Below are positions 1-64,000 of a DNA stretch of 64,000 nucleotides, one piece after another. The position numbers were made by a program, and so were the translations under genes. How positions within the stretch are numbered: the stretch's first letter is position 1; each line of letters opens with the position of its first letter. The stretch is taken from NCBI GenBank assembly GCA_041659045.1, contig JBAZZB010000002.1, positions 159,855 to 223,854 of the forward strand, written 5' to 3'. The notes beneath the pieces were generated by a model that was not told where the DNA came from, did no database searches, and worked only from the letters and a program-made list of their open reading frames with translations. This stretch comes from Patescibacteria group bacterium (lineage in GTDB: Bacteria > Patescibacteriota > Patescibacteriia > SG8-24 > DYFX01).

Positions 1-309
1 GTTATTATCGAACAGACCGTCCGGAATCTCGTTATCAGCCGCCTCACCAATATGCGTTGTGAAGACGCTACCAGTGACGGTTACCGACTTTGCCGTCGGC
101 GTGCCACAGGTACCTCGGGCGGTATAGAGACAGTTCCCGTCTCCGTCGTAGAGCTTGAAGATGATGGAGAGTGCGCCGTCCGGAACCTGAACGCCGCCGG
201 AGTCGGTCAGGCGGGCTTGATAGTTGAGGACTTTAGGGACAGAGTTGGCGGCGTGAACTGGAAAAACAAGGGAAAAGACGATGAAAACCGCGGGGAAAAC
301 GGTCTTCAT
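1..309 (-). CDS. Secreted hypothetical protein, 3'-partial (runs off window start). The N-terminal signal peptide is MKTVFPAVFIVFSLVFPVHA.
   Basis: Minus-strand ATG at 307-309 is followed by a hydrophobic signal peptide and a Thr/Gly/Val-rich mature region. It is preferred over the low-complexity plus-strand ORF 52-471. No SD sequence is evident. Confidence 0.4.
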   Translation of the reverse strand, partial: MKTVFPAVFIVFSLVFPVHAANSVPKVLNYQARLTDSGGVQVPDGALSIIFKLYDGDGNCLYTARGTCGTPTAKSVTVTGSVFTTHIGEAADNEIPDGLFDNN

Positions 310-575
310 CGCCCGGAGGAGTCGTTTTTTGTGCGAAAAACCGCCAGACAGCACAAAAGCCACCTGGCGGCCGGTATCAAAACCGCTAATTCGTGCGAAA
401 AAATTGTAAAGCTCCCCCCCCATTTGTTTTTGTTTTTCCTCAGAACCCTGCTAAGCCCTGTGGATACATAGAAATTTTACCATTTTTTGGCCATAAAATC
501 AAGCTTTGATGGAGGTCTGAGCTTAATAAGCGAAAATCCTTCCTCAGAGAGGACGAAAAATGGTAGAGTGAAGCC

Positions 576-1742
576 ATGAGAATCGGTATTGACGCACGGT
601 TTTTCGGACCAGTTGGCAAAGGACTCGGGCGCTACACCGAGAGGCTCATTGAGAACCTGGAGGCACTCGAGAGCCAGCACGCCCCGCATGCGCGGGGCGA
701 GGGGCGCATGCCCCTCGATTTTGTGGTGTTTTTGCGTAAAGAGAACTTCGATCTCTATCAACCTTCATCAGCCCGTTTTCGCAAGGTTTTGGCTGATTTT
801 CCGTGGTATTCATGGGCTGAACAGCTGTTTTTCCCACCATTGCTTCGGAAGGAAGGGGTCGATCTCATGCATTTTCCGCATTTTAACGTGCCGATTCTGA
901 CCCCGTGCCCGTTTCTCGTGACGATTCATGATTTGATCCTCTTCCGATACCCAACAAAGCGGGCGACGACGCTCAATTCGGTGGTATACCGCTTAAAATA
1001 CGCGGCTTATCACCTCACAATCCGCCTTGCCGCACGCCGTGCTCGACGCGTTATCGCCGTCTCGGAGTACACAAAGCAGGACATCATGAAATCGCTCGGC
1101 GTTCCTGAAGATAAAATCACCGTCACGTACGAAGCTTCCGACGCGGTACGAACAAGCGGTACTGGAAACATCGACCTGGCAGCTAAAAAGATCTCAAAAC
1201 CCTACTTCCTTTACGTCGGTAACGCCTATCCGCATAAAAACCTGGAACGCCTGCTCGAAGTCTTCAAAAAACTGCTGAAAGAAGGGATTGAGGCCCAGCT
1301 CGTCCTGGTCGGCAAAATGGATTATTTCTACAATCGGTTGAAAAAGGAAGCGGAACAGCTCGGACTTCTCAAGGAAAACGATACTCTTTTCTACGGATAC
1401 GCGACCGAGGACGAACTCGCGGAGCTCTATCGCAGCGCAAGAGTCTACGTTTTCCCATCATTACTCGAAGGATTCGGACTCCCCCCTCTTGAAGCCATGC
1501 GCTACGGCACTCCGGTTGCGGCCGCCGACTCGTCCTGCCTGCCCGAAGTACTCGGTGACGCGGCAACCTATTTCTCGCCCGAGGATCCGCTATCAATGGC
1601 CGACGCCATGAAACGAGCGTACTCCGACGAGGCACTGAGAGCAGCGCTCCGAGAACGCGGAATCGATCAAGCCAACCGTTACACCTGGAAAGAGTGCGCG
1701 GAACGCACCTATCAAGCCTACATTTCTTCCTTCAAACCATGA
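576..1742 (+). CDS. Glycosyltransferase family 4 (GT-B, GT1-type)
   Basis: The C-terminal motif EGFGLPPLEAMRYGTPVAAADSSCLPEV is typical of GT4 sugar transferases. GGAGG-like RBS; starts MRIGIDARF. Confidence 0.85.
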   Translation: MRIGIDARFFGPVGKGLGRYTERLIENLEALESQHAPHARGEGRMPLDFVVFLRKENFDLYQPSSARFRKVLADFPWYSWAEQLFFPPLLRKEGVDLMHFPHFNVPILTPCPFLVTIHDLILFRYPTKRATTLNSVVYRLKYAAYHLTIRLAARRARRVIAVSEYTKQDIMKSLGVPEDKITVTYEASDAVRTSGTGNIDLAAKKISKPYFLYVGNAYPHKNLERLLEVFKKLLKEGIEAQLVLVGKMDYFYNRLKKEAEQLGLLKENDTLFYGYATEDELAELYRSARVYVFPSLLEGFGLPPLEAMRYGTPVAAADSSCLPEVLGDAATYFSPEDPLSMADAMKRAYSDEALRAALRERGIDQANRYTWKECAERTYQAYISSFKP

Positions 1743-4186
1743 ACGAGTACGCACGGCGCGAATCAATGAACGAGACGAACGATCGGCGCAAAGGCGTGAC
1801 GATCCAGGATTCGTCTACAATGTCGCCGCACGTCGTCGATCTTTCGGCTTTTTCCAAGAACGTGCCGAAAGGCCCGCGCCCGAATTTGGATTTTTGGCAA
1901 AAGGTAAACGTCTGGGCGCGCGTCTTCAAACGCGCCGATCGATCGCATCGTTCGATGGTTCCGTTCATGCCACACAAAAAAACACAGCACGCTTCGATTC
2001 GCGGATTCTTGAAGCTGCCGTTTGCGATGTTGGTGCTGCTGTTTAAAAAAACACCGAAGGCAGCGCGACCACAAATCACCAAGGCGGTTCCGGTTCCGCT
2101 TCCGCCTCGACCCGTTCTTCTTAAAATCGACGCGCCAGCACCAGTCACGATTAAACTTTCCAAAAAAAGAAAACCGTTTTTTTCCTTTTTTCCGGACGCG
2201 GCTTGGAAGCGCCAGGTCCTCACGTTTGCCGTCATTGCGATCATTGTCACACTGCCATTACAAGCGTTGTTGTCGTACGCCGGACTGCTCCAACGCGCTG
2301 GCGTCATTGCTGCTGACGCTCAAGAAGCCGTCGGCAGCCTTAAAAACGCCGGTGAGGACGCGCTGGGCAGCGAAGATTCAGCCGTCGACGCTTTCACGCG
2401 CTCAGCCGGAGCTTTTGCCTCTACGCGCGAGCGCGTCGATGACGTGACCGTGCAGTTGGCTGCGCTCTTGAGCGGCAACGGTGAGAAACTTTCGAGCGGC
2501 ACGAAGCTTTTGAATGCCGGAGAAGAAGTTGCCAAGGCGGGCGCGGAGCTCGCTGCTGGATTGGACGCGATGCAATCATCGCAGGACACAAATGCCGTGA
2601 AGCTCGCGCACATGACAACCGCGCTTGCCGCTGCACTCCCCCATCTCGAGAGCGGCGTCACTCAACTCAACGATGTTTCCGCTCGCAGCGTGCCCACGGA
2701 GTATCGCGCGATGTTCGTTCGCATTCGAGAGGACGTACAGTCAGCTCTCGACGACCTGAAGAGAGCTTCCGCTTCTTCTCCGACTCTTCTTGATGCGATC
2801 GGAGCAAACGGAAAGCGCCGCTACCTCGTCGTCTTTCAAAACGCCAACGAGTTGCGACCGACCGGCGGCTTTATCGGCTCCTTCGCACTCATGGATCTCG
2901 AGGACGGCAAGATTACGAAGATGGAAATCCCTTCGGGCGGTTCTTACGACCTGCGGGGCGGATTCAATCGACGCATCATGGCCCCCGATCAGCTTCGCCT
3001 CGTAAATCCTCGCTGGGAATTCCAAGACGCTAACTGGTTCCCCGACTTCCCCACCTCGGCGCGTTCGCTCATGTGGTTCTACGAGAAGAGCGGCGGCCCG
3101 ACTGTCGATGGTGTGATTGCGATCACCTCCAGCGTCATGCAAGAGCTTCTGCATGCCGTTGGTCCGATCGAAATGGCGGAATACGGAAAGACGATTACCG
3201 CCGACAACTTTCTTCTTGAAACCCAAAAGTCCGTCGAGATTGAATACGACCGCGAGACGAACCGTCCGAAACAGATCATCAGCGACATGGCGCCGAAGCT
3301 GTTGAAGAAGCTGGTCGACGGCGGCTCGAACGACCTGCCGAAGCTGGCCGCCTCGCTGGGCAACGCGCTCTCTGCCAAAGATATCCAAGTGTATCTCCGC
3401 GATGAAACCGCTCAGAGCGCCGCTGACGCCTTTGGCTGGACTGGTGCTCTGCGCCCGATTCCGAACGCCGACTACCTCGCCGTGATCGACACGAACATCG
3501 CCGGAGGAAAAACAGATGGCGTGATCGAAGAGTTCATCCGACACGAAACGCGTTTCGAAGAAAACGGAGACATCGTCAATACCGTCACCGTCACACGCGC
3601 GCATCAGGGCAAGGCTGGAGAACTTTTCACTGGCATCAAGAATATCGACTACATGCGCGTCTACGTGCCAAAGGGCAGCGCGCTCCTCTCTGCAGAAGGC
3701 TTCCAAGCCCCCGCGGACGGCTACTTCCTCCCTCAAGACACGACTCTCCAACCTTCAACATTACTCGCTGCCGTTGAAGGATCAACAACGATCGACGAAG
3801 CATCTGGCACAACGATCCACGACGAATCCGAACTCACGGTCTTTGGCAACTGGGTGCAGCTCGAACCAGGTGAAACAAAAACAGTCACTCTGAGCTATCG
3901 ACTCCCCTTCCGACTTGCCGACCTGACACGATCACCTGAAACGTGGGTAGACCGCTTGAAAGATACCGTCGGAGCATACGTCCCGACCGCTGACCTAAAA
4001 CTCATTGTTCAAAAACAGGCCGGCGCAACGAAACGCACGTTCGAAAATCGCACACTCGCTCCGAAGGGGTGGTCGATCCGCACGAGTGTTCCGGAAGAAG
4101 CGAAAGTTGAACAAGGCAGGCTTGAACTTACGGCACCGCTCGACCAAGACGTCTTCGTCGGCATGGTGCTCGTCAATCGCGAATAA
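1739..4186 (+). CDS. DUF4012 domain-containing envelope protein
   Basis: Contains the ANELRPTGGFIGSFALMDLEDGKI motif characteristic of DUF4012. Start chosen at MNEYARR, which overlaps the GT stop as ATGA. Confidence 0.7.
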   Translation: MNEYARRESMNETNDRRKGVTIQDSSTMSPHVVDLSAFSKNVPKGPRPNLDFWQKVNVWARVFKRADRSHRSMVPFMPHKKTQHASIRGFLKLPFAMLVLLFKKTPKAARPQITKAVPVPLPPRPVLLKIDAPAPVTIKLSKKRKPFFSFFPDAAWKRQVLTFAVIAIIVTLPLQALLSYAGLLQRAGVIAADAQEAVGSLKNAGEDALGSEDSAVDAFTRSAGAFASTRERVDDVTVQLAALLSGNGEKLSSGTKLLNAGEEVAKAGAELAAGLDAMQSSQDTNAVKLAHMTTALAAALPHLESGVTQLNDVSARSVPTEYRAMFVRIREDVQSALDDLKRASASSPTLLDAIGANGKRRYLVVFQNANELRPTGGFIGSFALMDLEDGKITKMEIPSGGSYDLRGGFNRRIMAPDQLRLVNPRWEFQDANWFPDFPTSARSLMWFYEKSGGPTVDGVIAITSSVMQELLHAVGPIEMAEYGKTITADNFLLETQKSVEIEYDRETNRPKQIISDMAPKLLKKLVDGGSNDLPKLAASLGNALSAKDIQVYLRDETAQSAADAFGWTGALRPIPNADYLAVIDTNIAGGKTDGVIEEFIRHETRFEENGDIVNTVTVTRAHQGKAGELFTGIKNIDYMRVYVPKGSALLSAEGFQAPADGYFLPQDTTLQPSTLLAAVEGSTTIDEASGTTIHDESELTVFGNWVQLEPGETKTVTLSYRLPFRLADLTRSPETWVDRLKDTVGAYVPTADLKLIVQKQAGATKRTFENRTLAPKGWSIRTSVPEEAKVEQGRLELTAPLDQDVFVGMVLVNRE

Positions 4187-4194
4187 AGACTTCT

Positions 4195-6045
4195 ATGGAG
4201 GAGAAGCCGAAACAACCGAAACAGGACTTGGAGCAGGAGTTGAAACAGATCTACTCCGATTCCGACGGAGCGATGCCGGACTTCACGCGTCTTGATGGCA
4301 AGCCCGGAAGTCGCCTGCGTTCCGCACTGATTCTCTCCGCGTTCGCGCTTCTGGTTATCGGCGGCGCAACCTGGGCGGGCATCTTCCTCTTCTCTCGCAC
4401 GTCAGGCTTCAGCGGCAACGGAGTCGGGCTGACCGTGCAAACGGACGGCGCCTTTACTTCCGGAAGCGAAGAAGAGGTCGTCATCCGTTACCAAAACCGC
4501 GAACGGATTCCACTCGCCCGCGCGAACATCGTCCTGAAAATGCCCGAGGGCTTCACCATGACGATTGCCGAGCTCCCTTCCACCGAAAAAAACACGTGGG
4601 CGATCGGTTCAATCGCGCCCGGCGCAGAAGGCGAAGTAAAAGTGCGCGGATACGTGAAGCGCGAGCTCGAAGCCGCGCTCACCTTCCAAGCCGAACTCAA
4701 CTACAAGCCCGCCGATTTCAACGCCGAATTCCAAAAAGTTGCTTCCCACACCGTTGTCGTGAAAGATGCCGCTCTGACGCTCTCGGCCACGGGCACGCCA
4801 GAGATGACGCCGGGCGACGAAATCGCGTACGTCTTCGACTACGAGAATCGATCAGAGCTGCCGTTGGAAAATATCCGCTTGCAGCTTGATCCGCTTGAAG
4901 GATTCATCTTCGAAACATCAAAGCCGAAAAACGACGAAGGCGTCGCCATGCAATGGACGTTCCCGAAAATCGAAGCTGGCGCCAAGGCATCAGTCACGGT
5001 ACGAGGCACGTTCTCCGCAGCATCGCGCGGACAGAAGACGTTGCATGGTCGTATGGGGTTCGCAGAGAACTCAAAGATGATCGAGGTTGCAAAAGCGGAC
5101 ACAACGACCAATGTCTTGAAAAGCAATCTGGACCTGGCACTCATCGTAAACGGTTCTGATAAGCCGCCGATCGCCTCGTTCGGCGACACGCTCTACTTCT
5201 CGGTGCGCTACGAGAACGCCGGCGACGTCGCGCTGAAAGACGTTGTCATCTCTGCAGCTCTCCCATCAGAGCCGACAGGTAAAACTATTCTCGACTGGGT
5301 TTCTCTGAAAGACGACCTGCTCGGCAAGCGCGTCGGCTCCACCGTGTCTTGGACAAAGAAGGAACTCCCCGCCCTCGCGCTCCTCGGCCCGGGTGATAAA
5401 GGCGAAATTGCCTTCTCGGTACAACTGATTCGCAAACCCTTCTCTGACGTCACCTCTTCCGTCTACGCCATTCACGCCGTCGCCAGCGCGATGATCGGCA
5501 AGGCCGGAAAAATCTCTGGCTCGCGCCAAGTCGACACCGCCCCCTTCAACATTCTCTTGCAAAGCGATACCGCGTTCCAAGCCTACGGCCGATACTTCAA
5601 CGAGGACGGAACACCGATCGGTTCAGGACCGCTCCCGCCAAAAGCCGGAGAAAAAACAATCTACCGCGTGACCTGGGTCGTGCAGAATTCGCTTCATGAA
5701 CTCACCGATCTCACCGCGACAACACTTCTGCCGCAAGGCGCGAAGTGGACCGGCGAGGAACGCACGGTCGAAGCGGGCAGCCTGAGCTTCGACGAAACAG
5801 GCCGCAAGGCGACATGGCGTCTCAACCGCATGCCAACGTCCGTAAAAAGCGTCTCAATCAACTTCGACGTCGAGTTGATTCCAGAAGCGGAAGACGCCGG
5901 TAAAATCGTCGACATCACCGGCGACAACCGGCTTGAAGGCTTCGATAAAGACGTCGGTACCGTGATCCTAAAAACGGCTCCGAGCATCGGAACCGATCTC
6001 CTGGGTGACGAGTCCGCCGCCGGCAAAGGCGTCGTGCGCGAATGA
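4195..6045 (+). CDS. Membrane-anchored extracellular protein of unknown function with repeated beta-rich modules
   Basis: N-terminal TM helix (ALILSAFALLVIGGATWAGIFLF) is followed by ~550 aa of repetitive DUF11-like segments. Confidence 0.6.
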   Translation: MEEKPKQPKQDLEQELKQIYSDSDGAMPDFTRLDGKPGSRLRSALILSAFALLVIGGATWAGIFLFSRTSGFSGNGVGLTVQTDGAFTSGSEEEVVIRYQNRERIPLARANIVLKMPEGFTMTIAELPSTEKNTWAIGSIAPGAEGEVKVRGYVKRELEAALTFQAELNYKPADFNAEFQKVASHTVVVKDAALTLSATGTPEMTPGDEIAYVFDYENRSELPLENIRLQLDPLEGFIFETSKPKNDEGVAMQWTFPKIEAGAKASVTVRGTFSAASRGQKTLHGRMGFAENSKMIEVAKADTTTNVLKSNLDLALIVNGSDKPPIASFGDTLYFSVRYENAGDVALKDVVISAALPSEPTGKTILDWVSLKDDLLGKRVGSTVSWTKKELPALALLGPGDKGEIAFSVQLIRKPFSDVTSSVYAIHAVASAMIGKAGKISGSRQVDTAPFNILLQSDTAFQAYGRYFNEDGTPIGSGPLPPKAGEKTIYRVTWVVQNSLHELTDLTATTLLPQGAKWTGEERTVEAGSLSFDETGRKATWRLNRMPTSVKSVSINFDVELIPEAEDAGKIVDITGDNRLEGFDKDVGTVILKTAPSIGTDLLGDESAAGKGVVRE

Positions 6046-6582
6046 TCACTTCAGAACGTACTCCACGGAACGAACACCCGAAAGCGCCTCAAGGCGCTTT
6101 TTGGTTTTCTCGAGCGGCCGTTTTGTCTCGGAAGAAATCAGGGCATCGTAATGAAACAGTCCGTCGAATCTCGCCGTGAGCGTCGTTTGTTGATCTGCAA
6201 ATTCTTTCTCCGTCTCATCATTCAATTCTTGGTCGAGCACGACAAGCAAACGCGACGCGTCAATCAAACGGCCATCTTCAAGACGCGCGTATCCTCGTTC
6301 CGCATCGCAAGCGTCGCCACACGTCGCGAGCCACAAAGGACTATGGCACTCCGTCGGCAACAAACGATCGCCCGGTGAGCGCGTCGGACGCGCCTCGCAA
6401 CCCTTCGGACAGACGGAACCGATGGCTACCGGAGTCTTATAGCACTGTCGCTCTTTCATATCGATCGTGCCCAGCACAGCCTGCGTGAAAGGATTCCGCA
6501 CCGGTGAACCGTCCGAGATCACGCCAAAGCCAGCGACAAGGAACGTCGCTCCGATCAGGAGGCGTGCGGGTGCGGTGCGCAT
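6046..6582 (-). CDS. Hypothetical secreted protein
   Basis: Start taken at internal MRTAPARLLIGATFLVAGFG, a signal-peptide-like sequence. The longer ORF would overlap a terminator hairpin. Contains several Cys. Confidence 0.45.
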   Translation of the reverse strand: MRTAPARLLIGATFLVAGFGVISDGSPVRNPFTQAVLGTIDMKERQCYKTPVAIGSVCPKGCEARPTRSPGDRLLPTECHSPLWLATCGDACDAERGYARLEDGRLIDASRLLVVLDQELNDETEKEFADQQTTLTARFDGLFHYDALISSETKRPLEKTKKRLEALSGVRSVEYVLK

Positions 6583-6623
6583 ATGCGCTGAGTATAGGAG
6601 CGGCCAGAGGAAATGGCAAACGA

Positions 6624-6650
6624 AAAACCTCCGGCGATACCGGAGGTTTT
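6624..6650. terminator. Bidirectional rho-independent terminator hairpin (cctccgg-cgatac-cggagg + T run)
   Basis: A perfect 7-bp stem is flanked by A-run and T-run, between the hypothetical CDS and tRNA-Arg. Confidence 0.5.
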
Positions 6651-6653
6651 CCA

Positions 6654-6730
6654 TGGTGCACCCGAGACGATTCGAACGTCTGATCTCTTCCTTCGGAGGG
6701 AAGCGCTTTATCCAGCTAAGCTACGGGTGC
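6654..6730 (-). tRNA. tRNA-Arg (anticodon CCG)
   Basis: Reverse complement is GCACCCGTAGCTTAGCTGGATAAAGCGCTTCCCTCCGAAGGAAGAGATCAGACGTTCGAATCGTCTCGGGTGCACCA. It has a cloverleaf with T-loop TTCGAAT, anticodon loop CTCCGAA and encoded CCA. Confidence 0.85.
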
Positions 6731-6735
6731 CTGCC

Positions 6736-7689
6736 TTATGGACGCAGGCGCCGCGCGAAGGCGTAGACCGTATACCAGAACCGATTGAGCGGCAAGTCGA
6801 AGGTGCCGGGGTAGCTGACGTAGCGTCCGCCGAAACCGCGCTTAAAACGCGTGATACCAGCCCAACTATGCCCCGCCGCGCCTTCAGGGGCCACACCCCA
6901 GAAATCATAGTTCGCATACCCCCAGACTTTGGCGTCCTGCATCGCCTGCCAATGCAACGCTTGCGGTGCCATCACCTCGCGACGATCACGGCTTGAAGCT
7001 CCGTGAAGATACGTTGCCGTCGTGCCGAAATAGAGCATCAGGTTGGCAGCCAAAACCTTGCCGTCGTGCTCCGCAAATACGAGACGCGCGACAGGGCGAG
7101 TCTTTCCGTCCGTGGCCGGATCGCCAGAAAGCGTTTCAAGCATCTGTTGGTAGTACGCTTTGTCGTGAGCGCGAAACTGATCGCGCTCCGTGGTTTCCGA
7201 CATGAGCTGCCAGAAGATTTCGATGGCGCTCGGGTCATGGCCGCCCGCCATGAAAACCTTCACACCCTTACGTTCTGCCAAGCGAATATTGTAACGCCAC
7301 TTTTCGTGCATGGCAGCCATAAGCGCCTCCGTATCCTGACGAAGATCGACAATCAACGTTTGTCCTGGTTGCACGTCATTCGTTTTCTTCGCACGCTCGG
7401 GAATTTCTTTCGGCTCGCAGCGGAAAAAATCGGCCTCGGTGAGCGCGCCGGCAGCGGTGAGTTTTTCAATCGCCTGTGCCCCAAGCGGACCACGCGGGCT
7501 GTACCAGTACGACCTTGAAAACGGCAGTGAGCGTTTCACGAGCAACGCCAAGGCGTTCTCCCCGCGCCAACGCGCGATCTCAGCCCCGGCCTTTTCCTGA
7601 AACGTTCCCCACTCCCACGATTGCAAAAAATCTCCGCCCAAGCGAAGCACCTCCTCGTTCCAATCACCTTGTACGGTGACGCGTTTCAT
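6736..7689 (-). CDS. FemAB-family aminoacyltransferase (peptidoglycan interpeptide bridge formation, FemX-like)
   Basis: 317 aa. Motifs YLHGASSRDRREVMAPQALHWQAM and GITRFKRGFGG are typical of FemABX. Confidence 0.75.
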   Translation of the reverse strand: MKRVTVQGDWNEEVLRLGGDFLQSWEWGTFQEKAGAEIARWRGENALALLVKRSLPFSRSYWYSPRGPLGAQAIEKLTAAGALTEADFFRCEPKEIPERAKKTNDVQPGQTLIVDLRQDTEALMAAMHEKWRYNIRLAERKGVKVFMAGGHDPSAIEIFWQLMSETTERDQFRAHDKAYYQQMLETLSGDPATDGKTRPVARLVFAEHDGKVLAANLMLYFGTTATYLHGASSRDRREVMAPQALHWQAMQDAKVWGYANYDFWGVAPEGAAGHSWAGITRFKRGFGGRYVSYPGTFDLPLNRFWYTVYAFARRLRP

Positions 7690-8237
7690 TATCGCGACAA
7701 CATTCTAAGCGCTTGTTTAATGCGTTCTTCGGTCGTGCCGTCGAGATCTTTCACGATCTCTCGTGCCTTGTGACGAGCATAGCCGAGGTTTTCAAGCGCC
7801 GAAACGGCTTCGTCTCCCCCTTCGCCCGGATCATCGTCCGTCACGAGCTTGCCCTTGAGTTCGAGCACGACACGCTGCGCCGTCTTGCGACCGACGCCGG
7901 AAGCACTTTCGAGATACGAAACATCGCCGCGCTCAACCGCACCGCGCACGCTCTCAACCGTGCCAAGCGACAAGAGCTGCAGCGCCATCTTCGGACCAAC
8001 GCCCGAAACGGTAATGAGCTTCCAGAACAACTCAAGCTCGGCGACTGTCGCGAAGCCAACGAGATCGTTCGCGTCCTCTCGGATGATTTGATGGGTGTAC
8101 AGGCGCGCCTCGCTCCCCTTTTCGAGAGCCGCCAAAAGGTGCGTTGGCACCTTCACAAGATAGCCAATATCGCCGACAAGCAGAATGACGTGCTCGCGGC
8201 CTTTTTCCAGCACCGAACCTTTGAGAAAAGCGATCAT
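7689..8237 (-). CDS. ruvA: Holliday junction DNA helicase subunit RuvA
   Basis: Starts MIAFLKGSV. The helix-hairpin-helix motif ITVSGVGPKMALQLLS is the RuvA signature. Confidence 0.9.
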   Translation of the reverse strand: MIAFLKGSVLEKGREHVILLVGDIGYLVKVPTHLLAALEKGSEARLYTHQIIREDANDLVGFATVAELELFWKLITVSGVGPKMALQLLSLGTVESVRGAVERGDVSYLESASGVGRKTAQRVVLELKGKLVTDDDPGEGGDEAVSALENLGYARHKAREIVKDLDGTTEERIKQALRMLSR

Positions 8238-8278
8238 GGGTTCAGTCTACCCTCCGATTTTCGCCTTGACAACAGAGG

Positions 8279-8671
8279 TTGCGTGCCCATAAAATCGGCG
8301 CGAGGAGGACTGTGGTGAACGACTGCAACGTGAGAGATTCTGATGTGTGTGTCACGCATACGAACTGGGACGCTGTTCCACCCCGTTCGCTCGAAATCTC
8401 AAAAGACCGCATGCGAGAAATCGATGCCGAGCTCAGTGCCCTCGCGAGGCTCCACGCCTACGCTCGCGAACAGGCACGTCTTGCCAAGCGTTTCTGCCGT
8501 ATTGCCGAGGTTATTCTGGAACAATGTGGCTGCGATCACATTTTCTACCGGTACAGAGATCAGCACGTGCTGTTCATCTGGCCGATGGGGCCGCCTCTCG
8601 AGATGTCACTTGAACGATTTCTCAGGATCTTCGAACGTCCGTCAATCTCTCCTCTCCGCGTGGTCAAGTAA
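8279..8671 (+). CDS. Hypothetical protein (uncertain)
   Basis: 130-aa ORF in the divergent intergenic region between ruvA and the kinase-like gene. Composition is plausible but there is no clear RBS or domain. Confidence 0.3.
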   Translation: MRAHKIGARRTVVNDCNVRDSDVCVTHTNWDAVPPRSLEISKDRMREIDAELSALARLHAYAREQARLAKRFCRIAEVILEQCGCDHIFYRYRDQHVLFIWPMGPPLEMSLERFLRIFERPSISPLRVVK

Positions 8672-8716
8672 CCCGCGGACTTTTTTTTACCAAAGCGCCG
8701 TGCTACGCTCCACGCA

Positions 8717-9674
8717 TATGCAGGAAAAACCTGACAAGCGCGTACGTCTCTCGCCCTTTGAACGGCCTGAGATGAGAATTGAAGATAAGAAGCGTGTCCT
8801 AAACGCTTTTACCGAAACTTTCTTGGACAAGTCGAACCAGACCCGTCTAGGAGCTGGTACGACCGCTGAAGTCATGGCGAATAACCTTGACCCGGCTTTG
8901 AGCAAATTCGTTTCAAAGTTTGCGTACGCGGATCGCCCGCACCACGGCATTTTGAACGATCTTGAAACCGAATTCGAACAGCAGTTGAATGCCTGGCGCA
9001 TGACAGAAGGTTGGAAAACGAAATATCCGAAAGCGCCGCGCGTACGCGTACCGGAGCCGATCGGCTACGTGCGTGAAGGTGACAACGAGGTGCTTGTCAT
9101 GGAGCGCGTGCGCGGAAAAACCCTCTGGCGTCTTTTGATGGAAAACTATTTGCGCACGGAAGGCATTGCCAGCGGACGGCTTACTGAGCGCGATGCTGAG
9201 GATCTTGCTCAACACCCTGACGACTCGTACGTTGAAGACTTTTTGATCCGTCGCACGGACATGGCGCAGTACTACCAGCATGGTCGCCACAAGGAAATCG
9301 AAAAAACCATGTGGGATAACTGCTATCGTAAGCAGTCCGCTATTGTGACGGAAGACCAGTTCAAAGCCATCCAAGCGTTTGCGGCACTTTCCAAGCGTGA
9401 GAAGTTCTGGCATCGCGATTTTCATCCGAAGAACGTTATGATCTCCGATAACGGAGATGTCTTCGTTATTGATTTCGGACTCTCGACGCAAGGTATGGAT
9501 GAGAAAGACGCCATGCACATCGAAAACTTCGGTCAGGAAATCATGATGACCGCCGGATACGAGGGTTTGATCGAGCAGCTGCGCGGATCCGGCAACGGCG
9601 ACTCAACCGATCCAAAGCGTCAACGCGTGCCCATGTCTACTTGGCACAAGCCCGATCTTGACAAAAAGGCTTAA
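8717..9674 (+). CDS. Protein-kinase-like fold protein (eukaryotic-type kinase / lipopolysaccharide-kinase-like)
   Basis: Catalytic-loop motif HRDFHPKNVMI followed by VIDFGLS, which resemble HRDxKPxN and DFG. Start at MQEKPDKR. Confidence 0.6.
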
Positions 9675-9715
9675 AATCCGTATATTCAGACTCCCGATCA
9701 CGAGGAGACACACCT

Positions 9716-10021
9716 ATGATGACTTTCTCACCCATCCGCCTGCAGGAGATTCGCGACGCGATTGTCGCTGGGTCCGGCCGCGAGATCGAGAAGATCGCGC
9801 ATGTCTTCGGACCGCTCCGCTCGCCCTTCGACGGCTTCGTCGCGCTCGTTCCGATCGAAGCGACTGACGATGCCGGCACATTCGGCGTTGCCGTCGAAGC
9901 CTGCGGCTTCCGTCACACGCAACATCTTGGACTCGAAGCGTTCCAGGCCGCCGGTGTTCCGACAGAAGGCCTGCCGGCATGCGGCGTGTTCATCGGCGCT
10001 CCTTTCACTCAACCCGCCTGA
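9716..10021 (+). CDS. Hypothetical small protein (101 aa)
   Basis: GGAGA RBS 7 nt upstream and an intrinsic terminator immediately downstream. Confidence 0.5.
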   Translation: MMTFSPIRLQEIRDAIVAGSGREIEKIAHVFGPLRSPFDGFVALVPIEATDDAGTFGVAVEACGFRHTQHLGLEAFQAAGVPTEGLPACGVFIGAPFTQPA

Positions 10022-10057
10022 CACAAAACCCATCGACACACGTCGATGGGTTTTTCA
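10021..10057 (+). terminator. Rho-independent terminator (cccatcgac-acacg-tcgatggg + TTTTT)
   Basis: A 9-bp perfect stem plus T-run. Confidence 0.55.
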
Positions 10058-10058
10058 T

Positions 10059-10337
10059 TTACTGTGTCGCCCTCTTCACGATCTCCGGAATGTCGGCCTC
10101 GGTTACACCACCCAACCAAACATCATCCGGTTGAATCGAAACGGTCACGCCCTCGGTACAACGATCAAGGCAACCGGATTTTGAAACGCGAATCGTTAAA
10201 TCCGTTTTCTTCATCTCTTCTTTCAACTTGAGATGCAGTTCTTTCGCACCCTTCATGGCACAGCACTCTTTGCCGTTTTCTTTCTGGTTGGTGCAGACGA
10301 AAACGACCTTCTTATATTTCTTGCCGATGTCTTGCAT
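10059..10337 (-). CDS. Thioredoxin-like [2Fe-2S] ferredoxin
   Basis: Cys pattern VFVCTNQ...CCAMKG...GCLDRCTEG is typical of NuoE-like 2Fe-2S ferredoxins. Confidence 0.65.
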   Translation of the reverse strand: MQDIGKKYKKVVFVCTNQKENGKECCAMKGAKELHLKLKEEMKKTDLTIRVSKSGCLDRCTEGVTVSIQPDDVWLGGVTEADIPEIVKRATQ

Positions 10338-10385
10338 AGTGCGTACACAATAAAGAAAAAGACCCGCGCGCGCAATGGCGGCAGG

Positions 10386-10757
10386 TCAGTCGGTGGCGGC
10401 ATCCTCGGGGGACGGCAGAACGATCGATTGGGCGGCGACACGGGCACGCTCCTCGAGCGTTTCTCTCCGCCCGAGCGTGCGTCCGGCCTCGGCGCCGAGC
10501 AAGAAGATGGTTTCCAAGAGCGTGAACTCGTAGCCCTCGGTCGCCCGGCCGTGATGGCACGTGCGATCGAAGGCCAGAGCGACCTCGTGCGCCGTCGAAT
10601 CCTTGAACACGGGCGCGTGCGTCGAGATTGGCTGGCCGAGCTCCACCATCTCGCCGCGCAGTTTCTCCGGATCTTTCGTGTTCGTCAGATAGACCCGGAG
10701 CGTGCCATCCTCGTCGGATCGGTAGAGAACGAAGCAGGCATTCCGATGATTGATCAC
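10386..10757 (-). CDS. Hypothetical protein (123 aa)
   Basis: ORF with no recognisable motif, co-oriented with the ferredoxin. Confidence 0.4.
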   Translation of the reverse strand: MINHRNACFVLYRSDEDGTLRVYLTNTKDPEKLRGEMVELGQPISTHAPVFKDSTAHEVALAFDRTCHHGRATEGYEFTLLETIFLLGAEAGRTLGRRETLEERARVAAQSIVLPSPEDAATD

Positions 10758-10821
10758 GTGCTTACCTCCGAACCGACCCTAAAAGAAAAACGCCCGGGTG
10801 TCAACCCCGGGCGCATTCTCT

Positions 10822-13800
10822 TCAGTTCTTAGCGATACCAATCTTCAGCGTCTGATCCCCCGCCTCGACTTCCCCTGTCGCGAGTGCGCCGTCGAGGCCT
10901 TCTTTCATTGCATCAGCTTTGACGTCGGTGAGGGCGTCCGTGCCGTGCGCGCCCATGACCTCTTTCCAGAAGCCGTCGAGTCCGTCGACAAGGAGCGTGA
11001 TGCGATCCTGGATCGTGAGCTTCGCTTCTTTGCGGAGCGCGTTCACGGCGCGCGTCAGTTCGCGAGCGGCGCCTTCACGCTTGAGTTCGGGGGTGAGCTC
11101 CGTGTCGAGCTCGACTTCAAACTCGTCGTCTTTCTCGTATGTCGCTTTCTTAACGTTCACTTCCTCAGCAACGATCTCGAGCATCCAATCTTCGAACGTC
11201 CATTCTGCTTCGATCTCCAGACCGGCAAGCACTTGGCGAACATTGATGCCAGCCTTCGCGCGCTTCTCGAGCCCCATCGAGCAAGCTTGACGCACACGCT
11301 TCATCTGCGATGTCAGATTCTCATCAATTGATCCGACCTGCGGCCATTCGTCCAAATGCACCGACTCCTTCTCTCCACCGACTTCGCGGTACAGTCCTTC
11401 CGCGATGTGTGGCGTGAAAGGTGCAAGGAGTTTGGAGACGGTCAGAAGCGTGTGACCGAGCGTCGCGATGGCAGAAGCTTTTTCTTCGTCGGTTCCGTTC
11501 TTGAAACGATCGCGGCTGCGGCGGACGTACCAGGTTGAAAGGTCATTGGTGAAGTCAGCAATTGCGCGACCAGCCGTAACGACGTCGAACTTCTCCAGGC
11601 AATCGGTGACGGTTTTGGTGACGCTCGAAAGTTCGGAGAGTACCCAAGCGTCGAGGGTATGTGCCGGCTTCGGCGCCTCAACAACAGCTTTCGCATTCTC
11701 GCCAGCATACATTTTCCAGAACGATTGCACGTTCCAAAGAATCAAGAACAGTTTCTTGATGACGCCGTCGACCTCCTTCTCGTCGAAGCGCTTGGCTTCG
11801 CCGGGTTGGTTCACGGTGAAAAGATGGAAACGTACCGCGTCAGCGCCGTACTTGGCGAACATGTCCCACGGATTCACCACGTTACCTTTCGATTTCGACA
11901 TCTTCTGGCCTTTGGAGTCCAAAAGATGACCGAGGCAGATGACGTTCTTGTAGGCCGGTTCGCGGCCGAGAAGCGTCGAAACGGCGAGGAGCGTGTAAAA
12001 CCAACCACGCGTCTGGTCGATGGCTTCGGAAATAAAGTCGGCAGGATACGCTTCGCCAGAATCGACTTTTTCCTTGTTCTCAAACGGATAGTGCCACTGC
12101 GCGAACGGCATAGCACCCGAGTCGAACCAAACGTCCATGACTTCAGGCACGCGCTTCATTTCTTTGCCGCATTCGCACGCAATCGTGACAGCGTCGATGA
12201 ACGGCTTGTGCACGTCGAGAGCGCCCTTGTGATCGAACGGCCAGTTCGGAACGGTAAACTCGCGGCCACTGCCCGTTTCCGGATAGCGCGCGCCAAAGTT
12301 TTCGAGCACGCCGGCATTCCACGTACCGCTCAGTGCGGCGTCGAGCACCCAAAGCGGATCGCCGTGCGAGACGATGGCGATCTTCTTGCCTTCATGCGTG
12401 CGGTCGTATTCAAGCACCGCCGCAACCATGCGGGCGCGGACGTCTTCGAGGCACTCCCCTCCTTCGACTGCCTTCGTCATTTTTTCGTCGAGCGATGCGA
12501 ACTGCTTGTTGTACTCCTCTTCGCTCTTACCGTTGAACACGCCAACATTGATTTCGCGCAGACGCGGGTCGAATTTCAACTCGGCACCGGTGATCTCGGC
12601 GAGGAGCTGCGCGGTTTGCGTCGTGCGCTTCAAATCGGAGGCGTAAATAATATCAACGCCGTCTTCTTTCATTCTCTCAGCCGTCGCACGCACCGCCGCT
12701 TCACCTTCCGGCGTCAGGTGGACTTCAAGATCCGTTCGTTCCGGCCAGCACGAGATGTAACCGTTCTGGTTCGACATCGCGCGACCATGACGCACCATGA
12801 AGAAACGGTTCTTCCGGAAACGCTTTTCGTTCATTTCAGCGAGCGAGCCGACGACATGCGTTTTACCGCATTCGCACTCCCAAATCGGCAGCGGCGTGCC
12901 CCAATAGCGGTCGCGAGAGATCGCCCAATCCTTGATACCGCGCAGCCATTCGCCGAAGCGGCCGTCCTTGATGTGCGCCGGTTCCCAGTTGATCTTTTCG
13001 TTGTTAGCGACAAGCTCCTTCTGCAGCTTGCTCATGGCGATGAACCACGAATCTTTCGGGTAATAGAGGAGCGGCGTCGAGCAGCGCCAGCAGAACGGAT
13101 AATCGTGCGTGTATTTTTCTTCCTTGTAGAGGAGTCCGCGATCGGAAAGATCCTTCACGATGTCAGCATCAGTATCTTTCACGAAACGTCCGGCCCACGG
13201 CGTGACTTCCGGAATGAAGGCGCCGTCCAAACCAACCGTCATCAAAACAGGGAAATCGTGTTCCTTGATGACGTTCATGTCGTCCTCACCAAACGGAGCC
13301 ATGTGCACGATGCCGGAGCCGTCGGTCGTCGAAACGAACGAACCCGCCACGACCCAGTGTGCTGGCTTTTCAAGCGGCAAGAAAGAATAGAGCGGTTCGT
13401 ATTGCTGTCCGACGAGATCGGAACCCTTCAACTCTTCGACAATCTCGGCATCTTCAAGCAAGCCAACGCGAGCTTTCGCGACAAAATAGAAATCTCCGCC
13501 CTTCTTGGCTTTGACGTATTCAAGATCGGCACCGACGGCGAGCGCGGTGTTCGAAGGGAGCGTCCATGGCGTCGTCGTCCAGGCGAGGAAATAGGTATTC
13601 GCTTCGTCCTTCACCTTGAAACGGACGTAGACAGAAGTCTCCGTCACTTCCTTATATCCCTGCGCGACTTCGTGCGACGAAAGCGCTGTGCCGCAGCGCG
13701 CGCAGTACGGGACGATCTTGTAGCCTTTGTAGAGAAGATTCTTTTTCTCAACTTCGGCGACGATATTCCAAACGGATTCGATGAACTCGTTCTTGTAGGT

Positions 13801-14232
13801 GACGTAGGGGTGCTCCAAATCGACCCAGTAGCCCATGCGTTTCGTCATCTGCACCCACTCGTCGAGATACTTCCAGACGGACTCGCGGCACTTCTCGTTA
13901 AACTTTTCGACGCCGTAGGCTTCGACGTCTTTCTTATTCTTCAACCCAAGCTGTTTCTCGACTTCGAGTTCGACTGGCAAGCCGTGCGTATCCCAGCCGG
14001 CTTTGCGATCGACATGGTAGCCCTGCATCGTCTTGAAACGCGGGATCAAATCCTTGAAGGCGCGGGCCAAAACATGGTGAATACCAGGCTTGCCGTTGGC
14101 GGTCGGGGGGCCTTCGAAAAAGACAAAAGAGCCTTTTGGGGCTGGTTTTTCAAGCGTTTTCTTGAAAATTCCCTTTTCTTCCCATTCGGCGAGGAGTTGT
14201 TCTTCAAGTTGTGGGAAATTGGGGGCAGCCAT
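10822..14232 (-). CDS. ileS: Isoleucine--tRNA ligase with an inserted histidine-phosphatase (phosphoglycerate-mutase-like) domain
   Basis: Class I aaRS motifs are present: GPPTANGKPGIHH, GWDTHGLP and KMSKSKGN. Residues ~471-660 lie between WECECGK and IACECGK. They carry RHGxxxxN (MVRHGRAMSN), SDLKRTTQTA and VSHGDPL, the hallmarks of a branch-1 histidine phosphatase. Confidence 0.9.
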   Translation of the reverse strand: MAAPNFPQLEEQLLAEWEEKGIFKKTLEKPAPKGSFVFFEGPPTANGKPGIHHVLARAFKDLIPRFKTMQGYHVDRKAGWDTHGLPVELEVEKQLGLKNKKDVEAYGVEKFNEKCRESVWKYLDEWVQMTKRMGYWVDLEHPYVTYKNEFIESVWNIVAEVEKKNLLYKGYKIVPYCARCGTALSSHEVAQGYKEVTETSVYVRFKVKDEANTYFLAWTTTPWTLPSNTALAVGADLEYVKAKKGGDFYFVAKARVGLLEDAEIVEELKGSDLVGQQYEPLYSFLPLEKPAHWVVAGSFVSTTDGSGIVHMAPFGEDDMNVIKEHDFPVLMTVGLDGAFIPEVTPWAGRFVKDTDADIVKDLSDRGLLYKEEKYTHDYPFCWRCSTPLLYYPKDSWFIAMSKLQKELVANNEKINWEPAHIKDGRFGEWLRGIKDWAISRDRYWGTPLPIWECECGKTHVVGSLAEMNEKRFRKNRFFMVRHGRAMSNQNGYISCWPERTDLEVHLTPEGEAAVRATAERMKEDGVDIIYASDLKRTTQTAQLLAEITGAELKFDPRLREINVGVFNGKSEEEYNKQFASLDEKMTKAVEGGECLEDVRARMVAAVLEYDRTHEGKKIAIVSHGDPLWVLDAALSGTWNAGVLENFGARYPETGSGREFTVPNWPFDHKGALDVHKPFIDAVTIACECGKEMKRVPEVMDVWFDSGAMPFAQWHYPFENKEKVDSGEAYPADFISEAIDQTRGWFYTLLAVSTLLGREPAYKNVICLGHLLDSKGQKMSKSKGNVVNPWDMFAKYGADAVRFHLFTVNQPGEAKRFDEKEVDGVIKKLFLILWNVQSFWKMYAGENAKAVVEAPKPAHTLDAWVLSELSSVTKTVTDCLEKFDVVTAGRAIADFTNDLSTWYVRRSRDRFKNGTDEEKASAIATLGHTLLTVSKLLAPFTPHIAEGLYREVGGEKESVHLDEWPQVGSIDENLTSQMKRVRQACSMGLEKRAKAGINVRQVLAGLEIEAEWTFEDWMLEIVAEEVNVKKATYEKDDEFEVELDTELTPELKREGAARELTRAVNALRKEAKLTIQDRITLLVDGLDGFWKEVMGAHGTDALTDVKADAMKEGLDGALATGEVEAGDQTLKIGIAKN

Positions 14233-14316
14233 AAAAGTGTTTTTGCGAGATATAAAGGTACATTAGAGTGGTTTTTAAGGCTTGTAAATGGTCGAAATGT
14301 TGTATACTAGCGCCAT

Positions 14317-14763
14317 ATGATCTACCTCGGTTCCGACCACGCCGGGTTTGGCCTTAAACAGGCCGTTATCCGCCATCTGGATGCTTCAGGAAAAGAATAT
14401 ACGGACCTCGGCAACACCGAGCTCAATCCGACCGATGATTATCCGGATTACGCATTTGCCGTTGGCGAGGCGGTTGTTCAAAACCCCGGGTCGTTCGGCG
14501 TGCTGGTCTGCGGATCGGCGCAGGGCGTCTGCATTGCCGCCAACAAGGTGAAGGGTATCCGCGCCGTCACAGCCCTCTCTCACGAAGAGGCGATCAAAAC
14601 GCGCGAGCACAACAACGCCAATATCGTATGCCTCTCCGGCTGGAACACGGGTGAAGATGATGCTTTCGCGATCGTCGACACCTTCCTTGCCACGCCATTC
14701 ACCGACGATGGTCGTCACGCGCGTCGCATTGAAAAAATCGCCGCTTACGAAAACCATGGTTGA
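14317..14763 (+). CDS. rpiB: Ribose-5-phosphate isomerase B
   Basis: MIYLGSDHAGFGLK...VLVCGSAQGVCIAANK matches the RpiB/LacAB family. Confidence 0.9.
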   Translation: MIYLGSDHAGFGLKQAVIRHLDASGKEYTDLGNTELNPTDDYPDYAFAVGEAVVQNPGSFGVLVCGSAQGVCIAANKVKGIRAVTALSHEEAIKTREHNNANIVCLSGWNTGEDDAFAIVDTFLATPFTDDGRHARRIEKIAAYENHG

Positions 14764-15397
14764 GATCATTCCGGCCATCTTGGCCAAAGACGAAAAAGAA
14801 TTCCGCCGAAAAATCGATTCCATCACCGATCTCTGCGAAACGGTGCAGATCGATGTCATGGACGGAGTCTTTGTCGACAACATCACCTGGGCCGACCCGA
14901 AACGCATCGATCTCATGCGCCTGCCGATGGCGTACGAAGTGCACTTAATGGTAAAAGACCCGCTCGCCAGCCTCGACGCCTGGTCGGTGGCCGGATGCAT
15001 GCGCGCAATCGTGCACGCGGAGGCGGTCGACGATGCTGCTGAAGTACTTCGCCAGATCAAACTCTACGGTATGGAGGCCGGGCTCTCAATTAACCCGGAA
15101 ACATCGATCGCTTCTATTGAAGACGCCATCTCTGAAGCGGATGTTGTGCAAGTCATGGGAGTGCATCCGGGTTGGATGGGTCAGGAATTCCAAACCGTCG
15201 CGATTGAGAAGGTTCGCAAGCTTCGCGAGAAGTTCCCCGAACTCGTGATCGAAGTCGATGGCGGTGTTGCTGTTGGTACCGCACGCGAACTGGCGGAAGC
15301 GGGTGTGGATCGTCTCGTTTCCGGCAGCGCTGTCTTCAATTCCGGCGCTCCTGCCAAGTCGATTGAGGCGCTGCGCGCGGACGCTGAACTTGAGTAG
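14757..15397 (+). CDS. rpe: Ribulose-phosphate 3-epimerase
   Basis: IIPAILAKD...VDVMDG...MGVHPGWMGQEF...EVDGGV. Start at MVEII, overlapping the rpiB stop. Confidence 0.85.
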
Positions 15398-15398
15398 C

Positions 15399-15596
15399 AT
15401 GCGTACTCGCACGCACGCCGCGATCGCGCTCACATTCGCGTTGATCGTTGCAGCCATCTTCATCATCACGCGCGTTCCCGAAGAAAAAGCCCACGTCGTC
15501 TCCCCCGCTGCCGCTTCCTGGGCGCCTCCGGACTGGACTGCGCCGAGCGCGCCACCACCGAATCCACAACTTCCGCCATCGAAAAGCACCCCTTGA
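15399..15596 (+). CDS. Small membrane protein (65 aa) with Pro-rich tail
   Basis: MRTRTHAAIALTFALIVAAIFIIT is one TM helix. A terminator follows. Confidence 0.35.
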   Translation: MRTRTHAAIALTFALIVAAIFIITRVPEEKAHVVSPAAASWAPPDWTAPSAPPPNPQLPPSKSTP

Positions 15597-15612
15597 CCAG
15601 GGGTGTTTTTTG
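15585..15612 (+). terminator. Rho-independent terminator (cacccctgaccaggggtg + TTTTTT)
   Basis: Perfect hairpin plus T-run. Confidence 0.5.
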
Positions 15613-17375
15613 GCCTATACTGGCCTATTATGCGAGCCATTAGCCACTTCCTCATTCGTCTGCTCACCCCCTATAAGAAGACCATTCTTTGGTGTTCTTT
15701 GCTTGCGATTGCGGCCGCGGCTCTGAGCCTCCTCTCACCTATTGCGCTCGGAAAAGCGATCGACGCGGCCAGCCACAAGGAAGCACTCTGGATCGTGCTT
15801 GGCAGTATCTTCGCCTGGCTTCTTCTCGGACATCTTGCCTCGCGTCTGCGCGGCTATTTGAACCGCGAGGGCAACAACATCGCCTACGAAGCCGTAAACG
15901 CGTACAAGCTCGAAGCCGTCGCGGCACTTGTCCGCAAACCTCTCTCCTTCCATTACGGCAAACGCGGCGGCGACGTCACGGAACGCTTGTCGAAATTCGA
16001 AGACGAGCTCGTGAATGTCATCAGCGGCGTCATTTTTGATCTTGGTCCGACGGCGCTCACGATCGTGGCGATTCTCGCCTACCTCACCTGGCTCGACTGG
16101 AAAGTCGCGCTCTTGCTCGGTCTCTCGATTGCCGGCGTCGTCTTCGAAAAAATTCGCACGCTGCCAGCTGCCATGAAAAGCCAAACCGCCTGGCGCGGAG
16201 CCGATCGCGAAGTCGGTTCGACGGCGTGGGATGCGATCAAAAATATTCTTGTCGTGAAATCAACCTCGGCAGAGGCACGTCTTTCGACACGACTCGCGGC
16301 ACTCCGTGAAAAGCTGATGAAGACCGTTCGTTTCGACAACGCCCTCGACGAGCAGATGCACAACAATCAAAACCTGATCATTCAGGTCGGCACAGCACTC
16401 GTACTCGGTGTCGCGCTTCTGAACGTTCATGCAGGCACGTTCTCCATCGGCCAATTTACGGCGATCTCCGCCTACGCTCTGACCGTGTTCGGACACGTTG
16501 GCTGGATTCAGTGGCAGATGCGCAACCTCACTCGCGCGGCCGCAAACCAAAAGGAAATGGAGAAAATCATGGAGGAGCCTGAGGAGGCTTACGACGCCGG
16601 ACGTGATGCCGATATCAAAGGAGGTCTGGAATTCCGCAATGTTCGTTATCGCTACCGCGATGACGTGCCCGTGCTGGAAGATATTTCTTTCTCGGTAAAA
16701 CCAGGCGAGCGCATCGCGCTTGTCGGAGAATCCGGCGAAGGAAAGACGACGTTGATCGACTTAATCGGCCGCTATCACCTGCCGCAAAGCGGAACAATCT
16801 TGTACGACGGTGTCGACGCAAAAGACGTGAACCTTCGCTCACTGCGTTCACAGATCGGCCTCGTGCCGCAGGACTTACCGATGCTCCATGAGTCTGTCGG
16901 CGAGAACATCCGTTATGGACGCCCAGATGCGACCGACGAAGAGCTCCGCGAAGCCGCGCGTCTCGCGAGCCTTGAACCGTTCATCGCCAGCCTGCCGGAC
17001 GGCTACGACACGCTCGTCGGCGAGCGCGGCATGAAACTTTCGGGCGGACAGCGCCAGCGCGTCGCCTTGGCCCGCGCCTTCCTGCGGAATCCGAAAATCC
17101 TGATCCTCGACGAGCCGACATCCAACCTCGACAGTAAAACAGAGGAAGAAATTCAGCGCTCTCTGGAGATCCTGATGCGCGGACGCACGACGTTCATCAT
17201 CGCGCACCGCCTCAGCACCGTTCGCGACGCCGATCGTATCTTGGTTATCAAAGGTGGGCGGGTTGCTGAGCAAGGACGCCACGACGAGCTCGTCGCGAAG
17301 AATGGCGCCTACGCCGCGCTGCTCCGCTCGCAAGGCGGCTTGGTCGCGACGGATGAAATAAAAAAAGAGGAATAA
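15603..17375 (+). CDS. ABC transporter, fused permease/ATP-binding protein (MsbA/exporter type)
   Basis: Six N-terminal TM helices, then Walker A GESGEGKTT, signature LSGGQRQRVALARA and Walker B ILILDEPTSNLD. GTG start at 15603, or ATG at 15630. Confidence 0.85.
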   Translation: MFFGLYWPIMRAISHFLIRLLTPYKKTILWCSLLAIAAAALSLLSPIALGKAIDAASHKEALWIVLGSIFAWLLLGHLASRLRGYLNREGNNIAYEAVNAYKLEAVAALVRKPLSFHYGKRGGDVTERLSKFEDELVNVISGVIFDLGPTALTIVAILAYLTWLDWKVALLLGLSIAGVVFEKIRTLPAAMKSQTAWRGADREVGSTAWDAIKNILVVKSTSAEARLSTRLAALREKLMKTVRFDNALDEQMHNNQNLIIQVGTALVLGVALLNVHAGTFSIGQFTAISAYALTVFGHVGWIQWQMRNLTRAAANQKEMEKIMEEPEEAYDAGRDADIKGGLEFRNVRYRYRDDVPVLEDISFSVKPGERIALVGESGEGKTTLIDLIGRYHLPQSGTILYDGVDAKDVNLRSLRSQIGLVPQDLPMLHESVGENIRYGRPDATDEELREAARLASLEPFIASLPDGYDTLVGERGMKLSGGQRQRVALARAFLRNPKILILDEPTSNLDSKTEEEIQRSLEILMRGRTTFIIAHRLSTVRDADRILVIKGGRVAEQGRHDELVAKNGAYAALLRSQGGLVATDEIKKEE

Positions 17376-17412
17376 AAGAGCCCCGTTCAACCGGGGCTTT
17401 TGCGTACGGCAC
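17376..17412. terminator. Bidirectional terminator (agccccg-ttcaa-ccggggct + TTTT)
   Basis: Hairpin between convergent genes. Confidence 0.5.
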
Positions 17413-17646
17413 CTAGGACGCGTGACCGAACCGCTTCAACGCCGTTTCGTATGCCTCGCTGCCCTTGTATGCGATGTCGCAGCGCTGGGTTCCGTAACTT
17501 CCCTGCTCGCCGTCGTACGCGATCGTGATCTCTTCGCGCGGCATACTTTTGCGCACCAGATAATGCGGCTCGGCGACTTCTCCCAACTTGCCGGTCTTGG
17601 TGTTGATGACGCGGGTTCCGACATCCAAATGCACGTCGTCACGCAT
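17413..17646 (-). CDS. Hypothetical small protein (77 aa)
   Basis: Strong RBS: CAGGAGG 6 nt upstream of the ATG on the minus strand. Confidence 0.5.
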   Translation of the reverse strand: MRDDVHLDVGTRVINTKTGKLGEVAEPHYLVRKSMPREEITIAYDGEQGSYGTQRCDIAYKGSEAYETALKRFGHAS

Positions 17647-17695
17647 GAAAGGCCTCCTGAGAAAACCTGCGATTGTGCTATACTTTTCTTACCAT

Positions 17696-18562
17696 ATGTC
17701 ACACCAAAGCGACAAGCGCATCAAAGAACTGGAACTCATCGCCAACACGCTCCGACGGCACGTGATTGAAATGGTCTCGCACGCCGGCAGCGGCCACCAA
17801 GGTGGACCGCTTGGCATGGCTGATGTTTTTGCTGTGCTCTATTTTCACGCGCTCAATCACGATCCGAAGAACCCGGAATGGGAAGATCGCGATCGTCTGA
17901 TTCTTTCGAACGGCCACACCTGCCCAATCCGCTACGCCGCCATGGCCGAAGCGGGCTACTTCCCTGTCGATGAACTCAAGACGCTCCGACGACTCGGCAC
18001 GCGTCTTCAAGGACACCCGGAACGCCTCAAGCTGCCAGGCTCAGAGACGACCTCGGGACCGCTCGGGGCTGGGCTTGCGCAAGCCGCCGGGCTCGCCTAC
18101 GCCGCCAAGATGGACAAGAAAAAGTGGCGCGTGTTTTGCCAGACATCCGACGGTGAGCACGAAGCCGGTCTCCACTGGGAAGCGATGCTTTTCGCCGGCA
18201 AGTATCGCCTCGATAATCTCGTCTGCATCGTCGACCGCAACAACATTCAAATCGACGGGCGCACCGAGGACATCATGCCGCTTGAGCCGCTCCGCGATAA
18301 ATACGAGGCGTTCAACTGGCACGTTGTTGAATGCAACGGCAACGACGTCGAAGCGGTCGTGGCGGCATTCGAAGCCACGAAGTCGCTCTTCGATAAACCG
18401 ATCTGCATTTTGACCCACAATATCCCGGGCAAAGGCGTCTCCTACATGGAAAACAACTTCCTGTGGCACAGCCAACCCTTTAAGCCCGGTGAAGCGGAAG
18501 CTGCGTACGCCGAACTCGACGCCGCAAAAAAGCAGCTGAAAGCCGAACTTGCCAAGCTATGA
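17696..18562 (+). CDS. Transketolase, N-terminal (thiamine-diphosphate-binding) subunit
   Basis: SGHQGGPLGMADVF, GHPE and GPLGAGL are TPP-binding motifs of a split transketolase. Confidence 0.85.
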   Translation: MSHQSDKRIKELELIANTLRRHVIEMVSHAGSGHQGGPLGMADVFAVLYFHALNHDPKNPEWEDRDRLILSNGHTCPIRYAAMAEAGYFPVDELKTLRRLGTRLQGHPERLKLPGSETTSGPLGAGLAQAAGLAYAAKMDKKKWRVFCQTSDGEHEAGLHWEAMLFAGKYRLDNLVCIVDRNNIQIDGRTEDIMPLEPLRDKYEAFNWHVVECNGNDVEAVVAAFEATKSLFDKPICILTHNIPGKGVSYMENNFLWHSQPFKPGEAEAAYAELDAAKKQLKAELAKL

Positions 18563-19551
18563 TCCGCAAAGAAGCAAAATTGGTCGACCCGCTTCTCGAT
18601 CCGAAAATCGAGCAGAAACCGACGCGTGACGGCTATGGCCACGGCGTTGTTGAAGCAGCCGAAAAAAATCCGAACGTGGTCGTTGTGTGCGCCGACCTGA
18701 CGGATTCGACGCGTAACGCTGATTTCAAAAAGAAGTTCCCGGATCGCTTCGTGCAAGTTGGCGTCCACGAGCAATTCTTGGCCGCGGGCGCAGCCGGACT
18801 CGCCCTCGGCGGCAAGATCCCCTTCATCACCTCGTACGCCATGTTCTGCCCCGGTCGCGCTTGGGAACAAGTGCGCACCAACATTGCCCTCAACGAGGCG
18901 AACGTGAAGATCATTGGCAGCCACGCCGGCGTCTCGGTCGGCCCCGACGGTGCAACGCACCAAGCGATCGAAGACATCGCGATCATGCGGCCGATCCCAG
19001 GCATGGTGATTCTCGCCCCTTGCGATGCGTTGGAAGCCAAAAAAGCCACGCTCGCGATTGCTGAATACAAAGGTCCCTGCTACGTGCGCTTCGCTCGAGA
19101 AAAATCGCCTGTTTTTACCACCGAAGAAACGCCGTTCGAAATCGGCAAAGCCGTAACGCTCCGCTCCGGCAAAGACGTCGCGATCATCGCCTGCGGTCCT
19201 CTGGTCTACCAGGCGCTCGTCGCGGCCGAACAGATGGCCGATGAAGGCCTCGACGTTATGGTGGTGAACTCCCACACGATCAAACCCCTCGACGAAAAAG
19301 CCGTGCTGCACGCCGCCGAGGCCTGCGACGCGATCGTCACGGTCGAGGAACACCAGATCACTGGAGGTCTGGGAGGCGCGGTGGCTGAATATCTCGCCAA
19401 GACCCGACCAACAATTCAGGAATTCGTCGGCGTCCCCAATGTTTTCGGGGAATCCGGCGAACCAAATGAGCTGCTTCGCCATTTCGGCATGGACGCCCCG
19501 GCCATTCGGCAGGCCGTGCGAAAGGCTTACAAGCGGAAAACGCAGCGATAG
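18559..19551 (+). CDS. Transketolase, C-terminal (pyrimidine-binding) subunit
   Basis: RDGYGHGVVEAAEKNPNVVVVCADLTDST...GVHEQ. The start overlaps the N-terminal subunit's stop. Confidence 0.85.
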   Translation: MIRKEAKLVDPLLDPKIEQKPTRDGYGHGVVEAAEKNPNVVVVCADLTDSTRNADFKKKFPDRFVQVGVHEQFLAAGAAGLALGGKIPFITSYAMFCPGRAWEQVRTNIALNEANVKIIGSHAGVSVGPDGATHQAIEDIAIMRPIPGMVILAPCDALEAKKATLAIAEYKGPCYVRFAREKSPVFTTEETPFEIGKAVTLRSGKDVAIIACGPLVYQALVAAEQMADEGLDVMVVNSHTIKPLDEKAVLHAAEACDAIVTVEEHQITGGLGGAVAEYLAKTRPTIQEFVGVPNVFGESGEPNELLRHFGMDAPAIRQAVRKAYKRKTQR

Positions 19552-19615
19552 CATGAACGCCCCGGAAACGGGGCGTTTGTGTTATACTTTCTGCGAAATC
19601 ACTAGTTTTCCACCT

Positions 19616-20605
19616 ATGCTGAAGCAGCAGATCTTGCCCGCGTACGACATCATTTCCGTCGGTGATGCCACGCTCGACGTCTTCGTGTCGCTTAAAGAAG
19701 CCTCGGTACTTTGCAATCTCCAGAAAGACGTTTGCCAACTCTGCTTGTCGTACGCCGACAAGATCCCGGTTGAAAAAGTGCAGCGTTTAATCGGCGGCAA
19801 TGCGGCGAATAATGCCGTCGGCTCCTCCCGTCTGGGTCTCAAAGCTGCTTTTTACTCGATTGTCGGCAATGACGAAACCGGCCGGAACATCATGGAGACG
19901 GTTTGCGACGCGAAAGTATCGTGCGAGTACATGCAGATCGACAAGAAACAGGAATCGAACTACTCGGTCGTGCTCAACTACAAGGGTGAGCGCACCATTC
20001 TCGTGTACCACATCGATCGCAAGTACAAGATGCCGAAGTTCAAGCCGACCAAGTGGTTTTATCTGACTTCGATGGGTAAGAACCATCTCGGCTTCCATAT
20101 GGAGCTTCTGGCGCACGTGAAAAAAACGGGCGCACAGCTCGCATTCAATCCGGGCACGCACCAGCTCAAGGAGGGTCTTGAAAAACTCAGGCCTTTGCTT
20201 GCCGAAACTTCGGTACTTTTCGTTAACAAAGAAGAAGCACAGCGTCTCGTGGGACAGATTGCCGACATCAAGGAACTGATCGTCGCCATGAAGCGCATTG
20301 GATCAAAAATTGTTGTCATTACTGACGGCGATAAAGGTTCATACGCTCATGACGGTGTTTCATTCTGGAAATGCGGTATTACAAAAACAGCCGTTGTTGA
20401 GCGCACGGGTGCTGGCGATTCGTTTGCCACCGCGTTCTTGGCCGCTACGATCCAAGGCAAACAGATTCCAGAAGCTCTGCATTGGGGCACGATGAACTCG
20501 GGCTCAGTTATCACGAAGGTTGGTCCGCAGGCGGGTCTTCTCACCAAGCCGCAAATTCAAGCATGGCTCAAGAAGTATCCGAAGCCGCGCGCCGTGAAGT
20601 TCTGA
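19616..20605 (+). CDS. PfkB-family carbohydrate kinase (ribokinase-like)
   Basis: GGNAANNAVG near the N-terminus and TGAGDSFATAFL near the C-terminus are PfkB signatures. Confidence 0.8.
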   Translation: MLKQQILPAYDIISVGDATLDVFVSLKEASVLCNLQKDVCQLCLSYADKIPVEKVQRLIGGNAANNAVGSSRLGLKAAFYSIVGNDETGRNIMETVCDAKVSCEYMQIDKKQESNYSVVLNYKGERTILVYHIDRKYKMPKFKPTKWFYLTSMGKNHLGFHMELLAHVKKTGAQLAFNPGTHQLKEGLEKLRPLLAETSVLFVNKEEAQRLVGQIADIKELIVAMKRIGSKIVVITDGDKGSYAHDGVSFWKCGITKTAVVERTGAGDSFATAFLAATIQGKQIPEALHWGTMNSGSVITKVGPQAGLLTKPQIQAWLKKYPKPRAVKF

Positions 20606-20606
20606 T

Positions 20607-21542
20607 ATGCTCACGACCCTTAAAAAAGTTTTAGCGAAAGCGCACGCCGGAAACTACGCTGTCGGTGCTTTCAACATCAACAATCTTGAGATTCTTCAGG
20701 CGGTCATGCAAGCGGCCGTCGAAATGCGCTCCCCCGTCATCGTGCAAACAAGTGAAGGTGCAGTCGAGTACGCGGGCATGGAGTATCTAAAAGCCATGGT
20801 TGATGTCGCCGCCAAAGCGGACGTCCCCGTTGTTTTCCACCTTGATCACGGTAAGAATCTCGACGTCGTGAAAAAAGCGATCGACAGCGGATACACGTCC
20901 GTCATGTACGACGGCTCGTCTCTGCCCGACGCCGAGAACATTGCCAACACGAAAAAAGTTGTCGGCTGGGCATGGTGGAAAGGCGTATCGGTTGAGGCGG
21001 AACTTGGCGCAATTGCCGGCATCGAAGACTTTGTTTCCGTCGCAGAGAAGGACGCCCATCTGACCAACCCGGAAAAAGCCCTCGCTTTCGTGAAGGCCAC
21101 CAAGTGTGACGCGCTCGCGATTGCCGTCGGGACTCAGCACGGAGCCTTCAAATTCAAGGGGGAAACGATACTCGACTTTGATCGCATCTCCGCCATCAAA
21201 AAGCTCGTACAGATGCCGCTCGTGCTCCACGGAGCCTCAGGCATCTCCCCCGAGCTCGTCGAACGCACGAAGACGCACTGCTCGATCCTCGGCGACTGCG
21301 CTCGACTCGATGGCGCTCACGGCGTCTCCGACGAAGCCATCAAGGAAGCGGTCAAACGCGGCATCAACAAGATCAACGTCGACTCCGACTTGCGCATCGC
21401 CTTTACCGCTGCCGTTCGTGAAACGCTGATCAACGACAAAACAGCGATCGACCCACGCAAGATCGTCGGACCCGCCAAGAAGCTCATGACCGAAGTCGTC
21501 AAACATAAGATGGAACTGTTTGGTTCCGCCGGTAAAGCCTAA
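20607..21542 (+). CDS. fba: Class II fructose-bisphosphate aldolase
   Basis: YAVGAFNINNLE...FHLDHG is the class II aldolase pattern. Confidence 0.85.
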   Translation: MLTTLKKVLAKAHAGNYAVGAFNINNLEILQAVMQAAVEMRSPVIVQTSEGAVEYAGMEYLKAMVDVAAKADVPVVFHLDHGKNLDVVKKAIDSGYTSVMYDGSSLPDAENIANTKKVVGWAWWKGVSVEAELGAIAGIEDFVSVAEKDAHLTNPEKALAFVKATKCDALAIAVGTQHGAFKFKGETILDFDRISAIKKLVQMPLVLHGASGISPELVERTKTHCSILGDCARLDGAHGVSDEAIKEAVKRGINKINVDSDLRIAFTAAVRETLINDKTAIDPRKIVGPAKKLMTEVVKHKMELFGSAGKA

Positions 21543-21547
21543 ATCTA

Positions 21548-22515
21548 TGGCCACCATTCTCGTCACGCGCAAAATCCCGAAGGCGGGACTCGATCTGCTC
21601 AAAGCCGCTGGCCACAAGGTCAAACTGCACAACAAGAGTTCGGTCATGCCGCGCAAGGTGATGCTCAAAGCCGCGAAAGGCTGCGATGCTGTTCTCTCGC
21701 TTCTCACCGACAAGATCGACGAAGAGTTTTTCATTGCCGCGGGCATGCAGCTCAAAGTCGTGGCCAACTACGCGGTTGGTTATGACAACTTCGATCTCAA
21801 GGCCTTTAAGAAACGCGGCGTGGTCGCAACCAATACCCCGACCGTCCTGAACGTTGCCGTGGCCGAACATGCGATCGCTCTCATTCTGGCGGCCGCCAAG
21901 CGCGTCTGCGAATCAGACCGCTTCACGCGCGCCGGCAAATATAAGGGCTGGGAACCGGAGCTCTTGCTCGGTACCGAGCTCACAGGAAAAACGATCGGCG
22001 TGCTTGGTCTCGGACGCATCGGAGCCGACGTCGCGCGGCGCGCTGCTCGCGGCTTGGACATGAAGGTCTTGTATTACGACGTGAAGCGCAACGAACAATT
22101 TGAAAAGGAACTCGGCGCAACATACGCGACTGCCGAAGAATTACTGAAAACCTCGGATGTCGTCTCGATCCACGTGCCGCTCCTGCCTACGACGCGCCAC
22201 ATGATCGACGCCAAGAAACTGAAGATGATGAAGCGGACAGCTATTCTCGTGAACACGTCGCGAGGACCAGTCATCGACGAAAAAGCCTTGGTCTCCGCGC
22301 TCAAAGCCAAACATATCGCTGCCGCCGGACTCGATGTTTACGAATTCGAACCAAAGCTTGTTCCCGGTCTCGCCAAGCTCCCCAACGTCACGCTCACTCC
22401 GCATACCGCTTCGGCCACCATCGAAACGCGCGATGCGATGGCGAAGATCGCCGCTCAAGGTATCATTGACACGCTCGCCGGCAAGACTCCAAGCAACCTG
22501 GTCCCCCTGCCGTAA
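21548..22515 (+). CDS. D-isomer-specific 2-hydroxyacid dehydrogenase (glyoxylate/hydroxypyruvate reductase-like)
   Basis: NAD-binding GVLGLGRIGADVARR plus catalytic-domain conservation. Confidence 0.8.
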
Positions 22516-22521
22516 CATAAA

Positions 22522-22556
22522 AACTCCCCTGACGACATGTCTGGGGAGTTTTTGGT
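22522..22556 (+). terminator. Rho-independent terminator closing the sugar-metabolism operon
   Basis: actcccc...ggggagt hairpin plus TTTTT. Confidence 0.45.
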
Positions 22557-22578
22557 ATGCTCAAGTCAGGAGGCTTTC

Positions 22579-23004
22579 ATGTACAAAACGATCCTTGTAC
22601 CAGCGTATCCTCCGGAAGCGTCAGCTTGGTCGGAACACCTGCCGCATTCCATTCTGATCGAAGCTGAAGAGGACGGCGGCCTGCTTCGCGCCACCATGCA
22701 CTACGCGAAGCAACTGCCTGTAACCGAGCCGCTCTCCATGCATATGGAAAGCTGGTCCTGCGACCACGACGCGAACGGTCGCATCCTCAACATCGAGTTC
22801 CCCCACTATCGCGCCCACACCGTCTACGTCAGCCTCTACAACGCGATCCTCGTCGTAGGAGCCTACGCCGAGCGACCAGCGGCTCTCGCTTCGTATCACC
22901 TAGGCCTCGCGCAACTGGCGCGGTGGCTGCTCGACTACCTTGATGCCGCGGAGGATCGTCTCCGCGTCGGACTAGCCGTCCCGTTCACGAGCCCAATGCT
23001 CTGA
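22579..23004 (+). CDS. Hypothetical protein (141 aa)
   Basis: CAGGAGG RBS; no recognisable domain. Confidence 0.45.
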   Translation: MYKTILVPAYPPEASAWSEHLPHSILIEAEEDGGLLRATMHYAKQLPVTEPLSMHMESWSCDHDANGRILNIEFPHYRAHTVYVSLYNAILVVGAYAERPAALASYHLGLAQLARWLLDYLDAAEDRLRVGLAVPFTSPML

Positions 23005-23015
23005 ACGGGATTTTT

Positions 23016-23795
23016 TTATGGGTTTCGCAAACGTAATCCGTCATAGGCCAACGACAGCTTCATGTCTGGCGCGTGCACAGCTGCGTAGGCCTTGAGTACA
23101 CGCTCCGCTTCGTTGTGCGGCGGATACGTATGACCTGTCTGCGTCAGGACGAGATGTTCGATACCAAGCCACTGCGCGTATTTGATCGATTTGTCCGGCG
23201 TCAGATGTCCACGATACTTTTGTGCGAACCAAAAGGCCGCATCAAGAACGAGTGTACGAACCCCTTGCAGCTGTTTCAAGGTTTGAGAAGGAATCGAAGC
23301 GACGTCGCTTGCGTAGGCTAATTTGCCGATACGGAAGCCGAACGTCGGAAACCCTGATTGCAAACTGTGCCGTACGCGCAAGAATCTCACAGAAAGAGCG
23401 CCAATTTTGGCCGTGGCTCCGGACTTTACAAATCGGTATTCAAGACCAGGAAACGTGCCATAGCGCTTTTGCGTCGGTGCCTCCGTGTATATCGTAAGCA
23501 TGCGTTTTTTCGCTGATGCCCACTCGCCAAGGGCGCGGAGCCCGCCCGCGGCATCGAGATGTGCGTGCGTAAGAATCACAGCATCAAGATGCTGCACGCG
23601 GTGCGATGCGAGCTGATACCCAATGTCCGGCCCTGCGTCGATGAGAATGGACGTCTCGCGCAAACGCAGGAGCGCCGCCGAACGCAAGCGTCGGCTTTTC
23701 GATTGCGGTTTCAATCCGTCCCGACAAAGCGCGTCATCGTGCCCCATGCGCGGGATCGCTTCGGCCGGCCCGGTTCCGAGGAACAGGAGTTCCAT
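23016..23795 (-). CDS. MBL-fold metallo-hydrolase
   Basis: MELLFLGTG...ILTHAHLDAAGG is the HxHxDH motif. Start at MELLF. Confidence 0.7.
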   Translation of the reverse strand: MELLFLGTGPAEAIPRMGHDDALCRDGLKPQSKSRRLRSAALLRLRETSILIDAGPDIGYQLASHRVQHLDAVILTHAHLDAAGGLRALGEWASAKKRMLTIYTEAPTQKRYGTFPGLEYRFVKSGATAKIGALSVRFLRVRHSLQSGFPTFGFRIGKLAYASDVASIPSQTLKQLQGVRTLVLDAAFWFAQKYRGHLTPDKSIKYAQWLGIEHLVLTQTGHTYPPHNEAERVLKAYAAVHAPDMKLSLAYDGLRLRNP

Positions 23796-23883
23796 AGCTA
23801 CTTCCAGCATACCCCATGAGACCTTGACCGCCAACGAGAAATGGCCGTATCGTAGAACTAGCGACCGCACCCTAGGAGGCGCC

Positions 23884-24285
23884 ATGCTGACGTTCACCCT
23901 TTGCGTGAAATGCGGAAAGCACGGGCGCTTTGTCGGAACGCCCAACGACATACCCGTCGAAGTTGGCAGTAAGTGCATCGCGTTCGCGCTTCTCGAGCTC
24001 GCCATGAGAAGCGGCGCCTTGTCGGAAGACAAACTGCGCAGTCTCATGCTGGTGATCTACCACTCGCGCATGTCTGACGTTGAGGATGCCAGCGACATCG
24101 ATGGACAAGACGGCAGTGAAACCTGCGTTGATCTGAAACTTCGCGAGCATATCGCGACTTGGAATGAAGCCGCCGCCGTAACCAACTGCCTTGGTCAGTT
24201 CGCCCAATCCGACTTTCACGACTACGTTGAGATGCTCGAGGCCCCCATACCTCAGCTCCGCCACGCGCCGCAGCCAAACAACTGA
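23884..24285 (+). CDS. Hypothetical protein, paralog A (133 aa) with CVKCGKHGRFVG motif
   Basis: Shares the C-x-CGKHGR-x-VG motif with the next gene. Confidence 0.5.
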   Translation: MLTFTLCVKCGKHGRFVGTPNDIPVEVGSKCIAFALLELAMRSGALSEDKLRSLMLVIYHSRMSDVEDASDIDGQDGSETCVDLKLREHIATWNEAAAVTNCLGQFAQSDFHDYVEMLEAPIPQLRHAPQPNN

Positions 24286-24308
24286 CTGCGGTTTTTCATT
24301 GACACATC

Positions 24309-24959
24309 ATGGTTTTTCGAGTAGCGTCCTGGCTGGAGGCAGACATGGACGACGATTTCAGAGATTGGTACATGCGCCTTGTTAAGGCAGAACTTGTCGA
24401 TATCACGCTCAAAGCGTGGTTTGCTAATGGCGATGAATTCTCGATCTTGGAAATCATGATGCCGGGATACGGGAAGGTCCAGACCCCAACCGCCGTTCTC
24501 TACGACGGTACTGACGGTCCCGTCATCCAGCTCACAGTCCTGAGCGAGAGCGTTGAGATCACCGCTGACATGATCCGCCTTGAGCACGATCCGCGTTACG
24601 CCATGCTCAAAGCAGAGTCCATGCGAACCGGGACGCCACTGCGCTCACAGGCAGCTGCGGAGTTCTGCGGCTGCGGAAAGCACGGTCGCCTGGTCGGCAT
24701 CGATGGCTTTCGCGGTCCGGAGTTCTTCTCAAGACCCTCAGCGCTCTACATGCTCGACGCCTCGGCGGAGTGGAGGCGCTATTCCCCAAAGACCATCGAG
24801 CGTCTGAGAGAGCTCATCCTCAGCACGCCTTTGCCGCTGAAGGACAAAGACGCACACCCAGACATGGTCGAGCAGGTCCTCCGCTGGAATACCCTGCAAG
24901 TCGCACATGGCGGCACCCTCGATCACGCCCGGTTCCACGAACTCATGCAGCCTGCCTAG
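24309..24959 (+). CDS. Hypothetical protein, paralog B (216 aa) with CGCGKHGRLVG motif
   Basis: The C-terminal half resembles paralog A. Confidence 0.5.
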   Translation: MVFRVASWLEADMDDDFRDWYMRLVKAELVDITLKAWFANGDEFSILEIMMPGYGKVQTPTAVLYDGTDGPVIQLTVLSESVEITADMIRLEHDPRYAMLKAESMRTGTPLRSQAAAEFCGCGKHGRLVGIDGFRGPEFFSRPSALYMLDASAEWRRYSPKTIERLRELILSTPLPLKDKDAHPDMVEQVLRWNTLQVAHGGTLDHARFHELMQPA

Positions 24960-24973
24960 GCTGCTTTTTTCTA

Positions 24974-25002
24974 TTGACCAAAAAAGCAAAAACCACTATT
25001 GT
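24974..25002 (+). promoter_or_regulatory. Sigma70-like promoter for tRNA-Ala (TTGACC-17-TATTGT)
   Basis: Consensus-like hexamers with 17-nt spacing, ~11 nt upstream of the tRNA 5' end. Confidence 0.4.
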
Positions 25003-25013
25003 AACCCCGTCCT

Positions 25014-25089
25014 GGGCCGCTAGCTCATCTGGTAGAGCACCGCCTTTGCAAGGCGGGGGTGGTCGGTTCGAGTCCGACGCGGTCCACCA
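25014..25089 (+). tRNA. tRNA-Ala (anticodon TGC)
   Basis: GGGCCGCTAGCTCATCTGGTAGAGC...TTTGCAA...GGTTCGAGTCC...CCA with the G3:U70 identity pair. Confidence 0.9.
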
Positions 25090-25118
25090 AAAAGACCCCA
25101 ACTGTTGGGGTCTTTTTG
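25090..25118 (+). terminator. Rho-independent terminator after tRNA-Ala
   Basis: gaccccaac-tg-ttggggtc + TTTTT. Confidence 0.55.
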
Positions 25119-25140
25119 TATCTGCAACCGTGAGAAAGCT

Positions 25141-25974
25141 CTACGGTTGAGTCGTGGTCGCGGAAGTCGTCGTGCCAACCTTCAGCTTGGCCTTGAGGAC
25201 GTCGCGTGCTTTAAGAGCTGCGGCCTTGAACACTTCCTTTGCCTTCTCGACGGCAGCGCGGCGTGTCTCAGCCAAGGCGCGCGCATTGGCTCCGATCCTG
25301 TCGGCTGCTTGCACGTCCGCGCGGAACTTGGCGTGTGCCGCGTCCAAACTGGCCTTCAAAGTGGTTCTCACCGTCGCACCTTCGATACCCGCTTCGCAGT
25401 CAGCCTTCGCTTTGGCGATAGCGGTTTTTACGCTGTTCTTGAGCGTATCTACCGCGGTCTGCACGGCCGCTTTGCGGTCCGTAACGGCCTTATCGAGTCC
25501 CGTACGGAAAACACTATTCGCGGCATCAAGAGAGGCCTGACGGGCATTGAAAGCCGCCTGCATATCGATCTTGAACTGAGCGATTGCAGCCTTCTGGACG
25601 TCCGTGGTGGCCTTGGCCTGCATCTCAAGCACGAGCGCGTCCCACCGCGTACTCCAGTTCTCGCGACGTTCGGTGGCGTTTTCCCTATGCTCGGAGCGGC
25701 GATCCGTAACATCCTCTTTTCGCTCGTCGCGTCGCTTATCGACCTCAACGCGCCGTTCATCAAGTTTCTCCAAAAGCTTTTCTGAAGCTTGGGTGATACG
25801 TTCACAGATGTTCACCGTACCTTCGGCCCGAACGCCCAGATTCACAGGCTCGTTGACACGGGGCTCTCGCGCAAAAGCTGGCAGAGCAGACGAAAGCAAC
25901 AGAGCCACTCCGGCTGCGGCGCCGGCAACCGCTCGCTTAGAGTTCATTCTGATCATACGCTTTGCCATAGGCAT
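25141..25974 (-). CDS. Secreted alpha-helical protein of unknown function
   Basis: Signal peptide AVAGAAAGVALLLSSALPAFA followed by a charged, Ala/Lys/Arg-rich helical region. Confidence 0.5.
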   Translation of the reverse strand: MPMAKRMIRMNSKRAVAGAAAGVALLLSSALPAFAREPRVNEPVNLGVRAEGTVNICERITQASEKLLEKLDERRVEVDKRRDERKEDVTDRRSEHRENATERRENWSTRWDALVLEMQAKATTDVQKAAIAQFKIDMQAAFNARQASLDAANSVFRTGLDKAVTDRKAAVQTAVDTLKNSVKTAIAKAKADCEAGIEGATVRTTLKASLDAAHAKFRADVQAADRIGANARALAETRRAAVEKAKEVFKAAALKARDVLKAKLKVGTTTSATTTQP

Positions 25975-26242
25975 TCAATTCTGCGGAATCATTGGTGATA
26001 ATCTCCGCGTCGGAATTTTCCTTGAGCTCCTCCTTCGTGGAGGCATCAACCTCGCCAAACGCGGCCTCGAGACCAGCGTCCACGCTCGCATCGAGCGAAC
26101 TGTCCTTCGTGGTCTCAACCTCCGTCTTGTCGTTCTTGCTCTTCTCGGGGGTCGCGCTCTGATCGTCGTACCCGGCACATCCCGCTCCAACGAGCAGTAG
26201 TACGGAGGCAGACGCCAACCAGGACTTCCAGTTGCGTGTCAT
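25937..26242 (-). CDS. Small acidic lipoprotein
   Basis: Lipobox LLLVGAGC followed by an Asp/Glu-rich mature region. Confidence 0.5.
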   Translation of the reverse strand: MTRNWKSWLASASVLLLVGAGCAGYDDQSATPEKSKNDKTEVETTKDSSLDASVDAGLEAAFGEVDASTKEELKENSDAEIITNDSAELNAYGKAYDQNEL

Positions 26243-26318
26243 ACAGTAAAGTTAAGACTGAGCTGTACCCATATAGTAACATAGACGGGCCAAGGTGTTT
26301 CTCCTTACAATGCAAGCA

Positions 26319-28041
26319 TATGAACTCTCCCCAACTGAATGAATACGTTCGCCAGCGTCTTTCAACTGGCGAATCTATCGACGCGATCCATGAAGACCTG
26401 AAGCGAACCGGTTGGGATGAGTCTGCCATTCAAGCCGCCCTGGGCACGCCAGCAGTACCAACTGCAGCTTCAGGATCAATCACGAGCGCGCCATCACCGA
26501 AACGGTGGGGTTTACTTGTTGGTGTTGTGATTGGCGTTCTTGCGGTGGTCGGCGGGGCTTCCGCGACCTATCTCCTGTATTTCAAAGCGAACCCCGACAA
26601 AATTGTGGGTGAGGCTTTGAGCGCCATGATCGATCTCAATGCCGTAGAGTACGCTGCCAGTTTGAAAATTGAGGCAACGAGCAGCGCTACAAGCTCTGGT
26701 GCCATGACGATTCTGCCGATCCTTGGAGCTTCAGATGACAGTAAAAAGCCGATGAAGCTCCTTCTTACGCTCGAAGGTGCCTATGACCGTTTGGATCGAG
26801 CCCAGACAAAGTCAAAAATGAACGTAAAGATCGCCAGTACGGAAGTCATGAACGGTTCTCCGATTGTGGGTCTTAGCGTTCTCCAGCTCCCCGAGGCCAC
26901 GTATCTCAGCCTCACCGACGCTCCTTCGAACATGTTTATCGACTTGTCGCCGATCGTCGGCACCTGGATAAAGATTGACCCAAAGAGCCTCGTCAAACAG
27001 TTCGCTTCGAACACTGCGACGCCTGAAACGACGAAGAAGCAGGTCACAGCGGAGCAAACGGAAGCGCTGAAGCTTGCGTTCGCGCAAACGCGGCCAATTC
27101 GCGTAACGGAAACACTGAAAGCAGAAGAGGTTGATGGTGTATCCTCGCTGCACTACCGCTTGGCAATTGAAAAAGACGCGTTGAAAGAATTTGTGATCAA
27201 GACACAGGAGATCATGGACGGTGAGGCTTCTCTTGCGTACGAAAAGTTTAACGATGATTACGAACGGTTCTCCAAGCAGCTGAATATTACGTCGCTTGAA
27301 ATGTGGATCGGAAAAGAGAGCGGTCTGCCAACTCGCTTTTCACTCCAAGCGACTGCAAAGGAATCGGAAGACGTGCCGGCGGAAGGCACTCTGGCGTTTG
27401 ATCTGAAACTCAAAAATTTCAACCAGACGCCGACGATTGAAGCTCCAAAAGAGTCGAAAACGTTTGAGGAAATTTTTGGTGAACTCATGGGCGGCGCGAT
27501 GGAGAGCTCATCTGATAACGACACAAGGAGCACGGCAACAAAGCGCATCGACAACATTCATCAGATTCAGACAGCACTTGAGTTGGGGTATTCTGAAGCG
27601 AACGCCTACCCGATCGCCGCTCAACCAATCATCGTCGGCGGCAAGTCCGCAAGCGTACTCTGCCTCTCAAACCGAAAGGCGGCGTGGGTCGCGACGAGCG
27701 CGAGCTGCAACGGAACCGTGTACTTGGGAAACGTGCCGAGCGAACCTTCTCCCGCGTCAGCCAGCTATCTCTATCGCAGTAAGGATGGTATGACCTACAC
27801 ACTTCAATTCTCGCTGGCTGAAGGCGCTGGTCAACTGACGGAGGGACCGCAATGCGCCAGTCAGGACGGCATCGTATCGCTTACCTGCGACACGAACGAC
27901 TGGGACGGCGACGGACTTTCTGACGCGGATGAGGCCCGTTATTCCAGCGATCCAAAACTGGGCGATACGGATAATGATGGTTTCACGGATGGCGCAGAAG
28001 TTGCCGGGGGGTATAACCCAAACGGTGCGGGCAAGCTCTAA
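26319..28041 (+). CDS. Membrane-anchored extracellular protein with C-terminal thrombospondin-type-3-like calcium-binding repeats
   Basis: N-terminal TM helix, then a long extracellular region ending in DTNDWDGDGLSDADE...DTDNDGFTDGAE (DxDxDG repeats). Confidence 0.6.
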
Positions 28042-28048
28042 TACTCCT

Positions 28049-28405
28049 ATGGCCACCATTCAAAATCCGACGGAAATTCGTCCTTGGGGTGGGTTCCAAA
28101 ATCTTTTTGGAAGCGAGGATTTCTTAGTGAAGCTCGTTGAAGTTGCTCCGGGCCACAGATTGAGCTTGCAGCGCCACTTCAAGCGCGAGGAATTCTGGAT
28201 CGTCATTAGTGGAAATGGAGTTTTTGAGCTTGATGGCACCGAACGCGCAATCGCTCCGGGCGACATGATGCGCGTCGGTCTAACGCAGACGCACCGCGTT
28301 TCAAATCAAGAATCGATCCCTCTCTTGATTCTTGAACTGCAAAAAGGAGAATGTCGTGAGGATGATATCGAACGTCTTGCAGACGATTATAAGCGTGCGT
28401 CGTGA
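28049..28405 (+). CDS. Cupin-domain protein (mannose-6-phosphate isomerase type II C-terminal-like)
   Basis: PWGGFQNL...VKLVEVAPGHRLSLQRHFKREEFWIVISG is the cupin-2 motif. Confidence 0.7.
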   Translation: MATIQNPTEIRPWGGFQNLFGSEDFLVKLVEVAPGHRLSLQRHFKREEFWIVISGNGVFELDGTERAIAPGDMMRVGLTQTHRVSNQESIPLLILELQKGECREDDIERLADDYKRAS

Positions 28406-28433
28406 ATTTTATCCACAGTTCGCGTCTCGACAC

Positions 28434-28466
28434 GTCTTCACAGTTGGAAATTATGTTATACTGTGA
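28434..28466 (+). promoter_or_regulatory. Operator-like palindrome overlapping a putative promoter (TCACAGT-N15-ACTGTGA with TGtTATACT extended -10)
   Basis: 7-nt inverted-repeat arms flank a TATACT -10-like hexamer, ~60 nt upstream of the small peptide gene. Confidence 0.3.
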
Positions 28467-28519
28467 ATGTACGAAGATCGCGTTAAGCGATCAACATCGT
28501 TAAAGAGGAGGTGATTCGA

Positions 28520-28588
28520 ATGGCAAAGAAAAAGAAAGCCGCGAAGAAGGGTGGTAAGAAGAAGGCTGCAAAGAAGAAGAAGATCTAA
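28520..28588 (+). CDS. Tiny lysine-rich peptide (22 aa, MAKKKKAAKKGGKKKAAKKKKI)
   Basis: Strong RBS AAAGAGGAGGTG 7 nt upstream, and its own intrinsic terminator downstream. Confidence 0.4.
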   Translation: MAKKKKAAKKGGKKKAAKKKKI

Positions 28589-28605
28589 GATCTTCTTACA
28601 AGAAA

Positions 28606-28640
28606 AAACTTCCGCTCCATGCTTGCGGAAGTTTTTCTTT
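28606..28640 (+). terminator. Rho-independent terminator (aacttccgc-tccatgctt-gcggaagtt + TTTT)
   Basis: 9-bp stem plus T-run. Confidence 0.5.
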
Positions 28641-28643
28641 TTA

Positions 28644-29399
28644 TTATTTTCTCTCCCTCATCAATCGTTCAGCAATCTCAAGCTGTTCCGTCGTGTTGAT
28701 ACCGAGCGCCTCCTCAGGCTGAATAGGAACTGTCGTCACCTGCTCGCCGTCCGTAATAGCCTTGGAAAGCAGCGCTGTCAGGTAGTACTCGCCCTGGGCG
28801 TTATCGGTCGTAAGTGTCTTTAGGCTTTCCCACAACCACGCTGCCTTAAAACAGTAAAAACTGGGAAAAACCTCTCGAATTGCCAGCACGTCAGGAGCCG
28901 CATCTTTCACCTCAACAATACGCTCAACGGCGCCGTTCTCGCCACGAACAATGCGTCCGAAATCAGCAAACGGTTTACGCCATTCTTCGTAATCAGAAAC
29001 GGTAACCGTGCCGATGGTAAGCGTCGCGCCGCTTGCGAGGTGCATGTCTGCAAGTTTGCGAACGGACGCAGCGCTCGTAAACGGTTGATCGCCGACCAAC
29101 ACAATCACGTCGTCGACCGATCCTTCAAGAAGCGGTTGTGCACGCATGACGGCGTCGCCAGTCCCCTTCAACTCAGACTGTACGGCATACTCACAACGAT
29201 CTTCGCAAACCTCCTTCACCTTTTCAGCCATATGCCCGACGACGACAACTGGTTTTTCGTCGACACCCGAGGCAACGACCGCATCAAGCACGTATCCCAA
29301 CATCGGCTTACCGAGTACTTCATGAAGTACTTTCGGGAGCTCTGATGGGCCCATGCGCTTACCTTTTCCAGCAGCGAGAATAACGACACGAATACTCAT
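28644..29399 (-). CDS. Sugar-phosphate nucleotidyltransferase (GlmU N-terminal-domain-like, no acetyltransferase domain)
   Basis: LAAGKGKRM G-rich loop and GDQP motifs. At 251 aa it covers only the pyrophosphorylase domain. Confidence 0.7.
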   Translation of the reverse strand: MSIRVVILAAGKGKRMGPSELPKVLHEVLGKPMLGYVLDAVVASGVDEKPVVVVGHMAEKVKEVCEDRCEYAVQSELKGTGDAVMRAQPLLEGSVDDVIVLVGDQPFTSAASVRKLADMHLASGATLTIGTVTVSDYEEWRKPFADFGRIVRGENGAVERIVEVKDAAPDVLAIREVFPSFYCFKAAWLWESLKTLTTDNAQGEYYLTALLSKAITDGEQVTTVPIQPEEALGINTTEQLEIAERLMRERK

Positions 29400-29411
29400 A
29401 GTTGCGACACC

Positions 29412-29891
29412 TTACATGTTTGCGACCACTTTGTACACCTCTTCTAACGTGCCGCAGACAGGCACGTTTTGTGTGCTTGGAAGTGGTTTCGGGCCACTCA
29501 TGCCGATGAGACGTGCGCCCGGCATCACCATCGCTATCGCATCTAGTTCTCCACCGTGATCATTGATAAAGACAAGTGGCTGTGGCCACTCGGCATACTT
29601 CTCAGCGTGCGTCTCCTTCGGCTCCGCCGTGTAAACAATATCTTCAAAATAGCTGTGTAGTCCGGAAGACAAGACCTTTTTTTCTTGCCATGCAGGGTCA
29701 CCAATCGTTACAAGCGTCAGGTTCCAACCATCCTCCTTCAGACGAGTGAGCACTGAAATTGACTCTGGAAACAGGAACTCCGACATGCGCTCAATAACGC
29801 CCGCCTCATCGTCCGCAATCTCCAGAGCCTTCTTAAACCTCGTGGTATCGGCAAGAGTGTAATCAAAGTCAAAAACAATCGTGCCTTTCAT
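29412..29891 (-). CDS. HAD-superfamily hydrolase
   Basis: Motif I FDFDYTL (DxDxT). Start at MKGTIV. Confidence 0.6.
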   Translation of the reverse strand: MKGTIVFDFDYTLADTTRFKKALEIADDEAGVIERMSEFLFPESISVLTRLKEDGWNLTLVTIGDPAWQEKKVLSSGLHSYFEDIVYTAEPKETHAEKYAEWPQPLVFINDHGGELDAIAMVMPGARLIGMSGPKPLPSTQNVPVCGTLEEVYKVVANM

Positions 29892-30862
29892 AGACCACCA
29901 AGACAATTGCGAATAATGAGTGCGGCCAGAACCTCGGGATCATGGCGAATAAGCGTGCGGCGAATCGGATCCCCTGCTTTTAAGAGCGGAATTGTTCTCG
30001 AGATAAGATCCGCCGAGAGGTATTGGCGCGTGTTTTTCATGCCTGGCTCGACGATGGGAACAGGGAACTCCCCTTCTGCGGCATAGCGATCTAACAGTTC
30101 CTGTTCCGGCACCGCCCCATTGGATGTGACAAAATCGATACGATTCTTTCCGATATGCTTCTCGATTCCAGCAACAAAGTCATCAACCGTGAACCCGTCC
30201 GTATGCCCCTTTTTTGTCATCAAATTGCAGTTGTAGACAACTCTGGCTTTCGAACGAAGTACCGCCTCGGCCACACCTTTCACAAGAAGCGTCGGTAAGA
30301 TGCTGCAATAATAGTTTCCGGGTCCGATAACAATACAGTCAGCAGCTTCGATTGCCTCAATCGCTTTCGGATTAGCGTACACTTCCGGATCAAGATGCAG
30401 TTCGGGATCTTTTGGAAGTTCCGCGTTCTCGATCGCGTACTGTCCGTGCACGCACACCTCGCCTCGACCGCAGACCAAACGCGTGTTCTGCGTCGTGATG
30501 GGAATAACCGTACCACGTGTCGCAAGCACCATGCCGGCAACTCGGACCGCCTCGTCAAAGTTTCCTGAAATTTTTTCAAGCGCGGAAAGAAAGATGTTGC
30601 CAAAATTATGACCTTTGAGGCTACCGACTTCAAAACGATAGTTAAAAAGATCGCGGACAATGGTATCTGCTTCTGAAATTGCAACGAGACACTGACGCAC
30701 GTCCCCGGGTGGAAGCACGCCCAGCTCGTCTCGCAAGACTCCCGTCGAACCGCCGTCGTCAGCCATCGAAACAACCGCCGTGAGTTTCACGGGGTATTTT
30801 TTAAGACCCGTTAACAAAGTAAATTGTCCGGTTCCTCCGCCGATTGTGACAATGGATTTCAT
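29888..30862 (-). CDS. yvcK: Gluconeogenesis factor YvcK / CofD-like (UPF0052)
   Basis: IVTIGGGTG...MADDGGSTG is the family signature. Confidence 0.8.
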   Translation of the reverse strand: MKSIVTIGGGTGQFTLLTGLKKYPVKLTAVVSMADDGGSTGVLRDELGVLPPGDVRQCLVAISEADTIVRDLFNYRFEVGSLKGHNFGNIFLSALEKISGNFDEAVRVAGMVLATRGTVIPITTQNTRLVCGRGEVCVHGQYAIENAELPKDPELHLDPEVYANPKAIEAIEAADCIVIGPGNYYCSILPTLLVKGVAEAVLRSKARVVYNCNLMTKKGHTDGFTVDDFVAGIEKHIGKNRIDFVTSNGAVPEQELLDRYAAEGEFPVPIVEPGMKNTRQYLSADLISRTIPLLKAGDPIRRTLIRHDPEVLAALIIRNCLGGL

Positions 30863-30864
30863 GA

Positions 30865-32694
30865 TTATTCAACGGTAACAGACTTTGCGAGATTGCGAGG
30901 CCTATCGACATCAAGGCCTTTAGCGACCGCCGTTTCATAGGCAAGCATTTGGAGCGGCAGCACGGACAAGATCGGTTGAATGACCGCGTGCGTCGAAGGA
31001 ATTTTGAGTACGACGTCCGCCGCGCGGCCCAACTCATGAAAACCTTCCGGTGTCGTAATTGCGTACGTTTTTGCGCCGCGCGCGTGCACTTCTTCTAGGT
31101 TGCTTTTAATCTTCTCAAACACCGCGTCATGTGGGGCCAGTGCAATGACGGGAAATCCTGGTTCAATCATCGCAATCGGTCCATGTTTCATCTCTCCCGA
31201 AGCGTAGCCTTCAGCATGAAGATAAGAGACTTCCTTCAATTTGAGCGCGCCTTCCAAGGCAATAGGGTAATGCAGCGTGCGCCCCAAAAACATGGCATGC
31301 GGTCGCTCCGCGATCGAAGCTGCCCACTCAGCAATTGTGGGCCGAAGCTTCAGCACGCTCTCAATTTGTTCCGGCAAGGCCTCGAGCGCCGCAGCGACGT
31401 TTCTCGCTTCAGCCAACGGCAGACCACGCTCGCGCCCGAGCGCCAGAGCAAAGAGCAGAAAGACCGTAAGCTGCGAGATAAACGCTTTTGTTGAAGCGAC
31501 GCCGATTTCGGGGCCTGCGTGATTATAGATACCGGCATCAACTTCGCGTGCGATCGTCGAACCGACCGTGTTCACGATACCCATCGTCAGCAAGCCGGCG
31601 CTTTTTGCCAGCCGCATGGCTGCCAACGTATCGGCCGTTTCACCGGACTGACTAACCGCGAGCAAGGCGATGCGATTCGAAAGCACTGGTTCTCGATAGC
31701 GATACTCCGAAGCCTGATCAACGGAAACCGGAATTTTTGCCAAGCGCTCGATCATCTGCGCGCCGACCAATCCGGCGTAATAGGCAGAACCGCACGCCAC
31801 AATCTGAATGCGCCTCATATCCTTGAGTGCGGAACGCAGGTCGTTAAACACTCCGAGCGTCACTTCCCCATCCGAGGCGAGGCGGCCTCGAAGAGCCGCG
31901 CGCACCGTTTCGGGCTGCTCGTACATCTCTTTGAGCATGTAATGAGCATAACCACCCTTCTGAATCTCCTTTTCCGTCCACTGAATAGACTGCACGGCCT
32001 TGTCGACGCGTGCCGCTTGCAAGGTGGTCACGTTTACTCCTGAAGAATTCAGGAGCGCCATTTCGCCGTCATCCAGATACATCACGTCGCGCGCGATTCC
32101 GACCAAAGCCGCCGGGTCGGAAGCGACCAAAAGTTCGTTCGTGCCGACCCCGATCACAATCGGGCTCCCAAGCCGAGCGACGACAATTTCTCGCGGATGC
32201 TCAGCGTGCATAACCGCGATACCATAGGCTCCGCGTAAGTGTCGCAGAGCAAGCCGGACCGCTTCGGTCAGATCCGCATCATGATATTCCTCGATGAGAT
32301 GCGCGAGTACTTCCGTATCGGTTTCTGATGTAAACGTGTGGCCGCTTTTTTCAAGCCACAGTCTCAGTTCAGCATAATTCTCAATAATGCCGTTGTGCAC
32401 GATTGCGACTTTTCCAGTGCAGTCGGTGTGAGGGTGCGCGTTCGCTTCCGTTGGAGCGCCATGAGTTGCCCAGCGCGTATGTGCGATTCCGATCGTCGCT
32501 TCACGATCAGCGCAGCCATCCAGACGTTCAACCAAGCGGTCGATACGACCTGCGGTTTTGAAAATATGCAACCCTTCCTTCGACGGCAGAGCAACGCCGG
32601 CGGAATCATACCCACGATACTCAAGAGACCGCAGCCCGCGAATCAGGATGGGGAGAGCGGGACGCGTTCCGATGTATCCGACAATTCCACACAT
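30865..32694 (-). CDS. glmS: Glutamine--fructose-6-phosphate aminotransferase (isomerising)
   Basis: MCGIVGY N-terminal nucleophile, a glutaminase domain and two SIS domains. Start at the Met preceding Cys2. Confidence 0.9.
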   Translation of the reverse strand: MCGIVGYIGTRPALPILIRGLRSLEYRGYDSAGVALPSKEGLHIFKTAGRIDRLVERLDGCADREATIGIAHTRWATHGAPTEANAHPHTDCTGKVAIVHNGIIENYAELRLWLEKSGHTFTSETDTEVLAHLIEEYHDADLTEAVRLALRHLRGAYGIAVMHAEHPREIVVARLGSPIVIGVGTNELLVASDPAALVGIARDVMYLDDGEMALLNSSGVNVTTLQAARVDKAVQSIQWTEKEIQKGGYAHYMLKEMYEQPETVRAALRGRLASDGEVTLGVFNDLRSALKDMRRIQIVACGSAYYAGLVGAQMIERLAKIPVSVDQASEYRYREPVLSNRIALLAVSQSGETADTLAAMRLAKSAGLLTMGIVNTVGSTIAREVDAGIYNHAGPEIGVASTKAFISQLTVFLLFALALGRERGLPLAEARNVAAALEALPEQIESVLKLRPTIAEWAASIAERPHAMFLGRTLHYPIALEGALKLKEVSYLHAEGYASGEMKHGPIAMIEPGFPVIALAPHDAVFEKIKSNLEEVHARGAKTYAITTPEGFHELGRAADVVLKIPSTHAVIQPILSVLPLQMLAYETAVAKGLDVDRPRNLAKSVTVE

Positions 32695-32763
32695 AGGTAG
32701 TTCCAACGTACCTGCTCCTGGCCGCTTTATCAAACCGCAAAAAAACCCAGCCGAAGCCGGGTC

Positions 32764-33486
32764 CTATTCCATGTGCTCGATCCACCACCGCATCGCGGTA
32801 TTGGGGTCGTCTGTGAAGTCGAAGTGATAGATCCAGCGACGCTGATAGCCGTCGATCTGGAGCTCAACATAGGCAGTGCCGGGTTCGAGAATCCTGCTGA
32901 GATCCCCAGTACCTTCGGCATAGAAGACAATCTTGAATGACCGCGAGAACAGCGGAAACTCATTCGCGACCTCTTCCACATGTTGGTAACGTCTGGCTCT
33001 GCCAGTCTCGTGATCCTGAACAACCAGATGCGTCTGCATGTGAGCGCCTGTAATCGTGGCGCTGTGGTCCTGCAGACGGTCCTTCGCATGCAGCTCTCCT
33101 TTGAGCCTACGGCCGTCCGGGAGTTTCAGCGAGAAGCTCTGCTTCATCTCCACCAACTCATCCTTGAAGTTGGAGAAGAGTAGGCATTGGAAGATGATGC
33201 GCGTCGTCGTGGTCTTGTCAGGCAGGATCTCGCAGAACTCGCCAAGAAACCTGAGTGCCATTGGTCTGTTCTGCGGGCCGACGATGGTGTGCTTCACCTG
33301 TACGCGTGTTTCCTTGCGTGTGATCACGAGGAGCAGCGGCGCACGTCCTTCTTCTGGATTGTCTGCTTTCGGATCATGGAGCGGGTGTAAAACCGTTCCG
33401 CGCGCACGAAAGGTATTCGGAGCGCACGCGCCCAGGATCAGGATAAGGCTAAGGACGGGCCAAAGAACTTTACCGCTATGCCTCAT
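32764..33486 (-). CDS. Lipoprotein of unknown function
   Basis: Lipobox LILILGAC; terminator hairpin downstream. Confidence 0.5.
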   Translation of the reverse strand: MRHSGKVLWPVLSLILILGACAPNTFRARGTVLHPLHDPKADNPEEGRAPLLLVITRKETRVQVKHTIVGPQNRPMALRFLGEFCEILPDKTTTTRIIFQCLLFSNFKDELVEMKQSFSLKLPDGRRLKGELHAKDRLQDHSATITGAHMQTHLVVQDHETGRARRYQHVEEVANEFPLFSRSFKIVFYAEGTGDLSRILEPGTAYVELQIDGYQRRWIYHFDFTDDPNTAMRWWIEHME

Positions 33487-33569
33487 GATGCCCTCCTCGA
33501 AGAACTGAAACCACCTTACGTGAGAGCACTGCCGTTGGCAACTTCTGGCAAGAAAAAAGCGCCCTGAGA

Positions 33570-33887
33570 TCAGGGCGCGTCTGAATCCTCTTTTGGAATG
33601 TCCATCTCGCCAAGCGGGATATCCGCAACGCCGCGGTCGCCCGTATCAGGCTTCTTGCTACCGTCCTGGTTCGGCATCTCGTAGCCAGGCTTCGGGGTTT
33701 TCTCGCGAGGATCGGTGTCTGGATTCTCGCGTGGGTCGTCGGCTGGAACTCGAGGCTGCTCGCCCTCCTGCCTACGCTGACGCTCCCTTTCCCTCTCAAG
33801 GATCTTCTCAATGACCCATGGATCGAGCATGTGCGCCTCCATAAACAGGTGTGTATTGACCTTAGCAGTCACGGTTGAAACCGCCAA
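33570..33887 (-). CDS. Hypothetical highly charged small protein (uncertain start)
   Basis: ORF with an ERERERQRRQEGEQ run and a Pro/Asp-rich C-terminus. Confidence 0.3.
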   Translation of the reverse strand: MAVSTVTAKVNTHLFMEAHMLDPWVIEKILERERERQRRQEGEQPRVPADDPRENPDTDPREKTPKPGYEMPNQDGSKKPDTGDRGVADIPLGEMDIPKEDSDAP

Positions 33888-33893
33888 GACCTG

Positions 33894-34937
33894 TTACTTA
33901 GTCTTCTGGGAACGAGCCGCGTAAAGCGCTTTTAAGGCCTCTTTATAAGCTTTCACGAGACTCGGTACTTGCCCATCAAGAAGCGCGTATCCACCATCAA
34001 CGTCACCTGCGACAATGAGATCGTGCGCCTGGCGGTAGGTGTCTTTAAGACTCGCCAGAGCCTCTTCCACCGCGGTTATCTGAGTCGCCAAGTCGGCATT
34101 TTCACCTGAGATTTTTTTTGCCGTCGCGACCTGGTGATCAAACTGCCGCATCTGTTTTTCGAGCGTCGCAAACTTCTGAGGAGCCTTGCGCTGCTTTTCC
34201 AACACGCCAAGGCTGCCCTTCAATGTTCCGGCAACTAACTCCATCGATCCTTGAATTTCAGGGAGATCCTCCGCCTCTTCCGTCGTGTCTACGGCTTTCA
34301 GGTCTGATGCGATTTTTTCGCCGTTCAGGATCGCCTCTTTAAGACCCGGCGGAACCGTCATGCCCTTTTTTTCTAGCTCCGCAATTTTCCGTTTGATTGA
34401 AGCAAGGTTGCGCGAAAATTCTGACATGCGCTTTTTGGCGGTCAAAATCTTTTTTTGCAACTCACGTTTCTCAAGACTGCGTTCAGCTGAAGATGATGCG
34501 GATCCCGTTTTACGAGATTCTTTTGAATCTTTTTTCAGTTCCTTTGTCGACTTCCCTTCTTTTGAAGGCAGGCCAAGTTGTGGGGCGAGCGCGCACCGTG
34601 CGTAACAATCCTTGGCACGTGTATCACACATGACACTTCGCTGCTCTTGCGTGCTTGTTGCCGCATTCAAAGAACAAAGGCTCTTTTGGGCTTCACACTG
34701 GCGAACACACGAATCTACGCCAGAAACGACGGCCGGTAACGTGGCGTCATCAATCTGTTCGGGCGCTTGCGCATACATGGCAATCGGCAGCCAGGCGATA
34801 AGCGCCATGTTTATCACGGCCATCCACGCGATAAATCCATGTACTGGACGGTCGTGTTTCTTCCAAAAAGGAAGCTTAGGAGGCACATGAATGGCCTCGC
34901 ATACGCACAACTCGCCCGCACACAAACACATCGCCAT
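33894..34937 (-). CDS. Membrane-associated coiled-coil protein with Cys-rich N-terminus
   Basis: N-terminal Cys cluster, one TM helix, then Lys/Glu-rich heptad-like repeats. Confidence 0.5.
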   Translation of the reverse strand: MAMCLCAGELCVCEAIHVPPKLPFWKKHDRPVHGFIAWMAVINMALIAWLPIAMYAQAPEQIDDATLPAVVSGVDSCVRQCEAQKSLCSLNAATSTQEQRSVMCDTRAKDCYARCALAPQLGLPSKEGKSTKELKKDSKESRKTGSASSSAERSLEKRELQKKILTAKKRMSEFSRNLASIKRKIAELEKKGMTVPPGLKEAILNGEKIASDLKAVDTTEEAEDLPEIQGSMELVAGTLKGSLGVLEKQRKAPQKFATLEKQMRQFDHQVATAKKISGENADLATQITAVEEALASLKDTYRQAHDLIVAGDVDGGYALLDGQVPSLVKAYKEALKALYAARSQKTK

Positions 34938-35351
34938 ACTTTTTTTATTTTAGTTTCCTTTTCTAAAACAAAACGAACTCGCACAATCAAAAGCCGAGTC
35001 CGTCCAAGGTCAAAATCATGGTGGAAGGATCGCGCTTTCTTTATCGATATCAGTGTATCATTTTTTTCGACTTTGATCAAGTGCCTTGAAGTATTTTTTA
35101 CAAAGTTAAAGAGCCGCCCGCGAGAGATGCGGAGCGGCTCAGTGCCTTCTTGCCGTGCGAACGGCGGTGTCGGATCGTAGCCGTGTCGTGCCGGAGCGGT
35201 CGGGGCGCACGGTGCGCGCCGAGGGTAGCTGCGGCTAGCGAGCTGGCGTGATGCCGACCAGTTGGTCGAAGGCGAGTGTGCACGTACGGATCGCCAGGGT
35301 TCATGCCTTGCCTGGATGGCGTCGCAGCAAAAGCCGCGAATGATCCTCGGT

Positions 35352-35370
35352 ACGTGGGTGAGGGTGAGGG
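35352..35370. repeat. Short tandem repeat (GGTGAG)x3
   Basis: Direct reading of ggtgagggtgagggtgagg. Confidence 0.6.
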
Positions 35371-35794
35371 TGAGGAATGCTTCTCTTGCGTCCCACTCGC
35401 AGAGTGAGACGCGGGGAAGCTCCTCGCGATGCGCGACAGACTAGCGTATCAGTGGGTGTGCTTGGATGCTCTTCACGGTTCCTCCGTGTGCTTGGTGGGC
35501 GTTGGCCCCGAGGCGACGCGGACCGCATGTCCGCGCGTCTGGGGAGCCTGTCGCCGGCGCCGAGGTTGGTTCAGAAAGAGGTGTGACAGTGCGTCTTCGG
35601 CGGATCCTTCATGGAACCTCCAAGTACGTTGCGAGTATTGGCCCCTTACAGTGACCAGGATTGACCAGCTTCACTTTGGAAGCAGGCCGCTTCGCTTGGC
35701 GATCCGAGGTTTACACCCCGGAGACAATGGTTAATCTAGCAGAAATCCACAAAACTGTCAAGGGTTGGTGACAGATGTACAAGAAATCCATAAA

Positions 35795-35822
35795 AAGCAA
35801 AAACCCCTCTTTCGAGGGGTTT
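35795..35822 (-). terminator. Terminator of the rRNA operon (cccctc-tttcga-gagggg flanked by A/T runs)
   Basis: Hairpin immediately 3' of the 5S rRNA on the minus strand. Confidence 0.5.
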
Positions 35823-35948
<126 letters not shown>

Positions 35949-36127
35949 AACGTTATCACTATGATATCGTATCGCCTTGATTTGTCCCGACACGTGTCGG
36001 GAGGACAACAAAGAATACAGAATGATGACGTTTCCGACTCCGAACGCTTGCGCGCTCGGACGGATTTTTGGGTAGAAAGTACTAGTCCTTCTTACGAACT
36101 TGCGTTCGCTCGAAGCACTCGTGCTTC

Positions 36128-39228
<3,101 letters not shown>

Positions 39229-39663
39229 AGCACGATGTGCTCCAGCAGTTTCACTTACATTCTCGCTTTCAATTGCAATTCAATTCAGTACTTGTATGTA
39301 CTGTACCCATTTCTAATCTATCTTGACGTCATTTCGTCTGTATTCAGTTGTCAAGGTTCCGTCCGTCTGTCGTTGGCCCCGCCTTTCGGTCAGGGTTTGC
39401 GTCCGCTTCTACACGGACTCCGACTTACGAACCGGGATGGGAACTGGACCTCGTAGTGTCTGCAGTAGAATAGCAGTCCCGTAGGTGACCAGGAGTTCCC
39501 GTCTCGATTCACAAGTGCTTTGAGGATGAAGTAAGGACCAAAAAAACCGCCTTCCAAGCGGTTCCAGCGGCTCGACTTCGGAAGTCGGGCATGGGCTAGC
39601 TCGGTTTACGCTACTACGACTCAGTTGTGAGCGCGTTACGCAAAGTGGCAGGTTTAAGTTGTC

Positions 39664-39698
39664 CACAGTATAGATGAGTCCAAAATCCCTGTCAAGGG
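39664..39698 (-). promoter_or_regulatory. rRNA promoter P2 (TTGACA-17-TATACT)
   Basis: Perfect consensus hexamers on the minus strand, ~430 nt upstream of the 23S 5' end. Confidence 0.5.
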
Positions 39699-39744
39699 CG
39701 GGCTCTGGAACCGATTTCTACTGCGAAGGACGAGGTAACAGGCG

Positions 39745-39775
39745 GCACTTTAGTGAAGTGTGGAGGGCCTGTCAA
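39745..39775 (-). promoter_or_regulatory. rRNA promoter P1 (TTGACA-17-TAAAGT)
   Basis: A second consensus-like promoter ~80 nt upstream of P2. Confidence 0.35.
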
Positions 39776-39868
39776 GTGAGCTAATATTAGCCATGAATGA
39801 GCACTTACGATGGAAGTATTTTTTGACTTCTGCTAGGCTTTCGTCAGTTCTGTCTACGAGGAGGCACT

Positions 39869-40078
39869 ATGCACGTTCGTGAAGATGCGAGTGCAGAGGA
39901 GATCCGTGATCGGCAAGAAACATGGGAACGTAAAAAACGGGGCACATTGCTTGAGCTACTCCCCGCACGTTTCCTTCTGACAGGTGTCGTGTTTGTCGCG
40001 ACGCTCGTCGAAAAGCGGCGACCCTGTGCTGCGTTGAAGGAGGCGTGGAGTTTCTGGCGGCTGGAGGTGTTCAAATGA
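39869..40078 (+). CDS. Small hypothetical protein (69 aa)
   Basis: Strong RBS GAGGAGG 6 nt upstream of the ATG. Confidence 0.45.
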   Translation: MHVREDASAEEIRDRQETWERKKRGTLLELLPARFLLTGVVFVATLVEKRRPCAALKEAWSFWRLEVFK

Positions 40079-40284
40079 TAGAGAACGAGACACAGCGAAT
40101 CGATCCGCGCGCCATCCTTATAGGTATAGCCGGCGGCTACCTCGGCCTCGTGCTCCTAGCCTTCTGGGTGGACGGCAAGCTCTATAAGCGTCGGCTGCGC
40201 AAGAAGCGAGAGCGTTCGGAGTTCACGCCCAAGGATCGAGCGTGGTTTAGAAAGGATGATACGGATGCGCCCAAGGATCACTGA
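40075..40284 (+). CDS. Small membrane protein (69 aa)
   Basis: GGAGG RBS, TM helix ILIGIAGGYLGLVLLAFWV, basic C-terminus. Confidence 0.45.
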   Translation: MIENETQRIDPRAILIGIAGGYLGLVLLAFWVDGKLYKRRLRKKRERSEFTPKDRAWFRKDDTDAPKDH

Positions 40285-40657
40285 AGGACGTCGGATCGCC
40301 GAGATCGCGGCAGGCGCGGTCGGCGCACGAAATCACAACCCAATCGCGTTCGTCGCCTGGCTCTTCCGTCATGCCAAGATCGAGCTGGAAGAGGATCTCG
40401 TCGCCATCTGGAACGCCGGAGATTCAGTGGTCGGCTCAGATCTGTGGCCGGCGGACGTCGTGTTCTCCACGGGCAAGCCAGCACGACTCTTGCCGACGAA
40501 GCGCTACGCCGGGCACCTTGGCGTGTTCGTCGGAGGCGAGGAGCGCGACATCGTGCACGTGCATCCCGACACCGGGTGCGTCACGAAAGTTCCCATCAAT
40601 GACTTCATGGAAGAAGGCTCCTTCCGAGGCACGCGGCGCTTCATCGCCAGCTCTTGA
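40256..40657 (+). CDS. NlpC/P60-like protein lacking the catalytic Cys (putative pseudo-enzyme)
   Basis: Aligns with the downstream NlpC/P60 (ADVVFSTGKP / GDVVFCSG; GHLGVFVGGEERDIVHV / GHVGIYLGNRRVIHA; FRGTRRFI / FRGARRYI). The position of the catalytic Cys (DCSSLVKWLF) reads NPIAFVAWLF. Confidence 0.5.
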   Translation: MIRMRPRITEGRRIAEIAAGAVGARNHNPIAFVAWLFRHAKIELEEDLVAIWNAGDSVVGSDLWPADVVFSTGKPARLLPTKRYAGHLGVFVGGEERDIVHVHPDTGCVTKVPINDFMEEGSFRGTRRFIASS

Positions 40658-40732
40658 ACAGCTGGCATTTTTTGTTGACAAGCAAGCCGTTTCTGCACAG
40701 GATACGTGCGGACTGATGAAGGAGTAGACGAC

Positions 40733-41350
40733 ATGCTACATCGCGCCGTCGGTGGTCGTATCGCTGTCGATGTCCCAGAACTCGCGTTGCCGTTTCCGGA
40801 GAACGTGGTGGTCGAAAAACTCTTAGCGCTCGGATTCGAGCGCCTCGAAGTCGATCTCATCGAGCTGGCGAGACTGTGCATCGAACATTCAACGTATCGC
40901 CGCGGCGCTAGGCCACAAGAAGCTCCCGAGACGGTCGATTGCTCGAGTCTCGTGAAATGGCTGTTCGGCGAATACGGCGTCTGGTTGCCAAGGCGCACGA
41001 TTCAACAGCGCGAGCTCGGCCACGAAGTCAGCGAGTGCTTCGCGGCCGGAGATGTTGTCTTTTGCTCGGGCCGACAGAACTGGTTTTACGAACACGAGCA
41101 CCCGGCTTCCGGCACGGGGCATGTCGGAATCTATCTCGGGAACCGACGAGTCATTCATGCCGCGAGCACGAAACGCGGCGTGGTCGAGGATTCTCTCGAA
41201 GACTTCCTTGGAACCGAACCCGGCGCCTTCCGCGGCGCGCGACGCTACATCAGACCAGAGACGCGCATCTTCAAGATTCCGAAGCACATCGACGTCGAAA
41301 CGTCGGACGATCTTCGGTGGATCATTCTCTCGCGTTGTGCCAGCTCCTGA
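40733..41350 (+). CDS. NlpC/P60-family peptidoglycan endopeptidase
   Basis: The Cys-His-His triad context DCSSLVKWLF...GHVGIYLG...VIHA is present. GAAGGAG RBS. Confidence 0.75.
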   Translation: MLHRAVGGRIAVDVPELALPFPENVVVEKLLALGFERLEVDLIELARLCIEHSTYRRGARPQEAPETVDCSSLVKWLFGEYGVWLPRRTIQQRELGHEVSECFAAGDVVFCSGRQNWFYEHEHPASGTGHVGIYLGNRRVIHAASTKRGVVEDSLEDFLGTEPGAFRGARRYIRPETRIFKIPKHIDVETSDDLRWIILSRCASS

Positions 41351-41424
41351 CGGGCTGGCGTTTTTTTATTGACGCGATTTCTCTGCATGGGCATCATGCC
41401 CGCAGACCTTCAAGGAGCACAGAC

Positions 41425-42015
41425 ATGAGTGATGGGTTAAGCGAGGGGCATCGTTGGGCGGAGGAACGCGAAGACCTCCAGAGGAAGCGTGACGCGTTCT
41501 TTCACATGATCATGCGAACCGCTCTCGAGAACCGTCAGGTCGGTGACCTGAAACCGGACTTTGAGACGTTCGATGCGATTCGCTACACGGACCACATCGC
41601 GCGCGGACGGCTGGGGAAGACCGCGCACAGACGCTGGGCATCCTTTCGAGTAACGCTCATGACCGCCATGAGAAAGGGCGACGAGCGATGCTGGGCCCAA
41701 ATCCTCACGCTGGCGTTGCAGTACGCCTCACCATCCGTCACGGAGGAGCTGAGGCAGTTCTCAGAGGCGTTCGCACTTCACCAGATCGCGCTCTACGCAC
41801 CCAACGGGTCGGGGCAGGGCGGGACGTGGTACGGAAATGTCGAAGCTGTCCTTGGTGCGATCGCTGCTGGCGGCAAGGCGACTGTCGTGGAGATCGAAGA
41901 CAGGGAGCGTGCCATTGTAAGCATCACCCTCGGCAGCGAGAAGGAAAACGTGGACCCAGGACGTTCCACGCTCCGTTTTCTCGCCGCACACGACAAGCGA
42001 CTCAAGAAGACCTGA
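41425..42015 (+). CDS. Hypothetical protein (196 aa)
   Basis: AAGGAG RBS; terminator and TTGACG -35 upstream; no domain recognised. Confidence 0.5.
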   Translation: MSDGLSEGHRWAEEREDLQRKRDAFFHMIMRTALENRQVGDLKPDFETFDAIRYTDHIARGRLGKTAHRRWASFRVTLMTAMRKGDERCWAQILTLALQYASPSVTEELRQFSEAFALHQIALYAPNGSGQGGTWYGNVEAVLGAIAAGGKATVVEIEDRERAIVSITLGSEKENVDPGRSTLRFLAAHDKRLKKT

Positions 42016-42077
42016 CGTTCAGCTCGTCCCATGCGACGGGCTTTTTCTTTTCCGCAAAGACGCGCTAGGCTGGAGGC

Positions 42078-42548
42078 ATGTTCAAAATCACCATTGCCGC
42101 TGTCGGGTCGCTGAAAGAAACGTTCTGGAAGGACGCGATCGCTGAGTATCAAAAACGCCTCTCCCCCTTCGCCAAAGTTTCCGTTGTGGAAGTGGCGGAT
42201 GTTGCTTTCAAATCCGCGAATGAGGCATCGGCCGTGATGCGCGCGGAGGCCGAACTTTTGAAGAAAAAAATCGCGGATGGAGCCTTTGCTGTTGCTTTGA
42301 TAAAGGAAGGGAAAAACCTCACGACCGAGAAATTCGCTGAAACACTCGATCGCGAAGGCCAGGGTGGCCGCGAAATCATCTTCCTTATAGGAGGGCCGCT
42401 TGGGCTCGATCCAGAACTGGGCGCGAGCTGCCAGCTGAAGCTTTCGCTTTCTTCTCTCACGTTTACGCATGGCGAAGCGCGGGCGATTCTTTTTGAACAG
42501 CTGTATCGAGCCATGACTGTGCTCGCGGGAAAGACGTACCACTATTAA
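42078..42548 (+). CDS. rlmH: 23S rRNA (pseudouridine1915-N3)-methyltransferase RlmH
   Basis: SPOUT family: FLIGGPLGL and TFTHGEARAILFEQLYRA. Confidence 0.85.
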   Translation: MFKITIAAVGSLKETFWKDAIAEYQKRLSPFAKVSVVEVADVAFKSANEASAVMRAEAELLKKKIADGAFAVALIKEGKNLTTEKFAETLDREGQGGREIIFLIGGPLGLDPELGASCQLKLSLSSLTFTHGEARAILFEQLYRAMTVLAGKTYHY

Positions 42549-42565
42549 AAAGAAAAACCGCCGGT

Positions 42566-42901
42566 TCAGTTCCAGCGGTTGGTAGGCTTCTCGGGGCGCG
42601 GACGTGCGGGAGCCGACTTGCTTGAGCGAAGACGCCGCCAGGTCTTCCAAGCGGACCACGCACTCCAACCCCAGATGGCGGTCAGAATGATCGTGTAGGC
42701 ATCTGGGCGGAGGATCGAGACGATGGCGTAGAGAACAAAGAGCGGAGCGCAGGCGCAGAGCGACACGAGTGCCACGATGCGCGCGAAGCGAATGCTCCTC
42801 TTTTGCGCGACCAGGCTCGCGAAGAACGCGATGATGGCGACAAAGAAGAAGAGGCTGGAGTTGGTCACGAGGAACGAAAGGGTTGCGTTGAAGGCGTGCA
42901 T
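42566..42901 (-). CDS. Small integral membrane protein (112 aa)
   Basis: Start at MHAFNATL with AAGGAGGA RBS; three predicted TM helices. Confidence 0.5.
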   Translation of the reverse strand: MHAFNATLSFLVTNSSLFFFVAIIAFFASLVAQKRSIRFARIVALVSLCACAPLFVLYAIVSILRPDAYTIILTAIWGWSAWSAWKTWRRLRSSKSAPARPRPEKPTNRWN

Positions 42902-43028
42902 GGATCCTCCTTGGGCTAGGCGCATCATTTCATCGGTGACACCTGGGGTCAACACAGATCGTCCCCTTCACCATTCATAACGCCTCAGTTAACGTGAAGA
43001 CAGGACCCTTGGTCCGAGGAGTAGTACC

Positions 43029-43673
43029 ATGCCCGAAAAGAAGAAGCGTCCCAACTTGAAAGCGCGCGCGCTGATGGCGACGGCTATCCACGAAAGCGGG
43101 CACGTTATCGCGATCTGGAACGAACCGGCACTACCCGCACCTACGAGCGTATCGATCATTCCAAAGGGCGGCACGGTTGGCAGAGTGAAGTTCCGACTGA
43201 AGAAGCAGTGGTGGATGACCGCGACGGTGTCCTCCGTCCGCTCCTTGATTCGCACGTACCTTGCGAGTCGCGCGGCCGAGCGCCTGCTGACCAGCTCACA
43301 CACCGTCGGATTCTACGGAGACCTCGAAGTGGTCACCCAGCTCGCGTTCATGGTCGTGTGCATTGAAGGCATGGACCAAGACTTCGGTCTTCTCTTTGTC
43401 CCCGGTTCGCTTCTGAGTGAAGCCACACGCAAGCGCGCCGACGCCGCTATCCGCAAGGTGATTGCGGAGTGCGAAGCGCAAGCTGCTCTCGACATGAAGA
43501 AACACGAGAAGCAACTGCGCAAACTTGTGCCCGTGCTTCTCAAGAAAAAGAAGCTGAAGAAGAAACAGCTGAAGAAGCTCCTTGGCGCTCGTCCGGAATG
43601 GACGGGTAACACCCTGATCAAAGGCGTCCTGCGCGCCAAGATCAGCCCACCGCGTGCTCGCAAGAAGAAGTAA
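43029..43673 (+). CDS. Stand-alone FtsH-like (peptidase M41) zinc-metalloprotease domain protein with poly-Lys C-terminal tail
   Basis: AIHESGHVIA (HExxH), SIIPKGGTVGRV and AAERL align with the FtsH protease domain. There are no AAA or TM regions. The C-terminus is KKKKLKKKQLKK...RARKKK. Confidence 0.6.
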   Translation: MPEKKKRPNLKARALMATAIHESGHVIAIWNEPALPAPTSVSIIPKGGTVGRVKFRLKKQWWMTATVSSVRSLIRTYLASRAAERLLTSSHTVGFYGDLEVVTQLAFMVVCIEGMDQDFGLLFVPGSLLSEATRKRADAAIRKVIAECEAQAALDMKKHEKQLRKLVPVLLKKKKLKKKQLKKLLGARPEWTGNTLIKGVLRAKISPPRARKKK

Positions 43674-43739
43674 TCCTTCCTTGCGAGCGTTTTTTTAAAA
43701 CAGTAGCGCCCGACCTGGAGTTCCAGATCGGGCGCAGAG

Positions 43740-44003
43740 TCAGTGAGTGCCGACGCGCGCGGCGGCGGGCTTCGAGACGTACGTCTTGCAGTCGGGACGC
43801 TCCGTGAGGAAGCGGTCGCCGAGCTCGCGTTGCGCGTAGACGCAGCTCTTCATGTGCTCCTTCTTGGCCGAGGACGGGCCGTTGTCGGGATCGCTCCAGT
43901 CGGTACACCAGGCCAGGCTGCAGATCGCCAGGACCGGGAGTACGATGGAAAAGCCAATGCGCTTTGACAAGAACCGAATGTCTTTCTTCGAGAGCTTCAG
44001 CAC
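43740..44003 (-). CDS. Small exported/lipoprotein-like hypothetical (GTG start)
   Basis: Hydrophobic N-terminal region with Cys (LAICSLAWC). AGGGGGA SD-like sequence before the GTG. Confidence 0.3.
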   Translation of the reverse strand: MLKLSKKDIRFLSKRIGFSIVLPVLAICSLAWCTDWSDPDNGPSSAKKEHMKSCVYAQRELGDRFLTERPDCKTYVSKPAAARVGTH

Positions 44004-44116
44004 GATTCCCCCTGTGTAATTTAGCTCGTCAGGCACGATCTGTGCATTCTGTACGATAGGAGAATGATAGCATATTGAAGGATATTTGTCAAGTATCACT
44101 GACACTGTGGGCGGCA

Positions 44117-44146
44117 ACGAAAAAGAGGCCATTTTAAGGCCTCTTT
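44117..44146. terminator. Bidirectional terminator (agaggcc-atttta-aggcctct)
   Basis: Hairpin flanked by A-run and T-run. Confidence 0.5.
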
Positions 44147-44150
44147 TTCA

Positions 44151-44235
44151 TGGTGCTGCGGAGAGGACTTGAACCTCTACGGGTTGCCCCACCAGCTCCT
44201 AAGGCTGGCGCGTCTGCCAATTTCGCCACCGCAGC
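44151..44235 (-). tRNA. tRNA-Leu (anticodon TAG), long variable arm
   Basis: Reverse complement is GCTGCGGTGGCGAAATTGGCAGACGC...CCAGC-CTTAGGA-GCTGG...GGTTCAAGTCC...CCGCAGCACCA. Confidence 0.85.
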
Positions 44236-44324
44236 TCGATACGTCCAAGAGCGTAGCACGACCCTCTTGCATGAAAAAGAGCGCCTCTGCTAGGACGCAG
44301 ACGCTTACTCTTTTCCCCGAGCGT

Positions 44325-46241
44325 ATGAAACGTTTTGCGTTCATGTTCACTTTCCTGTTGTGCATCCCCTCCCTTGTCCATGCCGCCGCGCTTCCGTTCA
44401 TCAGTGAAGTTGCTTGGGCCGGTTCTACCGCCTCGACGTCTGACGAATGGTTTGAGATCTGTGGTATTGCAGGAACCGATCTTTCAAATTGGGTACTTGA
44501 AGGCGCCTCGGCGAACGGAGTCACACTTCCGGCGGGAAGTGTTCTCCCCGAATCTGGCGCCTTCCTCGTTTCGAATTATGGAAGCGAAGACACAAAGTCG
44601 ACACTGGGCGTGCAGCCCGATTTCATAACGACAAGCGTCGCGCTTTCAAACGCGCAGCTCTTTCTCGTACTCAGAAACGCGTCAGGCGTTTTGATTGATA
44701 CTGCTGGCGCGTCTGGTACAGCACCACTTGCTGGTGTAAGTGGAAGCGCGAAAGCCTCGATGATGCGTCTCTTCCCACTTCAAGATGGTGGGCTTACCGA
44801 AGCGTGGACAAACGCGGCCACGTCGAGTGGTTATGATGCAGGATCGACTGAACTCGGCACGCCAGGAATCTGTCCTGAAATTTCCGTCGAACCTCTTCCA
44901 GAAGAAGTTGTGGAAGCACCCGTGCAACCAAGTAACAATTTTTTTCCAACAACGGCCGTGCGTGTTTCTGAAATCTATCCCGCGCCGCTTTCTGGTGAGA
45001 AGGAATGGATCGAACTCGTGAATCCGTCAGGGATTGGCGAGGTGCTCGAAGGTTGGACGGTTGAGGACGGCAAGGGCACGGCAACAGCCCTCGCGGGCAC
45101 GCTTCTGCCATGGGATAGACTTGTCATTTCAGCTCCAAAAGGCAGCCTGAATAACGCGGGCGATCTTGTAATTTTGAAAGACTCGCAAGGCCGAATCATC
45201 GATGGCGCTGCCTATGGAGATTGGGATACCGCACTGTATCCGCGTGTCGGCGAAGTCGCGAAGGGCGAAGCAGTGATTCGTCTTGAGTTGCAAGATGCGT
45301 TTGATGTGACGACGGTTCCGACGCCGAATGCGGCGAATGTGCTGGTCAGAAAAACAGCAGCGACTTCCGCTTCGGCGGAGGCAGGGGCCCAGAACCCGGC
45401 ACCTCCCATTCTCTCTACTGTCATCCTGAGCAAAGCAAAGGATCCGCTTTCTTCGATGGAAGATAAAACAGATCCTTCGACTCCGCTGCGCTCCGCTCAG
45501 GATGACAAAAAGACGGAGCTCATGGCCGTAAAATCCTCGACAAAAACGTCGGATGTGCCAGCTAAGAAACCCGCCGCCTCCCGCTACAAAGGCTCCGCAT
45601 ACTCCGCCGTCGTTGCCGTGCCACTGGGCATCTATTCAAAAACGCGCATGTACGTACTGCGAACTGGCACGGTTGAAGAGCTGCGCCTCTCGAAATCTAC
45701 AAACATCACGTACGCCTCGGGGCAACGCATTTCGTTTGTAGCTCAGACCAAAGAAGAAAACGGAGCAACGTTCCTTTTAGCAAATCCAAAAACTCTTGGG
45801 CGGATCGGCGCGGCGGCATCAAACACGTTCGCGACGATTACTCATTGGCCGACAACTTCTGGCAGCTATCGTTTTACAGCAGAGCTCATTGCGCTCCGTG
45901 CTGACGGCGCGGAAGTACGCTTGGATGGAATCGAAGGCGACGTGCTGTTACCGAAATCAGTAGGCGCTCTTAAACCTGGTGACCGTGTCGAGATTGAGGG
46001 ATTTGTTTCTTCCGGTACAAGGCCGCGTGTCGTCATTCCAAACGCCGAGTCTTTTCGTCTGCTTGAAGCGGCTCCTGTCGAATTGACGAGCCGTGATCTG
46101 CCTAGGCTTCACCTGCCTTGGTTCTTCACCGCAACCCTTACCGCGATCGCCGGAGGCGCCGGACTTGTTGCCTATCTCAGAAGCGAGCGGCTAAAACGGT
46201 TGGCACTCGTCATCCAACCACTAGAAGAAGACTACTCATAA
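44325..46241 (+). CDS. Lamin-tail-domain (LTD) containing surface protein, C-terminally membrane-anchored
   Basis: Signal peptide, then two LTD motifs (ISEVAWAGS...DEWFEI and VSEIYPAPLSGEKEWIELVN). C-terminal TM helix FFTATLTAIAGGAGLVAYL. Confidence 0.7.
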   Translation: MKRFAFMFTFLLCIPSLVHAAALPFISEVAWAGSTASTSDEWFEICGIAGTDLSNWVLEGASANGVTLPAGSVLPESGAFLVSNYGSEDTKSTLGVQPDFITTSVALSNAQLFLVLRNASGVLIDTAGASGTAPLAGVSGSAKASMMRLFPLQDGGLTEAWTNAATSSGYDAGSTELGTPGICPEISVEPLPEEVVEAPVQPSNNFFPTTAVRVSEIYPAPLSGEKEWIELVNPSGIGEVLEGWTVEDGKGTATALAGTLLPWDRLVISAPKGSLNNAGDLVILKDSQGRIIDGAAYGDWDTALYPRVGEVAKGEAVIRLELQDAFDVTTVPTPNAANVLVRKTAATSASAEAGAQNPAPPILSTVILSKAKDPLSSMEDKTDPSTPLRSAQDDKKTELMAVKSSTKTSDVPAKKPAASRYKGSAYSAVVAVPLGIYSKTRMYVLRTGTVEELRLSKSTNITYASGQRISFVAQTKEENGATFLLANPKTLGRIGAAASNTFATITHWPTTSGSYRFTAELIALRADGAEVRLDGIEGDVLLPKSVGALKPGDRVEIEGFVSSGTRPRVVIPNAESFRLLEAAPVELTSRDLPRLHLPWFFTATLTAIAGGAGLVAYLRSERLKRLALVIQPLEEDYS

Positions 46242-46248
46242 ACAGCAA

Positions 46249-46275
46249 AAGCCCCGGGATGACCGGGGCTTTGTG
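46249..46275 (+). terminator. Rho-independent terminator (gccccgg-gatgac-cggggc + TTT)
   Basis: Hairpin after the LTD gene. Confidence 0.5.
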
Positions 46276-46277
46276 CA

Positions 46278-46353
46278 TGGAGCGGTAAACCAGATTCGAA
46301 CTGGCGACCTTCTCCTTGGCAAGGAGACGCTCTACCAACTGAGCTATTACCGC
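46278..46353 (-). tRNA. tRNA-Gly (anticodon GCC)
   Basis: Reverse complement is GCGGTAATAGCTCAGTTGGTAGAGC...TTGCCAA...GTTCGAATC...TTACCGCTCCA. Confidence 0.9.
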
Positions 46354-46485
46354 ACAACTCTGACAACGGGCATAGTAATAGGACGCGTCCCGGCTGTCAA
46401 CAGAGATCCAATGACAGCTCGGTTGACCTTTTGCCATGAATACCCTTAAAATCACGCCGCGGTTCGACCCATACAGGAGAGGCGC

Positions 46486-47382
46486 ATGGAAGATCTAAGG
46501 ATGTGCAGAGAGGGCGGGTGTCTGGTTGGCGGCCGTTACGACCGCATGGGGACGCCCCACCAATACATGTTCGAGAGCATGAGCAACGTGATCGGCTGCA
46601 GTATGCTGCGTTGCGACCACTGCAGTGCCGTAGTCGTGAACGTGCTCGGTCTCGAACTGGCCGAAGGTGTGAGACCTCGCGATGCCTACTGGGAGCCGGG
46701 CAGTACGCCGTCTTCGGAACTGGTGGTTCCGACGAGATGGGCGGAGACAAGACTCTACTGCTGCCGATGCACCGCAAGGCAAGAGATGAACTGTACTACC
46801 ACGCAACCGTCGCCTCCGTACGACTACATGGATCCCACGCCCTTGAACTGGCGCTGCGCCGGACACCCGGCTCTGCCGCGTCATCTCGACGGCATCGATC
46901 AGCTTGCCGTCGCCGAAGAGCTGCTTGGTTCCCCGGCAGAGCAAGGACAAAAGTATCTTGCTGCTGATGGTCTCAGATTGATGCTCAGGGCTGCCGATAC
47001 CGAGTTGCACGAAGTGCTGCTCGTCTTACTGAGGGAAGCATTGGCCAAGGACGAAGGACTGCGTTTGGCTCGTGCGCTCGCCACTGTCGACGCCGAACCC
47101 GCAGCATTCATCAGCCAAATTGCAGCGATCGATCCTGACCACAGGAGGTTTCGAGTGGAGGACGCAACGCGCGAGGGTTGGACGCTCCTCGAGCGCCTGA
47201 GCCACACCGTTGGCGCATGCATTCTGAACGCGCCGACGGAAGCCTGGGCCTGGTGCGCGCTGCAGGAGCAGGCCAAGAAGCTCGTGGTCGATACGAAATC
47301 GAGAGAGCTCGTTCAAGCCTTGTGTAAGTACGATAGCTTTCTCATTGCAGACATCCTCGTCAAGATGAACGGCGCGAAGTGA
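46486..47382 (+). CDS. Hypothetical protein with Cys-rich N-terminal region
   Basis: CAGGAGAGG RBS; at least 10 Cys in the first 130 aa, then a helical C-terminal half. Confidence 0.5.
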   Translation: MEDLRMCREGGCLVGGRYDRMGTPHQYMFESMSNVIGCSMLRCDHCSAVVVNVLGLELAEGVRPRDAYWEPGSTPSSELVVPTRWAETRLYCCRCTARQEMNCTTTQPSPPYDYMDPTPLNWRCAGHPALPRHLDGIDQLAVAEELLGSPAEQGQKYLAADGLRLMLRAADTELHEVLLVLLREALAKDEGLRLARALATVDAEPAAFISQIAAIDPDHRRFRVEDATREGWTLLERLSHTVGACILNAPTEAWAWCALQEQAKKLVVDTKSRELVQALCKYDSFLIADILVKMNGAK

Positions 47383-47475
47383 TCAACGCAAAGTCCCAGT
47401 TCCTCTCTCCGGAACCAGGGGCTTTTTTCTTTTCAATCCTTTTGCTAAGGTGGACGCACTTCACCCATCATCTCT

Positions 47476-47859
47476 ATGAAAAAATACGCAGGATTACTGG
47501 TTACCTTGGCCGCGGTCGTTATCGTCATCGGCAGCTTGGTGTATCTCTCAAAACGCGAAAGCGCCAAACCGGGGCAGTACGACAAGCTCGCCCAGTGCCT
47601 CACCGAAAAAGGTGTGAAGTTTTACGGTGCCTCGTGGTGCCCGCACTGCGCGGAACAGAAGCGCATGTTCGGCAGCTCCATTAAGCACATCACCTACGTC
47701 GAGTGCGCCAAGCCGGGAAATCAGCAGGGCCAGACGCAAGCATGCGACGAGGCCAAGATCGAAGGTTACCCAACCTGGGTTTTCCCGGACAACTCCCGTT
47801 TGAGCGGCGAACAGCTGCCGAAGGTTCTCGGCGAAAAGGCTGGTTGCTCCATTGAGTAA
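47476..47859 (+). CDS. Membrane-anchored thioredoxin-like protein (WCPHC)
   Basis: N-terminal TM helix, then FYGASWCPHCAEQK. Confidence 0.7.
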   Translation: MKKYAGLLVTLAAVVIVIGSLVYLSKRESAKPGQYDKLAQCLTEKGVKFYGASWCPHCAEQKRMFGSSIKHITYVECAKPGNQQGQTQACDEAKIEGYPTWVFPDNSRLSGEQLPKVLGEKAGCSIE

Positions 47860-48328
47860 TATGGTGCGCAAGAACGCCACAAAGCTCTTCATCTTCTTTT
47901 CCGTTGCGGGTCTTTTGGTGTCCTTGTACGCGCTTAAACAGCATTACGCGCCGCTCGGCACGAGCGTTTGCAACGTCAGTGCGACGCTCAACTGCGATCT
48001 CGTAAACAAAGGCCCGTATGGAGAGATCTACGGCTTCCCTGTCGCCGCGATCGGAATTATCGGTTATCTGATGATCTTGATTGTTGCCACCCAATTCTTG
48101 CGCACAAAGGATCCCGTGCTGGGCAAAGCGATGCTCTTCCTCTTGGCCGGCGGCGTTGCCTTCTCGCTCTACCTGACGGCGCTTGAGGCTTTTGTCATCT
48201 ACGCGTGGTGCCTTGTCTGTCTTGCTTCGCTTTCGAGTATTTCGGGTGCGGCCTTCACTGGCTTCATGGTCTATCGCGACCTCGAACCGCAAAGCCCCCC
48301 GCCTTCACTCGAACCTCAGAAAGGCTGA
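47852..48328 (+). CDS. Vitamin K epoxide reductase (VKOR) family protein
   Basis: Four TM helices with loop cysteines (CNVSATLNCDL) and CxxC active site YAWCLVCL. Confidence 0.75.
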   Translation: MSNMVRKNATKLFIFFSVAGLLVSLYALKQHYAPLGTSVCNVSATLNCDLVNKGPYGEIYGFPVAAIGIIGYLMILIVATQFLRTKDPVLGKAMLFLLAGGVAFSLYLTALEAFVIYAWCLVCLASLSSISGAAFTGFMVYRDLEPQSPPPSLEPQKG

Positions 48329-48409
48329 CCGGAAAACGACCCTCACGGGTCGTTTTTTTGACCTCGTAACGGGAAAGGTAGATACTTTTTCCATCACCAA
48401 GGAGACCTC

Positions 48410-48590
48410 GATGCCCTGCTGCAAGGACTGCCAGAATGTCCGCTCCGCCGCCATCATGACCAACGCCGAGTGCGGCCACGAGGCCACGCGCGCCGGCATG
48501 AAACTCTGCGAGAGGTGCTCTCGCCAGAAGGACGCCTGCGAGTGCTGTGGCGAACAGCTCAACCCCGATCCGCCTCCGCACACCGACTAA
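48410..48590 (+). CDS. Cysteine-rich small protein (60 aa, 10 Cys)
   Basis: MPCCKDCQNV...CGHE...CERCSRQKDACECCGEQ; AAGGAGA RBS; terminator downstream. Confidence 0.45.
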
Positions 48591-48591
48591 C

Positions 48592-48618
48592 CCGGCACTC
48601 CGCCGGGTCTTTTTTTTG
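48592..48618 (+). terminator. Rho-independent terminator (cccggcactccgccggg + T8)
   Basis: Hairpin plus a long T-run. Confidence 0.55.
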
Positions 48619-48734
48619 GAAACAGCGCATCCTCCAGAGGAATAGCGGTGTTTGAGGAAGTGACGCGTTCGCGTACATGACCCCTGCGTGCGCGGGGCTG
48701 ACATCCGCGGCGTTTTTTGTTAGCGTATCCGTAC

Positions 48735-48820
48735 GCCCGGATGGTGGAATGGTATACACGGGGGACTTAAAATCCCCTGCCCGCAAGGGATTGAGGGTTC
48801 GAGTCCCTCTCCGGGTACCA
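48735..48820 (+). tRNA. tRNA-Leu (anticodon TAA), long variable arm
   Basis: GCCCGGATGGTGGAATGGTATACAC-GGGGA-CTTAAAA-TCCCC...GGTTCGAGTCC...TCCGGGTACCA. Confidence 0.85.
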
Positions 48821-48855
48821 AAGACCCCCTCGACACAATCGAGGGGGTTTTCGTT
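48821..48855 (+). terminator. Terminator after tRNA-Leu (ccccctcg-acacaa-tcgaggggg + TTTT)
   Basis: 9-bp stem. Confidence 0.5.
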
Positions 48856-48915
48856 GACAGAAACGGTTTTTTCTGGTAAGACCCGCGTATCGTTCATCAC
48901 GAACGAGGAGGAACC

Positions 48916-49488
48916 ATGATCGCCGATCTTCCGAAACAGGTACCGGTCGCCGTACACGCCGCCGTCGAAGATGTGCTGAGCGAGTTCGAACGCCTCGACG
49001 GCAACCGCTCGGTTGCTGCGAGCGCCTACCGAGCACAGATGCAGCTCAACCGCTTGCAGATCGCGCCGTTCAACGACGCGCTGTCGGTGGAGCGGGCAGA
49101 CGCGCTGTTCGAGTGGGGCATGATGCTCCGCAGCGCCTTGCCGGCCGACCGACTGCGAGAGGCGCTCAAGAGCGTCCATCGCTCAAGCCTCATGCTCATC
49201 AGCCACCAGATCAACCTGAAGGAGGAGGAGACCGCCCCGGCCGGAGCGCTCAAGACCACGCTGGACCTCGAGATCATCGACGACTCGCTGCTCTTTCGCC
49301 ACCACGCCTGGTTCGGCGCCTACCGCGTCGCGGGCGGCGGCGGGCTCAGCTCGTCGACGTCGATCCAGATGTCGATCCACGCCGAGATGCTGCGCCAGAT
49401 CCACAACCGCGTCGCCGAGGGCGACGACATCTGGCGGCGCGTCATCTACAGCGTCAAGAAGCTCTTGGAGGACAGCATGGACAGGTAA
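48916..49488 (+). CDS. Hypothetical protein (190 aa)
   Basis: GAGGAGG RBS; no domain recognised. Confidence 0.5.
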   Translation: MIADLPKQVPVAVHAAVEDVLSEFERLDGNRSVAASAYRAQMQLNRLQIAPFNDALSVERADALFEWGMMLRSALPADRLREALKSVHRSSLMLISHQINLKEEETAPAGALKTTLDLEIIDDSLLFRHHAWFGAYRVAGGGGLSSSTSIQMSIHAEMLRQIHNRVAEGDDIWRRVIYSVKKLLEDSMDR

Positions 49489-49576
49489 TCCCTGTCCTTT
49501 TTCTTTTGTCTGAAACGTCATTCATGAACGATGTGCCTTGCTACGTTCGCTATTTTTCCCCTACGATGGAATCGAT

Positions 49577-50614
49577 ATGGAAGAAGCCGTCGAAAAAGCG
49601 CCGCCACGCGACGTCTCACCTGCCGCTCAGCCGACAGAGACAGCCTTTGACGCACGTTTACGGCCACGGAAGCTGTCAGAATTCGTCGGCCAACAGAAGC
49701 TGAAGGATCACTTGGCCGTCTTCCTCGGCGCCGCCCAAAAACGCGGCGAGCCGATCGAGCACACGCTGCTCTACGGCAACCCCGGCCTCGGCAAGACGAC
49801 ACTGGCACACATCATCGGCAACGAGATGGGTGTGAACGTGCGTACGACCTCTGGCCCGGCACTTGAGCGCGTCGGCGACTTGGCGGCGATTCTCACGAAC
49901 CTCGAAGAAGGCGACGTTTTGTTCATCGACGAAATCCATCGTCTCAACAAATTGATCGAGGAAGTGCTCTATCCGGCGATGGAGGATTTCGCACTCGACC
50001 TCGTGATCGGCAAAGGACCATCGGCGCGCACGCTCCGCATGGATCTCCCCCGCTTCACCATGATCGGTGCCACGACGCGCCTCTCGCTTCTCACCGCACC
50101 GCTGCGCGATCGTTTCGGCGTCACCTATCATCTCGATTTTTACGGGGCCGAAGATTTGAAACTGATTATCGAGCGCAACGCGACTGCTCTTGGATGCATC
50201 ATCCGACCCGACGCCGCCATGCGCATCGCCGATCGCGCGCGCCGCACCCCACGCGTCGCCAACCGCCTTTTGAAACGCGTGCGCGACTACGCGGACTTTC
50301 ACGGAGATGGTACGATTACCGTCGAGATCGTCGACCGCGCTCTACAAATGCTGGAGATCGACGAAGTCGGACTCGATCAAGTTGATCGTCGCATCCTTGA
50401 AACGATCATCTCAAAATTTGCAGGCGGTCCTGTCGGACTTAACGCCCTTGCTGCCGCCAGCTCCGAAGAAATGGAAACGATCGAGACGATCTACGAGCCG
50501 TACCTCATCCAACTCGGACTACTCCACCGCACACCTCGTGGACGCATGGTCACCGAAGCCGCCTACGCGCACCTTGGACTGACGGCCCCGGAAAAACTGG
50601 AAACTTTCATCTAG
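49577..50614 (+). CDS. ruvB: Holliday junction DNA helicase RuvB
   Basis: [12 protein letters not shown]..., Walker [10 protein letters not shown] and a RuvB-type winged helix. Start at MEEAV. Confidence 0.9.
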
Positions 50615-50622
50615 GCACACGC

Positions 50623-50871
50623 ATGATCTCGATTCCTCCGTATTTTCTCCTCTTCCCGTTCGGCGCGTTTCTCTTGGCGTTTGTTTTTTTCTCAATTGCC
50701 AATATCGTGAGTCTGGCAAAGTACGGCGCACGCAACGCAACGGGTCTACTCGTGACATTCATGTTTGTCGCCGGTTCGGCTCTCATCGGCTTCTACGCTT
50801 GGAAGGCGCTTGAGCCCATTCCATGGACAGCGCCCGTTCCGCTTTTCCGGATTGAAATTCCGACTTTCTAG
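50623..50871 (+). CDS. Small two-TM membrane protein
   Basis: 82 aa, hydrophobic. Confidence 0.4.
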   Translation: MISIPPYFLLFPFGAFLLAFVFFSIANIVSLAKYGARNATGLLVTFMFVAGSALIGFYAWKALEPIPWTAPVPLFRIEIPTF

Positions 50872-50872
50872 T

Positions 50873-51469
50873 ATGTCGATCAAATCATTGTTTACCCAGC
50901 ACACGGGTGAAAAAATCGAATTCGTCTTGCGACGGCATCCGATTGTTTTCTTGCGACCAATTTTTGTTTTTCTCGTATTGGCCGGAATCCCCTTCGTTGG
51001 CAAAGCCGTCTTCTATGCCGACAAACCTTTTGGGCTTTCCGATCCGTTGAGCTGGGCAGGGATTGTTTTACTTGTCACGACCTATTACCTCGGCATCTGG
51101 GTATTTTTCCTGAGCCAGTTCACGGATTACTACCTCGACATCAACATTGTCACGAACGACCGTATCATCGATATCAATCAAAAAGGCCTCTTCGGACGAT
51201 CCGTCGCCGAACTTGATCTGACGCGTGTACAAGATGTCCACTCGGAAATTAAAGGTATTATCCCAACACTGCTTGGATACGGAACTGTTATCGTTCAAAC
51301 GGCGGCGAACGAGGAAAATTTCCACTTCGAACAAATCCCGAATCCCAACTACATTCGTCAGCGTATTCTCGAACTCGCGGCGCTCGACCGCAAACGCGAA
51401 GCGCGTGAGATCATGGGTACGAGCCCGGAAGCGGCGGGTCACCGTGAAATGAAGGAGCAAGGCTTGTAG
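50873..51469 (+). CDS. Membrane-flanked bacterial PH domain protein (bPH_2/YdbS-like)
   Basis: Two TM helices, then LDINIVTNDRIIDI...YGTVIVQTA, typical of DUF304/bPH_2. Confidence 0.6.
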   Translation: MSIKSLFTQHTGEKIEFVLRRHPIVFLRPIFVFLVLAGIPFVGKAVFYADKPFGLSDPLSWAGIVLLVTTYYLGIWVFFLSQFTDYYLDINIVTNDRIIDINQKGLFGRSVAELDLTRVQDVHSEIKGIIPTLLGYGTVIVQTAANEENFHFEQIPNPNYIRQRILELAALDRKREAREIMGTSPEAAGHREMKEQGL

Positions 51470-51502
51470 AACGTAAAAGGACTCTCGGTCGAGAGTCCTT
51501 TT

Positions 51503-52711
51503 TTATCGCGCGGCGGTTTTCCCTTGCAGCCACGCTTTCTCAGCCAGCGTCTTCGCATCTCGGAACGAATGCGTCACGGTGTCGCAGCCCAGCACGACGA
51601 CGATAATATCTTTGCCATCCTTCTGCATGCGCGTCACCAAAGTGTACCCAGCCTCGTTGATATAACCTGTCTTACCGGCCGTCACGTGGAGCGACGTGTC
51701 GTTCACCAGCTTGTTCGTATTCTTGATGAGGTGCGGACCTTTCGAAGTCGCGACTTCGTATTGTGGTTCCGCGGCAATAGGAGCGATCCAGTCGTCGTTG
51801 AATGCGGCGCGCGCCATGATCGCCACTTCTTTGGCGGTTGAAAGGTTTTCGACTTCAATGCCTGTTGGGTCGGCGAAGCGCGAACGCGGCATACCGAGTG
51901 CGATCGCCTTTTCATTCATACGTCGCAAGAACTCTTCGTTTGAAAGACCAGTAGCACGCGCGACGGCGTTTGTCGCGTTGTTCGCCGAACCAATAACGGC
52001 ACTCGCGACCAAATTGCGTACGGTCAATTCGGTACCGACCGGCACGCGCAGGCGTCCACCACCAACCTCGTCGCCACGAGAAAGCGTCACGATCGAATCC
52101 GGATTAAGACCCGCGTCGTGCGCGACCATCACGGACATGAGCTTGGTGATTGAAGCGATGCTGCGCACGTCGTCACCGTTGCGCTGATCGAGAATTTCGC
52201 CAGTCTCAGCGTCCATGACAGCATAGGCTTCGGCATTCACATCATTCTGAACCGCCGCCCGAGGCGTAACGACCTTGATCGACAGTTTGGCGATGGCATT
52301 GTGAATCCACGCTTTATTTTCAACCGCGAGTTGAAATTGCTCGTTATAGGTTCCCGTTGCGTCCGGGGCATGGAGCGTGAGCGTGACGCTGCCCGTCTCG
52401 CCGGGGCGCACCAAGGCTTCTCGCAATTTTGCCGCCTGGATCGCGCTCGGCCACGTCGTGTTTTTAAAAATGCTTTTGCGCGCGTACGGACCGGTGGCGT
52501 ACATCGAAACGTACAACGAACCAGAGCCGCGCCACATGTGCGTGCCGATGTTTTTGAACTTCAGTGTGACCTGTTTGGAACCTCCCGCTGGAATCTCGAT
52601 TGCCCTGCTGCCTTGCAGGCCCGAGGACGCGTACGCGCGAGACGCCGCATCCGCAGAAAGCGGAACGGCGAAGGATACGGCGACGACAGCAATAGCAAGG
52701 AGACGTTTCAT
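51503..52711 (-). CDS. D-alanyl-D-alanine carboxypeptidase (peptidase S11) with N-terminal extra domain
   Basis: Signal peptide, then SxxK active site (ASITKLMS) and SxN/KTG context (KTGYIN). Confidence 0.8.
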   Translation of the reverse strand: MKRLLAIAVVAVSFAVPLSADAASRAYASSGLQGSRAIEIPAGGSKQVTLKFKNIGTHMWRGSGSLYVSMYATGPYARKSIFKNTTWPSAIQAAKLREALVRPGETGSVTLTLHAPDATGTYNEQFQLAVENKAWIHNAIAKLSIKVVTPRAAVQNDVNAEAYAVMDAETGEILDQRNGDDVRSIASITKLMSVMVAHDAGLNPDSIVTLSRGDEVGGGRLRVPVGTELTVRNLVASAVIGSANNATNAVARATGLSNEEFLRRMNEKAIALGMPRSRFADPTGIEVENLSTAKEVAIMARAAFNDDWIAPIAAEPQYEVATSKGPHLIKNTNKLVNDTSLHVTAGKTGYINEAGYTLVTRMQKDGKDIIVVVLGCDTVTHSFRDAKTLAEKAWLQGKTAAR

Positions 52712-52941
52712 GCAGTCAATTGATGTGCTGCGGTATCAGAAGGACGTGCCTCGGCGGGCGCAGGCAGATCGATTGGCGCGAGACGGCGATCAACCTCGCG
52801 CAGCCCGTAGGCGAAACCGACGATGAGTACCATCGCGAGGAGAAGTGCCGGAGCGAGTCCGCCACCCACCGGTTTCGTACGTGAAAGAGCGATCTGACGC
52901 CGCCTGAGCACGTAAGGATGTACTCCTCCGGCAACAAGCAT
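52708..52941 (-). CDS. Small membrane protein (uncertain)
   Basis: ORF with a TM segment overlapping the dacA-like start; no RBS seen. Confidence 0.25.
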   Translation of the reverse strand: MLVAGGVHPYVLRRRQIALSRTKPVGGGLAPALLLAMVLIVGFAYGLREVDRRLAPIDLPAPAEARPSDTAAHQLTA

Positions 52942-52991
52942 GGCGGTTTTTTCTGAATGAATTGTACCAAAAAAATGACCTCTCGTCAAAC

Positions 52992-53022
52992 GTAAAATAA
53001 AAACAAGGGCGTTCAGCCCTTG
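52992..53022 (-). terminator. Terminator overlapping the stop codon of the upstream minus-strand gene (caagggc-gttca-gcccttg + T/A run)
   Basis: Hairpin plus TTTTTATTTT on the minus strand. Confidence 0.45.
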
Positions 53023-53684
53023 TAAAAGAAGTTGGTGTCTTCGGTCGAGACGGGCACGACCTCCTTGGCGCGCGACGGCACGCCTTCCTCTTCGGTGAAC
53101 ATGCCGAAGGCGGTCGAGAAGAGAGGGGTTGGGCCATACATCCAGTGCACGAAGTGCGTCTGACCGTGCTCGTCGACGACATCACAGAGCGGGAGCTTGC
53201 GCGCCCGAACCAGCGCGGGTTCCTGAAGCGCGAGATGCAGACCTTCGATCAGTCGCAAGCCGCACTCATCCGCAGCGAACTTGGCGCGCGCCGTGTTCGC
53301 AGACGTTCCCGGCCAACGCGTACCGGGCTGCCAGAAGACAATGTAGCGCAGGAGCTCGCCGTGCTGCGGATGCACGGTCGGGCAAAGCGTCAGCTCGTCC
53401 GCTTTCTCGAACATCATCATCTGTGGCGTCTCGCTGTCGGGCAGGGGCAGGTAACGACATGGTCTCGTCACGCGCCGCGTACCGTAGTCGATCGGCGACG
53501 GTATCGGGTGCAAGGGGAATGCGTCGACGAGCAGCATGTGTTCGAAACGCCCTTCATGCTGTTCCGGAAGATTGATCGCCAACGGCCAGAGGCAGCGGTA
53601 GTCTTCGTCGGCGATCCCTTGAAGGCGGCCAATGCCGGAAGCGATCAGTCTGTCGACCTGTGTCTTGGGATAAAACGTGCGCAT
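53013..53684 (-). CDS. Hypothetical protein (223 aa)
   Basis: GGAGGAG RBS; start at MRTFYPK. Confidence 0.5.
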   Translation of the reverse strand: MRTFYPKTQVDRLIASGIGRLQGIADEDYRCLWPLAINLPEQHEGRFEHMLLVDAFPLHPIPSPIDYGTRRVTRPCRYLPLPDSETPQMMMFEKADELTLCPTVHPQHGELLRYIVFWQPGTRWPGTSANTARAKFAADECGLRLIEGLHLALQEPALVRARKLPLCDVVDEHGQTHFVHWMYGPTPLFSTAFGMFTEEEGVPSRAKEVVPVSTEDTNFFYKG

Positions 53685-53760
53685 GGAATCTCCTCCGCCC
53701 GAATGGTGCCGTCTCCCGCCCCTGGCGTCAATCCGTCGGTCTGCTACCCTTAAGTACGAT

Positions 53761-55209
53761 ATGTCACGCACTGCCTCGATCGCAAAAAATACCATTGTTC
53801 AGGTGATCGGCCGCACCATCGGCACAATTTTCGGGCTCGTGACACTCGGTGTCATGACGCGCTACTTGGGCACGTCGGGCTATGGCGCTTTCACGACCGT
53901 CACAAGCTTCCTCCAGTTCTTCGGCATTCTTGTCGACTTCGGACTGTCGCTCACAACTGTCGCTATGTTGTCCGAGCACGAAGCAGATCAAGACAAGATT
54001 GCTTCAAACATTTTCACGCTGCGTCTCATTTCAGCAGCCATTTTTTTCCTTATCGCGCCGGCAGTCGTGCTGCTCTTCCCTTATACATCGGATGTAAAAT
54101 CTGGCGTCAGTATTGCCGCCGCCTCGTTCTTCCTGATTGCCGTGAATCAAGTGCTGACAAGCATGCTGCAAACAAAGTTGCGCATGGCTCGCGCGGCATC
54201 AGCGGAAGTACTCGGTCGCGCCGGACTTTTACTGGGCGCTCTCGCGACAGCGCATTGGGATCTTGGACTCGGCTGGATGCTCGGTGCGCTTGTGCTCGGC
54301 AATGGTCTGACCGTTTTTTGGAACTGGTTGCTTGTGCGCGCGCTCATGCGTCTCGATTGGCGTTTTGATTGGACGGTGTGGAAGGAAGTCGCGCACCGCA
54401 CCTGGCCGATCGCCGTGTCGATCAGCTTCAACCTTATCTACCTGATGGGTGGAGTTATCGTCCTCTCGCTCACGCGTCCGCAGGCGGAAGTCGGTGTGTA
54501 CGGCGCCGCGAGAAAAATTCTCGATGTCCTAACCGTCATCCCAATCATGTTCATGGGGCTCGTGCTGCCGCTCCTTGTAAAAGCGCGACACGAAGGCTTT
54601 GCGACCGACTGGAGCCGTATCATGCAAAAAGCTTTTGACTTCATGGCGGTATTGGCGCTCCCGCTTGTCGCCGGCACGTTGGTTGTCGGTCGTGACCTCA
54701 TGATTTTGCTCGCAGGCAAAGATTTTGCGGGTGCAGGTCCTCTGCTCATTATTTTGATTCTCGCTTGCGCTTCCGTCTTCTTCGGATCGCTCTTCGGCCA
54801 CGCCGTCATCGCCGTCAAAAAGCAGCGCCCGATGATTTGGGGCTACGCGCTTAATGCCGCACTAGCGATTATTCTCAACATCTTGCTTGTGCCTCGCTTC
54901 GGTGCGCCCGCCGCGGCATGGGTAACGTTCATTACCGAAGCCTTCATTGCTTGCGCAACGTTCTTTATGATCTGGCGCACGACGGGGTTCGTGCCGAGGT
55001 TTGGCACGGCACTACGCGCCGCGTTCGCCGCCGCAGGCATGGCGATGTTTGTCTCCATTTTGCCTGATATGCACGTGCTACTTAAAACGGGAGTCGGCAT
55101 GCTGACCTACGCCGCGTTGGCACTTGCGTTCCGAGCCATCGAACCTGAAATGGTGAAAGAGCTCTTGAGCCGCAAGCAAGCCGCTGTCACAGCACCGACG
55201 CAAGGATAG
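53761..55209 (+). CDS. Polysaccharide/oligosaccharide flippase (Wzx, MOP superfamily)
   Basis: About 14 predicted TM helices and the Wzx-like N-terminal motif IAKNTIVQVIGRTI. Confidence 0.75.
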   Translation: MSRTASIAKNTIVQVIGRTIGTIFGLVTLGVMTRYLGTSGYGAFTTVTSFLQFFGILVDFGLSLTTVAMLSEHEADQDKIASNIFTLRLISAAIFFLIAPAVVLLFPYTSDVKSGVSIAAASFFLIAVNQVLTSMLQTKLRMARAASAEVLGRAGLLLGALATAHWDLGLGWMLGALVLGNGLTVFWNWLLVRALMRLDWRFDWTVWKEVAHRTWPIAVSISFNLIYLMGGVIVLSLTRPQAEVGVYGAARKILDVLTVIPIMFMGLVLPLLVKARHEGFATDWSRIMQKAFDFMAVLALPLVAGTLVVGRDLMILLAGKDFAGAGPLLIILILACASVFFGSLFGHAVIAVKKQRPMIWGYALNAALAIILNILLVPRFGAPAAAWVTFITEAFIACATFFMIWRTTGFVPRFGTALRAAFAAAGMAMFVSILPDMHVLLKTGVGMLTYAALALAFRAIEPEMVKELLSRKQAAVTAPTQG

Positions 55210-55214
55210 CCATC

Positions 55215-56321
55215 ATGCGCATTCTTTTTCTTTCCTTCCCCTACGCCTCAACACAAGGTGGCGGTGAGCGTTACACCGAACAAACCGTCGAGGGATTGAA
55301 ACGTGCCGGACACGATGTTTTACTCGTCTCCTCTTCCGAAGCATTGCTTGCGATGTTTAAGAAGCACGGTTGGCGCGCGTATTCCGCCTGGTGCGGTGTC
55401 GAGCCGGTAACAATGCTTTCCGCACTGCTATTTCCGCTCACGATTGTTTTTTTCACGCCGTTTGTATTTCTTCTTTTGGCGTGGTTCCGTTTCGTGCATC
55501 GAACGGAAGCCGTCGTGTGCCTTTCGCTCACCGAAAAACTTCTCGCCACGCCGATCGCCAAACTTTTCGGCATGCGCGTCGTGTGGACTGAGCATCTTGT
55601 CGCCGGCCGCTCGCTGCGACTGAACCCGTTTCGTGGTTGGTACGTCGCCTGCGCACGGAGCGCGAATGTTGTGACCGTGTCGGAAGCGGCCGCATCCGCA
55701 CTTGTTGATGTCGGCGTACTGCGCAGAAACGTGCGCATCATTTCACCTGGCGTGCAGCCGAGCACGAATCACATTGACTCATCTGTTTCACACACCGTCG
55801 GCATCATCTCGCGCTTCAGTCGCGAAAAAAATGTTTCTCTGGCACTTCGCGCCTTCGCGCTTGTGGTGAAGGAACTTCCAGACGCGCAGCTTGAGATCTT
55901 TGGCGACGGTCCTGAGCGCGCGATGCTAGTGCGCTTGGCGGACGAACTCACGCTTTCGGATAAAACGACTTTCCACGGACACGTCGAGCAGGTGCGCGGC
56001 GCTGGACGGTTTAACGTTCTCACTGTTCCATCTGCAAAAGAATCCTTCGGCATGGCTGCCCTTGAAGCCATGGCTGACGGGCTGCCGGTTGTCGCTACGC
56101 GTGTTGGTGGCTTGCCGGAAGTCGTCGTCCATGGGAAAACAGGCTTACTGGTTCCCCCAGAGGATCCCCGCGCCATGGCCGATGCCCTGCTCACCTTGCT
56201 CCGCGATACGATGCGCACGAAGCAGCTCGGTGAAGCCGGACGAGAGCGGGCAACCCAGCTGTTTACGGAAGAAAAAATGCAAACCGCATGGATCGAGCTG
56301 TTCTCATCAGCGTCACGCTAA
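55215..56321 (+). CDS. Glycosyltransferase family 4
   Basis: ESFGMAALEAMADGLPVVATRVGGLPEVV is the EX7E-type motif. Confidence 0.85.
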   Translation: MRILFLSFPYASTQGGGERYTEQTVEGLKRAGHDVLLVSSSEALLAMFKKHGWRAYSAWCGVEPVTMLSALLFPLTIVFFTPFVFLLLAWFRFVHRTEAVVCLSLTEKLLATPIAKLFGMRVVWTEHLVAGRSLRLNPFRGWYVACARSANVVTVSEAAASALVDVGVLRRNVRIISPGVQPSTNHIDSSVSHTVGIISRFSREKNVSLALRAFALVVKELPDAQLEIFGDGPERAMLVRLADELTLSDKTTFHGHVEQVRGAGRFNVLTVPSAKESFGMAALEAMADGLPVVATRVGGLPEVVVHGKTGLLVPPEDPRAMADALLTLLRDTMRTKQLGEAGRERATQLFTEEKMQTAWIELFSSASR

Positions 56322-57547
56322 TCGCCGCGTTGCTCCCCTTGGAGCGCGTCGGCGCTTTTTCGATTGCGGGATTGAACGTCCGACCGAGTCAGATTGCGCT
56401 TCTCATCGCATGGCTGCTATTCGCGCGGTTGTGGCTGCTCGGCCGCACATCGTTCGAGTGGCGGAGTCCTGTACTCCTGGCTCTCGCCGGATTTTTCGCC
56501 GCCGCCGGACTTTCGCTGCTCAACTCGGAAAACCTGACGCGCTCTCTCGTCGTGCTGGCGTTCACAATCTTCACCGCGTCGCTCGTGCTGCTTCTGCCGA
56601 ACGTTTTGAAAAGCGAAAACGACTTCAAACGCGTGCGCGTGGCGATTCTGTTCGCGGCTGCGCTCATGGCACTGCTTGGCCTCTGGCAGTTCGTGGCCGA
56701 CATGTTCGGGCTTCCGCTTTGGATGACCGGCCTGCGCGAAACGTATTCGCGCGCGATTCTCGGCTTCACGCGCGTACAAGCGACCGCGGCCGAACCTCTC
56801 TATTTTGCGAATTATCTTCTGCTGCCTATCGCGCTCGCTGGCGCGTGGCTTTTGAAAAATCCTGAGGCAAAAACGCGCCGCTGGCTTTCATTGCTCCTCG
56901 CCATGCTATGTGTGAACGTCTTTCTCACCTCCTCGCGCGGTGGCTGGCTTGGCGCCGCTGTTACGGTAGCTACCCTTCTTTGGATGGAGCGCTCGCGCCT
57001 GCGCGACATGCGTCCACTCCTTCGCGCGGCGGGCATCACAATCACTTCGATTGCCGTGGGCGTGCTCCTGCTCGGCAGTTTTTTCTCAACCTCGCGCGAA
57101 ACCGTGACGGATACGTTCTTCCGCCATGTCACAACCGTCACTGACGGCGCCGCGTTCGATGATCGTGCGCAAACGATCGTCGCTGCGTTTGAAGCCTGGA
57201 AGCTCCATCCGTGGATTGGTGTCGGCTTCGGCGGTTACGGTCCGTTCGTCTCGACATTCGCCTTCTCTAAACCTGAAGCAGGTTGGCCGATCGTAAATAA
57301 CGAAACGCTCGAACTACTCTCGGAAACGGGCATGATCGGTTTGGCAACATTCGTTCTCTTCTTGATCGTCCTCTTCCGTGAGACGTCGCCGCGCCGTGAA
57401 GACGGAATCGAGACCATTCGCATCGCCTGCACCACCGCGCTCCTTGGCATGCTCGCGCAGTATCAAACCTTCTCGACCTTGTATATCATGCATGTGTGGT
57501 TTACGATCGGCTTGCTTTTGGCCACCTCCAAACCCACTCGCGCATGA
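56288..57547 (+). CDS. O-antigen ligase/polymerase-like membrane protein (Wzy_C)
   Basis: Polytopic membrane protein with the periplasmic loop motif SRGGWLGAAV. Confidence 0.65.
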   Translation: MDRAVLISVTLIAALLPLERVGAFSIAGLNVRPSQIALLIAWLLFARLWLLGRTSFEWRSPVLLALAGFFAAAGLSLLNSENLTRSLVVLAFTIFTASLVLLLPNVLKSENDFKRVRVAILFAAALMALLGLWQFVADMFGLPLWMTGLRETYSRAILGFTRVQATAAEPLYFANYLLLPIALAGAWLLKNPEAKTRRWLSLLLAMLCVNVFLTSSRGGWLGAAVTVATLLWMERSRLRDMRPLLRAAGITITSIAVGVLLLGSFFSTSRETVTDTFFRHVTTVTDGAAFDDRAQTIVAAFEAWKLHPWIGVGFGGYGPFVSTFAFSKPEAGWPIVNNETLELLSETGMIGLATFVLFLIVLFRETSPRREDGIETIRIACTTALLGMLAQYQTFSTLYIMHVWFTIGLLLATSKPTRA

Positions 57548-58791
57548 CCCCATTCCTCATCATCGTCTTTGCGGCCTTCAGCTATCTCGCCTGGCATGAC
57601 TTGCGCAAGGCGTTTTTACTGTTCGTTGCGGCGCTTCCTGTCTATGTCGTGCGCTTCAGCATTGGCAGTATTCCGACAACGGCGCTGGAAATTCTTTTCA
57701 TCATTCTTTTCATCGCATGGATGCTCAAACGCGAAAAGCGTTTGATCGATATCAAAGGCTGGGGCTGGCTCTTGCTTGCGTGGCTCGCGGTCGCAACAGT
57801 CTCACTGTTCGTCTCCCCTGATTTCCGCGCAGCCGCCGGTGTGTGGAAAGCGTATTTCATCGAACCGATTCTGTTCTTCTTGATCGCCAACGATCTCATG
57901 CGCACGCAAGAGGATCGCAACGCCGCCGTCGGCTCGCTTGCCTGGTCAGCGATTGTGGTTTCCGGCATGGCGATCGTGCAGCATTGGACGGGTTGGGGCG
58001 TTCCTCCCCCGTTCAACGGCGTACCAGTGCCGCCCGCGACAGAAGCCGAATTCCGTTCGACCTCGTTCTACGGATTTCCGAATGCGGTCGGGCTTTTTCT
58101 CGCGCCGCTCGTTCCCCTCTTCCTACGGAAAGGAAATCTCTATCGCGCCGCATTCCTCGCCTCGATCGCAGCCATCGCGCTCGCACAATCCGAAGGCGCC
58201 TTGATCGGTCTCGCGGCTGGCATCGGCGTGTACATGCTTTGTTTCAAGAAAGGCCGCCTGCCTGCCTTGATTATCGGAGGAATTTTCCTTGCCGGTATTT
58301 TTATCATCCCGGAAACGCGCGCCTTTGCGATCGAGAAACTCACGCTGAGAGACTGGTCTGGACGCGTACGAAAAGAAATGTGGGTCGAAGCTTCGCATAT
58401 GCTAAAGGATCACGCAGTCCTCGGTGCCGGGCTTTCCGGCTATCCGATTGTCTTCGATGCGTATCACGAGGCGCGCCACATCGAAATTTTCCAGTATCCT
58501 CACCAGCTCTTTCTGAACTTCTGGAGCGAGCTCGGTCTCGCCGGACTCATCGCCTTCTTCCTGCTGATCGGGCGCTACTTCATGACGTTGCGTGAAACAC
58601 TCCGGCGCGTTCCGTCGTCTCAATTTTGGATCGCGATGCTTGTCGCTTCGATGACGGCACTCCTCGTACACGGCTTGGTGGATGTTCCCTATTTCAAAAA
58701 TGATCTCTCGATGTTGTTCTGGCTGCTTCTCGCTCTTACCAGTTCGATGCGTGCGGAAGCGCGGCAAATTGATACCAGCGCTACATCCTGA
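57544..58791 (+). CDS. O-antigen ligase/polymerase-like membrane protein, second paralog
   Basis: Similar topology, with QSEGALIGLAAG. ATGA overlap with the upstream gene. Confidence 0.65.
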   Translation: MTPFLIIVFAAFSYLAWHDLRKAFLLFVAALPVYVVRFSIGSIPTTALEILFIILFIAWMLKREKRLIDIKGWGWLLLAWLAVATVSLFVSPDFRAAAGVWKAYFIEPILFFLIANDLMRTQEDRNAAVGSLAWSAIVVSGMAIVQHWTGWGVPPPFNGVPVPPATEAEFRSTSFYGFPNAVGLFLAPLVPLFLRKGNLYRAAFLASIAAIALAQSEGALIGLAAGIGVYMLCFKKGRLPALIIGGIFLAGIFIIPETRAFAIEKLTLRDWSGRVRKEMWVEASHMLKDHAVLGAGLSGYPIVFDAYHEARHIEIFQYPHQLFLNFWSELGLAGLIAFFLLIGRYFMTLRETLRRVPSSQFWIAMLVASMTALLVHGLVDVPYFKNDLSMLFWLLLALTSSMRAEARQIDTSATS

Positions 58792-58847
58792 CAGGCGCAG
58801 ATGATTTGCGTGTGTTTCTTAAAAAGAAAATGACCGCAGCGTAGCGG

Positions 58848-59273
58848 TCAGATGTAGACCTCGTTCTTGGGGTCGAAGCGGCGCACGGCGACTTCGACCT
58901 TGTACAACTTCGGATCAACCAGATGTTGGTTCTTGAGCTTGCACGCGGCGTAGCACTCCAGTGCTGCCTTCTTCAACGCTTCGGCAAACGCCGTGCGCAC
59001 CTCGATGGTTCGCTCCGGCTTGTCGAAGAGCACTTCCACGGAGATGAGCGTGACGTCGCTCGGAAGTCCGACGCCCGCGTCGATGTGGACCGCGATGTCC
59101 TCGCGTGCCATCTCGCCGAGACCTTTGAAGGCCAGGGTCGCATCTTGAAGTGCTGTCACAAGCACGAGATCTTGGTGCCGACGCTCTGCGTTCGCAGCTT
59201 CCTCGTTCTGTCTCCAGAGCGTGTTCGATTTACGATCGAGTGCGAATGCGTTTCTAACAACGATCACGGGCAT
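58848..59273 (-). CDS. Hypothetical protein (141 aa), Met-Pro N-terminus
   Basis: GGAGGA RBS; MPVIVV N-terminus. This is reminiscent of the tautomerase superfamily but is not established. Confidence 0.45.
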   Translation of the reverse strand: MPVIVVRNAFALDRKSNTLWRQNEEAANAERRHQDLVLVTALQDATLAFKGLGEMAREDIAVHIDAGVGLPSDVTLISVEVLFDKPERTIEVRTAFAEALKKAALECYAACKLKNQHLVDPKLYKVEVAVRRFDPKNEVYI

Positions 59274-59374
59274 AGTTCCTCCTGCGCGGAGATTTTCACA
59301 AAAACGGCACTCTGTCAATCGTTGACATTGGGATGTGTTTCAACTACGGTGCGCCTGTCCAACAGGAGGAAACG

Positions 59375-60172
59375 ATGTTCCCATACATTGGCATGACCGA
59401 CGTTCCCGATGCGGAGTGGCTCGCTTCGATGCTCCGCCTCTACCGCCAGTGCGGCGGCGAGATGCTCGAGCACAAGCTGCACGCTGGTGTCATGACGAGC
59501 TACAAGGTGTTGAACGGCATCAAGACGTCGTGGTCAGAGGTGTGGCCGAAGCCCGAGGAGATCGCCGACATCTTCGTGTACGATCAATGCGTGATGAATG
59601 TGCTCCACTACGCCGACTACGAGGACAAGGACCGAGATCTCGCCGGCACGCTCATGCATGTCGCCAACCTCGGCGGTCCGTATCTCTACGCGCTCCAGCT
59701 CGACATGCCCTGGCCGGACGTCACCGCGCTCAAGAAGTTCGAGAAGCGCCGACCGCCCGTCTACGTCATCCTGCAGGTCGGCGAAGTCGCGCTCAAGCGC
59801 GTCGGCAACGACCTGAGCGAGACGATCAATCGCCTTCAGGACTACAGCAGCTCGATCGACGGCGTCTTGCTCGACCTCAGCATGGGGCGCGGTAAGAGCA
59901 TGAACGCCGCACTCCTGCGGCCGTTCATCCTCGCCTTCCGCTCACGACTGCCGCATCTGAGCATCACCGTCGCCGGCGGCCTCGGTCCTGACACGCTGCA
60001 CCTCGTCGCACCGCTCGTCGCCGAGTTTCCATCGATCTCGATCGACGCACAAGGCCAGCTGCGCGCCAGCGGTTCCTCGAAGGACCCGATCGACCGCGAG
60101 CGCGCCGAACGCTACCTCCGCGGCGCCGTCGAGATGTACATCGCGACCGTTCCGAACGGACACCCGGTCTGA
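59375..60172 (+). CDS. Hypothetical protein (265 aa)
   Basis: CAGGAGGA RBS. An alternating beta/alpha pattern with ITVAGGLGPD suggests a TIM-barrel-like enzyme, but it is unassigned. Confidence 0.5.
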   Translation: MFPYIGMTDVPDAEWLASMLRLYRQCGGEMLEHKLHAGVMTSYKVLNGIKTSWSEVWPKPEEIADIFVYDQCVMNVLHYADYEDKDRDLAGTLMHVANLGGPYLYALQLDMPWPDVTALKKFEKRRPPVYVILQVGEVALKRVGNDLSETINRLQDYSSSIDGVLLDLSMGRGKSMNAALLRPFILAFRSRLPHLSITVAGGLGPDTLHLVAPLVAEFPSISIDAQGQLRASGSSKDPIDRERAERYLRGAVEMYIATVPNGHPV

Positions 60173-60231
60173 CCACGAAACTCCGTGGTCTTTTTTATAA
60201 CAAAAAAGACCGAGACAAACTCGGTCTTTTT
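60170..60231. terminator. Two consecutive terminator hairpins (ccacgaaactccgtgg + T6; gaccgagacaaactcggtc + T6)
   Basis: Both are perfect stems followed by T-runs. Confidence 0.5.
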
Positions 60232-60312
60232 TGGCGGAGAGAGTGAGATTCGAACTCACGAGACCCTTGAGAGGTCTAACGGTTTTCGAGACCGTCGCCT
60301 TCAACCACTCAG
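60232..60312 (-). tRNA. tRNA-Ser (anticodon CGA), long variable arm
   Basis: Reverse complement is GGAGAGATGGCTGAGTGGTTGAAGGCG-ACGGT-CTCGAAA-ACCGT...GAGTTCGAATCTC...TCTCTCCGCCA. Confidence 0.85.
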
Positions 60313-60390
60313 CCATCTCTCCATGGTTGACGTGCCGAAATGTAGCATGGTTGCCCCTGCTTGTAAAGAAAAGACCCCGCGTATGTGGGG

Positions 60391-61086
60391 TCAGTTGGGC
60401 TTTCTCTGAAGTTCCGCCTCGAAGATTGCATAAAAGCGGCGCCAGCCGTTTTCATCGAGCGCGGCGATGTCGTGCACGTTCATGAGACCGAGGCGCTCAC
60501 AGGCGCGACGCTTGGCCACCACCCGCCGCAGGTTCTCCTCGTTGGCGACGCGAAGACCAAGATGCCAATTGCCGAGGTGATCTTGAATCGGCTCGAGCAA
60601 CTCCGGATGGTCGAACTGGCGAAGATGCGCCTTGGCTGCGCGTTCCGTTCCGACCGACATCAGCATGGTCCGCTCCGTGAACGTCGCCATGACCGAACGA
60701 TGAAAGATGCGCTTCGACAGTACGTATGGCACGCGATGTCGCCGGCCCTTTTTGTCGAATCCATCGAGCGAACGCATCATCGTATCGACGTTCCCGATGA
60801 AGTGCGTGATGTCCTCGACCGTCAATGCCGTGTGCCAGCGCAGCATGATGCCGTGCTTCGAAATGACAAACACCATTTCCTCATCAAAGTCGGCGTTCTC
60901 ATGATTCGCAAGCACCTGCATCTGCAGAGCGTCGATCCTGGCCGAAACAGCGACGAAGATCGGCTTCGGCCGCGGGGCGGTGACGAACAGGTAGAGCCCT
61001 TCCGGGACGGGTCGTCCGAAGTTCCGCACCAAGTCGTAAAGATCCTCGATCAGCTCGGACGCAGGGAGCGAAGGGGTGTCGGTCAT
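60391..61086 (-). CDS. Hypothetical protein (231 aa)
   Basis: AAGGAGG RBS; start at MTDTPSL. Confidence 0.5.
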   Translation of the reverse strand: MTDTPSLPASELIEDLYDLVRNFGRPVPEGLYLFVTAPRPKPIFVAVSARIDALQMQVLANHENADFDEEMVFVISKHGIMLRWHTALTVEDITHFIGNVDTMMRSLDGFDKKGRRHRVPYVLSKRIFHRSVMATFTERTMLMSVGTERAAKAHLRQFDHPELLEPIQDHLGNWHLGLRVANEENLRRVVAKRRACERLGLMNVHDIAALDENGWRRFYAIFEAELQRKPN

Positions 61087-61123
61087 TGCGGCCTCCTTGC
61101 AGGCACACTTCACGAGTACGTTT

Positions 61124-61153
61124 TTTCCAGGTAAAAGTCAATTCTGCTATACT
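61124..61153 (+). promoter_or_regulatory. Putative promoter of galU (TTCCAG-17-TATACT)
   Basis: Strong -10 hexamer with 17-nt spacing, 17 nt upstream of the ATG. Confidence 0.35.
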
Positions 61154-61169
61154 TTCATATATCCCGCCT

Positions 61170-62039
61170 ATGAAGATCCGAAAAGCCATCTTGCCCGTCG
61201 CCGGCATGGGAACGCGTTTCCTGCCCGCCACCAAGGCACAACCGAAAGAAATGCTGACGCTCGTCGATAAGCCGGTCATTCAGTATGTCGTCGAAGAAGC
61301 TGTTGCCTCAGGTATCGAAGAGATCATTTTCGTCACAAGTCTCACCAAGCGCGCTATCGAAGACCACTTCGATCGCAACTTCGAACTTGAAACGCGGCTT
61401 CGCCAGAAGGACAAGAAAGAGGACATCGCGATGCTCGACCGCATTACGCGCATGGCCAAATTCGCCTTCGTGCGGCAATCGGCCCCACTGGGCGACGGTC
61501 ACGCGATTCTCTCGGCGCTCCCCTTCGTCGATGCGCACGAACCGGTTGCCGTCCTGTTCGGAGACAACGTCTTCGACTCCAAAATCCCAGCGACCGCCCA
61601 ACTCATCTCTGCCTACGAGCGTTACAACGATCCAGTCATCGGCCTCTACGACGTCGGCAAGAAAAACGTTTCGCGCTACGGCATCGCAAGCGGCGTCATG
61701 GTCTCGAAAGATGTGATGGAGCTCAAAGGATTCGTTGAAAAGCCTGAAGAAAACGAAGCGCCTTCGACCTTTGCTGCCATGGGACGCTACATCATCACGC
61801 CCGAGATCATGGAGATCCTGAAGACGCAAAAGCCGGGAAAAGACGGGGAAATCCGCCTTGCCGATGCCTTCATCACTCACGTCTCACGCAACGCGCCGCT
61901 CTACGGAAAAATCGCGAACACGACCTGGTACGACTGCGGAGATAAGGAATCGTTCATGCTTGCCAACGTCGCGCTCGGTCTCAAAGACGCTCGTTTTGGA
62001 AAGAGCCTTAGAAAAGAGCTCAAGAAACTTCTTTCGTAA
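61170..62039 (+). CDS. galU: UTP--glucose-1-phosphate uridylyltransferase
   Basis: KAILPVAGMGTRFLPATKAQPKEMLTLVDKPVIQY is the canonical GalU N-terminus. Confidence 0.85.
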   Translation: MKIRKAILPVAGMGTRFLPATKAQPKEMLTLVDKPVIQYVVEEAVASGIEEIIFVTSLTKRAIEDHFDRNFELETRLRQKDKKEDIAMLDRITRMAKFAFVRQSAPLGDGHAILSALPFVDAHEPVAVLFGDNVFDSKIPATAQLISAYERYNDPVIGLYDVGKKNVSRYGIASGVMVSKDVMELKGFVEKPEENEAPSTFAAMGRYIITPEIMEILKTQKPGKDGEIRLADAFITHVSRNAPLYGKIANTTWYDCGDKESFMLANVALGLKDARFGKSLRKELKKLLS

Positions 62040-62043
62040 CACT

Positions 62044-63435
62044 ATGCTGCGCATCCGCCTCGCCTCAATCGTCCTCCTGGCCGCTTTGGTCGTGAGCGGT
62101 GCCGGCTGTTTGTCTTCGAATCTTCAAACGGCGCCCGCCTCCTCAAAACCCTTGACGCTCACCTACTGGCGCGTGCTCGACGACAGCGACTCCTTTGATG
62201 AAATCATCAACGGTTATCGCGCGCTGCACCCGAACGTTACGATCAACTACCGCAAACTGCGTCTTGAAGAGTACGAGCGCGAACTTCTGAACGCCTTGGC
62301 GGAAGACCGCGGCCCGGACATCGTCTCGCTTCACAACACCTGGGTGCGGGCATACCAGTCGAAACTGCTCCCGGCACCCGCCTCGGTAAAGATGTCCTTC
62401 CGGGAGATCCAAGGCGTCCAGAAGAACCAGGTGTGGGTTGAAAAAACATTGCCTGTCATCACCCCAGCCCAGGTTCGCGACCAATTCGTCGACCAGGTCG
62501 GCCGCGATGTCGTGGTCAAAGGCCAGTCGGAAGACCCGAAAAAAGGCATTGTCGACCAGCTCTGGGGCTTGCCGATGGCGCTCGACACGATGGTGCTCTA
62601 TTACAACAAAGACGTCCTGAACTCTGCCGGCATCCCGACTGCCGCCACGACCTGGGCTGAATTCCAGGATCACGTGAAGCGGCTCACGAAGTACGATGCC
62701 CAAGGAAAACTGGTGAAACCGGCTGCTGGCATCGGCACATCGAAGAACGTAGAGCGCTCATTCGACCTCCTTTCGCTTCTCATGATGCAAAACGGAGCTC
62801 AAATGACCGACGCCAACGGTATTCCGACCTTCAACCGCACGCCAGACGGCCTCGACCGAGAGATCCCGCCGGGGATGGAAGCGCTCGTCTTCTACACAGA
62901 CTTCGCCAATCCTTCGAAAGAAGTCTTCACGTGGGACGACACCCAGCCAAACTCGTACGACGCCTTCGTTTCCGGTAAAACAGCCTATTTCTTCGGCTAT
63001 TCTTACCACCTGCCCCGCATCCGCTCGCAGGCGCCCAAGCTCAACTTCGGCACCACGAACATCCCTCAAATTGACCCGGCCGCGAAGGTCAACTACGCCA
63101 ATTACTGGATCGAATCGGTCTCGAAGAAGAGTAAAAACCCCGATGCCGCCTGGGATTTCGTCCAATTTGCCAGCAAAGCTGATCAAACCAAGAGCTACCT
63201 GGCGAAAACGGGCAAACCGACCGCTCTGCGCAGCCTGGTAAACACGCAATTGAGCGATCCGGACACTGGAGTCTTCGCCTCGCAAGTTCTCACCGCGAAG
63301 AGTTGGTACACGGGGGCAAACATTCAGGCCACTGAAGCTGCCTTCGACGAGATGATTGATGCGACCTTAGCGGGCGCTGAACCGAACCGAGTCATCAACC
63401 TGGCGGTTCAAACCGTCGCTCAGACGATCCGATAA
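62044..63435 (+). CDS. ABC transporter substrate-binding lipoprotein (solute-binding family 1, likely sugar)
   Basis: Lipobox LVVSGAGC. The size and composition fit an extracellular solute-binding protein. Confidence 0.7.
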   Translation: MLRIRLASIVLLAALVVSGAGCLSSNLQTAPASSKPLTLTYWRVLDDSDSFDEIINGYRALHPNVTINYRKLRLEEYERELLNALAEDRGPDIVSLHNTWVRAYQSKLLPAPASVKMSFREIQGVQKNQVWVEKTLPVITPAQVRDQFVDQVGRDVVVKGQSEDPKKGIVDQLWGLPMALDTMVLYYNKDVLNSAGIPTAATTWAEFQDHVKRLTKYDAQGKLVKPAAGIGTSKNVERSFDLLSLLMMQNGAQMTDANGIPTFNRTPDGLDREIPPGMEALVFYTDFANPSKEVFTWDDTQPNSYDAFVSGKTAYFFGYSYHLPRIRSQAPKLNFGTTNIPQIDPAAKVNYANYWIESVSKKSKNPDAAWDFVQFASKADQTKSYLAKTGKPTALRSLVNTQLSDPDTGVFASQVLTAKSWYTGANIQATEAAFDEMIDATLAGAEPNRVINLAVQTVAQTIR

Positions 63436-63447
63436 TTCCGCAACAAC

Positions 63448-63520
63448 TCCCCCTACCCCCTCTTTAGCAAAGAGGGGGTTTACGTTTTTAAGATCCTCCC
63501 CTTTGCTAAAGGGGAGGTGC
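63448..63520 (+). terminator. Tandem hairpins with mirror-image loops (ccccctc-tttagcaaa-gaggggg; cctcccc-tttgctaaa-ggggagg)
   Basis: The second hairpin is the reverse complement of the first, loop included. Confidence 0.45.
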
Positions 63521-63556
63521 CGAAGGCGGAGGGGTTGTGTTACACTTATTCACGAT

Positions 63557-64000
63557 ATGAAACGCCTTCTTCGTTTCGCGCTCCCAGTCCTGTTCACCAT
63601 TCTTCCGTTTGCCGCCTCTGCTCAAATCAGGTTGCTGCCCCCGTGCACAGCGACCGGTGATTGCGGCATCACCGACATTTTGGCCGTGTTCGTGAACGCC
63701 GCTGAATATCTCATCGGCATCACTGGCGCTGTCGCCCTTTTATTCTTTGTTTATGGCGGCTTCACTTTCATCTTGGCTGCCGGCGACAAAACGAAAGTTG
63801 GCAAAGCAATCGGGATTCTGAAAAGCGCTGTCACTGGCATCGCGATCATTTTCTTCGCCGGCGTGCTCGTACGTTTCACGACACAGGCGCTCACCGGCGG
63901 CACCTCTAAAATCCCCGTTGTCGGCGAAAACTGCAAAGTAGACGCAACAGCAACCAACGGAGGCGTCAGCGATAGGTATGGAAACGGCCTGTGGATCTCG
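63557..64000 (+). CDS. Secreted/membrane protein, 3'-partial, with TrbC/VirB2-like two-TM hairpin
   Basis: Signal peptide MKRLLRFALPVLFTILPFAASA, then two hydrophobic helices (LIGITGAVALLFFVYGGFTFILAAG, AVTGIAIIFFAGVLV). Confidence 0.4.
   Translation, partial: MKRLLRFALPVLFTILPFAASAQIRLLPPCTATGDCGITDILAVFVNAAEYLIGITGAVALLFFVYGGFTFILAAGDKTKVGKAIGILKSAVTGIAIIFFAGVLVRFTTQALTGGTSKIPVVGENCKVDATATNGGVSDRYGNGLWIS

What the first reader, a model, noticed from the sequence alone, without database searches (positions are those of the whole stretch)
12253..12822. Histidine-phosphatase (phosphoglycerate-mutase-like) domain inserted inside isoleucyl-tRNA synthetase
The ileS ORF (1136 aa) is a bona fide class I IleRS, carrying GIHH, WDTHGLP and KMSKSKGN. 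Its zinc-binding knuckle is split by about 190 residues, aa ~471-660, between WECECGK and IACECGK. That segment carries every hallmark of a branch-1 histidine phosphatase: RHGxxxxN (MVRHGRAMSN), SDLKRTTQTA, REINVGVFNG and VSHGDPL. It is not an intein: there is no Cys/Ser+1, no HN C-terminus and no endonuclease motifs. The reading frame is continuous. I do not know of a canonical IleRS carrying a phosphatase domain. The domain could act on the aminoacyl-adenylate or (p)ppGpp/Ap4A-type by-products, or be a moonlighting or regulatory module. It is placed in the region that contacts the tRNA acceptor end.
Basis: partly seen in the sequence, partly recalled or inferred. Interest (0 to 1): 0.85.

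Follow-up and report, generated by a model that had tools for sequence, protein, structure and literature searches.

The report
Phosphatase domain nested inside isoleucyl-tRNA synthetase
The enzyme that loads isoleucine onto tRNA in this tiny-genome (Patescibacteria) bacterium carries a complete, apparently active phosphatase enzyme spliced into one of its surface loops; related bacteria keep the same phosphatase as a separate gene glued to the front of the synthetase gene, so the two are a conserved but unexplained pair.

Summary
ORF 10822-14232 (-) is a 1136-aa type-2 IleRS (TIGR00392, 906 bits). Residues ~472-660 (nt 12253-12819) are a complete branch-1 histidine phosphatase (PF00300, E=8e-36; AF2 pLDDT 95). 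It sits at the tip of the CP3 zinc knuckle and replaces a ~19-residue loop.

It is not an artefact or an intein. At least 117 protein clusters (47-95% identity, Patescibacteria) share the architecture, and R481, H482, R536, E593 and H623 are invariant in 118/118.

Three new points:
1. The same phosphatase exists as a free ~190-aa gene immediately upstream of an insert-free ileS in 5/5 contexts examined (ATGA overlap). Free and embedded states were mutually exclusive.
2. Other IleRSs carry the domain at two further sites or in tandem. A ValRS fragment carries four copies. ArgRS and TsaC fusions exist.
3. A few relatives lost the insert precisely.

I read it as the covalent form of a conserved phosphatase-IleRS module with an active phosphomonoesterase. 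The substrate is unknown, and a role in Ile-AMP chemistry is unlikely.

Caution: fusions are promiscuous in this phylum. I found no publication describing this. Novelty: new variant of a known kind. Interest 0.65.

The parts
10822..14232 (-). ileS ORF, 1136 aa: type-2 isoleucyl-tRNA synthetase with an embedded phosphatase (deposited as MFA5854271.1)
14074..14085 (-). Class I signature motif, aa 50-53 'GIHH': the non-canonical G/AXHH form of HxGH
   Evidence: G50 in 113/118, H52 in 114/118, H53 in 118/118; PMC10485003 read
13096..13659 (-). CP1 editing domain (about aa 192-379). The TTTPWTLP and GxGxVHxAxxxG..D editing motifs are conserved.
   Evidence: match to the isolated editing domain 1WK8, query 192-379; invariant W218-L225, H310, D318
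12862..12882 (-). First half of the CP3 zinc knuckle, WECECGK (aa 451-457; C453, C455)
   Evidence: Cys in 107 and 100 of 118; for the CP3 zinc motif in T. thermophilus IleRS
12253..12819 (-). Embedded branch-1 histidine phosphatase domain, aa ~472-660
12784..12792 (-). RHG motif (R481, nucleophile H482, G483)
   Evidence: R 118/118, H 118/118, G 111/118
12364..12366 (-). Second catalytic histidine, H623, in VSHGDPLW. The other core residues are R536 (nt 12625-12627), E560 (nt 12553-12555) and E593 (nt 12454-12456).
   Evidence: H623 118/118, R536 118/118, E593 118/118, E560 109 E + 9 D
12163..12183 (-). Second half of the CP3 zinc knuckle, IACECGK (aa 684-690; C686, C688)
   Evidence: Cys in 107 and 107 of 118
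11890..11904 (-). KMSKS loop (aa 777-781)
   Evidence: K 118/118, M 115/118, S 118/118, K 118/118, S 113/118
11233..11652 (-). Anticodon-binding helical domain (aa 861-1000)
   Evidence: PF08264, E=4.4e-30
10828..11199 (-). Type-2 IleRS C-terminal domain (DUF5915, aa 1012-1135)
   Evidence: PF19302, E=1e-15

Best explanation
This is a bifunctional protein. It is the covalent form of a phosphatase-IleRS module that is conserved in Patescibacteria.

Shown:
- The IleRS part is a complete type-2 enzyme, with the signature motif, KMSKS, editing site and anticodon domains conserved.
- Into the tip of its CP3 zinc knuckle is set a ~190-residue PhoE/PspA-like histidine phosphatase. Its whole catalytic core (R481, H482, R536, E560, H623, plus E593) is under strict purifying selection.
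- Related genomes encode the orthologous phosphatase as a separate gene directly upstream of an insert-free ileS, with overlapping stop and start codons. A given locus has one state or the other.

Inferred:
- The four Cys residues clamp the base of the loop, so the domain's two ends meet and both enzymes fold normally. The AF2 model is confident through both junctions.
- The phosphatase works in the standard way for its family. H482 attacks a terminal phosphate to form a phospho-histidine, E560 protonates the leaving group, and water releases phosphate.
- It does not take part in Ile-AMP formation or transfer. Those steps involve no phosphomonoester, and some lineages have lost the insert.
- It is kept in 1:1 physical association with IleRS (and in some lineages ValRS, ArgRS or TsaC) because its substrate is linked to tRNA charging.

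My preferred but weakly supported guess for the substrate is a phosphorylated nucleotide or a phosphate-blocked tRNA end.
For: Identity of the two parts:
- Family hits.
- Insertion point, with a ~19-aa native loop replaced. It lies in CP3, which carries a Zn motif in T. thermophilus IleRS.

Fold:
- AF2 of the insert alone: pLDDT 95.1, pTM 0.92.
- Foldseek top hits are PspA 4IJ6, GpgP 4QIH, PhoE 1H2E and HFP 9MMH, at TM ~0.7-0.76.
- Full-length AF2: pLDDT 90.1, pTM 0.80, with the junction blocks at 93-95.

Selection:
- R481, H482, R536, E593 and H623 are invariant in 118/118 relatives at 47-95% identity. E560 is E or D in 118/118.
- IleRS motifs are equally conserved.

Module:
- Free ~190-aa orthologues share ~30 conserved positions with the insert. 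They are as similar to inserts as inserts are to each other (32% mean identity).
- The free gene lies directly upstream of an insert-free ileS in 5/5 independent contexts: L006, L015, L017/18, L019/20, L021/22.
- L017 shows an ATGA overlap. L021 shows 2- and 4-nt spacers in argS-phos-ileS.
- The states are mutually exclusive: 10 insert-bearing loci plus the window have no upstream copy, and the 5 loci with a free copy have no insert.

Recurrence:
- Two further insertion sites in IleRS, plus tandem copies.
- A ValRS fragment with four copies, an ArgRS C-terminal fusion, and TsaC fusions in four clusters.
- 92 of 104 long hits in the best 150 of 1.84 billion representatives are IleRS.
Against: - No substrate is identified. 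No NCBIfam equivalog cut-off is met (CobC 80.5 against 162.9; PspA 69 against 350; dPGM 37 against 81.7; SixA 31.5 against 74.5).
- Aminoacylation produces no phosphomonoester apart from AMP.
- I found no paper reporting a histidine phosphatase that acts on tRNA ends.
- Fusions are promiscuous in this phylum. TsaC is most often fused to an O6-methylguanine methyltransferase domain, and also to TruB, 2H phosphoesterase, a glycosylase, NUDIX and GNAT. Fusion alone is therefore weak evidence of shared function.
- Conserved adjacency to ileS need not mean shared function. From my own knowledge, ribF-ileS-lspA in E. coli is conserved without a known functional link.
- Three relatives have lost the insert precisely, and two of them show no phosphatase gene on their 9-kb contigs. 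IleRS therefore does not need it.
- The ArgRS fusion rests on one cluster and could be a frameshift or sequencing error between genes 2 nt apart.
- I could not obtain model coordinates, so the distance and orientation of the phosphatase pocket relative to the synthetic site, the editing site and the tRNA path are unknown.
Confidence: 0.45

Rival explanations
1. Independent housekeeping phosphatase. The domain is an ordinary broad-specificity small-molecule phosphatase (sugar-phosphate, phosphoserine or similar) with no mechanistic link to translation. It merely shares an operon with ileS. In streamlined Patescibacterial genomes it became fused or inserted because that guarantees constitutive co-expression and saves regulatory DNA. 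CP3 and the other sites are simply permissive surface loops.
For: - Closest structures are generic small-molecule phosphatases.
- JGI names the free proteins 'broad specificity phosphatase PhoE'.
- TsaC in the same phylum is fused to many unrelated enzymes.
- The insert has been lost without visible replacement in L013 and L014.
- Insert columns are less conserved than core columns (0.53 against 0.69).
Against: - Internal insertion into an essential enzyme at three different sites, plus a ValRS, is much harder to achieve than an end-to-end fusion. It suggests selection for physical association.
- Every partner found among the closest relatives is an ATP-dependent tRNA-charging or tRNA-modification enzyme. 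None is a metabolic enzyme.
- Adjacency with ileS holds in 5/5 contexts across IleRS cores only 45-62% identical to their nearest insert-bearing relatives.
Confidence: 0.35
2. Regulatory sensor. The domain binds (and slowly turns over) a phosphorylated metabolite and thereby tunes IleRS activity to the cell's metabolic state through the rigid CP3 connection.
For: - The full-length model predicts rigid, confidently placed junctions and not a flexible tether.
- CP3 connects CP2 to the second half of the catalytic fold (PMC7191050).
- From my own knowledge, histidine-phosphatase domains serve regulatory roles elsewhere (PFK-2/FBPase-2, TIGAR, SixA).
Against: - The same domain works from three different sites and as a free protein. 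That is hard to reconcile with one allosteric path.
- Full conservation of the catalytic acid and nucleophile argues for turnover and not mere binding.
Confidence: 0.08
3. Product removal. The domain hydrolyses a by-product of adenylate-forming reactions (PPi or AMP) next to the enzymes that make it. This pulls activation forward in organisms with poor pyrophosphatase capacity.
For: All partners (IleRS, ValRS, ArgRS, TsaC) use ATP and release PPi and/or AMP (reaction chemistry from established knowledge).
Against: - From my own knowledge of the family, branch-1 histidine phosphatases are not known pyrophosphatases.
- Local hydrolysis cannot change the bulk PPi that drives reversal.
- Destroying AMP would be wasteful in organisms that depend on nucleotide salvage.
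- The presence or absence of ppa in these genomes was not tested.
Confidence: 0.07
4. Intein, other selfish insertion, or assembly chimera.
For: It is an in-frame insertion in a conserved site of an essential gene. Multiple sites and tandem copies are reminiscent of mobile elements.
Against: - No Hint, intein or homing-endonuclease Pfam hit.
- The entire insert is one complete phosphatase fold with no room for a splicing domain.
- Catalytic residues are under purifying selection.
- The architecture is reproduced on many independent contigs and assemblies.
- Composition is the same as the host gene.
Confidence: 0.01

Closest known systems
Type-2 isoleucyl-tRNA synthetase (IleRS2), e.g. Priestia megaterium IleRS2 (PDB 8C8U-8C8W) and Thermus thermophilus IleRS (1ILE/1JZQ)
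   Same: - Full-length collinear homology outside the insert (E=3e-263 and 2e-246).
- Same domain order, with CP1 editing domain, CP3 zinc knuckle, KMSKS, anticodon domain and type-2 C-terminal domain.
- The G/AXHH signature variant described for part of IleRS2.
   Different: The ~19-residue CP3 loop is replaced by a ~190-residue enzyme domain plus linkers. Neither of the two IleRS evolution/structure papers that I searched by keyword contains the words 'phosphatase' or 'Patescibacteria'.
Small branch-1 histidine phosphatases: PspA phosphoserine phosphatase (4IJ5/4IJ6), GpgP Rv2419c (4PZ9/4QIH), PhoE (1H2E), riboflavin-pathway HFP (9MMH)
   Same: - Same fold (TM 0.70-0.76).
- Same catalytic Arg-His ... 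Arg ... Glu ... His constellation.
- Similar size (~190-210 aa).
   Different: - Only 21-28% identity.
- No equivalog cut-off is met.
- Here the domain is embedded in, or encoded directly upstream of, an aminoacyl-tRNA synthetase, and its substrate is unknown.
NCBIfam NF040702 'isoleucine--tRNA ligase, N-acetyltransferase domain-containing' (ileS_w_GNAT)
   Same: Another curated case of an IleRS that carries an extra enzyme domain. It shows that IleRS tolerates such additions (listed).
   Different: - The extra domain is different (GNAT, not a phosphatase).
- The window protein scores 307 bits against a cut-off of 1999, so it is not a member.
- I did not determine the position of the GNAT domain or the taxonomy of that family.
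Bifunctional RNase H / acid phosphatase (NCBIfam NF005567, PRK07238; Rv2228c/SCO2299 type)
   Same: A histidine-phosphatase (CobC-like) domain fused to a nucleic-acid enzyme. It is among the best NCBIfam matches for the insert and for the free proteins (70-89 bits). As far as I know, the reason for that coupling is also unexplained.
   Different: It is an end-to-end fusion and not a nested insertion. The partner is different. The score is below the cut-off of 326.
Inteins
   Same: In-frame insertion inside a conserved region of an essential gene.
   Different: No Hint fold and no splicing residues. The insert is a conserved, catalytically intact metabolic-type enzyme, also found as a free gene.

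Membership tests
Isoleucyl-tRNA synthetase (TIGR00392 equivalog) | Whole-protein score above the curated cut-off | tested here: met
   905.6 bits against a cut-off of 621.4, in two stretches split by the insert
Isoleucyl-tRNA synthetase (TIGR00392 equivalog) | Class I catalytic motifs (HxGH-type signature and KMSKS) | tested here: met
   KMSKS at aa 777-781, conserved in 113-118 of 118. The signature is the swapped G-I-H-H form, which is functional in IleRS2 according to PMC10485003.
Isoleucyl-tRNA synthetase (TIGR00392 equivalog) | CP1 editing domain with conserved Thr-rich and His/Asp motifs | tested here: met
   Match to the isolated editing domain 1WK8 (query 192-379). W218-TTTPWTL-225, H310 and D318 are invariant in 66 sequences.
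Isoleucyl-tRNA synthetase (TIGR00392 equivalog) | Aminoacylation of tRNA-Ile | not testable with these tools
   Needs a biochemical assay
Type-2 IleRS (IleRS2) | Type-2 C-terminal domain in place of the C-terminal zinc-binding domain of IleRS1, with closest relatives among IleRS2 | tested here: met
   PF19302 DUF5915 at aa 1012-1135. Best PDB hits are IleRS2 (8C8W, 1ILE) at 824-879 bits, against 327-329 bits for the IleRS1 entries 8C9F and 1FFY.
Histidine phosphatase superfamily, branch 1 (PF00300) | Score above the Pfam gathering threshold | tested here: met
   123.9 bits in the full protein and 128.2 bits for the insert alone, against a cut-off of 21.7
Histidine phosphatase superfamily, branch 1 (PF00300) | Catalytic core: RHG nucleophile motif, second Arg, acidic proton donor, second His | tested here: met
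   R481, H482, R536 and H623 in 118/118. E560 is E in 109 and D in 9.
Histidine phosphatase superfamily, branch 1 (PF00300) | Alpha/beta fold of the family | tested here: met
   AF2 pLDDT 95.1, pTM 0.92. 290 PDB matches at E<=0.001, and all 50 listed are family members.
Histidine phosphatase superfamily, branch 1 (PF00300) | Phosphomonoesterase activity | not testable with these tools
   Needs an enzyme assay with an H482A control
Cofactor-dependent phosphoglycerate mutase (TIGR01258 / dPGM equivalogs) | Score above the curated cut-off | tested here: not met
   TIGR01258 37.4 bits against 81.7. NF038349 73.8 against 225. GpmB NF002901 71.7 against 261. The domain is ~190 aa, against a model length of 245 for TIGR01258, and true mutases rank below phosphatases in the fold search.
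Alpha-ribazole phosphatase CobC (TIGR03162) | Score above the curated cut-off | tested here: not met
   80.5 bits against 162.9
PspA-type phosphoserine phosphatase (NF045917) | Score above the curated cut-off | tested here: not met
   69.3 bits against 350, although PspA is the top structural neighbour
Phosphohistidine phosphatase SixA (TIGR00249) | Score above the curated cut-off | tested here: not met
   31.5 bits against 74.5
Intein | Hint splicing domain, with a nucleophile at the N-terminal junction and His-Asn plus a nucleophile at the C-terminal junction | tested here: not met
   No intein, Hint or LAGLIDADG Pfam hit at E<=0.01. The insert is fully explained by one phosphatase fold that equals the free protein. 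The junction sequences (...EKRFRKN|RFF... and ...EFTVPNWPFDHKGAL|DVHKP...) lack splicing residues.
IleRS with GNAT domain (NF040702) | Score above the curated cut-off | tested here: not met
   307.2 bits against 1999

The most novel reading that the evidence does not exclude
The phosphatase is a dedicated accessory activity of class Ia synthetases in Patescibacteria that acts on a translation substrate. One example would be removing a blocking terminal phosphate or pyrophosphate from the tRNA 3' end (damage, or toxin-installed modification) so that the tRNA can be charged. Another would be acting on some other phosphorylated tRNA or nucleotide species. That would make it a new kind of synthetase-linked tRNA repair or licensing step, encoded either in trans (an upstream, translationally coupled gene) or in cis (nested in CP3 or two other sites).
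Probability: 0.15. Interest if true: 0.9.

Novelty: new variant of a known kind. Interest (0 to 1): 0.65.

Why it matters
Aminoacyl-tRNA synthetases are among the most conserved enzymes known, and new catalytic modules in bacterial ones are rare. Here a whole branch of the Patescibacteria (ultra-small, mostly uncultured, host-dependent bacteria) keeps an apparently active phosphatase physically or genetically welded to IleRS. It does so in several independent ways: an operon with overlapping codons, three insertion sites, tandem copies, and fusions to ValRS, ArgRS and TsaC.

This gives a clean, testable case:
- The same activity can be studied in trans and in cis.
- Natural insert-loss variants exist as controls.
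- A single H482A mutation should separate the two functions.

If the substrate turns out to be tRNA-linked, it would reveal an unknown step in tRNA charging or repair. If it is an unrelated metabolite, the case documents how far genome streamlining can drive nesting of unrelated enzymes inside an essential protein.

There are practical consequences too:
- The insert makes NCBI name these proteins only 'class I tRNA ligase family protein'.
- At least one free phosphatase has been named 'isoleucyl-tRNA synthetase'.
- The domain could be mistaken for a phosphoglycerate mutase in metabolic reconstructions.

Tried and rejected
1. Scanning reference genomes with the insert-only profile failed, because no stretch was conserved enough.
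2. L011 (Phycicoccus) has a free histidine phosphatase 2.4 kb upstream of an ordinary IleRS2. It is not adjacent, scores only 83 bits against the profile, and such phosphatases are common in actinobacteria. I treat it as chance.
3. The unannotated 187-aa ORF beside the insert-free ileS of L014 is not a phosphatase (BLASTP E=3.7; no HMM hit).
4. Polarity of evolution (operon first or insert first) could not be settled. On a rough neighbour-joining tree of core columns, the upstream-gene and embedded states interleave. The Fitch root set is ambiguous, and the Clostridiales outgroup nests inside the tree, so the tree is not reliable for rooting.
5. Geometry could not be measured. The structure tool returns confidence and secondary structure but no coordinates. 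I therefore could not measure how far the phosphatase pocket lies from the synthetic site, the editing site or the tRNA path.
7. Seven of the eight literature searches, on IleRS/tRNA synthetase plus histidine phosphatase, phosphoglycerate mutase, Patescibacteria/CPR, CP3, and tRNA cyclic phosphate, found no description of this architecture and no histidine phosphatase acting on tRNA ends.
8. Source names for the multi-copy proteins were not available, so their taxonomy beyond 'metagenome' is unknown.
9. The 'Baltobacteraceae' and 'Eisenbacteria' labels on close relatives probably reflect binning of short contigs. The window's own record and a 1.17-Mb relative are labelled Patescibacteria.
Full report
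**1. Observation**

The window holds one uninterrupted 1136-aa ORF on the minus strand, 10822..14232.

- It passes NCBI's curated IleRS equivalog (TIGR00392, 905.6 bits against a cut-off of 621.4).
- Pfam finds tRNA-synt_1 (split in two), Anticodon_1, the type-2 C-terminal domain DUF5915, and His_Phos_1 at aa 478-636 (E=8.2e-36).
Translated alone, they score E=4.1e-37 against PF00300.
- All quoted motifs are present at the positions given.
- Composition of the insert does not differ from the rest of the gene.

**2. Where the insert sits**

- Against Priestia megaterium IleRS2 (8C8W), query 8-461 aligns with chain 12-466 and query 671-1045 with chain 485-862. A native loop of about 19 residues has been replaced by about 210.
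- The loop is flanked by W-E-C453-E-C455 and A-C686-E-C688. These four Cys residues are kept in 100-107 of 118 relatives.
- In the Candida albicans IleRS paper this region is the CP3 subdomain. That paper states that the T. thermophilus enzyme has a zinc-binding motif there, whereas the C. albicans and S. aureus enzymes do not (PMC7191050).
The yeast IleRS-tRNA complex paper names CP3 only once, in its domain list.

**3. What the insert is**

- Sequence search of the PDB gives phosphoserine phosphatase PspA (4IJ5, E=2e-11), glucosyl-3-phosphoglycerate phosphatase Rv2419c, and PhoE.
- An AlphaFold2 model of the insert with a 28-sequence alignment is very confident (pLDDT 95.1, pTM 0.92).
- Foldseek returns the same small phosphatases plus the riboflavin-pathway HFP at TM 0.70-0.76, ahead of the true phosphoglycerate mutases.
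- No specific NCBIfam equivalog is reached (CobC 80.5 against 162.9; PspA 69 against 350; dPGM 37 against 81.7; SixA 31.5 against 74.5).

It is therefore a member of the superfamily with unassigned specificity. It is not a mutase.

**4. Not an artefact, not an intein, and under selection**

- A search of 5.8 billion proteins returned 120 best hits. Of these, 117 (47-95% identity, 1103-1206 aa) have the IleRS domains plus PF00300. Where named, they are mostly called Patescibacteria, Parcubacteria, Uhrbacteria, Nealsonbacteria, Komeilibacteria or Pacebacteria.
- Three hits (P0071, P0117, P0119; 953-960 aa) have an 18-20-residue loop instead of the insert.
- In the 118 insert-bearing sequences, R481, H482, R536, E593 and H623 are invariant. 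E560 is E (109) or D (9), and N488 is N in 101. IleRS's KMSKS and editing motifs are equally conserved.
- No intein or endonuclease family is hit. The insert equals one complete phosphatase fold.
- The exact window protein is deposited as MFA5854271.1, 'class I tRNA ligase family protein [Patescibacteria group bacterium]', on a 320-kb contig. A relative at >=90% identity (WKZ28855.1) lies on a 1.17-Mb contig.

**5. The key result: a free-gene form**

I searched a profile of the insert against 1.84 billion representative proteins. It found 1252 proteins at E<=1e-30. The best 150 are a mix of IleRS fusions, 44 free proteins of ~187-260 aa, and multi-copy proteins.

- Free proteins are as similar to the embedded domains (mean 32% identity, maximum 54%) as the embedded domains are to each other (32%).
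- The two forms share about 30 conserved positions beyond the universal catalytic core: N475, L506, G510, D527, S532, T540, the D555-x-R-L-R-E560 block, G564, G568, R601, K616, and P626 within a mostly shared H-G-D-P-L-W block.
- The free family is large (479 hits) and, where named, comes from Parcubacteria, Paceibacterota or Pacebacteria.

In every independent context I could read, the free gene lies directly upstream of, and on the same strand as, an insert-free ileS:

| Locus | Layout |
|---|---|
| L017/L018 | Stop and start overlap as ATGA |
| L019/L020 | thrS - phosphatase - ileS, same 4-bp overlap by coordinates |
| L021/L022 | argS - phosphatase - ileS, with 2- and 4-nt spacers |
| L015 | ileS N-terminus follows the phosphatase and runs to the contig end |
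| L006 (Candidatus Staskawiczbacteria) | Phosphatase followed by insert-free ileS |

An HMM scan of six-frame translations shows that the two states are mutually exclusive. Ten insert-bearing loci and the window have no upstream copy, and the five independent loci with a free copy have no insert. The embedded domain is therefore the covalent version of a conserved two-gene module.

**6. Recurrence**

Among the long hits, 92 of 104 are IleRS once the phosphatase domains are masked. Twenty representatives carry two copies and one carries four. Landmark motifs and tblastn on L016 define three insertion sites:

| Site | Position | Examples |
|---|---|---|
| 1 | CP3 knuckle, as in the window; sometimes in tandem | P0123 (tandem) |
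| 2 | Between DVWFDSG and DQTRGWF, query aa ~711-731 | P0132, P0125, L016 |
| 3 | After KMSKS and before the anticodon domain, query aa ~844-848 | P0122, P0132, P0156, P0201, L016 |

Other partners also occur:

- **ValRS.** P0121 is a ValRS N-terminal part followed by four copies from residue 423. It is truncated at the contig end.
- **ArgRS.** P0181 is an ArgRS with a C-terminal copy. The argS-phosphatase adjacency readily explains it, but it is a single cluster and could be an error.
- **TsaC.** P0190 and three further clusters at 52-65% identity are TsaC (threonylcarbamoyl-AMP synthase) with a C-terminal copy.

Every partner is an ATP-dependent enzyme of tRNA charging or tRNA modification.

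**7. Counter-evidence that tempers the inference**

- In the same phylum, TsaC is most often fused to an O6-methylguanine methyltransferase domain. It is also fused to TruB, 2H phosphoesterase, a DNA glycosylase, NUDIX and GNAT. Promiscuous fusion onto essential translation genes is a habit of these genomes.
- The insert-free proteins P0071/P0119 and P0117 fall at two separate places inside the insert-bearing tree.
- L014, which encodes P0119, even shares the window's rpe-rpiB/ileS synteny. Yet neither L013 nor L014 shows a phosphatase gene on its 9-kb contig. The insert can therefore be lost, and IleRS does not depend on it.
- Aminoacylation chemistry offers no phosphomonoester except AMP.
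- I found no report of a histidine phosphatase acting on tRNA ends.

**8. Structure of the whole protein**

The full-length model (66-sequence alignment) has pLDDT 90.1 and pTM 0.80. Every 10-residue block from 451 to 690 averages at least 86, and the blocks around both junctions average 93-95. This predicts a rigidly packed insertion and not a flexible tether.

**9. Interpretation**

Shown:
- a complete IleRS2;
- a complete, selectively maintained phosphatase nested in the CP3 zinc knuckle;
- equivalence with an upstream, translationally coupled free gene;
- further insertion sites and partners;
- occasional precise loss.

Inferred:
- The Cys knuckle clamps the base of the loop so that both enzymes fold.
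- The phosphatase runs the standard phospho-histidine mechanism (H482 as nucleophile, E560 as general acid) on a terminal phosphate.
- It does not take part in Ile-AMP chemistry.
- The association is selected because the substrate is linked to tRNA charging.

| Reading | Weight |
|---|---|
| Functionally coupled module | ~0.45 |
| Unrelated housekeeping phosphatase co-expressed with ileS | ~0.35 |
| Regulatory sensor | ~0.08 |
| PPi/AMP removal | ~0.07 |
| Intein or artefact | ~0.01 |

The specific idea that it clears a phosphate-blocked tRNA end is attractive but has no direct support (~0.15).

**10. Comparison with what is known, and novelty**

- The core is an ordinary IleRS2. The insert is an ordinary small histidine phosphatase.
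- NCBIfam already curates an IleRS with a GNAT domain (NF040702) and an RNase H/acid-phosphatase fusion (NF005567). These are loose precedents, and the window protein is a member of neither.
- The sequences are public but generically named. At least one free phosphatase has inherited the name 'isoleucyl-tRNA synthetase' (P0426).
- Seven of my eight full-text searches were aimed at finding such a description. None of them, nor keyword searches within the two specialised IleRS evolution papers, turned up the architecture, the operon or the extra sites.
- I rate it a new variant of a known kind.
- Interest is 0.65. An aaRS specialist would be surprised, and the system is unusually testable, but the function is still open and a mundane explanation remains likely.

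**11. Side note on the signature motif**

'GIHH' is not the canonical HIGH motif. It is the swapped G/AXHH form, which Brkic et al. showed raises mupirocin Ki by up to ~1000-fold in IleRS2 (PMC10485003). It is shared by 113-114 of the 118 relatives.

Noticed in passing
window 14074-14085 (-), aa 50-53: The class I signature is G-I-H-H, the swapped G/AXHH variant of HxGH. PMC10485003 links this variant experimentally to mupirocin hyper-resistance in IleRS2. G50 and H52 are present in 113 and 114 of 118 insert-bearing relatives, so the whole clade is predicted to be hyper-resistant.
   Followed up: partly
window 35830-39223 (-): The 23S rRNA match spans 3095 nt against a 2925-nt model, which suggests about 170 nt of extra sequence. 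5S is adjacent. No 16S rRNA gene is found anywhere in the 64-kb window, so the rRNA genes appear unlinked.
   Followed up: no
P0279-P0392, relatives of the TsaC-phosphatase fusion P0190: In Patescibacteria the t6A enzyme TsaC is most often fused to an O6-methylguanine-DNA methyltransferase domain (PF01035). It is also fused to TruB, 2H/CPDase phosphoesterase, a methylpurine glycosylase, NUDIX and GNAT. This is a striking habit of fusing small enzymes onto translation genes.
   Followed up: partly
P0121 (1161 aa, metagenome contig of 3.9 kb): A valyl-tRNA synthetase N-terminal part (aa 1-417) is followed by four tandem histidine-phosphatase domains (423-595, 693-881, 882-1057, 1064-1157). The protein runs to the contig end, so the rest of the ValRS was not seen.
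   Followed up: partly
L016 10001-14260 (1.06-Mb contig ERZ25074184:contig_3) and L010 (Peribacteria): These IleRSs carry two phosphatase domains. In L016 they sit at two sites different from the window's site (query aa ~711-731 and ~844-848). In L010 there are two copies in or near the CP3 site. The organism of L016 was not identified.
   Followed up: partly
L019 7591-10418: In this genome, ileS downstream of the free phosphatase is called as two ORFs (757 aa plus 189 aa, the latter carrying DUF5915) that overlap by 16 nt. This is either a real split or a frameshift.
   Followed up: no
P0426; MFA5854271.1 and WKZ28855.1: There are annotation side-effects. NCBI names the fused enzymes only 'class I tRNA ligase family protein', and JGI names a free 197-aa phosphatase 'isoleucyl-tRNA synthetase'. 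Two close relatives on short contigs are labelled Baltobacteraceae and one Eisenbacteria, probably through binning errors.
   Followed up: partly
window 14317-15397 and 17588-18562 (+); L014 442-1525: rpiB, rpe and a transketolase N-terminal-half gene lie divergently upstream of ileS. The rpe-rpiB/ileS arrangement is conserved in L014, whose IleRS lacks the insert.
   Followed up: partly
window 8343-9674 (+): A 443-aa ORF has a kinase-like C-terminal half (APH, Pkinase and ABC1 hits at aa ~232-389). Its ~230-residue Ser/Cys-rich N-terminal half has no family hit.
   Followed up: no
L011 2349-3092 and 5522-8848 (Phycicoccus sp.): A free histidine phosphatase lies 2.4 kb upstream of an ordinary actinobacterial IleRS2. 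It scores only 83 bits against the insert profile and is not adjacent, so this is probably coincidence.
   Followed up: partly

Follow-up and report, generated by a model that had tools for sequence, protein, structure and literature searches.

Does an NlpC/P60 peptidase form a functional pair with the Cys-less homologue encoded directly upstream of it, or do the two proteins serve separate ends? This question is raised by a locus in a 64,000-nt stretch of DNA (the window) from a Patescibacteria group bacterium (GCA_041659045.1, contig JBAZZB010000002.1, positions 159,855 to 223,854 of the forward strand). Both genes, here called ORF1 (Cys-less) and ORF2 (catalytic type), are open on the plus strand of the window. 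An earlier note had read them as an active cell-wall hydrolase joined to a pseudo-enzyme.

ORF2 is a catalytic-type NlpC/P60 protein

ORF2 (40733..41350, plus strand) encodes a predicted 205-aa NlpC/P60 peptidase that passes the Pfam NLPC_P60 model (PF00877; E 8.8e-16, 58.2 bits, cut-off 23). The complete Cys-His-His set that the earlier note had seen is indeed present, as Cys70 (TGC, 40940-42), His130 (CAT, 41120-22) and His142 (CAT, 41156-58) are invariant in 53 family members. In the model of ORF2, helix 70-80 begins at C70, which puts the Cys at a helix N-terminus as is characteristic of NlpC/P60 proteins, and the fold is of the papain-like alpha+beta type. By sequence, the closest solved relative is E. 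coli Spr/MepS, with DCSS opposite DCSG and HVGIYLGNRRVIHA opposite HVGIYIGNNQFVHA in the alignment. MepS is the best sequence and structure match for both ORF1 and ORF2, and it has in common with ORF2 a Cys-His-His triad as well as DCS and LPR motifs. However, MepS is an exported lipoprotein, whereas ORF2 lacks an export signal and is extended at both ends, by an N-terminal module of ~60 aa that is particular to its family and by a C-terminal helix (ETSDDLRWI).

Neither a signal peptide nor a membrane helix was found in ORF2 (KD19 maximum 1.20), and an N-terminal hydrophobic stretch is missing across 53 homologues. Leaderless cytoplasmic NlpC/P60 recycling peptidases have been documented (PMC2954226; PMC9928106); examples of this YkfC/DPP VI type include B. 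subtilis YkfC, Chlamydia trachomatis YkfC and a Simkania NlpC/P60 protein without SH3b. In YkfC, Asp237 and Arg255 hold the hydrogen-bond network of the active site, while Ser239 and Ser257 bind the D-Glu carboxylate (PMC2954226). ORF2 resembles these enzymes in having no signal peptide, an intact triad and the equivalents of Asp237, Ser239 and Arg255 (D69, S71 and R87), and its host genome is reduced. It differs from YkfC/DPP VI in lacking both the N-terminal SH3b domains, which cap the S2 site, and neighbouring genes for an L-Ala-D/L-Glu epimerase or a peptide transporter: a Pfam search found no SH3 domain, and the surroundings of ORF2 consist of ORF1, P200 and rlmH, with no epimerase or transporter gene adjoining. 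Judging from its sequence, ORF2 is probably an active gamma-D-glutamyl-diamino-acid peptidase that is separately transcribed. Because there is no export signal, and by analogy with the leaderless YkfC-type enzymes, it most likely processes peptidoglycan-derived peptides in the cytoplasm. About 190 ORF2-family proteins were found. This leaderless family of ~203 aa maintains about 50% identity across many Parcubacteria lineages, which suggests a housekeeping role, possibly peptidoglycan-peptide recycling in organisms unable to make many amino acids.

ORF1 belongs to a conserved Cys-less family

ORF1 (40265..40657, plus strand) encodes a 130-aa Cys-less NlpC/P60-fold protein with the C-terminus FRGTRRFIASS. 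The gene had been placed from 40256, but the ATG at 40265 is the likelier start, with AAAGGA 8 nt upstream and a position common to all orthologues. The Pfam alignment that the earlier note had proposed as a check favours ORF2 only, as ORF1 remains sub-threshold against PF00877 alone (E 0.009, 16.4 bits versus a cut-off of 23); several other small-family members have a precomputed PF00877 match. The relationship to ORF2 can be seen by BLASTP (30% identity over 106 aa, E 2e-9), by the ORF2-family HMM against ORF1 (E 1e-10), by the ORF1-family HMM against ORF2 (E 4.9e-24) and by hhalign (probability 99.7%, E 1.3e-26), and the sequence blocks that had been quoted for the two proteins align as claimed. 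An AF2 model of ORF1, made from an input alignment that contained ORF2-family sequences, reached a pLDDT of 91.5, and Foldseek matched it to MepS with a TM of 0.74 and a probability of 1.00. Judged by these alignments and this model, ORF1 is a true homologue of ORF2, with a common predicted fold.

What sets ORF1 apart is its active site. MepS has a nucleophile, whereas ORF1 has Pro26 (CCA, 40340-42) in that column, at the start of helix 26-35 in the model, with N25 at the conserved Asp and E43, part of an acidic E42-E43-D44 stretch, at the LPR Arg; His84 (40514-16) and His98 (40556-58) are retained. A compensating Cys was looked for, and none is conserved anywhere in ORF1 among five close orthologues. 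Neither a signal peptide nor a membrane helix was found in ORF1 either: its KD19 maximum is 0.73, a hydrophobic N-terminus is lacking and the ORF is preceded by an in-frame stop. The leaderless, cytoplasmic reading of ORF1 and ORF2 is drawn from the missing signal peptide and membrane helix, and for the same reason the earlier picture of a cell-wall hydrolase, if an autolysin that leaves the cell is meant, is conjectural.

The ORF1 family comprises about 32 small, leaderless members (99-160 aa) with intact reading frames, and is apparently confined to Patescibacteria. Their nucleophile column reads P in 13, A in 12, S in 5, D in 1 and C in 1, the lone Cys being that of P0178; full-length members have C in 11/11. 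With P, A, S or D in 31/32 small members, the earlier description of ORF1 as a paralogue without the catalytic Cys stands. The D69 column is changed in 29/32, and the LPRR motif has become LxDD, with D or E in the R87 column in 28/32 and in the R88 column in 31/32. The H130 column is kept in 29/32 and the H142 column in 31/32, the departures including P0129 and P0172, both without His1, and P0133, in which the whole triad is gone. Such near-universal retention of both His would be unexpected for a purely inert site. The small family also has conserved motifs of its own, GSDL, DLxAL and FRGTRRxIA, and in a 13-member alignment Ser58, which lies in the new GSDL motif, does not vary. With dN/dS values of 0.19-0.30, ORF1 is under purifying selection. 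The label of pseudo-enzyme is thus a fair one, since the protein is conserved and selected while its nucleophile is missing.

The family is also an old one. ORF1 has 24% identity to its neighbour ORF2 and 23-29% to distant ORF2-family members of other Patescibacteria, and because it is equidistant from them, the split between ORF1 and ORF2 must be old, rather than a local duplication kept as a pair. The Cys-less family occupies the same locus in the outgroups L015, L017 and L018 (93% 23S identity), and therefore predates the ingroup. A recent tandem duplication can be ruled out on both counts. The ORF1 family would be an ancient offshoot of the catalytic family of ~203 aa, having shed the N-terminal module and the C-terminal helix. 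Its active site would have been remodelled from Cys to Pro/Ala/Ser, with the preceding Asp becoming Ser or Asn, the following Ser becoming Ile or Thr, and the LPR arginine and its neighbour becoming acidic.

A pattern scan from the ORF1 alignment matched CP129476.1 as the sole species-representative genome, and gave no match in JGI metagenome contigs. No relatives of the ORF1 or ORF2 families were found in 2.9 million viral contigs, and the PHROG matches of both proteins are NlpC/P60-containing tail-protein families only. No description of a Cys-less Patescibacteria NlpC/P60 family was found in the searchable literature.

ORF1 and ORF2 are probably labile neighbours

In the lineages examined, the Cys-less family always lies in a variable island between the 23S rRNA and rlmH. 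In the window, the left border is the 23S rRNA (36129..39223, minus strand; Rfam 2423 bits), an arrangement also seen in L001, L013 and L015. The right border is rlmH, a SPOUT methyltransferase gene (42078..42548, plus strand; Pfam E 2.9e-45). Several related contigs are short, but rlmH is seen at all related loci that are long enough; L020 stops short of it. Co-occurrence was counted at the level of the locus, in 10 lineages with a Cys-less gene and readable surroundings.

The functional pair proposed earlier, in which ORF1 would serve as a regulator, inhibitor or scaffold of the active hydrolase next to it, has some points in its favour. In the window and in L004 the two genes adjoin each other and share a strand, their common fold makes heterodimers conceivable, and ORF1 is under selection. 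The co-occurrence that this would predict in related genomes fails, however. ORF2 adjoins the Cys-less gene in only 2/10 lineages, the window and L004, and is missing from the locus in the other eight of the 10. Conversely, the three other ORF2 loci sampled (L009, L011 and L013) have no Cys-less neighbour. In the clade without ORF2 at the locus, selection on ORF1 is unchanged (dN/dS 0.19-0.20). For the complete genome CP129476.1, a 1.17-Mb contig, no close ORF2 orthologue was found among the best 120 matches. The genes are also separated by a terminator-like hairpin with a T run, followed by a conserved TTGAC that could serve as a separate -35 element, and the partner with which ORF1 does travel is a small membrane protein upstream. 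A regulatory role towards ORF2 is therefore unlikely.

A direct repeat of ~35 nt brackets ORF2. Each copy takes in the three final codons (ASS) and the stop of the gene before it, a terminator hairpin, a T run and a TTGAC motif: copy 1 (40646..40680, plus strand) lies at the end of ORF1, and copy 2 (41339..41374, plus strand) at the end of ORF2, where the motif reads TTGAC(G) and is the predicted -35 for the next gene. The element is also found 3' of the ORF1 homologue in L001, L004, L007, L008 and L014. In L001, L007 and L008 the 3' end of ORF1 runs through a single copy of the repeat into the leader of P200, so that the sister genomes show an exact repeat-to-repeat junction without ORF2. In L013, ORF2 ends differently, in AARST and another hairpin, so the 3' end common to ORF1 and ORF2 is particular to the window and L004. 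Because the repeat brackets ORF2 and the sisters show the junction without it, the adjacency in the window can be read as a labile arrangement rather than a functional pair. An exact scan of JGI metagenome contigs for the terminator repeat gave no match. A terminator and TTGAC element had been proposed for each gene, and both kinds of signal are present, with TTGAC following each T run and unchanged in seven orthologous junctions. They are of unequal strength, however: the first hairpin and T run (40646-40673) is statistically weak (-12 kcal/mol, z -1.1), the second (41337-41367) is stronger (-20.4 kcal/mol, z -3.4), and of the two TTGAC motifs the promoter scan accepts only the second. An antisense ORF of 164 aa (40504-40998) crosses the intergenic terminator and is partly missing where ORF2 is missing; it was taken as a by-product of high G+C.

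Taken together, we consider it probable, if well short of settled, that the ORF1 family is a conserved NlpC/P60 offshoot that is no longer a cysteine peptidase, and that it is not the dedicated partner of ORF2.

A small membrane protein is the usual companion of ORF1

Upstream of ORF1 lie two small genes. TM1 (39869..40078, plus strand) encodes a 69-aa one-helix protein (KD19 maximum 1.77), and its stop overlaps the start of TM2 in an ATGA (40075-40078). TM2 (40075..40284, plus strand) encodes a 69-aa single-pass membrane protein (KD19 maximum 2.29) whose one helix follows a short N-terminus and leads into a polybasic tail (KRRLRKKRER) at the C-terminus; the final 20 nt of TM2 overlap the start of ORF1. 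Two small membrane proteins ahead of the pair had been reported earlier, and each does have one hydrophobic helix and is conserved elsewhere, but TM2 likely starts at ATG 40075 rather than at GTG 40045. Neither protein has a Pfam, NCBIfam, PHROG or PADLOC match. TM1 homologues occur in L013 (69 aa) and L018 (57 aa), in each case overlapping the next gene; TM1 is not present in L001 and L004.

A small one-pass membrane protein of the TM2 kind lies directly 5' of the Cys-less gene in 9/10 lineages, usually overlapping it. TM2 homologues hold this position in L001, L004, L008, L014, L017, L018 and L020, while L007 has a shortened 58-aa ORF there that was not aligned to TM2. In L013, the TM2 homologue precedes ORF2 itself, apparently overlapping. 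At readable junctions TM2 and the Cys-less gene overlap by either 20-23 nt or 4 nt, apart from L017, where 8 nt separate them. A frameshift fusion of TM2 and ORF1 can be ruled out, as the overlap varies by lineage. Such an overlap indicates co-expression, not contact. ORF1 would be made from a translationally coupled TM1-TM2-ORF1 unit.

On the other side of the Cys-less gene, P200 (41425..42015, plus strand in the window) encodes a 196-aa protein (MSDGLSEG...) with no family assigned. It lies 3' of the Cys-less gene in 7/10 lineages and diverges fast (38-65% identity among close relatives). P200 has no Pfam, NCBIfam, PHROG or PADLOC match, and PADLOC found no defence-system match at the locus.

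What ORF1 may do

If ORF1 is a non-peptidase offshoot, it would most likely be a cytoplasmic binding or scaffolding module acting together with TM2, whose polybasic tail would face the cytoplasm. The ligand of ORF1 would then differ from that of the canonical gamma-D-Glu stem-peptide site. A broader proposal is that TM2 and the leaderless NlpC/P60-fold protein that follows it (mostly Cys-less, catalytic in L013) make up an undescribed membrane-associated module of Patescibacteria. Here a papain-like fold, with His-His kept and LPRR inverted to acidic, would have been re-purposed either for a new ligand or chemistry at the inner membrane face, or for the holin-like export of a wall-binding protein serving an episymbiotic lifestyle. 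We regard this proposal as improbable.

Two more specific alternatives appear less probable still. In one of these, ORF1 is still an enzyme, using its His-His pair with water or another residue for thiol-independent chemistry. In its favour, few columns are as well conserved as those of His84 and His98, the GSDL Ser58 does not vary in the 13-member alignment, and the nucleophile column does hold Cys in P0178 and Ser in five members. However, that column varies freely (P, A, S, D, C), unlike a catalytic residue, P0133 has lost the whole triad and P0129 and P0172 have lost His1, and the Asp/Arg network of S1 is gone; we consider the idea very unlikely.

In the other, TM1 and TM2 act as holins that let the leaderless NlpC/P60 proteins pass, ORF2 cutting the peptidoglycan of the cell itself or of a host and ORF1 binding the wall as RipD does. 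Phages combine holins and endolysins in cassettes, and holin-dependent secretion of wall hydrolases is known. The layout at this locus is similar, with small one-helix proteins, a charged C-terminal tail and an overlapping leaderless gene of a peptidoglycan-hydrolase fold, and in L013 the TM2 homologue stands before ORF2 itself. That a non-catalytic NlpC/P60 domain can bind peptidoglycan has a precedent in RipD (PMC12067865). Yet TM1 and TM2 match no holin family in Pfam, PHROG or NCBIfam, neither NlpC/P60 family has relatives among the viral contigs, and the locus sits in a syntenic part of the chromosome rather than in a prophage. The protein downstream of TM2 is usually Cys-less, and the loss of the D-Glu-recognising residues from ORF1 argues against canonical stem-peptide binding. 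Holin-like export is thus given little chance. Finally, a functionless decaying duplicate, which the sub-threshold Pfam score, truncated ends and lost nucleophile might suggest, is effectively refuted by the frames intact in about 32 clusters, the dN/dS of 0.19-0.30, the family's own motifs and a position kept across lineages of 93% 23S identity.

Comparison with known systems and significance

A known protein of similar kind is RipD (Rv1566c), a Mycobacterium tuberculosis NlpC/P60 protein without catalytic function (Both et al. 2014, Biochem J 457:33; PMC12067865) that is secreted, binds peptidoglycan and ends in C-terminal pentapeptide repeats (PMC12067865). Its triad is Ala-Ser-Glu instead of Cys-His-Glu, with two of three residues changed and the Glu kept (PMC12067865). 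Like RipD, ORF1 is a stand-alone NlpC/P60 fold that has been conserved despite losing its nucleophile, and the RipD structure 4jxb and the ORF1 model compare with a TM of 0.63. Unlike RipD, ORF1 has no signal peptide, keeps both His, replaces LPRR with acidic residues and comes with a small membrane protein to which it is coupled. ORF1 gave no match to the NCBIfam NlpC_inact_RipD model, and ORF2 scored 20.7 bits against a cut-off of 215. RipD and ORF1 are of independent origins. The degenerate LytM factors, such as EnvC and NlpD, are periplasmic and activate amidases, much as ORF1 would act on ORF2 in the proposed pair, and their enzyme partners are well established. ORF1 shares with them the concept of a hydrolase-fold pseudo-enzyme in envelope biology; the fold differs, and whereas the LytM factors have set enzyme partners, co-occurrence of ORF1 and ORF2 fails at the locus.

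That hydrolase folds can turn into binding modules is a principle already established by RipD, and what is gained here is annotation at the level of a family, with TM2 as a partner open to testing, rather than a new principle. The repeat-bracketed ORF2 cassette offers a clean small case of how a variable island beside an rRNA operon changes its gene content. For the Patescibacteria, whose genomes are tiny and whose cell-envelope biology is poorly understood, the Cys-less offshoot would be an NlpC/P60 fold kept by selection for a non-peptidase job that is tied to a small membrane protein.

Gene organization

In this metagenome-assembled genome of the Patescibacteria (CPR), five plus-strand genes lie between the 23S rRNA gene (36129-39223, minus strand) and rlmH (42078-42548). 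These are the small membrane proteins TM1 (39869-40078) and TM2 (40075-40284), ORF1 (40265-40657; identical to NCBI protein WC866_04415), ORF2 (40733-41350) and the 196-aa P200 (41425-42015). TM2 starts in an ATGA shared with the TM1 stop and overlaps ORF1 by 20 nt, while AAAGGA lies 8 nt 5' of the ORF1 ATG; because of these overlaps and this AAAGGA, TM1, TM2 and ORF1 look translationally coupled. The earlier note began ORF1 at 40256, which should be corrected to the ATG at 40265, the start used in all orthologues. ORF2 can be read as a separate unit behind a terminator. A 164-aa antisense ORF (40504-40998, minus strand) across this ORF1-ORF2 intergenic terminator is mirrored in L004, a related locus. 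Most likely it is no gene and results from high G+C together with sense-strand conservation.

The 23S-5S rRNA unit (35830-39223 and 39667-39775, minus strand) occurs without any 16S gene in the 64-kb window. Just ahead of 23S are two strong sigma-70-like promoters (11/12 and 10/12 matches), and 23S-5S transcription therefore appears separate from that of 16S. The 23S gene measures 3095 nt against a 2925-position model, implying insertions. The only match of a 214-aa ORF at 43029-43673 (plus strand) is to the Peptidase_M41 (FtsH protease) domain, without the AAA ATPase part, and this short gene is also kept in loci L001 and L014.

An NlpC/P60 protein and its Cys-less homologue

Pfam PF00877 matches the 205-aa ORF2 above threshold (E 8.8e-16). 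Among solved structures, Spr/MepS come closest to it in sequence, and the Spr triad motifs align with DCSS and HVGIYLGNRRVIHA of ORF2. With C70, H130 and H142 invariant among 53 homologues, ORF2 has the full Cys-His-His set previously read in it and is a canonical NlpC/P60 protein (dN/dS 0.12-0.17). No signal peptide or membrane helix was found in either ORF2 or ORF1. A leaderless protein of a reduced genome, ORF2 probably resembles cytoplasmic recycling peptidases such as YkfC of B. subtilis and Chlamydia, although it lacks the SH3b domains of YkfC-type enzymes. It is probably an active gamma-D-Glu-diamino-acid peptidase, with this substrate putative.

The 130-aa ORF1 alone scores a sub-threshold 16 bits against Pfam. 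Despite this, its homology to ORF2 is secure, as indicated by BLASTP (E 2e-9), reciprocal family HMMs (E 1e-10 and 4.9e-24) and hhalign (probability 99.7%). An AF2 model of ORF1 (pLDDT 91.5), whose input alignment included ORF2-family sequences, has the NlpC/P60 fold, with TM 0.74 to MepS. In the models, the helix that starts with Cys70 in ORF2 starts with Pro26 in ORF1, and the strands bearing His130 and His142 bear His84 and His98. No Cys is conserved anywhere in ORF1 orthologues that might complete the triad instead. The earlier description of an NlpC/P60 endopeptidase beside a paralogue without the catalytic Cys is thus upheld; family HMMs find no further NlpC/P60-like reading frame in the 64-kb window.

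A family of small proteins with an altered active site

A word-indexed search returned only four close ORF1 orthologues (73-77% identity), but exhaustive profile and profile-seeded searches bring the ORF1 family to ~32 clusters, whose proteins are small (99-160 aa). They have neither the N-terminal module (~60 aa) nor the C-terminal helix (ETSDDLRWI) seen in the ORF2 family; FRGTRRxIA plus two residues forms their end, and DLxAL and GSDL are motifs particular to them. All 11 full-length proteins compared have Cys in the nucleophile column; in the small family (n=32) the column is Pro in 13, Ala in 12, Ser in 5, and Asp and Cys in 1 each. The preceding Asp is altered in 29/32 members, the following Ser is Ile or Thr in most, and LPRR has turned acidic (R87 to D/E in 28/32, R88 to D/E in 31/32). 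In YkfC the hydrogen bonds of the active site are arranged around Asp237 and Arg255, and Ser239 is the residue that holds the carboxylate of D-Glu (PMC2954226). Because the equivalents of these residues are altered, the small family has lost the canonical S1 site besides the thiol. The first triad His is retained in 29/32 and the second in 31/32, the few losses falling in P0129, P0133 and P0172.

The dN/dS of ORF1 (0.19-0.30) indicates purifying selection (rlmH, 0.03-0.11). By these measures ORF1 is conserved and functional; most probably it is no cysteine peptidase, and its earlier description as a pseudo-enzyme holds. Between the window and L001, dS is lower in ORF1 (0.63) than in rlmH (0.97) or P200 (1.7), a difference that recombination, constraint on codons or a signal overlapping the gene could explain. 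The closely similar small-family proteins P0177 and P0178, on short metagenome contigs, differ at the nucleophile column, with RDSGA (Ser) in P0177 and RDCGA (Cys) in P0178; either a still-active branch or a freely toggling position may be represented. P0127 (1183 aa, 15-kb ENA contig), from a lineage unrelated to the window, looks secreted and has some nine NlpC/P60 repeats in tandem. DCSS is present in only one of them, and the Cys position of the others holds G, I, S or A, so that one active domain and many pseudo-domains are predicted in one chain.

Neighbours across lineages

The surroundings of the Cys-less gene can be read in ten lineages, several on short contigs. The order TM2-ORF1-ORF2-P200-rlmH is found in the window and L004/L005. 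L001/2/3/6 (complete genome CP129476.1), L007 and L008 have TM2-ORF1-P200-rlmH, as does L014, whose ORF1 is 51% identical. L015/L016 have only 23S-Cys-less-rlmH, L017 and L020 have TM2-Cys-less-325-aa protein, and L018/L019 have TM1-TM2-Cys-less-P200, three more genes and rlmH. ORF2 thus adjoins the Cys-less gene in 2/10 lineages, and TM2 lies directly upstream in 9/10. Conversely, L013 carries TM1-TM2-ORF2-rlmH with neither the Cys-less gene nor P200, and the more distant Patescibacteria L009 and L011 have ORF2-family genes at other sites with no Cys-less neighbour. The best 120 matches to ORF2 include no close orthologue from the 1.17-Mb contig CP129476.1; absence of ORF2 is shown at locus level, and a divergent copy could lie elsewhere in the genome.

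Outgroups L015, L017 and L018 (also outgroups by RlmH identity) have 93% 23S identity, compared with 97-98% within the ingroup; the Cys-less family is present in them and so predates the ingroup. Identity of ORF1 to the neighbouring ORF2 is 24%, and to ORF2-family proteins of Uhrbacteria and others 23-29%, which argues against a recent local duplication behind their adjacency.

The earlier note took the two genes for a functional pair, which this co-occurrence and the old split do not bear out. That ORF1 regulates ORF2 is the foremost of the rival explanations but is unlikely: the genes do adjoin in the window, yet such adjacency is rare, and ORF1 dN/dS is still about 0.2 in the clade without ORF2 at the locus. 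From gene order, the conserved association of ORF1 is with TM2 rather than ORF2.

P200 (MSDGLSEG...) lies 3' of the Cys-less gene in 7/10 lineages, evolves fast (38-65% identity among close relatives) and matches no family of Pfam, NCBIfam, PHROGs or PADLOC. An unrelated family of 313-325-aa proteins occurs in place of it, or besides it, in L017, L018 and L020. In L011 (3430-3930), a run of near-identical ~155-nt repeats, recognisable from translated segments that recur in the ORF list, lies by a tRNA gene upstream of the Uhrbacteria ORF2 homologue.

A repeat element in a mosaic island

A ~35-nt element (GCCAGCTCyTGAnnnGCTGGC, a T run, then TTGAC) lies 3' of both ORF1 (40646-40680) and ORF2 (41339-41374). 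It takes in the final three codons (Ala-Ser-Ser) with their stop, a terminator hairpin and a TTGAC resembling a -35 element. It is also found 3' of ORF1 homologues in L001, L004, L007, L008 and L014. At ORF1-only loci the ORF1 3' end runs through a single copy into the P200 leader, the trace expected of ORF2 cassette deletion or insertion by recombination between two copies. L013 has another ORF2 terminus (AARST, with a hairpin of its own), so in the window and L004 the 3' end of ORF2 has been taken over from that of ORF1 or homogenised with it.

The 23S-rlmH stretch (39224-42077) is variable, with gene content differing among genomes of 97-98% 23S identity (compared in the window, L001, L004, L013, L014, L015, L017 and L018). 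RlmH of L014 is 97% identical to that of the window, but its ORF1 only 51%, and its P200 belongs with that of L004 (78%, as against 40% to the window). The island is a mosaic, and these differences point to recombination inside it.

Possible roles of ORF1

Non-catalytic NlpC/P60 domains are already established, and a literature search found no work linking NlpC/P60 to Patescibacteria. In M. tuberculosis RipD, which is secreted and binds peptidoglycan, Ala-Ser-Glu replaces the triad (PMC12067865). ORF1 resembles it only broadly, in retaining the fold without the nucleophile. Because ORF1 does not match RipD's own NCBI model, has no signal peptide and keeps both His, it is placed outside the RipD family.

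The kept His pair could instead support a new catalytic chemistry, which is less probable than regulation of ORF2. Next in weight, and comparably doubtful, is export of both leaderless proteins by a holin-like TM1 and TM2, with ORF1 acting RipD-like in the wall. That ORF1, a gene under purifying selection, is a decaying duplicate is scarcely credible.

In ORF1 the NlpC/P60 fold is conserved and its cysteine-peptidase site dismantled, and the gene looks coupled to those of one or two small membrane proteins. By the positive-inside rule, the polybasic tail of TM2 (KRRLRKKRER) would be cytoplasmic, and ORF1 probably serves together with TM2 as a cytoplasmic binding or scaffolding module. The acidic, inverted LxDD patch and the kept His pair suggest that its ligand would be a new one, other than the gamma-D-Glu stem peptide.

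Follow-up and report, generated by a model that had tools for sequence, protein, structure and literature searches.

A rare family of AAA-less, anchor-less M41 peptidases with reversed charge from a Patescibacteria lineage

We found that a 214-aa protein encoded in the analysed 64-kb stretch of DNA (hereafter the window) is a genuine member of the M41 peptidases and is not FtsH, since both the AAA+ module and the N-terminal transmembrane features of FtsH were searched for and neither is present. It belongs to a discrete and rare basic family, here named B, whose main peculiarity is a reversal of charge over the whole protease domain. The M41 fold and its zinc site are known; what is new is an M41 family that is AAA-less, anchor-less and charge-reversed. 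The active sites of FtsH-family proteases face a chamber beneath the AAA+ motor, and to our knowledge every characterised protease domain of this family is covalently fused to that motor, which feeds it unfolded substrate. A natural M41 domain with an intact site and neither motor nor anchor thus asks what M41 does alone, or with whom. The features of the gene and its borders are as follows (window positions).

43016 to 43021, plus strand: Shine-Dalgarno-like GAGGAG, 7 nt 5' of the ATG of the B gene, read from the sequence
43029 to 43673, plus strand: open reading frame of the 214-aa stand-alone M41 (FtsH-type) zinc peptidase, basic B family
43089 to 43103, plus strand: HExxH zinc-binding and catalytic motif, codons for H21-E22-S-G-H25, by alignment to HEAGH of FtsH and AFG3L2
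43320 to 43322, plus strand: codon of the third zinc ligand D98, by alignment to 2ce7 and invariance in the family
43524 to 43595, plus strand: residues 166-189, last helix-strand-helix of the M41 fold with the Lys-rich run, net charge +10
43596 to 43670, plus strand: residues 190-214, true C-terminal extension, basic, ending RKKK
43706 to 43735, no strand assigned: GC-rich hairpin with a 13-bp stem, between the convergent B gene and a small minus-strand gene

The reading frame, including the sequence blocks quoted by the first-pass annotation, lies at exactly 43029 to 43673 on the plus strand. Its product matches Pfam PF01434 (Peptidase_M41) with E = 9.3e-21 and 75 bits, residues 16-184 being aligned to profile positions 9-191 of 191; the gathering cut-off of this profile is 29.9 bits, so the proposed M41 assignment passes a profile test. 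Against the NCBIfam FtsH equivalog TIGR01241 (cut-off 600 bits) the protein fails with 70 bits, and only positions 407-598 of the 598 are matched; confinement of the match to the last third of the profile means that only the protease part of FtsH is present. Sequence comparison with the PDB returned, at E < 0.01, exclusively FtsH-family proteases, with AFG3L2 (6nyy, 8e-12) and T. maritima FtsH (2ce7, 3e-11) among them, and the weakest matches listed (E > 0.8) were unrelated chance matches. An AlphaFold2 model obtained with a 42-sequence alignment (pLDDT 85, pTM 0.80) was compared with the PDB by Foldseek, and all 50 matches listed were FtsH, AFG3L2, YME1 or FtsHi, with a TMq of 0.77-0.79 to AFG3L2 and a TMt of 0.79 to the isolated protease domain of A. 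aeolicus (2di4_B).

The zinc site pointed out from the letters (AIHESGHVIA) is borne out, its HESGH aligning with FtsH HEAGH. The third zinc ligand, the conservation of which had been left to be checked, is conserved as D98. In an ungapped alignment D98 of 'GDLE' falls on the Asp of 'NDIE' in T. maritima FtsH (2ce7), and its distance of 77 residues from the first His is the spacing of that enzyme, whose zinc-site residues we take to be numbered H423 and D500, D500 being the counterpart of D98. The HExxH residues H21, E22 and H25, together with D98 and E84 ('RAAE'), are invariant in the 19 family members and in 42 M41 sequences, and the edge-strand substrate-binding motif 'V(S/T)I.P' is also conserved in the B family. 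On the other side of the comparison, no PF00004 match that would indicate an AAA+ module was found in the 214-aa protein, the N-terminus begins only 20 residues before HExxH, and a transmembrane segment is absent, the highest 19-residue Kyte-Doolittle hydropathy being 1.44 and located in a buried core helix. Pfam, TIGR01241, hydropathy and the tblastn searches described below thus fully support the original description of a stand-alone FtsH-like M41 domain without AAA+ module and transmembrane anchor.

On its 5' side the gene is flanked by a divergent gene for a 129-aa membrane protein, 73 bp from the ATG, with rlmH beyond. Two adjacent NlpC/P60-like genes are located 5' of rlmH (40256-41350, plus strand), one encoding 133 aa with a weak match and the other 214 aa with 58 bits, and an NlpC/P60 gene occupies the equivalent position in all related loci. 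On the 3' side the hairpin at 43706-43735, where a terminator-like site was called on the minus strand 33 nt past the M41 stop codon, is a probable bidirectional terminator. The small Cys-containing ORF convergent with the M41 gene (43740-44132, minus strand) is conserved only in its C-terminal ~59 residues (43767-43943), which are 42% identical to a 74-aa protein in the same position in locus L001; the 130-aa ORF is thus probably longer than the actual gene. For the following lamin-tail-domain (LTD) protein (44151-46241) the mechanical ORF begins with TTG at 44169 and overlaps a tRNA-Leu(TAG) on the opposite strand (44151-44235). Since similarity to its orthologs starts only at ~44325, the true start is probably a downstream Met ahead of the signal-like 'MKRFAFMFTFLL'.

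Further features were recorded elsewhere in the window. The 23S rRNA gene (36129-39223, minus strand) measures 3095 nt, in excess of the 2925-position model, and therefore probably carries insertions; a 5S rRNA gene lies at 35830-35948 (minus strand), and as no 16S rRNA gene was found anywhere in the 64 kb, the rRNA genes look unlinked. A class-I aminoacyl-tRNA synthetase of 1136 aa, IleRS-like (tRNA-synt_1, Anticodon_1, DUF5915; 10822-14232, minus strand), contains a His_Phos_1 histidine-phosphatase domain (residues 478-636, 124 bits) between the halves of its catalytic core. Three genes are of the large surface-protein type typical of CPR genomes, encoding a DUF4012 protein of 830 aa (1694-4186), a DUF11/DUF7507-repeat protein of 616 aa (4195-6045) and a 601-aa protein with bacterial TSP3 repeats (26236-28041), all on the plus strand.

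The M41 core of the B family (residues 16-189) has a net charge of +14 to +19 and a pI of 9.9-10.5, whereas in the same alignment 35 of 36 FtsH-type M41 cores have a net charge of -2 to -15 and a pI of 4.6-6.1. The single exception, P0036 (net +1, pI 8.4), has a C-terminus that looks frameshifted, with an Arg-rich stretch that is not homologous to the M41 helix. Whole-protein pI is 9.9-10.9 in 19 of 19 members of the family. Seventeen alignment columns gain Lys or Arg family-wide and 14 lose acidic residues conserved in FtsH, and the altered columns are spread over the fold (the beta region at 37-61, 117, 134-136, 157-159 and the last helix). A basic bias of the whole proteome was considered and rejected: neighbouring housekeeping proteins have a pI of 5.4-8.3, and RuvB, IleRS, GlmS and the LTD protein of the window fall at 5.4-6.2. 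The charge reversal therefore concerns the domain as a whole rather than a Lys tail, and its family-wide extent makes partner binding accessible to concrete tests.

The 'poly-lysine tail' described by the first-pass annotation stands only in part. Residues 190-214 do form a real basic tail, but the K-rich stretch itself (residues 171-183) belongs to the last helix of the M41 fold, where it is modelled at pLDDT 96-98, and the segment 'LLKKKKLKKKQLKKLLGARP' (residues 169-189) aligns to the conserved final M41 helix 'LLEKETLDxxE..LGxRP'. The Leu positions of this helix are kept and Lys stands where FtsH has exposed acidic residues, bringing the net charge of the segment to +10 in the window protein as compared with -2 to -5 in FtsH; K174, K177, K179, K182 and K183 are basic across the B family and acidic or neutral in FtsH. 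The true tail is modelled at pLDDT ~60, its sequence is not conserved among orthologs of 74-77% identity, and it is missing from relatives of 193-203 aa. Docking through a Lys tail, as had been suggested, has to be reformulated, since the tail is variable and absent in most members; the positive charge as such, on the other hand, is conserved domain-wide and includes the last helix. We also considered a C-terminal amphipathic membrane-targeting helix, which 'LIKGVLRAKI' could form in the window protein and in P0001, and rejected it as a family feature because the tails of P0002 and P0003 are unrelated and most members are tailless.

A search with a six-member profile recovered 18 clusters at 166-404 bits, of 193-214 aa apart from one 155-aa fragment, and the next matches were FtsH proper at no more than 84 bits. 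When 1.84 billion representatives at 50% identity were scanned exhaustively with HMMER, eight proteins were obtained at E <= 1e-30, all of 195-214 aa and matched end to end; below them the score falls from 160 bits to 101. A member is present in just one of 185,579 species-representative genomes, that of Minisyncoccota bacterium MAG_380, on contig JBPOIQ010000045.1 of assembly GCA_052034355.1, Minisyncoccota being the Patescibacteria/CPR phylum; another member is deposited as a 'hypothetical protein' of a Patescibacteria group bacterium. The other public labels of these proteins are automatic ('ATP-dependent Zn protease', 'cell division protease FtsH') and are misleading, because the proteins have no ATPase. 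In our searches of the literature, which also covered FtsH of CPR bacteria, an AAA-less M41/FtsH family was nowhere described. The 19 members span ~30-95% identity and are monophyletic with 100% bootstrap in a neighbour-joining tree, in which the subgroup of the window protein is the deepest branch. In the orthologous loci the M41 gene is preceded by a small ORF, a 230-aa ORF, RlmH and a Yip1-like transmembrane protein and followed by the small minus-strand ORF, LTD, a 127-aa ORF, VKOR, a 189-aa ORF and RuvB, and the setting NlpC/P60, RlmH ... LTD, VKOR, PolX, RuvB recurs at all loci with enough flanking sequence. As the neighbourhood of the window gene is common to all of these, the family is, judging from gene order, vertically inherited in one syntenic Patescibacteria/CPR lineage. 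A phage or defence origin was rejected: the only PHROG match was a 666-position FtsH-like profile, PADLOC returned none, and a scan of viral contigs gave a single match at 23%.

In three loci a second AAA-less M41 gene, here called T, was found on the same strand 70-110 bp 5' of B, outside the window.

L091, 9163 to 9891: T gene
L092, 8076 to 8807: T gene
L093, 6001 to 6732: T gene

The T proteins of these loci (242-243 aa) start with a hydrophobic region of ~40 residues, compatible with a two-helix hairpin, followed by a linker of ~25 residues and an M41 domain that retains HEAGH and the Asp; they are acidic, with a pI of ~5.5. T is a discrete family of its own (240-246 aa; 11 clusters at 225-530 bits, then no more than 68) and is likewise monophyletic with 100% bootstrap. 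Among the loci examined T was never seen without B, whereas B is unaccompanied by T in the window and in L001-L004, L005, L089, L090 and L094, a T paralog being absent within the 64 kb of the window. Identities are 24% between B and T, 26% between T and FtsH and 27% between B and FtsH; recent duplication was considered as the origin of B and T, and these values and the neighbour-joining tree leave a trichotomy of B, T and FtsH. One T member, P0114 (HTK59964.1), comes from an 8.8-kb contig with the source name 'Candidatus Baltobacteraceae bacterium'; the source organism of the other family members, where named, is Patescibacteria/CPR, and the assignment of P0114 may be a binning error. The T and B gene pair hints at a minimal membrane protease of FtsH descent in bacteria whose genomes are reduced.

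Before any function is assigned, it has to be asked whether the gene is a functionless remnant of ftsH, frameshifted, truncated or mis-called. Such an origin deserves attention, as many 'M41-only' proteins in the databases really are fragments and many of the matches carry AAA-lid remnants on contigs of ~1 kb. P0008, for instance, begins at base 13 of its contig and was rejected as a precedent for this contig-edge position; the Peribacillus locus (L060) and L008 were discarded as M41-only precedents as well, since their proteins are normal FtsH of full length (575 and 683 aa). The B gene, in contrast, is situated in the middle of its contig, 73 bp from the divergent upstream gene, with a Shine-Dalgarno sequence and ATG of its own, and in more than 10 independent assemblies an ortholog of equal length is located at the same syntenic position. 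When two full-length FtsH sequences were compared with the whole 64-kb window by tblastn, the only matches were to the M41 ORF itself and, at 49.7 kb, to the ruvB AAA module; the upstream AAA segment in another frame that would have betrayed a broken ftsH was found in no frame, either here or in the 12 family loci searched, nor do the window and these loci contain a full-length ftsH. Comparison with a 74%-identical ortholog yielded dN = 0.18 and dS = 1.75 (dN/dS ~0.10), and the gene is under purifying selection. The fragment or pseudogene reading is thus effectively refuted, and we assign it a negligible probability.

Our preferred reading, which we hold to be fairly likely on comparative grounds, is that B would be an active, ATP-independent zinc peptidase that is recruited electrostatically to an anionic partner. 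Having no unfoldase to open folded substrates, it would be limited to cleaving peptides or unstructured segments of polypeptides. M41 domains usually form six-fold rings, and B would probably be a ring oligomer as well. Isolated protease domains of thermophile FtsH assemble as hexamers (PMC9020784); the isolated protease domain of E. coli FtsH is mainly monomeric (bioRxiv 10.64898/2026.05.06.723347). A homo-hexamer of B with +20 to +30 on each subunit would be strained electrostatically without a counter-ion partner, and a charge of this size argues that B works bound to a polyanion. The conserved polycationic surface, to which the last helix and both termini contribute, would target B to such a partner; candidates suggested by charge are the acidic FtsH protease ring, the T paralog, the inner-membrane surface and nucleic acid. 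No conserved operon partner of B was found. Between the two functions first envisaged, a soluble protease and an inactive adaptor, the former appears favoured and the latter disfavoured, because H21, E22, H25, E84 and D98 are retained unchanged in 19 diverged members. As an adaptor or regulator, B would, like the FtsHi pseudo-proteases of plants, use its M41 fold as a binding scaffold, tethered by the basic surface to FtsH, the membrane or nucleic acid; the strength and conservation of that surface do suggest a binding role, and inactive FtsH-family members are known from chloroplasts (PMC8197885). Yet the catalytic set is complete in 19 of 19 members across ~30-95% identity, unlike in FtsHi, and the edge strand is conserved too, a pattern expected only if catalysis is selected, which makes a non-catalytic role very improbable. 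A detachable module, that is, a B that acts only together with a separately encoded partner, on which substrate delivery would then still depend, is the main rival of the preferred reading, and yet we consider it rather unlikely. The partner could be the FtsH protease ring, T in a hetero-hexamer, or a separate AAA+ ring beneath which B would sit (cf. ClpP, HslV). Complementary charge speaks for this arrangement (pI ~10 for B, ~5-5.5 for FtsH M41 cores and T), as do the tandem of T and B in L091-L093 with T always accompanied by B, and the hetero-hexamers formed by known FtsH-family proteases, in which the protease domain determines the subunit composition (PMC9020784). However, B persists at the T-less loci named above, ruvB is the sole AAA+ gene near B in any locus, and the AAA ring of an FtsH hexamer would be interrupted by the insertion of an AAA-less subunit. 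Moreover, B is as distant from T as it is from FtsH, and therefore no specific pairing signal is visible.

A more far-reaching proposal, which we regard as unlikely, combines these elements: the CPR lineage would possess an ATP-independent M41 system of its own, or else B would be the first detachable, ClpP-like M41 module. As a system of its own, a soluble polycationic B ring would dock by charge on T, FtsH, an anionic membrane or nucleic acid and thereby create a degradation compartment without an unfoldase; in the alternative, B would serve a separately encoded AAA+ motor. In its extreme version, if true, these genomes would be without canonical FtsH altogether.

The comparison with known systems places the preferred reading, an electrostatically recruited ATP-independent peptidase, among several partial parallels. 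ClpP, HslV and ATPase-less Lon-type domains are protease modules encoded apart from an ATPase, an analogy of function only, as they have an unrelated fold and Ser or Thr catalysis in contrast to the zinc metallopeptidase site of B; moreover, ClpP and HslV serve separate unfoldases, whereas for B no partner ATPase was identified. The HExxH metalloprotease OMA1 acts in membrane protein quality control without ATP (PMC8847149). HtpX, likewise an HExxH metalloprotease, has an ATP-independent role of this kind, and both offer a possible functional analogy for T and B, although they are integral membrane proteins of family M48, unlike the window protein, a soluble member of M41. With the protease domains of FtsH, AFG3L2 and YME1 (M41; 2CE7, 2DI4, 6NYY) B shares the fold (TMq up to 0.79), the HExxH and Asp zinc site with its 77-residue spacing, the edge-strand motif and the C-terminal helix 'LL....L....L..(I/L)LG.RP'. 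It differs from them in having no transmembrane helices, periplasmic domain or AAA+ module, in a core shorter by ~10-13 residues (174 aa versus 184-187), in an identity of only 25-32% and in a pI of ~10 as compared with ~5. Plant FtsHi of the Ycf2-FtsHi import motor, the M41 part of which is structurally similar to B (Foldseek 8xku, 8xqw), is likewise a divergent FtsH-family protein in which the canonical machine is partly lost. The 214-aa protein shows neither the loss of HExxH nor the retained AAA+ module that characterise FtsHi, and B is rather its mirror image, having lost the AAA+ module and retained the catalytic site.
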